This document shows, piece after piece, positions 1 through 32,445 of a stretch of DNA of 32,445 bases. The notes under the pieces are model-generated. The model did not search any database and had not been told where the DNA came from. It was given only the letters and a program-made list of their open reading frames with translations. How positions within the stretch are numbered: position 1 is the stretch's first letter; every line of letters begins with the position of its first letter. A program made the position numbers and the translations under genes. This DNA comes from a virus (Duplodnaviria > Caudoviricetes), in IMG/VR virus record IMGVR_UViG_3300031999_000124, positions 1-32,445 of that record; one strand, written 5' to 3'.

Positions 1-7
1 CATCTAT

Positions 8-1225
8 TTAATGTTTAATCCATTTATATTGACCTCGTAATGCTTTTGTAAATTCTTCTAATTTAATATTAGATAACCTTAGTTTAGTGTTTCTTAGTTT
101 AGCAAATCTTTCTTGTTTTAATCTTTGTACAACATACTCAGGTTGGTTTGAGCGAGTAGATATAATAGCATGTATAATATGAGCATATAACGCTTCCTCC
201 GCCATCTTAGGCACTTTAGTGTCCAAATCATAAGCTAACCCATCAGATATATATTCTAATAAGATTAATGATCCAACCAAATCGCTACTGAATGATATTT
301 TTCCTTCTCTATCATTCATAATGAAAGTTCCATTAAAATTAGCATTTACAGTATCCATGCCATATCGCTGCCCTAAATAATTATAAGTGTTTGCTCCTTG
401 ATCATTAAAGTTCAAACTAGACAATCTATCTCTAACTTGGTTTGCTGTAGGTTTATCAGCTTTCCAACGTTCTTCCATTATAGAAGTACCAGTTATATTA
501 GCATCAAAAGTATCTTGTACTGGAATTCCTTCAGTATCTTGTACCGGCATTGTATATGGCGAACCATTTAACATGCCTGGGTATATAATATGCTTTACTC
601 CATTACTGTCAATACGCGAGATCTTAACATAGTTCACGTAATCTTGCGGGATTATTACATTAAGGCTTGGTGGTATAGTTAGTTCCTGAGATTTTATGCT
701 TCTTAAAGTATCATAACTAAATTCTTGCATACCACGTTTAGCGTGGAATATTACGTCCGTACGTTTAACATCAGATATTAATTTACCAGCGCCGACATAT
801 GCAATAAGAAAGTTATTTATAATATCATCTAATGTAATATAAGCATAGCTACCATAGTTCTCCTCAACAACTGTTCCAAAAGCATTATTATCGCCATACT
901 TTCCGCCTTCTAATCTTTTTAATTGAACTAGAAAAATTTGTCCTTGTTGAGGTACTCCACTTACTAGTATTGTGCCATTAGGTAGTACGCTCCTAACATT
1001 ATGATCTTCTAATTCAAACGAAATTCCATTGTCTGAACTTTTATAGAATTTAAAATTATTTAATTCATAATTATCATTATCTACATTAGACGACTTCCAT
1101 ATAAGGGGCGTATTAAACCCATCAAAATAAAAAGTATCTTGTTCTTCAAAAGCAATAATACTTTGTGCTCCTTCGTAGTATTGTCTATTGGTTTCTGTAA
1201 TTATACCATTATTATTAAGCGCCAT
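8..1225 (-). CDS. Putative tail ring/tubular (head-tail connector) protein
   Basis: 405-aa ORF downstream of the capsid module. The C-terminal half (IIPQDYVNYVKI...LEYISDGL) resembles podovirus ring proteins; called from position and recalled similarity. Confidence 0.55.
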   Translation of the reverse strand: MALNNNGIITETNRQYYEGAQSIIAFEEQDTFYFDGFNTPLIWKSSNVDNDNYELNNFKFYKSSDNGISFELEDHNVRSVLPNGTILVSGVPQQGQIFLVQLKRLEGGKYGDNNAFGTVVEENYGSYAYITLDDIINNFLIAYVGAGKLISDVKRTDVIFHAKRGMQEFSYDTLRSIKSQELTIPPSLNVIIPQDYVNYVKISRIDSNGVKHIIYPGMLNGSPYTMPVQDTEGIPVQDTFDANITGTSIMEERWKADKPTANQVRDRLSSLNFNDQGANTYNYLGQRYGMDTVNANFNGTFIMNDREGKISFSSDLVGSLILLEYISDGLAYDLDTKVPKMAEEALYAHIIHAIISTRSNQPEYVVQRLKQERFAKLRNTKLRLSNIKLEEFTKALRGQYKWIKH

Positions 1226-1231
1226 ATCTTA

Positions 1232-1921
1232 TTATTGTTTTTCATTCATGTTATCTTGTTGTACTTTTTGAGACGCTATCTGGATAATTTGCGGATCTCT
1301 AATAATAATTCCGGCATATTCCAATATTCTTACAATTAATTCAACCTGCTCAGATTGATGCAATTCAAAATTTGTTGATGTACTAGAATTGTATACATAA
1401 TTACCTAAGTTGCTATTTACGGTAAATCCCCAGGTTACTGAAGACGGGAATTTTAAATAGTTAGCGCTAACCCCAGATATTATTGTTTCAGGGAATACCT
1501 TTACAAGACTATCTTCATATAAATAAATAGGGTAAGTATTAGACGGCTTTGTTAGTTTAGATCTATATAAATTATAAAATTCATTTCTTTGCACACGTTG
1601 TATTTCACTATTATTGTAAATAACGCTGCCTAATTGCTGCAAATCCGAAGGCACTATAAACCCATTTGTGCTATAATTTATTGAGTTAGTTCTTTTAAAT
1701 AAAGCTATTTTTTCATCAAGTAAATCTACTCGGTCAGCGTAATCTAAATCAGTTTGTGGAACCCTAAGCAATTGGTTTAAGTCCTCAAAATACTTTAAGT
1801 ATATTTCAAGTTGTACCTGCGTACCAATTTTATTAAACTCATCAGGCGTCATATACCCTCTTTGTTCTTTATTAAGTATTAATAAGACTGTCTTATAAAC
1901 TGTATCTACACTTACTGCCAT
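1232..1921 (-). CDS. Putative tail ring/adaptor protein (P22 gp4-like role)
   Basis: 229 aa; N-terminus LILNKEQRGYMTPDEFN, size and position typical of ring proteins in crAss-like head-tail modules. Confidence 0.6.
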   Translation of the reverse strand: MAVSVDTVYKTVLLILNKEQRGYMTPDEFNKIGTQVQLEIYLKYFEDLNQLLRVPQTDLDYADRVDLLDEKIALFKRTNSINYSTNGFIVPSDLQQLGSVIYNNSEIQRVQRNEFYNLYRSKLTKPSNTYPIYLYEDSLVKVFPETIISGVSANYLKFPSSVTWGFTVNSNLGNYVYNSSTSTNFELHQSEQVELIVRILEYAGIIIRDPQIIQIASQKVQQDNMNEKQ

Positions 1922-1946
1922 TTGTTATCTTTATTATAATAAATAA

Positions 1947-1978
1947 GCGGATACTGCAGTTTTATTTACAATATCCGC
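1947..1978 (-). terminator. Intergenic hairpin (terminator or processing stem)
   Basis: On the minus strand GCGGATATTGTA pairs with TGCAGTATCCGC (two G-U pairs), followed by TTATTTATT. Confidence 0.5.
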
Positions 1979-1998
1979 CTAAGTATTAGTATTACATG

Positions 1999-2859
1999 TT
2001 ATTTTAGTTTTTTCTCTATAGATTTGAAGATTGTAATACCTTCATCTGTTTTAAAGAAAGCCGCCATAGCTGAATAAGGATTCTCATCAAAAGGAATAGT
2101 CATTAACTTCCTATCATTTTCACCCCAATGGAATGTTCTTTGATCTTGTGATAATTTTAAAATTCCAACTTCAGTAGCTCTAATAGCTAAGTTTCTTAAA
2201 GGTACATTATCATCATTTGCTAATTCTAAGAATAAGTTAGGATTTTTTCTAGCCATTAACAATAAATCTCTTCTAATCTCCTTAGAACTCATCTTATTAA
2301 CTCTAGTACCAACTTGTACTCTTACAATAGCTTCTGCCATATCTATATCCATATCAAAAGCAGCGTTCATTGCTTCTACTTCTAATTCTATAACCTCCAA
2401 TTCGTCTTCAGCTTCTACAGTTGGATCAAATTCCATGTATTTCTTATTTAGACCTGGGTGATAAATGGAAAGAAGTTTCTGTAGATTTTGTTTTTCTTTT
2501 GGTACATTTAGTACACCTTCTGAAAACATGATATGACCTAGTGTTACTTGACCTTTTTGTTCACTAACTAAAGGTGAATTTTGATTTGTAGCATATCTTA
2601 GTTCCTCTTGTTGTCCTGTTTCTTTATCAAACCACAACAATGGGTATCTAAGCGTATGTTTACCTTGTAATGTATAAGTTAAAGGAGAATGACTATCTGT
2701 GATAATATAAACTCTATCTTTTATTTCCCATTTAGGTTTAGTGTCTTTAACTTCTACTGTCTTTTTAGTTACAGTTTCCTCTGTATATTCTTTAGTTAAT
2801 ACATTATTTGTGTTAACTTCTTGTAATTCTTTTTCTTTTGTTTTTTGCGTTGTCGCCAT
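1999..2859 (-). CDS. Conserved phage protein downstream of MCP, function unknown
   Basis: 286-aa intact ORF directly after the MCP terminator, with an AT-rich initiation region. Confidence 0.6.
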   Translation of the reverse strand: MATTQKTKEKELQEVNTNNVLTKEYTEETVTKKTVEVKDTKPKWEIKDRVYIITDSHSPLTYTLQGKHTLRYPLLWFDKETGQQEELRYATNQNSPLVSEQKGQVTLGHIMFSEGVLNVPKEKQNLQKLLSIYHPGLNKKYMEFDPTVEAEDELEVIELEVEAMNAAFDMDIDMAEAIVRVQVGTRVNKMSSKEIRRDLLLMARKNPNLFLELANDDNVPLRNLAIRATEVGILKLSQDQRTFHWGENDRKLMTIPFDENPYSAMAAFFKTDEGITIFKSIEKKLK

Positions 2860-2887
2860 AATATAATATAATTTAATAGTTTATTTT

Positions 2888-2933
2888 AAAAGGTAATAAT
2901 TACCCCTATCAGTTCAACAGGGGTAATATTACC
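2888..2933 (-). terminator. Rho-independent terminator after MCP
   Basis: Long inverted repeat GGTAATATTACCCCT...AGGGGTAATTATTACC followed by TTTT on the minus strand, just after the MCP stop. Confidence 0.75.
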
Positions 2934-2939
2934 AGGTTT

Positions 2940-4406
2940 TTATACTGAAGCAGTAAACAATACGAAATTGTTAGCAGCTTGAGTAACTAGACATCTTTCA
3001 GACAAGAAGTGTACTTGCATTGCGTCAAGATCAGAAGTGTAAGCACCTCCAACAGATCCAGTGATCCAAGTTTTCATCTTACGATCATCAGCTTGGTTAG
3101 CTCTGTAACGAACGTGTAAGAATGGACGACGAATATTAGTACCTAATTGTTGATCATATACTGTAGATGTTCCAGCGGGAATAAGGATACCATCGATAGA
3201 TGTATTAGCAATACCACCACGAGTAGAGGCATCGTTAAGATATTTCCAGTCAGTTTTGTAGAAATCATAAGATCCACGACGGAAACCAGAGAAACCTAAG
3301 TTCAATGCCATTTGCTCAGAGTTTTCAAACAATCCATAAGCTACACCACCAGCAGCACCTGAAGATAGAGAAGCAAGCATATCATCAAAGTCAAGAGAAG
3401 TGGCTCTGTTCAAGAAGAACATGTTTTCTTCAATTGCTCCTTGAGTATCTAAGTTTTTCAAGATTGAATCAAAATCACTAAGACCTGATGCAGCAGTAAA
3501 ATTATTTACAACATTACCTCTACTTCTAACAGCAGCAAAAAGACCTTCTGTTCCTTTAAGAGCATTAGCAGATGTAAGTGTAGAAGCGCCAGAAACAAGT
3601 TCACCTTCAATAACAGACATTTCCAAGTAATCTTCAAAACGAAGTCTTGTTTCAGCTTCAGCTTTTAAGTACCACAAGAAACCACCAGTACCATCTTCAG
3701 TAGCAACTTCAACCCAACCAATTTGAGCAGTGTCAGAACCAGAGATTTGGTATCTTTCTTTGATGATAATAGGAGAGTTACTGTATTGAGTAAAAGAAGG
3801 AGTTACAGAGTTTAAAGTAGCATCTGTAGTACCTTTCTTAAATTCAGAACCATATACAAAGATCTTAAGATCAGTAGCACTAGCAAAGTTAACAGCATTA
3901 CCAGGACCATTAGTTAAATCTAACTGAGTATATGGTTTAACTGTTAAAGTAGCTGGGTTTGTATCACCACCAGTTCCAGTAGATGCAGTAGCAGATGTAG
4001 CTGTAACATAAACTTTAAGTTCTTTTCCTGTAGAAGGACTCATAACTACTAAAGTTTGCCCAATAGATATAACGTTGTTAACAAAAGCAGCACCAGAACC
4101 ACCAGTAACAAATGATAAACCATCAGCACCAGTACATGATACGTTGTTGTAAGCAATATGTAATCTGTTTTGTTCAGACCAAATAACTTGATCAGATGAC
4201 ATTGGCATTTCAGCTCCTACCATACGTAAGAATCCAGAAAGAGTTCTGTTTCCGTAACGTTCTACTTCTGCTTCGTAGATTTCTGGAAGATATTGTTGAG
4301 AGAAGTTTTTACCACTTCCGTCCGTAAAGTTCAAATAATTTGACTCTAACGCTTGTTGTTTTTGACTCGGTTTAATTGAACCGAAATTTGGTGACACATT
4401 TGCCAT
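2940..4406 (-). CDS. Major capsid protein
   Basis: 488 aa; follows portal and scaffold and is followed by a strong terminator. Sequence character matches HK97-fold MCPs of crAss-related Bacteroidota phages (IIKERYQISGSD, EGLFAAV). Confidence 0.85.
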   Translation of the reverse strand: MANVSPNFGSIKPSQKQQALESNYLNFTDGSGKNFSQQYLPEIYEAEVERYGNRTLSGFLRMVGAEMPMSSDQVIWSEQNRLHIAYNNVSCTGADGLSFVTGGSGAAFVNNVISIGQTLVVMSPSTGKELKVYVTATSATASTGTGGDTNPATLTVKPYTQLDLTNGPGNAVNFASATDLKIFVYGSEFKKGTTDATLNSVTPSFTQYSNSPIIIKERYQISGSDTAQIGWVEVATEDGTGGFLWYLKAEAETRLRFEDYLEMSVIEGELVSGASTLTSANALKGTEGLFAAVRSRGNVVNNFTAASGLSDFDSILKNLDTQGAIEENMFFLNRATSLDFDDMLASLSSGAAGGVAYGLFENSEQMALNLGFSGFRRGSYDFYKTDWKYLNDASTRGGIANTSIDGILIPAGTSTVYDQQLGTNIRRPFLHVRYRANQADDRKMKTWITGSVGGAYTSDLDAMQVHFLSERCLVTQAANNFVLFTASV

Positions 4407-4418
4407 AATTTCTTAATT

Positions 4419-5600
4419 TTAATTGTTAAATTTTTTTGTTTGTATTTTTAATTTTGAAGAATCAAAACCACTAACAGATTTAACTCTTAATCCATTTATA
4501 AAAACTTCACCAGGAGCTTGTCTTGGTTGATTTGTACTAGGATTTTTAGAATTAGCAATAACTTCTTTTACAGCATCGGCTTTACCTTGCTCATAGAAAT
4601 GTTGCGCGATTCTATCAGAGTTCATCGCAGTGTACAAAGCCTTATGATAACTTTTTTGGTCACTAATATTTCCTTCTTTATCCAGGAACTTCCCGAGGAA
4701 ATTGTTAATGTCTGATTGTTTCTCTGCTACTTGTTCGTTGTTTTGGATACCATATCTAAATCTTTTATCTCCGACATTGTATTCAAAACCTTTGAAATCA
4801 TCGTTAAATAAATTTTTAGTAGCCTGTTTAAAACGTTCATGTCGCATTTTAGACTCATCTTCATTCTTCTTGTATCGGTTAAAAAATTCAGAAACTTCTC
4901 TTTGTTCTTGAGTCATACCAGGTCTCAACTTGATCTCCTCGTAATATTTACTCTTTATTGACTCTAAGTAGTTCTTAGCTTTTACAACCTCTTCTTTATA
5001 AGCGAGTTTCTTCTTACGAATATCTCGTTCTTCTTCTAAATCCTCATCAAAGAAAAAAGTATCTTCCATTAGGAATTGTATTTCTTCTTGATCTAGATGA
5101 GGTTTTGTTGATTTATAATATTCTCTTAACAGTACGTCTTCACCTACACTTGAATAGTCAGTATTTAATCTAACATAATCTTCAACAGTTCCACCAGTTT
5201 CCTCCATAAAGGCAACTAGTTTTTCGATGTTTTCTGGTAATTGTTTTCCTGTATTTATTTGTTCTTGAACACTTTCTTTAAGTTCTTCTTTAATATCAAC
5301 AACTATTTCTTCGTTGGTGATTTCTTCAATAACATTTTCAATGGTCCCTTGGTCTCCTTGTTCCATTTCTCGCAATTCCACTTCGGATTGTTCTGTGCGT
5401 AACACGCTTTCATCTGTGCTTTGGATTTGAATGGCATCTGGATCTGGATTAGTTGTTTGTATTGTTACTTTGGTAATATCTTGTTCTGTAGTTGGAGTAG
5501 ATAAATCTACTTTAACAACTGAATCTTCTTTACCTAGATTTCTAGGTTTTTTAGGTTTAGGCATTTTAAATTCACCTTCTTGTTTTATAATTTCCGACAT
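4419..5600 (-). CDS. Putative capsid scaffolding/assembly protein
   Basis: 393 aa with an acidic, disordered N-half and helical C-half; lies between portal and MCP. Confidence 0.6.
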   Translation of the reverse strand: MSEIIKQEGEFKMPKPKKPRNLGKEDSVVKVDLSTPTTEQDITKVTIQTTNPDPDAIQIQSTDESVLRTEQSEVELREMEQGDQGTIENVIEEITNEEIVVDIKEELKESVQEQINTGKQLPENIEKLVAFMEETGGTVEDYVRLNTDYSSVGEDVLLREYYKSTKPHLDQEEIQFLMEDTFFFDEDLEEERDIRKKKLAYKEEVVKAKNYLESIKSKYYEEIKLRPGMTQEQREVSEFFNRYKKNEDESKMRHERFKQATKNLFNDDFKGFEYNVGDKRFRYGIQNNEQVAEKQSDINNFLGKFLDKEGNISDQKSYHKALYTAMNSDRIAQHFYEQGKADAVKEVIANSKNPSTNQPRQAPGEVFINGLRVKSVSGFDSSKLKIQTKKFNN

Positions 5601-5630
5601 AATATAATATAATTAAATAGTTAACTTATT

Positions 5631-8024
5631 TTATAAACCCATACCACCTAAACCATCAAATTGCGAAGATTCAAAAGCTTGTGGAAGTGAGTTATTTTTT
5701 CTTTGATTTATTAATTCAGATTGTTGAGATGCTTGAATCTTTGTTCTTTCATCTTTTCTATCTTCTGCTGTTTGTAATTTTTGACTTTCAACACTTGACT
5801 TTAATTGAGCAAGTTGCATGTTATATTGAAACTCTTGTTCCATTAACTGTTGTTTTAATTGAGTCTCCATCTGAATTCTTTCCATTTCAAATTGAGATTT
5901 TGCTCTTTCTATATTAACAGTTTCTTGAGTTAATGCTTGTTGTTTTTGAACCTCGTATAAAGCAGCTTGTTGAGCTGTTTGTTGATTTGCTTGAGCTTGT
6001 GCTTGTATATTAGCCATCTGAATAGCTTGCATAGCTTTTTGTTTCTTAGTTTTTCTAAACTTAAGAACTTGATTTGCCATTTTTAGATTTTTAATCTGTC
6101 TAATATCTATGGCATCATCTAAATCTATACTTTGATTTTGTAAAGCAATTTGTATGTTTTGTTCTAACATTGCTTTCTCTTCTTCATCTGGTTCTAATTC
6201 TAGATATATACCAAAGTCATGAAGATTAAGATTTTTTATATCTCTTAATGTAGCAGTATTATAAGTACTTATACTTTGTTCTAATACATTCGCTGTTAAA
6301 GGAAAATCTAAACAATCAGCTATCCTTAACGACACATTCTCGCATGTTTTAAGAGTCAAATATAAACTAGATTGTAATATGTGCTTAGTTGCTGTATTTG
6401 ATGCGTTAGCGGCCATCTTCTGTAATCCTACTAAAGTGTCTTTATCAACCATACTTCCATCTCTAGCTTCATTAAGACCAGTAACATCTCTTATCATTTG
6501 TAAATAGTACTGATATGTCTGAATTAAAGATGCTAATTTAGCTTGACCTGAAGAACTTGTTAGTTCTTGAATAGGTATTTTTGCTGCGTTTAATCCTCCT
6601 TCTTGTGTTAATGATCTACCAACTATACTACCAGTTTGGAAATACATGTTTAATGCTTCTGCTGGATTATAATTAGTTCCATTACCTAGATCAACATCAG
6701 CAAAACCATCTACATCTACAAAAACTCCATCAGGAATCATTCTAGACATTACTTGCTGTATTTTTAAATGAGTTAATTGAATCATGTCAGCAAAACCAGT
6801 GATCTTGTTAACTGTTGAATCAATTTTACCTTTATACATTCTAGGAGCAGTTATAGAGTAGTTCATCTCTACCTTAGTAGTATCTGCAAATGGTCTAGTC
6901 ATGTGTTCTGACATTTTCCATTCAAGCATAGTATTTGTACCTAGTATTTTTGCTCCAGTGTATAATACCTCTATAGTTCTAGATACTCTTTCAAAATTAT
7001 CACTTGGTGGTGGATTAAATTCATCTGTTTTCTCTATAACTTTCTCTAAACCATTATCACCATATTTTATTTTAAAAACTTGATTCATATAAGTCTTATA
7101 CTCAAAGTATAATACTTGAACAGTATTCTCATCATAATTACCCCAACCAGTGACATATTGCCTATTACCAGGCATATTCTGAATCTTCAATAATTCTTCT
7201 TCTGATATATTTGGAAATTCTTTTTTTAATTCAGATAATGTAATTCCTTTTATTTCTCCTACGTAGTATATATCTTCAAAATTAGGATCTTCTGTGTATG
7301 AGTATACAATATAAGATGGATCTACATAGTCTATTGTTATGCCTTCACTCTTATTGAAACTAGTTTTAACACAAGCTATTCCCAATACAGTCAAGTCATA
7401 ATTTAATCTTCTTCTAGTTAAGTCCCATTTATTATTAGCTAATACATTGTTTATTGCCTCTTCTTCAGCTATTTCAATAGACTGTTTATAGGTTAATTGC
7501 ATGTGTATGTCTAATTCTTCTTTTGTTTCTGGAAGTTCTTCTAAAGAAAGAGGTGAGTTAGAAAGATCCATTCCAATTAAGTCTTTTGCTTTCTTTATTG
7601 AATCCTTAGAGTACATATCCCTAAGAATTGATTGAGCGTAAGCTGTTCTTGCTTGTAAAGATTCTGGATCTTGAGCATAAGCTTTTATATCATAAGTCTT
7701 TTGCGACATTCCATTAACTACAATATCAACAAACTTAGATATTACAGGTACTGGTCTCCAGTCTAAGTTTAAATATGAAATATCTCCATTAGTAGCTAAT
7801 TCATCTTTATACTTTTGTACAGATTGTTCTCCTCTAGCATATAATCTTAATTGGTGAAAATTAACCCAATTAGAAGCGTATCTATTGTTGTTTGCTCTGG
7901 TATTACCAAACCATTCTTGTTCTATAGCTCTAGATACCTGCAATCCATATTCTTCAGAAGCTTTTTCTGCGTCACTAACAACTTGACTTGGAAATGCACT
8001 ATTAGTATTTGTATATACACTCAT
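5631..8024 (-). CDS. Portal protein
   Basis: 797 aa directly after TerL, with the long Q/A-rich C-terminal coiled coil typical of P22/crAss-type portals. Confidence 0.85.
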   Translation of the reverse strand: MSVYTNTNSAFPSQVVSDAEKASEEYGLQVSRAIEQEWFGNTRANNNRYASNWVNFHQLRLYARGEQSVQKYKDELATNGDISYLNLDWRPVPVISKFVDIVVNGMSQKTYDIKAYAQDPESLQARTAYAQSILRDMYSKDSIKKAKDLIGMDLSNSPLSLEELPETKEELDIHMQLTYKQSIEIAEEEAINNVLANNKWDLTRRRLNYDLTVLGIACVKTSFNKSEGITIDYVDPSYIVYSYTEDPNFEDIYYVGEIKGITLSELKKEFPNISEEELLKIQNMPGNRQYVTGWGNYDENTVQVLYFEYKTYMNQVFKIKYGDNGLEKVIEKTDEFNPPPSDNFERVSRTIEVLYTGAKILGTNTMLEWKMSEHMTRPFADTTKVEMNYSITAPRMYKGKIDSTVNKITGFADMIQLTHLKIQQVMSRMIPDGVFVDVDGFADVDLGNGTNYNPAEALNMYFQTGSIVGRSLTQEGGLNAAKIPIQELTSSSGQAKLASLIQTYQYYLQMIRDVTGLNEARDGSMVDKDTLVGLQKMAANASNTATKHILQSSLYLTLKTCENVSLRIADCLDFPLTANVLEQSISTYNTATLRDIKNLNLHDFGIYLELEPDEEEKAMLEQNIQIALQNQSIDLDDAIDIRQIKNLKMANQVLKFRKTKKQKAMQAIQMANIQAQAQANQQTAQQAALYEVQKQQALTQETVNIERAKSQFEMERIQMETQLKQQLMEQEFQYNMQLAQLKSSVESQKLQTAEDRKDERTKIQASQQSELINQRKNNSLPQAFESSQFDGLGGMGL

Positions 8025-8027
8025 TTA

Positions 8028-10247
8028 TTAATATATTTTTGATAAAGAACCATTGTTATCGTATTTTTTTATTCCTAAATCGTAAACCTGTCTAACAACT
8101 TTTACAGATGGACTATACCTATGTTTGTTACATGCCATTATAGCTAATCCAGAACTTATAGAAGCATCATGATCTGTTCTATTATTTATATTAAATCTAG
8201 CCCAGTCGTTAAGTGTTCTATTAAAATACATGTTTCCATATCCAGTTTCTGTTAGTCCTATGTATTCTTCAATATGTGATTCTATAGCAGAAGCGTGTGC
8301 TTGTTTTATATCTTCACTAGAGTTAGGTATTCCACCAATCTCTCTTTCAGTTACAGATAAATTATTCCAAACTTTATCAGGTCTATTCATTGAAAAACCT
8401 CTATAACCTCTTCTTTTAAAATGATATAATAATCTAGGTTTATTATTCTCTGCAAGTATTGGCATACCGTAGAATATACATGCCATTAAAACTTCTTCAA
8501 AAAATATCTCAGCAGTTTGTGGTCTAGCTATATATTCTAAGAAAAAAGAATTTGGCGGTGCATCTTCCATAGAAAACTTAGTTAATCCACTTAATGCTCC
8601 GTTAGATCCTTTACCATCTACAGTACCTGATATATCGTAAGGGTCACACCCAAACGCTCCAACGTGTTCATTACCAGGATACTTTAAACCGTTTTTTATT
8701 ATTATATTGTTTTGTAATTGTAACGGTGGAACCCATGATATTAAAAACCTACCATCTTTATTTGGATAGAATATAACTTTAGTATCTTGTATGCCATTTT
8801 CCCATTGAAAACTACCTTTGGTTATAATACCAGTATTTCTTAAATCTTCATTATAATCTATCTGTTCGTATATCTTTGTAAGATTAAATAAAGATTGTTT
8901 TGATTCATCTCTAAAAGCGTGTTGTTCTGTTCTTGGAAATTGTCTGTAGTATTCATTTAAACTGTCTTGATCTGACTTTAAACCATCTACTTCATTTTGC
9001 CAATGTTCTATAACACCTAAATCTATTTCATTACCATCTACACCTATAACTGGTTTTGACGGAGTGTCGAATACAGGTACTCCATAAGTATCAATGAATC
9101 CCTCGAACGACCATTCCATAGGTATAAACAAACTATATAATCCTGAACTAGTCTGTCCATTGCGGTTTCTTTTCGTAACATCTGAATTCTCATAAAGTTT
9201 CTTAAAGTTTTCACCACCTTTATCTAACGCGTTTGATGTTGAACCCATCATACATTTACCAATAACCTTACTACCTAATCTGAGTGTTGTTTTAGTAACC
9301 CTCCAGTTGTTTAATATATTATCTGGTCTTTCCCATTTACCACTTTCATCATGTACTAATAGTTTTAATTTTTCACCATCATAACTATTATCTCCAGTAT
9401 TCTTCCAGTCAATTGTTGTATCTAATCCATCTAATTCTTCTAACTTCTCATTAGAATCTAATTTACGTCTAGTAAGTTTAGATGCTGGTATTCTGTAAGC
9501 TAATTCTGTTTTAGGTCTATCCATACCGTCTTGGATAGGTTTAAAAAAGAAAGGATAATTTATTGATATTGGAACTACTTTGTCAGTAAACATCTTTTTA
9601 GCATCTGCTCCAGATTTTGATAATATACCAAATCTAGAATCACTTGACATAGTTGCTATATTTACTAATTCAGCAGATGACATAAATGAAAATCCAGAAC
9701 GTCTATTTTTTAAGTAACACATTCCATAACATCTAGGATCAGCTTTACATGCTTCCCAAAATAAAAAGAATAATCTGTTTGATTCCCTGAAATCAGGTGC
9801 TCCAACGTCAATCTTACTCCATTGAAGATACATGTAGTGTGTACCTGTTATATATGTTGGTTTACCATTATTATAAAAGAATAAACCTTCTTCTCTATAT
9901 TTAAACTCGTTGTCTATGTAATCGTACCATTTTTCTTTAAAAACATCTGGTTGTTTATTCCAATCAAAAGTATTTTTTATCTTACTTATTTCTTTAGGAT
10001 AAACCATTTGTTCCCAATACTGTTCTTCTTTTATCTTAGATCTTGAATAAGAATCTTCGACTAATGGTAATGCTATTCTTAGATTTTGGATTTCGTATAT
10101 TTCACCAATCTTTCCAGTTTTACTAATAACAACCATATCATGGTCTTTATTATACCCATATTTCCATTTGTTAAGACGGTTATATTGTTTTATAACACTT
10201 GGTTTTATATAATCTGGTACTACTTTATAAAGTGATTGCTCGTACAT
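8028..10247 (-). CDS. terL: Terminase large subunit
   Basis: 739 aa with Walker-A variant KNRRSGFS, Walker-B LLVHDESGK, coupling motif GST and RNase H-like GCDPYD. Confidence 0.9.
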   Translation of the reverse strand: MYEQSLYKVVPDYIKPSVIKQYNRLNKWKYGYNKDHDMVVISKTGKIGEIYEIQNLRIALPLVEDSYSRSKIKEEQYWEQMVYPKEISKIKNTFDWNKQPDVFKEKWYDYIDNEFKYREEGLFFYNNGKPTYITGTHYMYLQWSKIDVGAPDFRESNRLFFLFWEACKADPRCYGMCYLKNRRSGFSFMSSAELVNIATMSSDSRFGILSKSGADAKKMFTDKVVPISINYPFFFKPIQDGMDRPKTELAYRIPASKLTRRKLDSNEKLEELDGLDTTIDWKNTGDNSYDGEKLKLLVHDESGKWERPDNILNNWRVTKTTLRLGSKVIGKCMMGSTSNALDKGGENFKKLYENSDVTKRNRNGQTSSGLYSLFIPMEWSFEGFIDTYGVPVFDTPSKPVIGVDGNEIDLGVIEHWQNEVDGLKSDQDSLNEYYRQFPRTEQHAFRDESKQSLFNLTKIYEQIDYNEDLRNTGIITKGSFQWENGIQDTKVIFYPNKDGRFLISWVPPLQLQNNIIIKNGLKYPGNEHVGAFGCDPYDISGTVDGKGSNGALSGLTKFSMEDAPPNSFFLEYIARPQTAEIFFEEVLMACIFYGMPILAENNKPRLLYHFKRRGYRGFSMNRPDKVWNNLSVTEREIGGIPNSSEDIKQAHASAIESHIEEYIGLTETGYGNMYFNRTLNDWARFNINNRTDHDASISSGLAIMACNKHRYSPSVKVVRQVYDLGIKKYDNNGSLSKIY

Positions 10248-10522
10248 TATTTAGATCTCCCTTCCGCAAAACCTTTAAATACCTTATTGCTAACTTCTTT
10301 TTCACTATCATTTAACATCTTCTCTTCTTCTTCTATTCTAGAAAGAATTTCAAATGCGTCAAATATTGCTAGTTTTTTAGTAGCAGCGGCATTCTTTAAT
10401 TTATCAGCAGCTAAATCATCTTCACCATTATCTAATATAGCTTCTTCAGCTACTTTGATTAGTTCTAATACTGCTTTGTGTCCAGCTAGGATTATATTCT
10501 GCTTCGTTTCCTTTATATTCAT
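10247..10522 (-). CDS. Probable terminase small subunit
   Basis: 91-aa helical ORF translationally coupled (TAATG) to terL; positional inference. Confidence 0.5.
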   Translation of the reverse strand: MNIKETKQNIILAGHKAVLELIKVAEEAILDNGEDDLAADKLKNAAATKKLAIFDAFEILSRIEEEEKMLNDSEKEVSNKVFKGFAEGRSK

Positions 10523-11075
10523 ATTTAATTACAATATCATTAGATTTCATACAATATAGTCTTTGTCCTTCTACAACAAAGTCAAATTCTCCACCTGGAG
10601 TATAACCAACTAAGTCTCCCTCGTTGATTTTAAGTGATTCTAAGGAACTATTTCCGTATTTTAATATACCAATTAGTTTCCTCTCTTTATCATTGCTTAG
10701 ATGACTAGTATTTTTAATTGGTTTTATAAAACATCTGTCACCAAATGATTTCCAATCAACATCACTTTTATATAAATATATTTGATCTATGTCACAGAAA
10801 TACATGTTATCCATAAAGAATGCTCTACTGTTTTTTTGATTACCTCTAATATCATAGAAGCGTCTAAAAACATTATGGTGTATTATAACAAGATCACCAA
10901 CTTTAATGTTAGTTGAATAAGCTAACGGAGTCGATACAACTTCCGCTAGATTATTCACAGATTTGAAACTTTCTATTTTAGTATTTAATACTAATTCTTT
11001 TTCACCAATCTTTAGTTTGTTATTGTATCTATCACCAACCGGTTTTACTATAAAACTAAATACACTTCTCATCAA
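10446..11075 (-). CDS. Tandem GroES-like (double co-chaperonin domain) protein
   Basis: Two GroES-like repeats: FIVKP...AEVVS...IKVGDLVII and GDRCFIKP...INEGDLVGY...LYCMKSNDIV. Confidence 0.65.
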   Translation of the reverse strand: MMRSVFSFIVKPVGDRYNNKLKIGEKELVLNTKIESFKSVNNLAEVVSTPLAYSTNIKVGDLVIIHHNVFRRFYDIRGNQKNSRAFFMDNMYFCDIDQIYLYKSDVDWKSFGDRCFIKPIKNTSHLSNDKERKLIGILKYGNSSLESLKINEGDLVGYTPGGEFDFVVEGQRLYCMKSNDIVIKYEYKGNEAEYNPSWTQSSIRTNQSS

Positions 11076-11299
11076 TATTCTAAATCGTATTCAACTGATA
11101 TAGCCATGTTAGAATTAAACTTCTTCCAAGGCATAACTTCATCTCCTTTTTTTATATAGATAAAATAAGAAAGATCTGTACTATCTTGCAATATACAACT
11201 TATTTCGTGACCTCCATAAACAGATTGACCAACCGAATAATGCATTGCCTCGTTCTTATAGTCTGATCCTATACTTATTTTTCTAATAGAAGATTCCAT
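11072..11299 (-). CDS. Hypothetical phage protein
   Basis: 75 aa, coupled to neighbours by ATGA/TAATG overlaps. Confidence 0.65.
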   Translation of the reverse strand: MESSIRKISIGSDYKNEAMHYSVGQSVYGGHEISCILQDSTDLSYFIYIKKGDEVMPWKKFNSNMAISVEYDLEY

Positions 11300-11553
11300 T
11301 ACTCAGTTTTTTGTATATTTTCAATTTCAGTGTAAGAACCATCTTGTAGGTTTATATTTACACTACCATATTGCTCTTGTAACTCTAGTTTAAATTCTTC
11401 AATAGTTTTATTAATATCTGCTAATTGATGTAGATAACTATGTTTCTGAGACTCTAGTATTCCAATGTTAGTTAGAATGTCAGATAAATCTTTTTGTTGT
11501 TTAGACAAAGTCTCTAATTGTTCTTCTGTAATTTTTTTAACTTCTGTTTCCAT
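11299..11553 (-). CDS. Small coiled-coil protein
   Basis: 84 aa with a heptad pattern; first gene after a late-promoter motif. Confidence 0.65.
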   Translation of the reverse strand: METEVKKITEEQLETLSKQQKDLSDILTNIGILESQKHSYLHQLADINKTIEEFKLELQEQYGSVNINLQDGSYTEIENIQKTE

Positions 11554-11585
11554 TTTTAATTTAATTTAATTGTTATAACTAATTA

Positions 11586-11610
11586 ATCACTTAAATAAGT
11601 GAAATTCTAC
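11586..11610 (-). promoter_or_regulatory. Putative late promoter GTARAA-N14-GTGAT
   Basis: GTAGAATTTCACTTATTTAAGTGAT; same spacing as copies at 17584 and 27155. Confidence 0.6.
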
Positions 11611-11618
11611 TATTTAAT

Positions 11619-11867
11619 TTATTTCTTAAATATCTTGTTATATATTTTGTTTTTATTTTTTGTTCCAAGTTTGAATTCTAATACTATATCACCTGGATAC
11701 GAATAATCTTTACCTGGTTGCATTTCTATAGAATTACCAAGATTGTCGATACCCAAGATAGGTGATTCTACATTTTTCATAGTAATATCACCACTTGGTA
11801 TAACATTATATGGTCTATCTTTATCAGGACTATTTTTTTTGTAACCAGTTGTAGATAGATTCTTCAT
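11619..11867 (-). CDS. Hypothetical virion-associated protein
   Basis: 82 aa in the late operon; IPSGDITMKNV...MQPGKDYSYPG motif. Confidence 0.55.
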   Translation of the reverse strand: MKNLSTTGYKKNSPDKDRPYNVIPSGDITMKNVESPILGIDNLGNSIEMQPGKDYSYPGDIVLEFKLGTKNKNKIYNKIFKK

Positions 11868-11873
11868 CTATAA

Positions 11874-12326
11874 TTATTTTATATCGTATTCACCAGTTCT
11901 CTTATTAAGTGATACTTTTTTAAAATCACTCTCTACTTGTTTATCTGAAAATTTACCTGTCTTACTATCCATTCCACCTCTAAAATAAGTATCTTTTTCA
12001 CCAGTTCTAGGTTGGTAAGTACTATATTGATTTGGATTAGTAAAAAGTTGTACTGGTTCTACGTCACCTGCTTTTCTAGTTTTATTACCTGCTTTGTTTC
12101 CTTCTCGTGCTCTCATATACTTGTTAGGATTTTTACTAGTTTTAACAGCGGAAATACTGTCTGATTTAGCTTGACTTTCTACAGCTAATTTAAGTTTATT
12201 TTTATCTCCAATATCGTCTACTGACTTTTTAGCTTTTTCAGAAATAGGTGTCTGTAAGAAAGGTGTAGGTAATCCACTACCTGTTTTAGAAGAATTACCT
12301 CTTCCTGGATTTTGAGTATATGCCAT
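11874..12326 (-). CDS. Basic low-complexity protein (candidate internal capsid protein)
   Basis: 150 aa, K/G/S-rich, with a TPFLQ motif near the N-terminus. Confidence 0.55.
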   Translation of the reverse strand: MAYTQNPGRGNSSKTGSGLPTPFLQTPISEKAKKSVDDIGDKNKLKLAVESQAKSDSISAVKTSKNPNKYMRAREGNKAGNKTRKAGDVEPVQLFTNPNQYSTYQPRTGEKDTYFRGGMDSKTGKFSDKQVESDFKKVSLNKRTGEYDIK

Positions 12327-12347
12327 TTTTATTTTTTTTAATTATTA

Positions 12348-12707
12348 TTACTTAGTTTTTTTGTAATAGATCACACCGTTTCCATCACCAGTTATTACGC
12401 ATTTCATAGTCGTTTTGTTTATAAAAGTAAACGTATTTTCAGTAGTCCAATTATTTGGTAGAAAAATAGTTTTAATACACATTGAATTTTCATATACTAC
12501 AAAATCAATTAATTCTATAGGTTTACCACTATTAGAACTTATCTCCTGTACTTGTAATGTATTATTATTATCTTTCCAAAAAAACAATTGTGTAGCTTTT
12601 TCACTAGGACTCCAATAACCAACCAAGTTATCTGTGTTTAATTTTTCTTGAGATAAAACACTTAAACTAAAAAACAAACTAATTGCAATAAAAAATACTT
12701 TTTTCAT
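12348..12707 (-). CDS. Secreted small beta-rich protein
   Basis: Sec signal peptide MKKVFFIAISLFFSLSVLS followed by Q; LVGYW lipocalin-like start. Confidence 0.6.
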   Translation of the reverse strand: MKKVFFIAISLFFSLSVLSQEKLNTDNLVGYWSPSEKATQLFFWKDNNNTLQVQEISSNSGKPIELIDFVVYENSMCIKTIFLPNNWTTENTFTFINKTTMKCVITGDGNGVIYYKKTK

Positions 12708-12740
12708 GATTAAATAACATTAGATTTATATAATACTATT

Positions 12741-12765
12741 ATTACACGTATTAGTTACTTTTTAT
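12741..12765 (-). promoter_or_regulatory. Putative late promoter variant
   Basis: ATAAAAAGTAACTAATACGTGTAAT; same 25-nt geometry as the other copies, with two deviations from consensus. Confidence 0.45.
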
Positions 12766-13078
12766 TTTGTTTAATATACGCTTCTTTTTCCCAAGGTAGA
12801 TTCTTAGCGCCTTCATTCATTTTTGAACGTGGATATTTCTTACCTTTCCACATGACATGTGTATCAGTATAATCTAAATCACCACGTTTCATTTGGTCTA
12901 TGTGAACCATTTCATGTTCTATAGTCTTACTCTTTTTTAACTCCAATGGAGATACGTTTTTATTTACTAGAATTGACCCATTTGACTGGGCCATTCCTAG
13001 TATATTATCATCCATGTCAGTACTATAGATTGGGGTATTGTCCATAAAGTATGGAGGATTCATCATTTTGAATGCCAT
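12755..13078 (-). CDS. Putative zinc metallopeptidase (HEXXH)
   Basis: HEMVH motif, upstream LGMA...G-I-VN strand and downstream PWEKEAY third-ligand helix. Confidence 0.7.
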   Translation of the reverse strand: MAFKMMNPPYFMDNTPIYSTDMDDNILGMAQSNGSILVNKNVSPLELKKSKTIEHEMVHIDQMKRGDLDYTDTHVMWKGKKYPRSKMNEGAKNLPWEKEAYIKQNKK

Positions 13079-13089
13079 TATAGTACTTT

Positions 13090-13287
13090 TTAATTATTTT
13101 TCTTACCTAGTACAAAAGTCTTAGTGTCTCTATATGGAAACATATTATTTAGTACTTCTTTTCTTTCTTCACATCCACACGGAACATCTAAAACTTCAGA
13201 TACTTTGTTTACTACTTTTTTTATACCTGTAATTTTAGTTACATGTTCTATAGTATCACCTAATCCTCTACTTCTATTTGATTCCAT
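13090..13287 (-). CDS. Small phage protein with CGC motif
   Basis: 65 aa; GLGDTIE...PCGCEERKE. Confidence 0.6.
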   Translation of the reverse strand: MESNRSRGLGDTIEHVTKITGIKKVVNKVSEVLDVPCGCEERKEVLNNMFPYRDTKTFVLGKKNN

Positions 13288-13300
13288 TACCTAACATTTA

Positions 13301-13576
13301 TTATGCAATAACTGGAAGTGCACTAACAGTAGCACTTGTTGATATGATAACAGGTATTAAAATAGGTCCGCTCTGAGCAAGTATTGCTGTATTTATAGCT
13401 GAAACAAATGTTGATGCTCCCGCAGAACTAGTAGTAAAAGTATAACTTTTTCCAAAAGCCCAGATAACAAAAGTAGTAGGTGCGGTATACACTACAGAAG
13501 TTATTAAATCAGTATTAAAAGTAATACTTGGTACGTTCGTAACAGATGAAACTGGAATTGATATGTATTTTGCCAT
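13301..13576 (-). CDS. Small structural protein (paralogue of 13609-14337)
   Basis: 91 aa, S/T/A/V-rich; MAKYISIP...FNTD shared with the upstream gene. Confidence 0.65.
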   Translation of the reverse strand: MAKYISIPVSSVTNVPSITFNTDLITSVVYTAPTTFVIWAFGKSYTFTTSSAGASTFVSAINTAILAQSGPILIPVIISTSATVSALPVIA

Positions 13577-13608
13577 TTTTTTTTATTTTTTTATTTTTAT
13601 ATTAATTA

Positions 13609-14337
13609 TTAACCTACAGCGATATCGTTTACAACAAGAACAGCTGCAGAAATATTTGCTGCTACTAAAGCAGTAGTTGGAGCGGTTGAAACTACGAATT
13701 GAGTACCATTAGAATTAATAGAACTAACAGTAGTGTTAATTGCAAAAACACCTGTTCCACTTATCACACTAACAACCATACCAACAACTAAACCTGAAGT
13801 ACTTGCTACTGTAATTGTAGTACCACTACTAGAACCTGATGTTAATGTAATTGCGTTAAAGTTTGGTATTGAAACTATAGGACCTGGTGATCCACTTACG
13901 ATAGAGTTGTTTATAATGTTAGTTCCTGCTATTGCATTTGTATTTTGAATAGTGGTAGTTGATCCACCAAAAACCAATCTAAATGATTTACCTTGAGATA
14001 CTAAAGTTGTGAATCCAGCGATACCAGTTACAACCGTTGCACCACCAGAAAGAGCAGTAGTTGGAGCAATTGATACTACAAAAGTTGTTGAACCACCGAT
14101 AGAAACAACGGTAGTACCAGCAGCAAAAGCACCTACACCAGCTGTTATAGCTAGAGACATACCAACTACTAAACCAGTTGTAGAAGTAACAGTAACTGTG
14201 GTAGAACTACTAGTAGCACCAGCTGCCGATGTATATACTGTAGTTGGAGGTGGTATCGCTGTAGCGATATTATCCGTATTAAAAACGATTGTAGGTTGTC
14301 CAACAGCTGAAGTTGGAATAGAAATAAATTTTGCCAT
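13609..14337 (-). CDS. Structural/decoration-like protein with two internal repeats
   Basis: 242 aa; two copies of STxGLVVGM...TTVxSI...FVVSxAPTTAL. Confidence 0.65.
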   Translation of the reverse strand: MAKFISIPTSAVGQPTIVFNTDNIATAIPPPTTVYTSAAGATSSSTTVTVTSTTGLVVGMSLAITAGVGAFAAGTTVVSIGGSTTFVVSIAPTTALSGGATVVTGIAGFTTLVSQGKSFRLVFGGSTTTIQNTNAIAGTNIINNSIVSGSPGPIVSIPNFNAITLTSGSSSGTTITVASTSGLVVGMVVSVISGTGVFAINTTVSSINSNGTQFVVSTAPTTALVAANISAAVLVVNDIAVG

Positions 14338-14372
14338 TGTTTTATTGTTTTTTATTTATAATAGTTTAGTTG

Positions 14373-14576
14373 TTAACATTTTTTCATTTTAGTTGGAGGC
14401 ATTTTTTTCTCCTCTTTTTTTTCATAAGACTTAGTCTCTTTTTTTTCGTGTTTTGCCATAGCAGATTTAGAAACATATTTTTCTACTTTACCTTTGTCAT
14501 AACTACCTTTTTCTACCATACTTCTTTGTAAATGAAAAGGAGAACTAGAGTTTCTTTTTACTATATTAAGTGACAT
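14373..14576 (-). CDS. Small basic protein
   Basis: 67 aa, K-rich, with an SPFHLQ motif; TAATG coupling. Confidence 0.55.
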   Translation of the reverse strand: MSLNIVKRNSSSPFHLQRSMVEKGSYDKGKVEKYVSKSAMAKHEKKETKSYEKKEEKKMPPTKMKKC

Positions 14577-14794
14577 TAATAACGACCTTTAGCTTTTTCG
14601 GTTATAGGTAAACCGTTATAACTTGGTTTTATATTATTTAATATAATACCATCTTTTCCACTGCTACTACCTTTACCTTTAGGTAATGCCGTAGTATCAA
14701 ATGGTCCATTCCATAAAGCATTTGCTCCAACACCTGCTAAAGCCGCTTCTTTATCGTCCCTAGTTATAGGGTGTTTTCTAACATCTAAATTCAT
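14576..14794 (-). CDS. Hypothetical protein
   Basis: 72 aa in a tightly packed operon. Confidence 0.55.
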   Translation of the reverse strand: MNLDVRKHPITRDDKEAALAGVGANALWNGPFDTTALPKGKGSSSGKDGIILNNIKPSYNGLPITEKAKGRY

Positions 14795-14796
14795 AA

Positions 14797-15303
14797 TTAT
14801 TGATTATTTATTTCGTAAGGAACTATTGTATTTTGTTCAACACCTACAGGTGGAGGTACTGGATCAACTACATCAGGATTAATACCTTGACCAACAGTTG
14901 GATCTATAAATTGACCTGTTAATGGATCTACTGAATTATCTATAGTTTGTTTAATTGGACTTGATTTTTTCTGTGATAAAACAGGATCTATATAGTTTTG
15001 ATTAAACACTTGTCCAACAGTGCCAGTATTAAAAGCGTTTGGGTTTATACTTGTTGGCGCTAGTTGATTTTGATTTCCAATATTTCTACCTCGCATAACT
15101 GAACCAACAACCCCACTTTGAAGTCCTCCTATACCCATAACTGACATACCATTTTGCGCAGCGCGTAAAGCATTTCCAATACTACCTTGTTGTGATCTTT
15201 GGTTTAAAAATCTACTATTATTAAAACCAGCAGAGTTATCCATAATACCTTGATTTGCAATTCTAGCTTGACGATTTGCAATTGCTTGTTGCCATATTCC
15301 CAT
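14797..15303 (-). CDS. Low-complexity N/Q/G-rich protein
   Basis: 168 aa, likely disordered, with an SPIKQ motif. Confidence 0.55.
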   Translation of the reverse strand: MGIWQQAIANRQARIANQGIMDNSAGFNNSRFLNQRSQQGSIGNALRAAQNGMSVMGIGGLQSGVVGSVMRGRNIGNQNQLAPTSINPNAFNTGTVGQVFNQNYIDPVLSQKKSSPIKQTIDNSVDPLTGQFIDPTVGQGINPDVVDPVPPPVGVEQNTIVPYEINNQ

Positions 15304-15308
15304 ATTAT

Positions 15309-15749
15309 TTATTTTTTATCATTATTAGCGTTTTCTATTGCTACTATAGAAACAGTATTAGTATATGTTTTACCATTCATTAACGTATTTCTTCTACTTG
15401 TTGGTATATCTTCTTTACCAAGCATTATACGGTACATTTTACTTATAAGTTGTTTACATTTAAAAGAAACTTTATATATGTTGTATTTTCTGGTAACGTA
15501 GTCTCTTTCTCTCCAAACTACTATCCAACCATTCTTTAACAAATCGTTCCAACGTCTATTATTCCAACTGTATGCGTAAGTACCTATTTTAAAATCTTGT
15601 TTAGTAAAGAAATCCATACAATCTAAGTATATTAGTAACTCTAGATCTGCATCGGTTAGATCGTTATTCTTACAAGCCCACTTTCTTATTATTCTATAAT
15701 GTTTTAATAATGAAAGATCTTTTATATCACTTGCTTCTAATTTTATCAT
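15309..15749 (-). CDS. Putative winged-helix (MarR-like) DNA-binding protein
   Basis: LTDADLELLIYL...NDLLKNGWIV...YKVSFKCKQL pattern; coupled to groES. Confidence 0.5.
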   Translation of the reverse strand: MIKLEASDIKDLSLLKHYRIIRKWACKNNDLTDADLELLIYLDCMDFFTKQDFKIGTYAYSWNNRRWNDLLKNGWIVVWRERDYVTRKYNIYKVSFKCKQLISKMYRIMLGKEDIPTSRRNTLMNGKTYTNTVSIVAIENANNDKK

Positions 15750-16006
15750 AATACAACAACTACATCTTGTAATTTTATAATATGATAAGTATTTTTATCT
15801 ATTTCTATTTTATGACCAGCATGTCTATCAAAGAATATAATGTCTTGTTCTTTAACACCAACAACTTCATCACCTATGCGTAATACTTTCGCTTCCACAT
15901 ATCTAATATCTTCTCTTTGATTCTCTGCAAGTAAAAGACCACCTTTTGTAGAAGTAGTACCTTCTTTTATTTTCTCTATAATTAAACATCTACCTATCGC
16001 TTTCAT
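15746..16006 (-). CDS. groES: Co-chaperonin GroES
   Basis: 86 aa; mobile loop TKGGLLL, GDEVVGVK, IKLQDVVVVL; TAATG-coupled to groEL. Confidence 0.9.
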   Translation of the reverse strand: MKAIGRCLIIEKIKEGTTSTKGGLLLAENQREDIRYVEAKVLRIGDEVVGVKEQDIIFFDRHAGHKIEIDKNTYHIIKLQDVVVVL

Positions 16007-17550
16007 TATGCTCTTAAGTTATTAATTACACAATCAGTTGATAATATTGTAGTTGCTACAGATGCAGCATTTCTTAATGCACTTTTAGTAACTAATAAAG
16101 GATCAATAATACCTGCATCAATCATTTTAACAGTTTTACCTGTTATTACGTTAAGACCATAACCTACTTTAGATATAATCTCAATTGGCGCATCGTCAAT
16201 ACCAGCATTATCTAGTATAGTCTTAAACGGTGCTTTAATAGAATCTAATAAAATCTCTTCACCAATTGAAAATGAATCTATAATATGTGAAGCATTTAAT
16301 AGAGCAATTCCACCACCTGGAACAATACCTTCTTTAATAGCTGCTTTAGTAGCACAAATAGCATCTTCGATTCTATCTGCTTTCTCTTTTAACTCTATTT
16401 CAGAACCAGCACCAACTTTAACTACAGCTATTTTAGCAGTTAAACGCGCTAATCTTTTTTCAAGTTTTATAACCACATAGTTTGGATTATTTTCTAATAA
16501 AGACTTTTTAACTTCTTCTATAATCTCTAAAACTTCTGGTTTTGTTTCACCTACGTGAAGTATTGTTTCTTCGTGATTTGTTATACTTTTAATACATGTT
16601 CCTAAGAATTCTGGTTGTATTAAATCTAAGTCATCTCCAAGATCTTCATTTATAATAGTAGCACCTGTCAATAAAGCTAAGTCATCTAATATCTCTCTTT
16701 TATTTATTCCATAAACAGGAGCATCAATAACATTTATCTTTATATTACCTTTAGACTTGTTCATTGCTAAAGCAGATAATACTCCTTGTTCCATATCACC
16801 TATAATAAGTAATGACTTATTATTCTTTATAACATACTCAAGTACCGACTGTATTTGTCTTATACTTTCTATTGGAGATTCAACTAATAATACCAATGGA
16901 TTATCTAATTCTGCCGTCTTACTCTTTTGATTAGTTATAAAATGAGTATTTGTTAAACCCATACTACATTGAACACCTTCTACAACTTGTAAACTACATT
17001 CTGGATCTTGAGATGTTTCCATCATAACAATACCAGTATTTCCAACTGATCTAAAAGCATCACCAACAAGTTTACCAAGTACTGTATCATTGTTAGTTGA
17101 TATAGTCGCTATTTGATCCAACATATCATCGTCTACTTGTATAGAATTCATTTCTAGATATTCTATTACTTTTTCAACCGCTTTATTTATACCTTCTTTT
17201 ATTTGCCTAGTATTAGGATTTTTAACTGCGAAAGCGTTCTTTAGTATTGCATGTGCTAATACAGTAGCAGTGGTTGTTCCATCACCTGCTTCTCTAACTG
17301 TTTTTCTTGCTGCTTCTTTAAGTAATGTAGCTCCCATATTTTCAACAGGATCTAATAATATAATAGAATCAGCAACAGTAACACCATCTTTTGTAATAAC
17401 TGGTCTTCCAGAAGAGTCTTCTAATAAAACACACTTACCACTTGCCCCTAACGTAGAACTAACTGCTCTAGTTAATTTTTCAATACCAGCAAATACTTTA
17501 TCACTGGCTTCTTTTCCGAAACTTAAGTTTTTGACTATAGCGTCTGACAT
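16006..17550 (-). CDS. groEL: Phage-encoded chaperonin GroEL
   Basis: ITKDGVTVA, AGDGTTTATVLA, GIVPGGG and GIIDP motifs; 514 aa, no GGM tail. Confidence 0.97.
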   Translation of the reverse strand: MSDAIVKNLSFGKEASDKVFAGIEKLTRAVSSTLGASGKCVLLEDSSGRPVITKDGVTVADSIILLDPVENMGATLLKEAARKTVREAGDGTTTATVLAHAILKNAFAVKNPNTRQIKEGINKAVEKVIEYLEMNSIQVDDDMLDQIATISTNNDTVLGKLVGDAFRSVGNTGIVMMETSQDPECSLQVVEGVQCSMGLTNTHFITNQKSKTAELDNPLVLLVESPIESIRQIQSVLEYVIKNNKSLLIIGDMEQGVLSALAMNKSKGNIKINVIDAPVYGINKREILDDLALLTGATIINEDLGDDLDLIQPEFLGTCIKSITNHEETILHVGETKPEVLEIIEEVKKSLLENNPNYVVIKLEKRLARLTAKIAVVKVGAGSEIELKEKADRIEDAICATKAAIKEGIVPGGGIALLNASHIIDSFSIGEEILLDSIKAPFKTILDNAGIDDAPIEIISKVGYGLNVITGKTVKMIDAGIIDPLLVTKSALRNAASVATTILSTDCVINNLRA

Positions 17551-17583
17551 AATTTTATTTAATTAGATTGATATAGTCTATAT

Positions 17584-17608
17584 ATCACTTGTTTGTAGAG
17601 TTTTTTAC
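17584..17608 (-). promoter_or_regulatory. Putative late promoter upstream of groEL
   Basis: GTAAAAAACTCTACAAACAAGTGAT. Confidence 0.6.
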
Positions 17609-17740
17609 TTATCCTTGTCCTCTATACTTCTTGGTATATAACTTAGAAGTTTTTAATTTAGAAGTTTTAGTTTTAGAATGAACTCCTGGTCTAGATACTT
17701 TTATAGTAACTTTTTTAGCAACCACTGTCTGTTTTGCCAT
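17609..17740 (-). CDS. Tiny highly basic protein (not in ORF track)
   Basis: Hand-translated as MAKQTVVAKKVTIKVSRPGVHSKTKTSKLKTSKLYTKKYRGQG (43 aa); overlaps the spanin 3' end by 40 nt. Confidence 0.6.
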   Translation of the reverse strand: MAKQTVVAKKVTIKVSRPGVHSKTKTSKLKTSKLYTKKYRGQG

Positions 17741-18231
17741 AGTAAATATAATATTATTAATAGTAATATAGGTAATATAAATACCCAGTAATTTTGTTTT
17801 TTATCTATTTTCTTTTGTTTAGTCTTTGAAACTTCTGTCTTAACTAACTTATTAGTACTCGTTGAATCCTTAGACTTCGTATAAGACGTTTTATTTTTGT
17901 TATAATATGAAACATTGGTTTTATTTTTTTTGACGTTTAAAATGACATTCTTGTAACTTACACCATTAACTATTATTTCTTTAGTAGTATCTATTGGTTG
18001 TATTGTTATTTCAGTACAGTCATTAGTTATAAGTATATTTGTAGAATCTGATTTTTTTTCAATTTCTTGACTTATAAGTGAAACTTTCGTTTCAACTAAA
18101 CTATCTTTTTTAATATCTACTTTGTCTACTATTACTTTTCTTGAAGCACAAGAAGACATCATTAAAACAAATGCAGTGAATAGTATTACTGTTATCCAAT
18201 ATAATATCCAATTTCTATCTTGATTTTTCAT
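17701..18231 (-). CDS. Putative unimolecular spanin
   Basis: N-terminal lipoprotein signal (…LMMSS-C) plus C-terminal TM helix (WVFILPILLLIILYLLW), the T1 gp11 topology; adjacent to the endolysin candidate. Confidence 0.7.
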   Translation of the reverse strand: MKNQDRNWILYWITVILFTAFVLMMSSCASRKVIVDKVDIKKDSLVETKVSLISQEIEKKSDSTNILITNDCTEITIQPIDTTKEIIVNGVSYKNVILNVKKNKTNVSYYNKNKTSYTKSKDSTSTNKLVKTEVSKTKQKKIDKKQNYWVFILPILLLIILYLLWQNRQWLLKKLL

Positions 18232-18614
18232 TACGATATAGTTAAAGTTATTTCTTTCGCTAATTTCATTTTTGCAAACAAAGATTCAAAAGCTTTTCTA
18301 GATTGTCCTATAAAATCTTTAGATCTAGTTCTACCTACTAATATACAACCTTCAGTATCGTGATTAGTATTACCTGGGTGTATACGTATTCCTTCAAAAT
18401 TAGGTACATTTAATACTAAAGGTAATAATTTCTTAAATCTATTTGATTGATTTATTATTACTTTGTAAGTACCTTTAGGAATAGCTGTTTCACTTTTTAT
18501 CTTAACATCTCTTTCCTTGTCTTCTAATGTATAACACTCCCATTTGCCATCTATAGTCATTTCACCTATAGTAGAATTATCTGACTTATAAAGTCTCTTT
18601 ATCGTTATAATCAT
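18231..18614 (-). CDS. Endolysin candidate, DUF5675/L,D-transpeptidase-like
   Basis: CYTLED, AIPKGTY and IRIHPGN...TEGCILVG (His/Cys) motifs; lies between holin-like genes and the spanin. Confidence 0.75.
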   Translation of the reverse strand: MIITIKRLYKSDNSTIGEMTIDGKWECYTLEDKERDVKIKSETAIPKGTYKVIINQSNRFKKLLPLVLNVPNFEGIRIHPGNTNHDTEGCILVGRTRSKDFIGQSRKAFESLFAKMKLAKEITLTIS

Positions 18615-18777
18615 GTTTATTATTTAATTTAATATTTATCCAGTCATATATTTTCATCGAGGTATACACTATTGATATAATCAATAACATAATTTTTAGT
18701 ATTATTTCCAAGTTGGTAAAACTCATCATTAAGGTTAGTGCGTTTAACATGTATACGCGAATAGAACATTGATCCAT
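18586..18777 (-). CDS. Holin-like membrane protein
   Basis: 63 aa, hydrophobic, directly upstream of the endolysin candidate. Confidence 0.55.
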   Translation of the reverse strand: MDQCSIRVYMLNALTLMMSFTNLEIILKIMLLIISIVYTSMKIYDWINIKLNNKHDYNDKETL

Positions 18778-18953
18778 TATTGTTTAATTTTTAATATTAT
18801 GTCAGTAAATCCTTGAATACTCACATAGGCAGTTGCTATTATAACCCAGTCAGTCGATGTTATATTACCAAGGAATAAACCAGTACATGCAACTATAAAT
18901 ACCATTAATTTACGTGACATTACTTTTTCTAGAATCTTATCTAAGTTTGTCAT
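18777..18953 (-). CDS. Second holin-like membrane protein (not in ORF track)
   Basis: Hand-translated as MTNLDKILEKVMSRKLMVFIVACTGLFLGNITSTDWVIIATAYVSIQGFTDIILKIKQ (58 aa); two hydrophobic segments; fills the gap exactly with TAATG coupling. Confidence 0.7.
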   Translation of the reverse strand: MTNLDKILEKVMSRKLMVFIVACTGLFLGNITSTDWVIIATAYVSIQGFTDIILKIKQ

Positions 18954-18954
18954 A

Positions 18955-21900
18955 TTATGGTAGTTCTATTGTTATTGTTCCCCTTATATATTTTGTTCCA
19001 CTTGCAGTCCAAGTTGATGTAATAGAAGCACCAGTTGGATAATATCCAAAACTTATTGTTGACGATGCGTTAGGAATATTGGCATAACCCATATAACTAA
19101 TGGCATTATTTTGTGATTGATTATTATTACTCCAAATCATACCTGTTATATTAGTAGAAGTTTGGGGTATTGTGAAGGATGTTGTTGCACTATTAGACGT
19201 ACCAGCAATATAATACTGTACTGTTAGTATTTTCCCAACTACTAAATATCTAATTGTTTTTTGTGTAAATGTAGTCCAACCAACTATTGTTGATGTTGTG
19301 GAATAATCTACCCATGTGTTAGTAGTTGTAGTTCCATTAGCCATCAAATATTGCGAGGACGTACCTCCTATTGAAACTGTTTTAAATACAGCGTTCCCTA
19401 CATAATCTATTGATGATCTAAGAGTGGTAGTCTCAGTCCCATTATCCCAAGCGTAACCTAAAAAAGCGGACCCACTACCACCATCATCAAATTCTACAAG
19501 TACTCCCTTTGCGTTAGATGTACTAGAGTAACCATAATAACCTATTTGACCTGATTCTACTTCAGCACTATATGCAATACCACTTCCTGAATTACTTGAT
19601 GCACTAGAAACTCCTACTGCTACACCTTGAAAACTAGCTCCTGTACTACCAGACGATTGAATAGATAATGTTCCAATATTATTTATTGACGCTATAAGTG
19701 TCGTGTCTCTAACCAGCTTAAATGGGTAACCACTAGAACTAGTAGTAGTATTTATCAATAACCCTGTTTTATTTACACCAGTAATATCTATTTCTATTCC
19801 TGTTCCATTATTATACGTATTGAACTGACTCCCTATCAAACCAGTAAAAACACCACCTATTCCATTAGGACTAGTAGCTTCTACTCCATAACCACTAGCA
19901 CTATAAAACGTTCCGCCAGTGTATGGACCGGTGCCGTATACACCAGTATCACCAGTTGCCAATACACCATATTCTAATCCAGAAACATTAACACCAACAA
20001 GACCACCAGTAACACTTAATGCGGTATTATCAGCATTAGATATGATTTGCGCAGTAACATTGTCTGAACCTGCCCCATTGACTTTAAGCGCTATTGGAAC
20101 CCCTCCCCCAGCAGTAGAAGTAGTTATAGATAATCCAAAAGGAGATAATTCATCGCCAATTGTATTTATATTTATACCGTTAATATCGGTTGTATTAAAA
20201 GACTTTGTACCTGTTATAGTTTGATTTCCTGCTAAAGTTACTACTTCATTATTAACTGCCGGTGTATAACCTAATATACTAGATATAGATGCAGTCTTCC
20301 ATTGCTTTGGTGTAACTGTATTATCATAGTATAAAGTATCTTTATTAGCAGGGGTTTGCGCTTGTACATTATGAAGTTCATCTAGTTCATATCCGTTCTG
20401 TACTCTAACATATAATCTACCCGCACTACCATTACTTGCGGTAGTTACAAACCCAAGATATACTAAATGGTTCGGTGCGAATTGTTTTACTTTTGTTAGA
20501 GTTCCGGCAGTTGCACCAAGATATACAGGATCACCATCCGCCCATGTTGCTGTTGGTAATATACTTAATCCGTCAAGAAGACCTTGCATTATTATAAAAC
20601 CTTTTTGATTTGCTGCAATTGAAGTAGACAAAACTAATCCAACTGTTTGTGCTGATGTTGCGTCTGAAGTATTATACGCTAATTTAACGGTTATTCTATC
20701 TCCTGTGCCACCAAGAGCATAAACGGGTTGTCCTTTAGTTATAGTAACTGAATCGGCATTTGTAATATATGAAATTAATGAATTTGGTGATGTGCCTATA
20801 CATTGGAATGTGGATAAAGTAGAATTATAAACACAAAGCATTTCTCCGCCGCTTTGTATATCCCCACCTATTAATGGTCCATCATTATTTCTATATAATG
20901 TTCTTGCACCTAATGAATTTATATTTAATGTAGCGCCTGTTGTATTGCCATTAGTAAACCGTATAAGATAAGCATCCCCATCTGAATAAGTAGTGACACC
21001 TGATACAATTGCAGTATAAGTGTCAGTACCTGACGCATTCGCGTGTAATATACCCCCGCTGCCCCCGCCGCCAGCAGCAGATATTGTTCCCCCAGATATT
21101 GTAATGTTTGTTCCAGCAGTTATTACAGAACCATCAGCTGCTAATATTTGAGATGAAGTACCACCGTCTTTTATTAATTTTTGCGCAGTTAATTCTCCTG
21201 CCTGATTTACTCTTGCTTTATTAACTCCGTTTTTGTTAAATTCAATTGGATTTCCAACTGATGATGCACCACCATTTATAACAAGTCCTTTTCCAAGTAA
21301 ACCTTGATTTATTGCAGTTCCAATACCCGAATCTGTATATACTCTAATTCCGTCCGCGTCTAATGTATTAACATTAATAGCGCTACAATCATAAAGAAAC
21401 TCCGTTTCTCTAAGAGTATTATTAACAAAACTGGCTACATCAACATTTTTATCTGTCTCCTCATCACCGTCAAATGATGTTGCAAATAAAGCCAACCCTA
21501 ATCCACCTTGCGCATTAATAGCAGTCCCATTTATTTCGCTTGAACCATACACAAGTAAAGTACCGGTTCCACCTGCTCCGCCTGATAAAGTTAAAGTATT
21601 ACTTCCTTCGGAACTCAAAAATACATTAGCATTGTCTGCTATCGACCCATTATCTATAACAGACTGCAAATCTTGAGAACCTCCACCGCCTGTCTGTGCA
21701 ACCCAACTTCTAACTCCAGCAGTTGTAGATGATAGTACATATCCTGTAGTTGATGGATTACCTAATTTAGGTTCGTATGTTGCAGCAGCCGTAACACTTG
21801 TAATATATGGTATTAAAGCAGAATTTGTAATATATCCTGAATCATTAGTAAATGAAGATACATTTGTTGGAAATGTTGCTAAAGATAAGTCTCCTCTTAG

Positions 21901-22356
21901 ATACTGTAGATTAGTACCTGTAGTAATTGCATTTTGTTTTGCATTCCAAGTTGCTGCACTAGTTATCCTAGAATCTGCTAAAGTACCTGTCCACCCTAAT
22001 GTTAAACTTGTATTTTGTAGTAAAGCAGTATTAGGTAAACCACCTAAAGTTAAAGTTACATTTGTATCATTTACTTTAGTTAAAGCAGCAGGAGTTATTA
22101 AACTTCCTGTAGAATAATTAGGGATATTAAGTATACCTGTTAATGGATCAAAAGTAGCTGCTCCACTTGTGTTGTTTGTAGTTAAGTATAATGTTTTTTG
22201 TAATCCACTAACCGAAAAAAAATTTATTAGACTTTGTAACTGGAAGTTTCTAGTGACAGTTCTTGATTGACCATTAATACTTTGTTCGGTTGTACCGACC
22301 AACTCATCAAATGGTTTTATATTATTATTTAATGGATATGAATATACTATAGCCAT
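18955..22356 (-). CDS. Tail fibre/receptor-binding protein
   Basis: 1133 aa, G/T/S-rich and modular, with beta-helix-like GVxG repeats and GGTSSQxLxAxG motifs. Confidence 0.8.
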   Translation of the reverse strand: MAIVYSYPLNNNIKPFDELVGTTEQSINGQSRTVTRNFQLQSLINFFSVSGLQKTLYLTTNNTSGAATFDPLTGILNIPNYSTGSLITPAALTKVNDTNVTLTLGGLPNTALLQNTSLTLGWTGTLADSRITSAATWNAKQNAITTGTNLQYLRGDLSLATFPTNVSSFTNDSGYITNSALIPYITSVTAAATYEPKLGNPSTTGYVLSSTTAGVRSWVAQTGGGGSQDLQSVIDNGSIADNANVFLSSEGSNTLTLSGGAGGTGTLLVYGSSEINGTAINAQGGLGLALFATSFDGDEETDKNVDVASFVNNTLRETEFLYDCSAINVNTLDADGIRVYTDSGIGTAINQGLLGKGLVINGGASSVGNPIEFNKNGVNKARVNQAGELTAQKLIKDGGTSSQILAADGSVITAGTNITISGGTISAAGGGGSGGILHANASGTDTYTAIVSGVTTYSDGDAYLIRFTNGNTTGATLNINSLGARTLYRNNDGPLIGGDIQSGGEMLCVYNSTLSTFQCIGTSPNSLISYITNADSVTITKGQPVYALGGTGDRITVKLAYNTSDATSAQTVGLVLSTSIAANQKGFIIMQGLLDGLSILPTATWADGDPVYLGATAGTLTKVKQFAPNHLVYLGFVTTASNGSAGRLYVRVQNGYELDELHNVQAQTPANKDTLYYDNTVTPKQWKTASISSILGYTPAVNNEVVTLAGNQTITGTKSFNTTDINGININTIGDELSPFGLSITTSTAGGGVPIALKVNGAGSDNVTAQIISNADNTALSVTGGLVGVNVSGLEYGVLATGDTGVYGTGPYTGGTFYSASGYGVEATSPNGIGGVFTGLIGSQFNTYNNGTGIEIDITGVNKTGLLINTTTSSSGYPFKLVRDTTLIASINNIGTLSIQSSGSTGASFQGVAVGVSSASSNSGSGIAYSAEVESGQIGYYGYSSTSNAKGVLVEFDDGGSGSAFLGYAWDNGTETTTLRSSIDYVGNAVFKTVSIGGTSSQYLMANGTTTTNTWVDYSTTSTIVGWTTFTQKTIRYLVVGKILTVQYYIAGTSNSATTSFTIPQTSTNITGMIWSNNNQSQNNAISYMGYANIPNASSTISFGYYPTGASITSTWTASGTKYIRGTITIELP

Positions 22357-22360
22357 ATAT

Positions 22361-23095
22361 TTATTTTTTTTCTACTATGACAGAATTAATACATACTCTA
22401 TTAGCACCTGTTGTGGTAGCAACTACAACTATATAAAATTGAGAAGGTATTGTTGTTGATGTAGTAGATAAACCTTGTACAGAAGCAGTACCTGTTGATC
22501 CAATCGATGAACTAGTAAAAGATCTACCAGTAAATGCAGTACCAGTATTCCAATATGTTCTTTCTACTGAAATGTTTTGGTCCCCAATAGCAAAATTATA
22601 AGTCGCTATTTGTATTGGCGCGCCAGCGGTATCGGGTGTTGAATTAATATAGAATTTAACATCAACAACTGCTGTGGCAATTACTGCTGTAGATGATATA
22701 TTAGCAACGATAGACAATATATCTCCAGTGGCAAATATACTGTAAGGAATAATAGTAGATACTGCAGAAAGTGCACCTGCTGCTGTTTGATATATGTTAC
22801 TATAAGATCTAGAAAGTGGTCCATTTGTAGTTACAGAACCATCAGCTCTTAATGCTTGAAGTGACGTACCGCCTGATCTTAAAATATTAGGTGCAGATAT
22901 ATTACCTGTAAAAGCTGCACCATTTAACGGAGCATATACACCTGACAATGATTGAGTGGCTAGTGTAACTATAGAACCTACTGTAAATGTTCTAGTTCTT
23001 GGAGCGTCTTCTCCTCCTTGTTCAGATATTTCCGTACCTATTAAAAGATCTTGTGTTGCTGGTGTTACTGTTGGGTAAGCGTATGTTACTGCCAT
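22361..23095 (-). CDS. Short tail fibre-like protein
   Basis: 244 aa; N-terminus (MAVTYAYP...DLLIGT...RTRTF) paralogous to the long fibre (MAIVYSYP...DELVGT...VTRNF). Confidence 0.7.
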   Translation of the reverse strand: MAVTYAYPTVTPATQDLLIGTEISEQGGEDAPRTRTFTVGSIVTLATQSLSGVYAPLNGAAFTGNISAPNILRSGGTSLQALRADGSVTTNGPLSRSYSNIYQTAAGALSAVSTIIPYSIFATGDILSIVANISSTAVIATAVVDVKFYINSTPDTAGAPIQIATYNFAIGDQNISVERTYWNTGTAFTGRSFTSSSIGSTGTASVQGLSTTSTTIPSQFYIVVVATTTGANRVCINSVIVEKK

Positions 23096-23112
23096 TTTTT
23101 ATTTTTTATATA

Positions 23113-23484
23113 TTAACAATTCCACTTGTCTAATGCAAGTTTCTTTCTTGTTGGTTCTCCGTTTGGTTTTTTCATTGGTCCTGGCATACCAGACATTCTA
23201 GCGCAAAAAGATTTTCTTCTCTTCGCATCTTTACTATCTGCTTTTAATTCAGATGGTTTTTTAGTTACAGCAGTCTGTAGTTTACTACCAGGATGTTCTC
23301 TTCTATAACTAGCAACACCTTTAGCATTAAGTCCACCTTTAGGGTCTTTACCTTCCTTGCGTGTCCATGCAGCAGTCTTCATTAGTGGAGAGTGACTACA
23401 TTCGCAATCTTCAGCATCTCCAACCCAAAAACCATTATGTCCCTTAACGCCTAGACCTTGAGGACCTATACCTTTCATTTTCAT
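23113..23484 (-). CDS. Basic phage protein (resembles DUF6321)
   Basis: AAWTRKEGKDPKGGLNAKG...RRKSFCARM...WNC; family name recalled, not searched. Confidence 0.6.
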   Translation of the reverse strand: MKMKGIGPQGLGVKGHNGFWVGDAEDCECSHSPLMKTAAWTRKEGKDPKGGLNAKGVASYRREHPGSKLQTAVTKKPSELKADSKDAKRRKSFCARMSGMPGPMKKPNGEPTRKKLALDKWNC

Positions 23485-23714
23485 TATTGATATAACTCGT
23501 TTATTCTGTTTATAACATCGGCATCAGTCCATTGACCAATAGCATCGTATTCCTCACCTTTCCATAAAACAATACTAAATCCTTCTAAAAGATTTGCAGT
23601 AACTATTTTTCTACTTGGTCTATCTATTATAGAATTTATTGTTACCGATGTAAATATATTCTTTACCTCTGGAGTAACAACCATTTCCTTCTGTGTTTCA
23701 AATGTTATTTCCAT
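23484..23714 (-). CDS. Hypothetical protein (possible fibre-associated)
   Basis: 76 aa, TAATG-coupled on both sides. Confidence 0.55.
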   Translation of the reverse strand: MEITFETQKEMVVTPEVKNIFTSVTINSIIDRPSRKIVTANLLEGFSIVLWKGEEYDAIGQWTDADVINRINELYQ

Positions 23715-23956
23715 TATTTTTTACTTTTAGATTTTATCTTCTTTTCTTCTACTAACATAACTTTAGTAGGTTTCTTACCAGATCCTTTATTCTTACGGAT
23801 GTTATCCCAAAGACCAGGTTTAGACATAGAACCATCAGCACGTTTAATCATTGCACCAGTTTGAGCTTTCTTAAACTCTTTACCATGAACCTTCATGAAG
23901 GCTTCTTCCGATGGGTATTTCTTGTAAAATTCTTTCTGGGTCTTGCATCCAGACAT
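23714..23956 (-). CDS. Chimeric basic protein; C-half duplicates 25067-25213
   Basis: MIKRADGSMSKPGLWDNIRKNKGSGKKPTK... matches the upstream small ORF. Confidence 0.6.
   Translation of the reverse strand: MSGCKTQKEFYKKYPSEEAFMKVHGKEFKKAQTGAMIKRADGSMSKPGLWDNIRKNKGSGKKPTKVMLVEEKKIKSKSKK
23762..23791. repeat. 30-bp perfect direct repeat, copy 1
   Basis: TTTAGTAGGTTTCTTACCAGATCCTTTATT, identical at 25115-25144, within ~140 bp of homology. Confidence 0.9.
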
Positions 23957-23979
23957 CTTTAAAATTTGTGCTTTTATGA

Positions 23980-25059
23980 TTATTTATATTTATTTAACCA
24001 GTTTGTTGGTTTATTATAGTTAGTAAAATTAGTTAAATCTTCTAGGTTTTGCAAACCTTTTTGTTCTTGTCTCCTTCCATTCTTAGCCATTGGGAACTCT
24101 CCTCCATTTTTTTGTTTAGGAATAGGTTTTCCTGTTTTTTTATCATAATATATTCTACCATAAATTTCAAAAGGATTTGAATTAGGTAATACATCTAATA
24201 TGTTTCCATAATCATTAACATCATAGTAAGCTACATAATCACCTTTTTCATCTTTACCTTTACTATATTGATAATCTTTTAAAGATGCATCTGCTATGTG
24301 ACTACCTGTAACTTGCTTAAATTTATCTTTAGAATTTATAAAGTCTACATTACCTCTCTTAAATAAATCTTGTCTTATCTCATCTTCATACTGAGGAGAT
24401 AAAGAATAATATTGCTTATTTTCTTTACTTTTTGATGGCTTATACTCTGAATAAACAAAAGAATTATATTTTTGTGAAATACCTTGATGTAAGTTAAGAG
24501 CATCTTGCGAAGCATTTAAAGTTGCTGGTCGTGCTCCTCTAATATATCCTTCTATGGGCTCTTTAGTATCTACATCATATGCAATTTTTCTTAAAGTTTC
24601 TTGAGACTTTTGTTTTAATAAAGCATGTTCTTGCTTCCATTTTTTATTTTTTTCTTTATCTTTAAAAGGATCTTGAGCTGATCTAGTTTGCCCATACTCC
24701 CTATCTCCTTCTCTAGGAGCATTTCTATCATAATTATATTTTTTATCTATTGCTTTTTTTCCTTTTGATAAATTATAATAATAATCATCTAATTGTTTAT
24801 TTGGTGCAACAACAGGATTAGTACCTGTCCAATACCCATAAGGAGTTATATTTTCTGTAATAAGTTTATTTAACCAATTACCTTTAGTTATAGGAACAAC
24901 AGGAGTTCCTGGAACTATCACCTTATCTTTCTTACGTTCTTTCTTATATACTGATGTATTATCTTTTGCTACAGTATTTAATTCTTCTTTAATACCATTT
25001 TTAGCCATAGGTTTTATGACTGTACTTTCTGCTTTTGCAGGTTTTTTAGTTTGTGGCAT
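23980..25059 (-). CDS. Candidate virion cargo/effector protein
   Basis: 359 aa; PMAKNG occurs near both ends and flanks a globular region ending GKDEKGDYVAYYD...PFEIYGRIY. Confidence 0.6.
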   Translation of the reverse strand: MPQTKKPAKAESTVIKPMAKNGIKEELNTVAKDNTSVYKKERKKDKVIVPGTPVVPITKGNWLNKLITENITPYGYWTGTNPVVAPNKQLDDYYYNLSKGKKAIDKKYNYDRNAPREGDREYGQTRSAQDPFKDKEKNKKWKQEHALLKQKSQETLRKIAYDVDTKEPIEGYIRGARPATLNASQDALNLHQGISQKYNSFVYSEYKPSKSKENKQYYSLSPQYEDEIRQDLFKRGNVDFINSKDKFKQVTGSHIADASLKDYQYSKGKDEKGDYVAYYDVNDYGNILDVLPNSNPFEIYGRIYYDKKTGKPIPKQKNGGEFPMAKNGRRQEQKGLQNLEDLTNFTNYNKPTNWLNKYK

Positions 25060-25066
25060 AATATAT

Positions 25067-25213
25067 TTATTTTTTAGTTTTAGCTTTAATTTTCTTCTCT
25101 TGAACTAACATTTGTTTAGTAGGTTTCTTACCAGATCCTTTATTAGCACGGATATTATCCCATAACCCTATTTGTGAAGTAGAACCATCTTTACGTTTGA
25201 TCATCTCTTTCAT
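25067..25213 (-). CDS. Small basic protein (not in ORF track)
   Basis: Hand-translated as MKEMIKRKDGSTSQIGLWDNIRANKGSGKKPTKQMLVQEKKIKAKTKK (48 aa). Confidence 0.75.
   Translation of the reverse strand: MKEMIKRKDGSTSQIGLWDNIRANKGSGKKPTKQMLVQEKKIKAKTKK
25115..25144. repeat. 30-bp perfect direct repeat, copy 2
   Basis: Identical to 23762-23791. Confidence 0.9.
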
Positions 25214-25219
25214 ACTAAT

Positions 25220-25507
25220 TTACTTTCTACCTTTAGTTATCTTATAGTGTTTACCACTCTCTTTCTTTGTACCTTCTCCTTCATTACCTCTATTCTGTTT
25301 AACAGACTCGAATCTACCATCTTCATGATCGTAATCCTTATCTTTGGCAGAAGGATTTTTACGATGCATTCTCTGTGATTCTGCTTTCTTTGCAGTTCTA
25401 TCGTCAGTCTTAGCATAGGCAAGATCTCTCTCTGCTTTAGCCTTAGCCGCTTTAGGAGATAATTTTTGTTTCAATAAAGGTGACTTACTTCTTAATTCAA
25501 ATGCCAT
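25220..25507 (-). CDS. Basic protein with minimal HNH-like motif
   Basis: Likely start MAFELRSK at 25507, which avoids overlap with the upstream gene; KDYDH...ESVKQNRG resembles a reduced HNH motif. Confidence 0.55.
   Translation of the reverse strand: MAFELRSKSPLLKQKLSPKAAKAKAERDLAYAKTDDRTAKKAESQRMHRKNPSAKDKDYDHEDGRFESVKQNRGNEGEGTKKESGKHYKITKGRK
25485..25507. repeat. 23-bp direct repeat (start-codon leader), copy 1
   Basis: TTACTTCTTAATTCAAATGCCAT versus TTACTTCTTAATTCAAATCCCAT at 27100-27122 (22/23 identical). Confidence 0.85.
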
Positions 25508-25508
25508 A

Positions 25509-27122
25509 TTATTTCTTTTTATTTCCACTAAACATCATACTTCCACCAATAGCACCAGCAACTGTATAAGGATTAACTATTGAATGTTTAAAATCAATAT
25601 TACCACCAGTACCTTTCTTACCTTCAACTTTAAATTTAAGTTTACTAGGAAGTAATGCTTCTTTTTCACTTGTAAATTGTCCGCCTCTAACAGAATTAGA
25701 ATAAAGTGTAGATTGACCAGCAGGTGCTTTTATCTCACTTCTAATTTTACCAAATCCAGAAGCAACATTTTTATCTATCGATGTACTAACGAATGATCCT
25801 GGTTTCCATATATCACCTTTTTGTAGATCACTAAAAGCAACTGAACCTTTTGGCAATTTCTCACCATTTCTCCAAATTTTCTTTACCGCGTAATCTTTAT
25901 CTCCTCTGTATAGAGTTTCTTCTGATTTTAATTTATTCTTAGTAACTAGATTTTCAAGTCTAGGAGCTATATCTTTTTTATAAAACTTCTTATTTACAGT
26001 ACCATCTATATGCGCAGTTCTTCCGTTTATCTTACTATCATAACCTTGACTGTAGACATTGTTTAATAATTCATCTGTTTTTGTATATCCAGATTCACCT
26101 ATTCCATGTTTACTTTCAAAAGCATAGTCTTGTTTTATCTTATCTTTCATACTTGGTCTGTGGAGACCAAATTCTTCTGCATGTTTAAATTTATCAGATT
26201 GCTCTTTAATTACATTACTAACCAACGGATCTCTTTTACCTGCATCAGTTCCTTTTAATCTAGCAAATAGGTTAGCATCTCTTTCACTATAAGAAGCGCC
26301 ATGAGTCGCTTCAAACTCCTTTAAATGCTTACCTGTCTCTTCACCAATTTTTCTAAAAGATTTTTCTGTGTCATTTTTCCATTTTTCAGAAAACTTATCA
26401 TATAAAGTAGGTTCTTCACTAGCATCATCTAAGTGTCCAACTATCTTTTTCTGTGGTTCCTTCCCAGTCTTACTGAAGTTCATTATATTGTCTAAAGTAG
26501 AACTAGATGCTCCTTGTTTACTAGGTGCTTTATTAGTTTTTAGTTTATTTGCAGAACTTACTACATCATCGACTTTACCAACGCTTTTATCTAAAGTCCT
26601 AACTACATTTTTAGCTGTATAGTTCTTACCTTTAATTAATCTTTCGGCAAGTTTAACTTCTCCAACTATAGATGCTGCTGCTGGAAGAACTTCTAAAGCA
26701 TCTACCGCGGCATTCTTAAAATCTCTCTTAGCAGAAGGTAGTTTACCTTTAGCAACATTAGATACGCCAGACGCTGTATTATCTATTGCTGAAAGTCCTT
26801 TCTTAGCATAGTAAAAAGGATTAACAATGTCTACTACATTATCAAGAATATTCCTAGGACCTTTACCAAAGTTTCTAGGCATTTCCTCATTCCTCGCAGC
26901 ATATCCAAAAGCAGTCAAAGGATTTAACATTTGATCAATATTCTTCTGCATGCCAAGTTCACTCTTAGAACCTAACTGTTTTATATCTCCAGCCTTCTCC
27001 TTCATTGAAGCAAGTCTTTCACCTTCCTTCTGTCTATCTGTCTTAATAGGTATAACCTTAGGTTTTGCAACCTTGGTACTTTCTGTTACTACTTTATATT
27101 TACTTCTTAATTCAAATCCCAT
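25509..27122 (-). CDS. ADP-ribosyltransferase (R-S-E, VIP2/ExoS/T4 Alt-like) with long N-terminal region
   Basis: C-terminal TLYRGD, SFVSTS and SEKEALLP motifs in canonical order. Confidence 0.85.
   Translation of the reverse strand: MGFELRSKYKVVTESTKVAKPKVIPIKTDRQKEGERLASMKEKAGDIKQLGSKSELGMQKNIDQMLNPLTAFGYAARNEEMPRNFGKGPRNILDNVVDIVNPFYYAKKGLSAIDNTASGVSNVAKGKLPSAKRDFKNAAVDALEVLPAAASIVGEVKLAERLIKGKNYTAKNVVRTLDKSVGKVDDVVSSANKLKTNKAPSKQGASSSTLDNIMNFSKTGKEPQKKIVGHLDDASEEPTLYDKFSEKWKNDTEKSFRKIGEETGKHLKEFEATHGASYSERDANLFARLKGTDAGKRDPLVSNVIKEQSDKFKHAEEFGLHRPSMKDKIKQDYAFESKHGIGESGYTKTDELLNNVYSQGYDSKINGRTAHIDGTVNKKFYKKDIAPRLENLVTKNKLKSEETLYRGDKDYAVKKIWRNGEKLPKGSVAFSDLQKGDIWKPGSFVSTSIDKNVASGFGKIRSEIKAPAGQSTLYSNSVRGGQFTSEKEALLPSKLKFKVEGKKGTGGNIDFKHSIVNPYTVAGAIGGSMMFSGNKKK
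27100..27122. repeat. 23-bp direct repeat (start-codon leader), copy 2
   Basis: See 25485-25507. Confidence 0.85.
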
Positions 27123-27154
27123 GATAACATTATTAACTTTGGTATAGATATACT

Positions 27155-27179
27155 ATCACACGGAATTAGTGATTTTTAC
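27155..27179 (-). promoter_or_regulatory. Putative late promoter at the start of the late region
   Basis: GTAAAAATCACTAATTCCGTGTGAT, 32 nt upstream of the ART start codon. Confidence 0.6.
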
Positions 27180-27194
27180 TATAATACCACACTG

Positions 27195-27237
27195 TGACAA
27201 TAGCCTATTACTCCTTTATTCTAATACCCTAATGTCA
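27195..27237. repeat. TGACA...TGTCA element, copy 1
   Basis: TGACAATAGCCTATTACTCCTTTATTCTAATACCCTAATGTCA; similar copy at 30017-30060. Confidence 0.8.
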
Positions 27238-27242
27238 TAGTA

Positions 27243-27293
27243 TTGTATCATATTATAGACAAAAACAATCATTATGTCCGTAATATAATGCAA
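27243..27293. repeat. Imperfect inverted repeat (19-bp arms)
   Basis: TTGTATCATATTATAGACA versus reverse complement TTGCATTATATTACGGACA (15/19); 13-nt loop. Confidence 0.6.
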
Positions 27294-27386
27294 AGTATAA
27301 TTTACAAAAAGGCATGTTATCGTAAAATATATTTAATGTTATAAAAAAAAATAATAAAAAAAATTTTTTCGTATTTCATATTTCGA

Positions 27387-27420
27387 TATGAGATATAGGG
27401 AATTATGAGATATAGAGAAT
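27387..27420. repeat. 17-bp tandem repeat
   Basis: TATGAGATATAGGGAAT TATGAGATATAGAGAAT. Confidence 0.85.
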
Positions 27421-27565
27421 TTAGGGGTTACTACTTTGTTTTCTATTTTTAATTTCAAAAGGGAAATGGTTTTTGAATTGGCGGGTTCCCCAACTTTTTA
27501 AGGTTTTAGATTGTATGATGAATGAAATGAAATGAATGTCGGGATTTGGATTGAGGTTTTATAAT

Positions 27566-27655
27566 TGCTATACACACACGGAGTTACTCTATTATTTATA
27601 TTATTTATATTTATATATATACACGGAGTTACCATTTTTATATGAAGATAATATA
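27566..27655 (+). promoter_or_regulatory. Early element 1 (half copy plus full CACGG-N20-GATAATATA)
   Basis: TGCTATACACACACGG at 27566; ACACGGAGTTAC duplicated; CACGG at 27622 and GATAATATA at 27647. Confidence 0.75.
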
Positions 27656-27715
27656 TTTGAATTTAAATTATATATAAATTAATTATATATATTAACCCTA
27701 AATTCAACAACAACA

Positions 27716-27946
27716 ATGAATACAATCACCACCAAAAGATTTGTGATTAGAAAATCATTAATCGGAACTAACACAGTAATTAGTTTCACCAACAACAAAT
27801 CAGTCGTGTGTACTTACAACCATGACAAAGTGTATGAACAACTTAAAGATAAGTTCGACAGTATGCCGTGCTTCGCTAAGTATGGTAGTTACACTAACAC
27901 TAACGATCTACCTGTGTTTGTGAGAACACTTAAGGAGTTAGTATAA
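27716..27946 (+). CDS. Early small protein, paralogue A1
   Basis: 76 aa, TTKRFVIRKSLIG family; 63/76 identical to A2 by hand alignment. Confidence 0.85.
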   Translation: MNTITTKRFVIRKSLIGTNTVISFTNNKSVVCTYNHDKVYEQLKDKFDSMPCFAKYGSYTNTNDLPVFVRTLKELV

Positions 27947-27952
27947 TGAACA

Positions 27953-27979
27953 GACCTAAGCAAGTCACTAAACTGCTTA
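27953..27979 (+). ncRNA. Pseudoknot-like structured RNA element, copy 1
   Basis: GAC-C-TAAGCA-A-GTC-ACTAAAC-TGCTTA; covaries with copy 2. Confidence 0.65.
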
Positions 27980-28004
27980 TTTTATTAATCTTAATCTAAT
28001 AATC

Positions 28005-28187
28005 ATGGAACAATTAATTAAGTCTTACGGACAGTATTTAGAAAGTATATCAAGGTCTGATATGTTTAACTCAGAAGGTAATTATAATGAGATATTGGTT
28101 GAATATCATAATAAGTTTAAATGGTATGCAGACAATGGAAATGAACAAGAGAGAATTAAAGCTAACTTTTTATTAAACATAATGTAA
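28005..28187 (+). CDS. Hypothetical early protein
   Basis: 60 aa, AT-rich leader with A at -3. Confidence 0.65.
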   Translation: MEQLIKSYGQYLESISRSDMFNSEGNYNEILVEYHNKFKWYADNGNEQERIKANFLLNIM

Positions 28188-28188
28188 T

Positions 28189-28287
28189 ATGAGATACATA
28201 AAAGCATTCTTCAGTATGATAAAGTATCAACTGATGTTAGGAGCATGGATTGCAGTATACTTTGTGATACGATTTATCATAGGGTAA
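28189..28287 (+). CDS. Single-TM peptide (not in ORF track)
   Basis: MRYIKAFFSMIKYQLMLGAWIAVYFVIRFIIG (32 aa); fills the gap between the previous stop and a terminator. Confidence 0.5.
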   Translation: MRYIKAFFSMIKYQLMLGAWIAVYFVIRFIIG

Positions 28288-28293
28288 TTAATT

Positions 28294-28323
28294 AAGGGAT
28301 GTCGAAAGGCATCCTTTTTTTTT
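28294..28323 (+). terminator. Rho-independent terminator
   Basis: GGATGTC-GAAA-GGCATCC followed by T9. Confidence 0.9.
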
Positions 28324-28335
28324 ACGAGTAATTTC

Positions 28336-28380
28336 TGCTATACACACACGGACTTACGCGTTTTACAGTCAGATAATATA
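28336..28380 (+). promoter_or_regulatory. Early element 2
   Basis: TGCTATACACACACGG-N20-GATAATATA. Confidence 0.8.
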
Positions 28381-28425
28381 ACTGAAGATTAATTCTGATC
28401 TTTATAACCTTAATACCATATTACC

Positions 28426-28659
28426 ATGTCAAACACAATCACTACAAAAAGATTCGTTATCAGAAGAAGTCTTATTGGAACAAACACTGTTATTTCTTTT
28501 ACTAATAACAAAAATGAGTTAATGACTTACGACCATGACAAAGTCTATAACGCACTAAAAGACAAGTTTGAAGCGATGCCCTGTTTCGCTAAATACAACT
28601 CTTACACTAACACTAATAACTTACCAGTATTTGTTAGAAATCTTAAAGAGTTAGTATAA
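28426..28659 (+). CDS. Early small protein, paralogue A2
   Basis: 77 aa, same family as 27716 and 29637. Confidence 0.85.
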   Translation: MSNTITTKRFVIRRSLIGTNTVISFTNNKNELMTYDHDKVYNALKDKFEAMPCFAKYNSYTNTNNLPVFVRNLKELV

Positions 28660-28665
28660 TTAAAT

Positions 28666-28692
28666 GACCTAGACAAGTCACTAAACTGTCTA
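28666..28692 (+). ncRNA. Pseudoknot-like structured RNA element, copy 2
   Basis: GAC-C-TAGACA-A-GTC-ACTAAAC-TGTCTA. Confidence 0.65.
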
Positions 28693-28700
28693 TTTTACTA

Positions 28701-28734
28701 CACGGACTCACAGGATATGTGGTCAGATAATATA
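28701..28734 (+). promoter_or_regulatory. Early element 3
   Basis: CACGG-N20-GATAATATA without the TGCTATACAC box. Confidence 0.75.
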
Positions 28735-28757
28735 TTAAACCTTTAAATATTTATACC

Positions 28758-29009
28758 ATGAAAAAATTAATTAAATTACTTAAGAATCAGTTTCCTTATT
28801 CCAGTAACCAAGATCCAGAAAAATACATGGAAATGGTAATGGATTTTATTTACGAAGAAATTAAACCAGAATTAATACCTACTGAAGAAGAGGATATAAC
28901 TGATGAGGTATATGGTTCAGGTTTATTTAATAGGTATTTCGACCTGTTAGGGGACGACGACCATTCTTGTTTAATATCCGATATTACCGAGTTTATTAAA
29001 AACAGGTAA
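28758..29009 (+). CDS. Acidic early protein
   Basis: 83 aa, D/E-rich centre, with its own promoter element and terminator. Confidence 0.75.
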   Translation: MKKLIKLLKNQFPYSSNQDPEKYMEMVMDFIYEEIKPELIPTEEEDITDEVYGSGLFNRYFDLLGDDDHSCLISDITEFIKNR

Positions 29010-29024
29010 TAAAACTTAAATAAT

Positions 29025-29043
29025 ACCCTCGAAAGGGGGTTTT
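29025..29043 (+). terminator. Rho-independent terminator
   Basis: ACCCTC-GAAA-GGGGGT followed by TTT. Confidence 0.7.
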
Positions 29044-29047
29044 ACTT

Positions 29048-29093
29048 TGCTATACACTTCACGGATTTACAACATTTATAGCGAGATAATATA
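29048..29093 (+). promoter_or_regulatory. Early element 4
   Basis: TGCTATACACTTCACGG-N20-GATAATATA. Confidence 0.8.
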
Positions 29094-29127
29094 CTTGAAT
29101 TTAATAATAACTTAATACCTATTTACC

Positions 29128-29418
29128 ATGAAATCAACTAAAAACTATCCTTTCACTCAACAAGAGATGTTGGATTTTAGAAACTTAAACATTGAAGAGG
29201 TGGATATTCTAATACTTAAATATAGTAGTGGAATATACGACCTATTATTTAAAGAAGATTTACTAACCTTTGAGTATAATGAAGATTATGACCTATCTAT
29301 GACTCATACTTACGAGTTATTTAGTGATTGTGAGTTTGAAGAATTACTTGATAACAGTGAAAACACTAGTGAAAGCGATGATAATGGAGTTACTTATGAA
29401 ACACAAGTGATTTACTAA
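29128..29418 (+). CDS. Highly acidic early protein
   Basis: 96 aa; about 23 D/E versus 5 K/R by hand count. Confidence 0.75.
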   Translation: MKSTKNYPFTQQEMLDFRNLNIEEVDILILKYSSGIYDLLFKEDLLTFEYNEDYDLSMTHTYELFSDCEFEELLDNSENTSESDDNGVTYETQVIY

Positions 29419-29433
29419 AATAATCCACTAAAT

Positions 29434-29456
29434 AAGGTCACTACGGTGGCCTTTTT
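29434..29456 (+). terminator. Rho-independent terminator
   Basis: GGTCAC-TACG-GTGGCC followed by T5. Confidence 0.85.
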
Positions 29457-29543
29457 ACTCTACTTAATTGTGGAATTGGCAGGCAGAGCCGACTTTTGTC
29501 CTTACTATTTACTATTAATAGTCAAATATCATGGTGATTACTA

Positions 29544-29589
29544 TGCTATACACTACACGGACTTAATATTTTAATGGTCGGATAATATA
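29544..29589 (+). promoter_or_regulatory. Early element 5
   Basis: TGCTATACACTACACGG-N20-GATAATATA. Confidence 0.8.
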
Positions 29590-29636
29590 TTCGAAGTTTA
29601 AATAATTATACTTCATAACCTTTTAAATAAATTACC

Positions 29637-29942
29637 ATGACAAAGTCAAAAAACTCAGCAGTCGTAGCAAAAACCATCGCTCCTGCAACTTCAACAGTAA
29701 CAACTGTTACTAAAAACGCTATAACGACTAAACGCTTCGTTATTCGCAAGTCATTAATTGGAAGTAATACTGTAATTAGTTTTACTAATAACAAGTCAGT
29801 AGTATGTACTTATGACCACGACTTAGTATATAACGCTTTTAAAGCGAAATTTGACTTAATGCCTTGCTTCGAAAAGTACGGAAGTTATACTAATACTAAT
29901 AATCTTCCCGCTTTCGTTAGAGCGTTACCAGAATTAGTATAA
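29637..29942 (+). CDS. Early small protein, paralogue A3 (N-terminally extended)
   Basis: 101 aa; 61/75 identical to the A1 core, plus a ~25-aa T/A/V/K-rich extension. Confidence 0.85.
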   Translation: MTKSKNSAVVAKTIAPATSTVTTVTKNAITTKRFVIRKSLIGSNTVISFTNNKSVVCTYDHDLVYNAFKAKFDLMPCFEKYGSYTNTNNLPAFVRALPELV

Positions 29943-29952
29943 TTAATTAATC

Positions 29953-29979
29953 AAAGTCACCTTCGGGTGGCTTTTTTTT
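29953..29979 (+). terminator. Rho-independent terminator
   Basis: GTCACC-TTCG-GGTGGC followed by T8. Confidence 0.9.
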
Positions 29980-30016
29980 ATTTATTTTTAAGTAATATAA
30001 TCACTACAAGAAACTA

Positions 30017-30060
30017 TGACAATAGCCCCTTACTCTTTCCTAATTAATAGCCTAATGTCA
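30017..30060. repeat. TGACA...TGTCA element, copy 2
   Basis: TGACAATAGCCCCTTACTCTTTCCTAATTAATAGCCTAATGTCA. Confidence 0.8.
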
Positions 30061-30115
30061 CACTTTTTACTGATTAACTGTATGGTGTTCCATTTCTGTT
30101 TCTTGCAAGTTGAAG

Positions 30116-30162
30116 TGCTATACACCACACGGCACTATTTAATAATAAAGTCGGATAATATA
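30116..30162 (+). promoter_or_regulatory. Early element 6
   Basis: TGCTATACACCACACGG-N21-GATAATATA. Confidence 0.75.
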
Positions 30163-30197
30163 CCCAGTTAAAAATTAATAATTAAACACTTTACACC

Positions 30198-30356
30198 ATG
30201 ACTAAATTAGTTAAAAAATTGCTCGACAAGTTTTCCAACAAGAGATTTGGAATGACTCCATTAAATGAAGAACATTACCAACTATTACTGGTAGAATTCT
30301 TGAATGAAGTTGGCTTTATTGAGGTAGAAGTATCTTCTAAGCCAGATAGAGACTGA
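30198..30356 (+). CDS. Small early protein (not in ORF track)
   Basis: MTKLVKKLLDKFSNKRFGMTPLNEEHYQLLLVEFLNEVGFIEVEVSSKPDRD (52 aa); ACC-ATG start after element 6. Confidence 0.7.
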   Translation: MTKLVKKLLDKFSNKRFGMTPLNEEHYQLLLVEFLNEVGFIEVEVSSKPDRD

Positions 30357-30419
30357 TAGAGAGACAGTAATATACTCTCAGTACTATTTATTCTTATAAA
30401 CATTTTAACACCTTAAACC

Positions 30420-30665
30420 ATGCAAGAATTACTCAACAAGATTTCCACAATTAAAGGAATTATAGACTATTCCATAGAACCAGGTTACTGGCAAGATGAA
30501 ACAGGTGAAGAAGTCCCTGTTAACTTAATAATATTAACTCATTCTTTCGATGCTTTCGATGACTTCATTTACCAAGGTTTACTTGATATATTTCCAGAAA
30601 ACACTGATGAGTATGAAGATGATGAAGATTATTATACTTCAACTTTCATAAATTACGAAGTTTAA
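30420..30665 (+). CDS. Highly acidic early protein
   Basis: 81 aa; about 20 D/E versus 2 K. Confidence 0.75.
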   Translation: MQELLNKISTIKGIIDYSIEPGYWQDETGEEVPVNLIILTHSFDAFDDFIYQGLLDIFPENTDEYEDDEDYYTSTFINYEV

Positions 30666-30670
30666 TTCCG

Positions 30671-30704
30671 CACGATACTATTTAATATTTAGTCGGATAA
30701 TATA
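30671..30704 (+). promoter_or_regulatory. Early element 7
   Basis: CACGA-N20-GATAATATA. Confidence 0.7.
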
Positions 30705-30746
30705 TTCGAAATTAATTTATATTTAACCCTTTAATACCACTTTAAA

Positions 30747-30953
30747 ATGACTACAAAAATTCCAAGTTTCAAGCGCAGAGAAACAACTATTTATTTAAAC
30801 AAAGTTAAATACACTGGTTTTCCAATTGGTTACTTACCAAAGCGATTTGCCTTCATCTATGACCAAGAAAATGACCAAGAAGGTCTGTACTCGTGGTTCA
30901 ACTACAAAGGTTTAACCTATATTAACGCTAACGACCTTAAAACTGGTTGGTAA
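30747..30953 (+). CDS. Hypothetical early protein
   Basis: 68 aa, aromatic-rich, after element 7. Confidence 0.7.
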   Translation: MTTKIPSFKRRETTIYLNKVKYTGFPIGYLPKRFAFIYDQENDQEGLYSWFNYKGLTYINANDLKTGW

Positions 30954-30966
30954 AATAAATATAACT

Positions 30967-31134
30967 ATGTATATAACAGTATTAGACTACGAAAGTGGCA
31001 AAGTAATAATCGAACAAGTCGAAGATATAATAGACTACGAAGAGTATGTAGATGATAACTATGGATTAAAGAATTGTCACTACATGACTACAGAGAAATT
31101 AGACTTAAATATTTTAACCATTAAAGATAAATAG
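30967..31134 (+). CDS. Small acidic protein (not in ORF track)
   Basis: MYITVLDYESGKVIIEQVEDIIDYEEYVDDNYGLKNCHYMTTEKLDLNILTIKDK (55 aa); fills the gap exactly. Confidence 0.7.
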   Translation: MYITVLDYESGKVIIEQVEDIIDYEEYVDDNYGLKNCHYMTTEKLDLNILTIKDK

Positions 31135-31135
31135 T

Positions 31136-31387
31136 ATGTCACCAGACGCTTTAAAAGCCCACAAGTATTGTAAAGAGTACAAGAAAAATAAATTAAACGA
31201 GCATAAAATTGCTCACGCATCAGAACGACCATGTAGTGGTCTAACTAGTCAGGAATGGATGTTAATGTCTGTTCGTCAGAAATCTACTTTTAAAAAGAGT
31301 AAGAGGTTTAGTTGTAATCGACTATGGAACCACCTAAGCGTTCCAACAGAGCAAGGATTTTTAACACTAACAATTAAAGTAATTTAA
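31136..31387 (+). CDS. Basic hypothetical protein
   Basis: 83 aa in a tightly packed operon. Confidence 0.65.
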   Translation: MSPDALKAHKYCKEYKKNKLNEHKIAHASERPCSGLTSQEWMLMSVRQKSTFKKSKRFSCNRLWNHLSVPTEQGFLTLTIKVI

Positions 31388-31388
31388 A

Positions 31389-31781
31389 ATGGCACAACTA
31401 GTAGAAATTAACAGAGAGTCTAAAGAAGTTTATGAAGCTACATTATGTAGTAAAATACCAAAGAAATACAGAAACGACTTCTTTGCAGAATTATTAAGAC
31501 AACGAGGTAAAATAGCGGCAGCTTATTTCTTGATAGACGATGACGAAGGTATATTAGCAGAAGCATTCGACTGGCAAGAATCAGTTAAAGGTAAAGAGTT
31601 CTGGAGTAATCTAGAAAACGAGATGCTTACTAAAGCAGGTATGATAGTAGTTAAAAAAGAAGACGCTATGTTAGATATATGCTCTGAAAAATTAAATAAT
31701 ATCATAGACAAACGTAGCGAAGAATTAGCTGCTATACACGCTGATATGAGAAAATTATTAGAATTATTAAAACAAGTATAA
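31389..31781 (+). CDS. Hypothetical protein
   Basis: 130 aa; AFDWQESVKGKEFW motif and C-terminal coiled coil. Confidence 0.7.
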   Translation: MAQLVEINRESKEVYEATLCSKIPKKYRNDFFAELLRQRGKIAAAYFLIDDDEGILAEAFDWQESVKGKEFWSNLENEMLTKAGMIVVKKEDAMLDICSEKLNNIIDKRSEELAAIHADMRKLLELLKQV

Positions 31782-31783
31782 CC

Positions 31784-31903
31784 ATGGCAGAACAAGAAAG
31801 GTTTGAGAGAATATCTAGATTTCATGAGTGGATGCTTAAAATAGGTAATGTATACTTACATAGTAATCCTATGATGGAAAGTGCTTATAATAGAGTAGAA
31901 TAA
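31784..31903 (+). CDS. Tiny protein (not in ORF track)
   Basis: MAEQERFERISRFHEWMLKIGNVYLHSNPMMESAYNRVE (39 aa); ACC-ATG start 2 nt after the previous stop. Confidence 0.6.
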   Translation: MAEQERFERISRFHEWMLKIGNVYLHSNPMMESAYNRVE

Positions 31904-31953
31904 TAACTGTCTTGGTAATGCAGTTTGGTGGATCGTAGTAATACGGTCGGGTA

Positions 31954-32015
31954 AGTCAGGTGAATTGGTTCGGTAGGCTGAAAACTACAAGTGGGTTCGA
32001 CTCCCACCCTGACTA
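31954..32015 (+). tRNA. Miniature/atypical tRNA-like gene (Phe-like loop)
   Basis: Acceptor stem AGTCAGG/CCTGACT; T-arm GTGGG-TTCGACT-CCCAC; reduced D-arm GAA-TTGG-TTC; anticodon arm GTAG-GCTGAAAA-CTAC; only 62 nt. Confidence 0.6.
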
Positions 32016-32035
32016 CTAATTTTAAATTTATATAT

Positions 32036-32206
32036 ATGAGTGCAATGGCTAGGTTAAACCAGTTAGCATCGGAAGTATACGGTGCGAAAGAATTTGTTAC
32101 ATTAACTAAATTTGAACAAGAATTAGTTACAAGTCTTTACGAGTTAGATGACACGTTTGACCCCACGGACTTTAAATTAATCGAGTGGGATAATATATAT
32201 GAATAA
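32036..32206 (+). CDS. Hypothetical protein (start revised to ATG 32036)
   Basis: The track's GTG start lies inside the tRNA-like T-arm; the ATG after an AT-rich leader gives 56 aa. Confidence 0.6.
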   Translation: MSAMARLNQLASEVYGAKEFVTLTKFEQELVTSLYELDDTFDPTDFKLIEWDNIYE

Positions 32207-32219
32207 AAAATAATATACT

Positions 32220-32408
32220 ATGTATTGTAAATGTGGCAAAGAGTTGCACAAAGTCAGAGTAGACTTAGGATATAAGTCATGCGTAGGTTGTTCTCAGGTT
32301 AAGACGTACAGTTACGTACCTATAATAGAACATAAAACAGGTAATACAATTCAAATTGTAAGTCAAGAATTAAGCGCTACTATACATAAGTCATGGAGGC
32401 GTAAGTAA
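32220..32408 (+). CDS. DksA/TraR-like C4 zinc-finger protein
   Basis: CKCG...HKVR...CVGC pattern. Confidence 0.6.
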   Translation: MYCKCGKELHKVRVDLGYKSCVGCSQVKTYSYVPIIEHKTGNTIQIVSQELSATIHKSWRRK

Positions 32409-32445
32409 CAAGTTGGTTGTGGTTGGCCTGGTAAGCCGGTAAATT

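Follow-up and report, generated by a model that had tools for sequence, protein, structure and literature searches.

Small phage genes can be multiplied by recombination where dose matters, as in phage T4, in which segmental amplification of tifA against ToxIN proceeds rapidly in experimental evolution (PMC9391042). T4-type phages also carry promoter/stem-loop cassettes (PeSL), whose repeated promoter and hairpin bound small variable genes and are a likely substrate for shuffling (PMC2839356, PMC4122927). Phage nucleotide sponges, including Acb2, Tad1, Tad2, Acb4, Sequestin and Lockin, are often shorter than 100 aa and positively charged, and form homo-oligomers with positively charged pockets between protomers (bioRxiv 10.1101/2025.07.12.664507), whilst p6 of phage phi29 is a small protein with its own fold that is multimeric on DNA (PMC10899789). 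On the bacterial side, fusion proteins containing Swt1-family HEPN domains are parts of conflict systems (PMC3710099). Amongst viruses of the Flavobacteriaceae, the Group 2 phages are phi38:1-like and encode GroEL (PMC5332604).

The window analysed, a stretch of 32,445 nucleotides, belongs to an uncultured phage of Flavobacterium-type bacteria whose record is approximately 51% complete. In common with the Group 2/phi38:1-like phages, which combine GroEL with structural genes related to those of Cellulophaga phages (PMC5332604), and likewise with the Pervagoviridae and Pachyviridae (PMC8776804), the window harbours GroEL, portal, terminase and virion protein genes, and its terminase matches those of Flavobacterium and Cellulophaga phages. 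However, the terminase is only ~46% identical to that of cultured phages, and the gene family described below, termed A, is not detectable in any of these. An A+T-rich gap separates a leftward arm (virion, GroEL) from a rightward arm of small genes, of which A1 is the first in the window's ORF map (Table 1).

Table 1. Features of the three A cassettes and their surroundings (window coordinates)
Feature	Position	Strand	Remarks
A+T-rich gap, strand switch	27123..27715		ORF map; 451/594 bases A or T
Extra upstream half-motif (TGCTATACAC..CACGG), without GATAATATA box	27566..27581	+	Repeat family D6
Cassette 1 promoter-like motif, CACGG-N20-GATAATATA	27622..27655	+	Motif scan; putative promoter
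A1 leader hairpin, long, A/U	27657..27707	+	-9.0 kcal/mol (60-nt leader)
A1	27716..27946	+	ORF; 76 aa, pI 9.4
H-type pseudoknot-like element behind A1 stop	27953..27978	+	Generic phage element
Intrinsic terminator, end of A1 + ORF28005 unit	28294..28317	+	
Cassette 2 promoter-like motif	28347..28380	+	Motif scan
A2 leader hairpin	28383..28404	+	-6.3 kcal/mol, z -3.7
A2	28426..28659	+	77 aa, pI 9.6; 'NELMTY' positional class
Pseudoknot-like element behind A2	28666..28691	+	Stem 2: two-sided change relative to A1 copy
Cassette 3 promoter-like motif	29556..29589	+	Motif scan
A3 leader hairpin	29593..29614	+	-4.5 kcal/mol, z -3.3
A3	29637..29942	+	101 aa, pI 9.8; N-terminal extension before core
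Intrinsic terminator behind A3	29953..29974	+	
Five more promoter-like motifs	28701, 29060, 30128, 30671, 32164 (span 28701..32197)	+	Motif scan

An initial annotation had described three paralogues of ~76 aa in this arm. Three ORFs sharing an ungapped 73-codon core bear this out, although the length applies only to A1 and A2 because A3 carries a 28-aa low-complexity extension of Ala, Thr, Val and Lys. Core identity is 60/73 for both A1-A2 and A1-A3 and 57/73 for A2-A3 (78-82%); the codons and all four shared residue patches quoted in that annotation are present in the sequence, as is the heavy third-position divergence it reported (37, 42 and 40 of 73 codons for A1-A2, A1-A3 and A2-A3). In the same order, the Nei-Gojobori proportions of synonymous differences (pS) are 0.69, 0.79 and 0.72, against nonsynonymous proportions (pN) of 0.17, 0.14 and 0.22. 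The resulting dN/dS is 0.10 for A1-A2 and 0.11 for A2-A3, and is undefined for A1-A3, where dS is saturated. With dN/dS around 0.1, not near 1, and synonymous sites approaching saturation, the earlier description of the copies as old and selected stands.

The closest synonymous kin of each window copy is the same-position copy in another phage. Orthologues in the related locus L032 give a pS of 0.21 and pN of 0.012 for A1 (copy 1), and 0.20 and 0.018 for A3 (copy 3), whilst pS is at least 0.65 in all 29 within-genome pairs of copies, among which the recent, near-identical copies typical of tifA are not found. The A copies are old positional lineages under purifying selection, without clear gene conversion. 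Such a conversion had been considered as a source of the patchy residue sharing between copies that the annotation had noticed, but permutation at the codon level gives this patchiness no significance (p 0.40-0.99 over all polymorphic codons and 0.25-0.85 over silent ones); p values of 0.038 and 0.030, for two pairs only, came from a statistic computed site by site without regard to codons. That the three copies reflect neutral redundancy or an assembly artefact has the least probability of any explanation weighed here and is already refuted, unless the copies should prove not to lie on one molecule: duplication is made easier by the repeated motifs, and a copy is broken by the contig end in several cases, but the synonymous sites are saturated, the frames intact and dN/dS ~0.1, and same-position orthologues recur in independent records.

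The annotation had also proposed allele-specific targets as a reason for keeping triplicates, such that each paralogue would by now inhibit its own allelic form of some host target. Three positional lineages do persist across phages, each keeping a few diagnostic residues, mostly at positions 27-33 in a beta-hairpin. Nevertheless, 40 of the 72 positions show no variation among 33 copies and dN is low, the middle positional class is absent from two loci (L043 and L044), copy number varies, and A has been duplicated independently in distant clades, so that this explanation is poorly supported and improbable.

As had been noticed, each copy has an upstream element of its own, CACGR-N20-GATAATATA, with seven exact matches in the window and none in each of 100 shuffles; the motif at 30128 has a spacer of 21 nt. 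The five further motifs precede unrelated small genes, whose leaders lack a comparable hairpin. In 14 close genomes all 35 A copies have their own motif, and their 3' ends comprise 17 pseudoknots and 15 terminators, with three cut off. Leaders that fold into a hairpin at -4 kcal/mol or lower are found in 30/35 A cassettes and 3/25 other cassettes, rows that are related to one another. A pseudoknot lies behind A in 22/22 cases drawn from 56 loci selected through A; it was rejected as an A-specific signal, since a viral scan without that selection gave 128 matches, of which a single one came directly after an A gene. The element behind A1 has no Rfam family.

In architecture alone, this arrangement resembles the modular PeSL cassettes, in which promoter and hairpin likewise bound small genes (PMC2839356, PMC4122927), but the motif and the phage group differ, and here the hairpin is nearly confined to one family that is itself multiplied. 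Each copy forms a self-contained cassette of putative promoter, 5' hairpin, gene and 3' end. Duplication occurred long ago, probably via recombination between the repeated motifs, with selection then keeping the copies. The parallel with tifA is one of a small phage gene multiplied by recombination where dose matters; there is no sequence link, and the A copies differ in being ancient and synonymously saturated and in each having its own cassette (PMC9391042). The stable, ancient triplication of A is unlike the transient amplification in T4.

The A family is large, comprising 1,882 clusters at 90% identity and 246 representatives at 50%, and very conserved, and it stands first in the putative early arm of a widespread group of uncultured phages without being covered by any family model. 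In 60/78 phage loci the rightward genes begin with A, which is present in one to four copies per genome; 10 of 26 near-complete carriers have a single copy, which removes the special status that the annotation had given to triplication. All eight close relatives, themselves chosen through A, contain it at 67-100% identity, whilst ORFs 28005 and 28758 were found in none of these eight. A was not found in three of six near-complete relatives chosen by terminase (63-66% terminase identity), and tblastn did not find it in 50,697 GenBank phage records, including relatives at 46-64% terminase identity. A capsid-gene scan yielded too few long contigs for use, and a P0128 scan gave one partial match, unconfirmed by profile. 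The placement of A within a long terminal repeat was rejected, such a repeat (4.9 kb) being seen at both ends of G033 only, maybe through assembly overlap. In one RNA run 7% of words were present, and its contigs, which come from relatives, cover A1 and A3, not A2, a pattern from which transcription cannot be inferred. A literature search found no paper on the family, a weak indication given that an unnamed protein escapes a search by name.

This distribution bears on the possibility that A serves this phage subclade as a core regulator or as an organiser of the genome, unrelated to defence, with the copies supplying the needed amount. It might act like phi29 p6, or as an activator or autoregulator at the CACGG-N20-GATAATATA promoters or its own leader hairpin. 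The strong conservation and fixed first position fit such a housekeeping role, as do the presence of A in all of the close relatives, in which its neighbouring ORFs are missing, its basic character and the near-restriction of the leader hairpin to its cassettes; p6 itself is an essential DNA-wrapping, genome-organising protein (PMC10899789). Against this, A was not found in half of the terminase-selected relatives or in the GenBank records. Unlike p6, it is multi-copy and fused to enzymes in bacteria, and p6 is not among the sequence or fold matches listed for A; the likeness lies in small size, a fold of its own and, for A putatively, action on DNA. A role as organiser or regulator, which leaves the bacterial HEPN and UDG-like fusions described below unexplained, is considered possible but rather unlikely, and would still probably represent a new nucleic-acid-binding fold.

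A1 is predicted to be a compact beta-beta-beta-alpha-alpha-alpha-beta domain (model pLDDT 91.5). The A proteins are basic (pI 9.4-9.8) among mostly acidic neighbours, the median net charge of the core is +5.5 over 116 domains, and conserved K/R and aromatic residues include F8, Y34, F/W53, K55, Y56 and Y59. DNA mimics of the Ocr type have a strongly acidic surface, and A was rejected as one on these values. A catalytic Cys-His-Asp triad (H36, D37 and C52, each >90% conserved) is disfavoured, as L020 copies lack the H/D and L233/L234 the C. No credible family was found for A1-A3 in Pfam, PHROGs, PADLOC or NCBIfam; across 99 alignment members, Pfam gave scattered weak matches only and the best common PHROGs match was phrog_2971 (8/99, E 0.005). 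Sequence searches of the PDB returned nothing, the ESM Atlas gave no usable match for A1, and Foldseek with the confident A1 model found no match in PDB or BFVD at E <=0.001. These family and fold searches produced no relative of known function.

The basic charge and short length (76, 77 and 101 aa) also recall the nucleotide sponges (bioRxiv 10.1101/2025.07.12.664507), and the annotation had proposed that A may be one. In the strongest form of this proposal, A would be a bare ligand sensor that soaks up the signal for effectors such as HEPN; the cassettes look dose-oriented, and a HEPN fusion does exist in bacteria. CARF and SAVED are ligand sensors of this kind, switching on bacterial effectors. 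Despite this, no described sponge is among the family or fold matches listed for A (25 of 31 Pfam families for the 99 members), the A model has no fold match, and no cyclase, TIR or similar synthase was noticed on ORF reading near eight bacterial copies, six of these loci spanning only 2-3.5 kb. The UDG-like and GreA-like partners of A are, to our knowledge, not usual signal-activated effectors. A sponge is accordingly held to be unlikely.

Genomes of Flavobacteriales and proteins from metagenomes contain the A domain at the end of unrelated proteins, fused to unrelated partners. A Swt1-HEPN partner is solid, scoring above the Pfam cut-off in P0253, and the fusion also occurs in Robertkochia; UDG-like (Atlas 0.91; PF03167 on 29% of members) and GreA-C-like (E ~0.001-0.003) partners are leads. 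The A domains of two proteins with unrelated N-termini are 61% identical, and P0130 carries a tandem pair. An HNH label given by eye to the partner domain of L025 was withdrawn, because the domain had no family match and its model (pLDDT 64.5) no fold match. Such fusions are rare, occurring in 6/401 Flavobacteriales genomes, one of them the seed, and a matching host enzyme may therefore be absent from most hosts. In an unrooted tree of 74 columns, from which the order of phage-bacterium transfers is not derivable, cellular and fused A domains scatter over several groups, with at least four label changes forced by the starred branches. P0253/L024 follows the described plan of HEPN plus accessory domain, the accessory being A, which does not figure among the partners named in the excerpted source (AAA+ ATPase, wHTH, Vsr REase, TM); the phage protein differs in being the accessory domain alone (PMC3710099).

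These Swt1-HEPN fusions suggest, at the level of sequence, a link between A and conflict systems, and A, which the annotation had rated a strong anti-defence candidate, is on this footing a possible one. Because bacteria join the domain to an RNA-cutting enzyme domain, nucleic acids are probably what A acts on, in bulk, in the conflict between phage and host. The explanation preferred here, albeit tentatively and with somewhat less than even confidence, is that A is a high-dose nucleic-acid-binding protein, duplicated for dose. As a small basic domain required early and in quantity, it would act stoichiometrically, either covering phage DNA or RNA or, as a decoy, occupying the sites of host enzymes with the same domain. 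Its copies would be largely interchangeable dose units, although the lineages may not be fully so, since each keeps a few diagnostic residues.

A sensor of small ligands would account for the fusions just as well. A could be an undescribed sensor or reader module on Flavobacteriales defence effectors (Swt1-HEPN RNase, UDG-like glycosylase and others), with the bare module, made first and amplified by a very large group of aquatic phages, a decoy for the ligand or target site, a scheme judged as doubtful as the sponge. In reverse, bacteria may have taken up the domain from phages on several occasions as effector-borne bait sensing the phage's most abundant early protein. Should bare A counter effectors bearing the same domain, this would be a new defence/counter-defence pair in aquatic Bacteroidota, and one that is open to experiment, as it involves a protein of 76 aa and a bacterium in culture, Robertkochia sediminum.

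Dosage, which the annotation had named as one reason for keeping triplicates and which the preferred reading shares, fits both the cassette design and codon use. A high share of NNC codons is a mark of high expression; this share is 0.48-0.61 in the A genes, 0.46 in the virion gene of 488 aa and between 0.16 and 0.28 in the portal, terminase, GroEL and 1133-aa genes.

The paralogous small-protein genes A1, A2 and A3 lie exactly where the initial annotation had placed them, and the codons and shared residue patches that it quoted are present in the sequence. Their common core of 73 codons aligns without gaps (identities of 60/73, 60/73 and 57/73), with synonymous sites near saturation (pS 0.69-0.79) and a dN/dS, where defined, of about 0.1, the check originally proposed for the claim of old, selected copies. 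The triplication is therefore real, old and under selection, and the notion of neutral copies is extremely improbable. The patchy sharing of residues is real but not significant at the codon level, reaching p 0.03-0.04 for two pairs only with a site-level statistic; that the copies serve as allele-specific inhibitors is improbable.

Positions in the window of the A genes and of the pseudoknot-like elements
Feature	Position	Location	Remark
A1 ORF	27716-27946	rightward arm	ORF map
A2 ORF	28426-28659	rightward arm	ORF map
A3 ORF	29637-29942	rightward arm	101 aa owing to 28-aa extension
H-type pseudoknot-like elements	27953-27978 and 28666-28691	also in compared loci L108-L230	26-28 nt

At 90% identity the 1,891 candidates of the A family fall into 1,882 clusters; at 50%, 246 representatives are left. 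Among 26 near-complete carriers (8 + 18 records, picked because the gene is present), one match is found in 10, two in nine, three in five and four in two, with record G033 entered as four copies because three of its seven matches fall in an end duplication. Both ends of this record (loci L058 and L092) share 4.9 kb of sequence (99.3%) that holds three A copies; a long terminal repeat would explain this, as would an overlap in the assembly. Within the close clade the copies group as positional lineages: pS is at least 0.65 in 29/29 within-genome pairs, and at synonymous sites each window copy is closest to the copies that occupy the matching position in other phages (0.19-0.47). Across 33 copies, 40 of 72 positions are invariant. 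Distant clades appear to have duplicated A independently, judging from a tree of few columns and many open forks. A is 67-100% identical in 8/8 close relatives and ORF 32220 is similarly conserved in 6/8; neither ORF 28005 nor ORF 28758, both neighbours of A, was found in any of the eight. In a terminase-chosen sample, made up of the 19 longer contigs among 80 loci, A is carried by 4/19 records and by three of the six near-complete ones; it was not found in three near-complete records with 63-66% terminase identity, nor in any GenBank phage record searched. A is therefore a strongly conserved subclade trait of variable dose, not a universal core gene.

The window is a virus record of 32 kb, with completeness put at about 51%, and carries portal, terminase, virion proteins and GroEL on its leftward arm. 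Its terminase is about 46% identical to those of Flavobacterium elemo phages, and the 87 matches also include Cellulophaga phages. The window fits the group 2 Flavobacteriaceae phages, which are described as bearing GroEL (PMC5332604); from this we infer a Flavobacteriaceae-type host. A1 opens the rightward arm as its first gene. Across the 78 loci that remained of 107 and the window once duplicate contigs, bacterial loci and loci lacking upstream DNA had been left out, 186-2,325 bp separate the last leftward gene from the first A copy, and 60 have no ORF of at least 50 aa in between. All 35 A copies of 14 close genomes possess their own promoter-like motif, CACGR-N20-GATAATATA, which has seven exact matches in the window, none of them outside the rightward arm, and no match in 100 shuffles. 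First-gene position and motif together point to early expression, and the triplication would be a variant of the amplified early phage gene, an already known kind. It resembles the dose amplification of T4 tifA (PMC9391042), but the A copies lack the recent origin of tifA-type copies.

Each cassette consists of the motif, a leader hairpin, the gene and a 3' end. A post-motif hairpin of -4 kcal/mol or better occurs in 30/35 A cassettes versus 3/25 others, a contrast whose significance is overstated by the relatedness of the rows; A1 is among the five below this criterion, and its longer leader folds at -9.0. The 3' ends comprise 17 small pseudoknot-like elements, 15 terminators and three that are cut off. 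This architecture is common to the PeSL cassettes (PMC2839356, PMC4122927). In codon use A is close to the 488-aa virion gene and unlike portal, terminase or GroEL; cassettes and codon use together suggest messages built to be abundant and stable. The pseudoknot-like element, for which no Rfam family was found, recurs in many unrelated phages, typically just downstream of a stop codon: of 128 matches, spread over 123 stretches, 95 fall no more than 60 nt from the end of an ORF, 6 nt being the commonest distance. Its specificity for A was rejected, as only 1/128 IMG/VR matches follows an A gene.

No family was found for A1-A3 in Pfam, PHROGs, PADLOC or NCBIfam. Literature searches listed no paper on them, though supplements could contain the family as an unnamed cluster. 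The AlphaFold2 model, built from 99 sequences, is a small alpha/beta domain predicted with confidence (pLDDT 91.5, pTM 0.78), with which structure searches returned no usable match. Conserved residues are F8, G17, Y34, H36, D37, C52, F/W53, K55, Y56, Y59, T60 and P66, and the protein's basic character rules it out as an acidic DNA mimic. It shares size and charge, and only those traits, with the nucleotide sponges described in bioRxiv 10.1101/2025.07.12.664507, and a sponge role is unlikely.

Cellular proteins of 228-372 aa carry the A domain as their C-terminal or nearly C-terminal part, behind unrelated N-termini: Swt1-HEPN (above cut-off), a UDG-like domain (a lead from Atlas), a GreA-C-like domain (a sub-threshold match) and a conserved domain without assignable name. 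Robertkochia sediminum encodes the Swt1-HEPN fusion next to a divergently oriented gene that we take to be a WYL regulator. Cellular A, found in 6/401 Flavobacteriales genomes, can also appear twice in tandem or, in variable islands, form a gene by itself, and its spread over several groups of the tree suggests repeated exchange between phages and cells, in whichever direction. A is an uncharacterised family with a concrete link to bacterial conflict proteins, and its earlier designation as a strong anti-defence candidate is still a hypothesis. Since bacteria append this basic, aromatic module to an RNase-family domain, and probably also to a DNA glycosylase-like one, the simplest view is that A would bind nucleic acid; a phage that produces the module without a partner, as its first product and with as many as four cassettes devoted to it, would most simply need it in bulk. 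A may tentatively be read as a shield or decoy that binds nucleic acid; a role as p6-like organiser or regulator is rather less probable.

Cellular A copies in variable Flavobacteriales islands (L232-L236, L025, L026) stand with repeat proteins, presumably DUF285/BspA-like, and a YraN-like nuclease (L234) and umuDC-like genes (L233) share such islands. In the window, five of the small genes that are interspersed with the A copies or follow them (28005-30665) have strongly acidic products (pI 4.05-5.7), the A proteins being basic, and these products could be DNA mimics or partners. The whole A-containing block is flanked by a 26-nt direct repeat (85%; 27191-27216 and 30013-30038, about 2.8 kb apart), and a conserved TAATTGTGGAAT..GGCAGGCAGAGCCGAC-like element follows a terminator between cassettes (29476-29492), as it does behind terminators in relatives L032, L033, L035 and L046. 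The tRNA-like element at 31954-32015 (+), at 25.9 bits against an Rfam gathering score of 29 and with no tRNA called there by ARAGORN, is possibly a degenerate tRNA. The first leftward gene (25509-27122, -) encodes 537 aa with an ADP-ribosyltransferase domain (PF03496, E 3e-10) and a weak match to a PHROG of phage RNA polymerase ADP-ribosylase; it was not found in the loci of eight close relatives and is therefore variable, its product perhaps virion-delivered. N-terminal motifs (MxFELRSK) are common to this and the small leftward ORFs 23714-23956, 25067-25213 and 25220-25528 (-), and ORFs 23714 and 25067 have in common a 138-nt repeat at 80% identity, suggesting a second paralogue set or a common targeting peptide.
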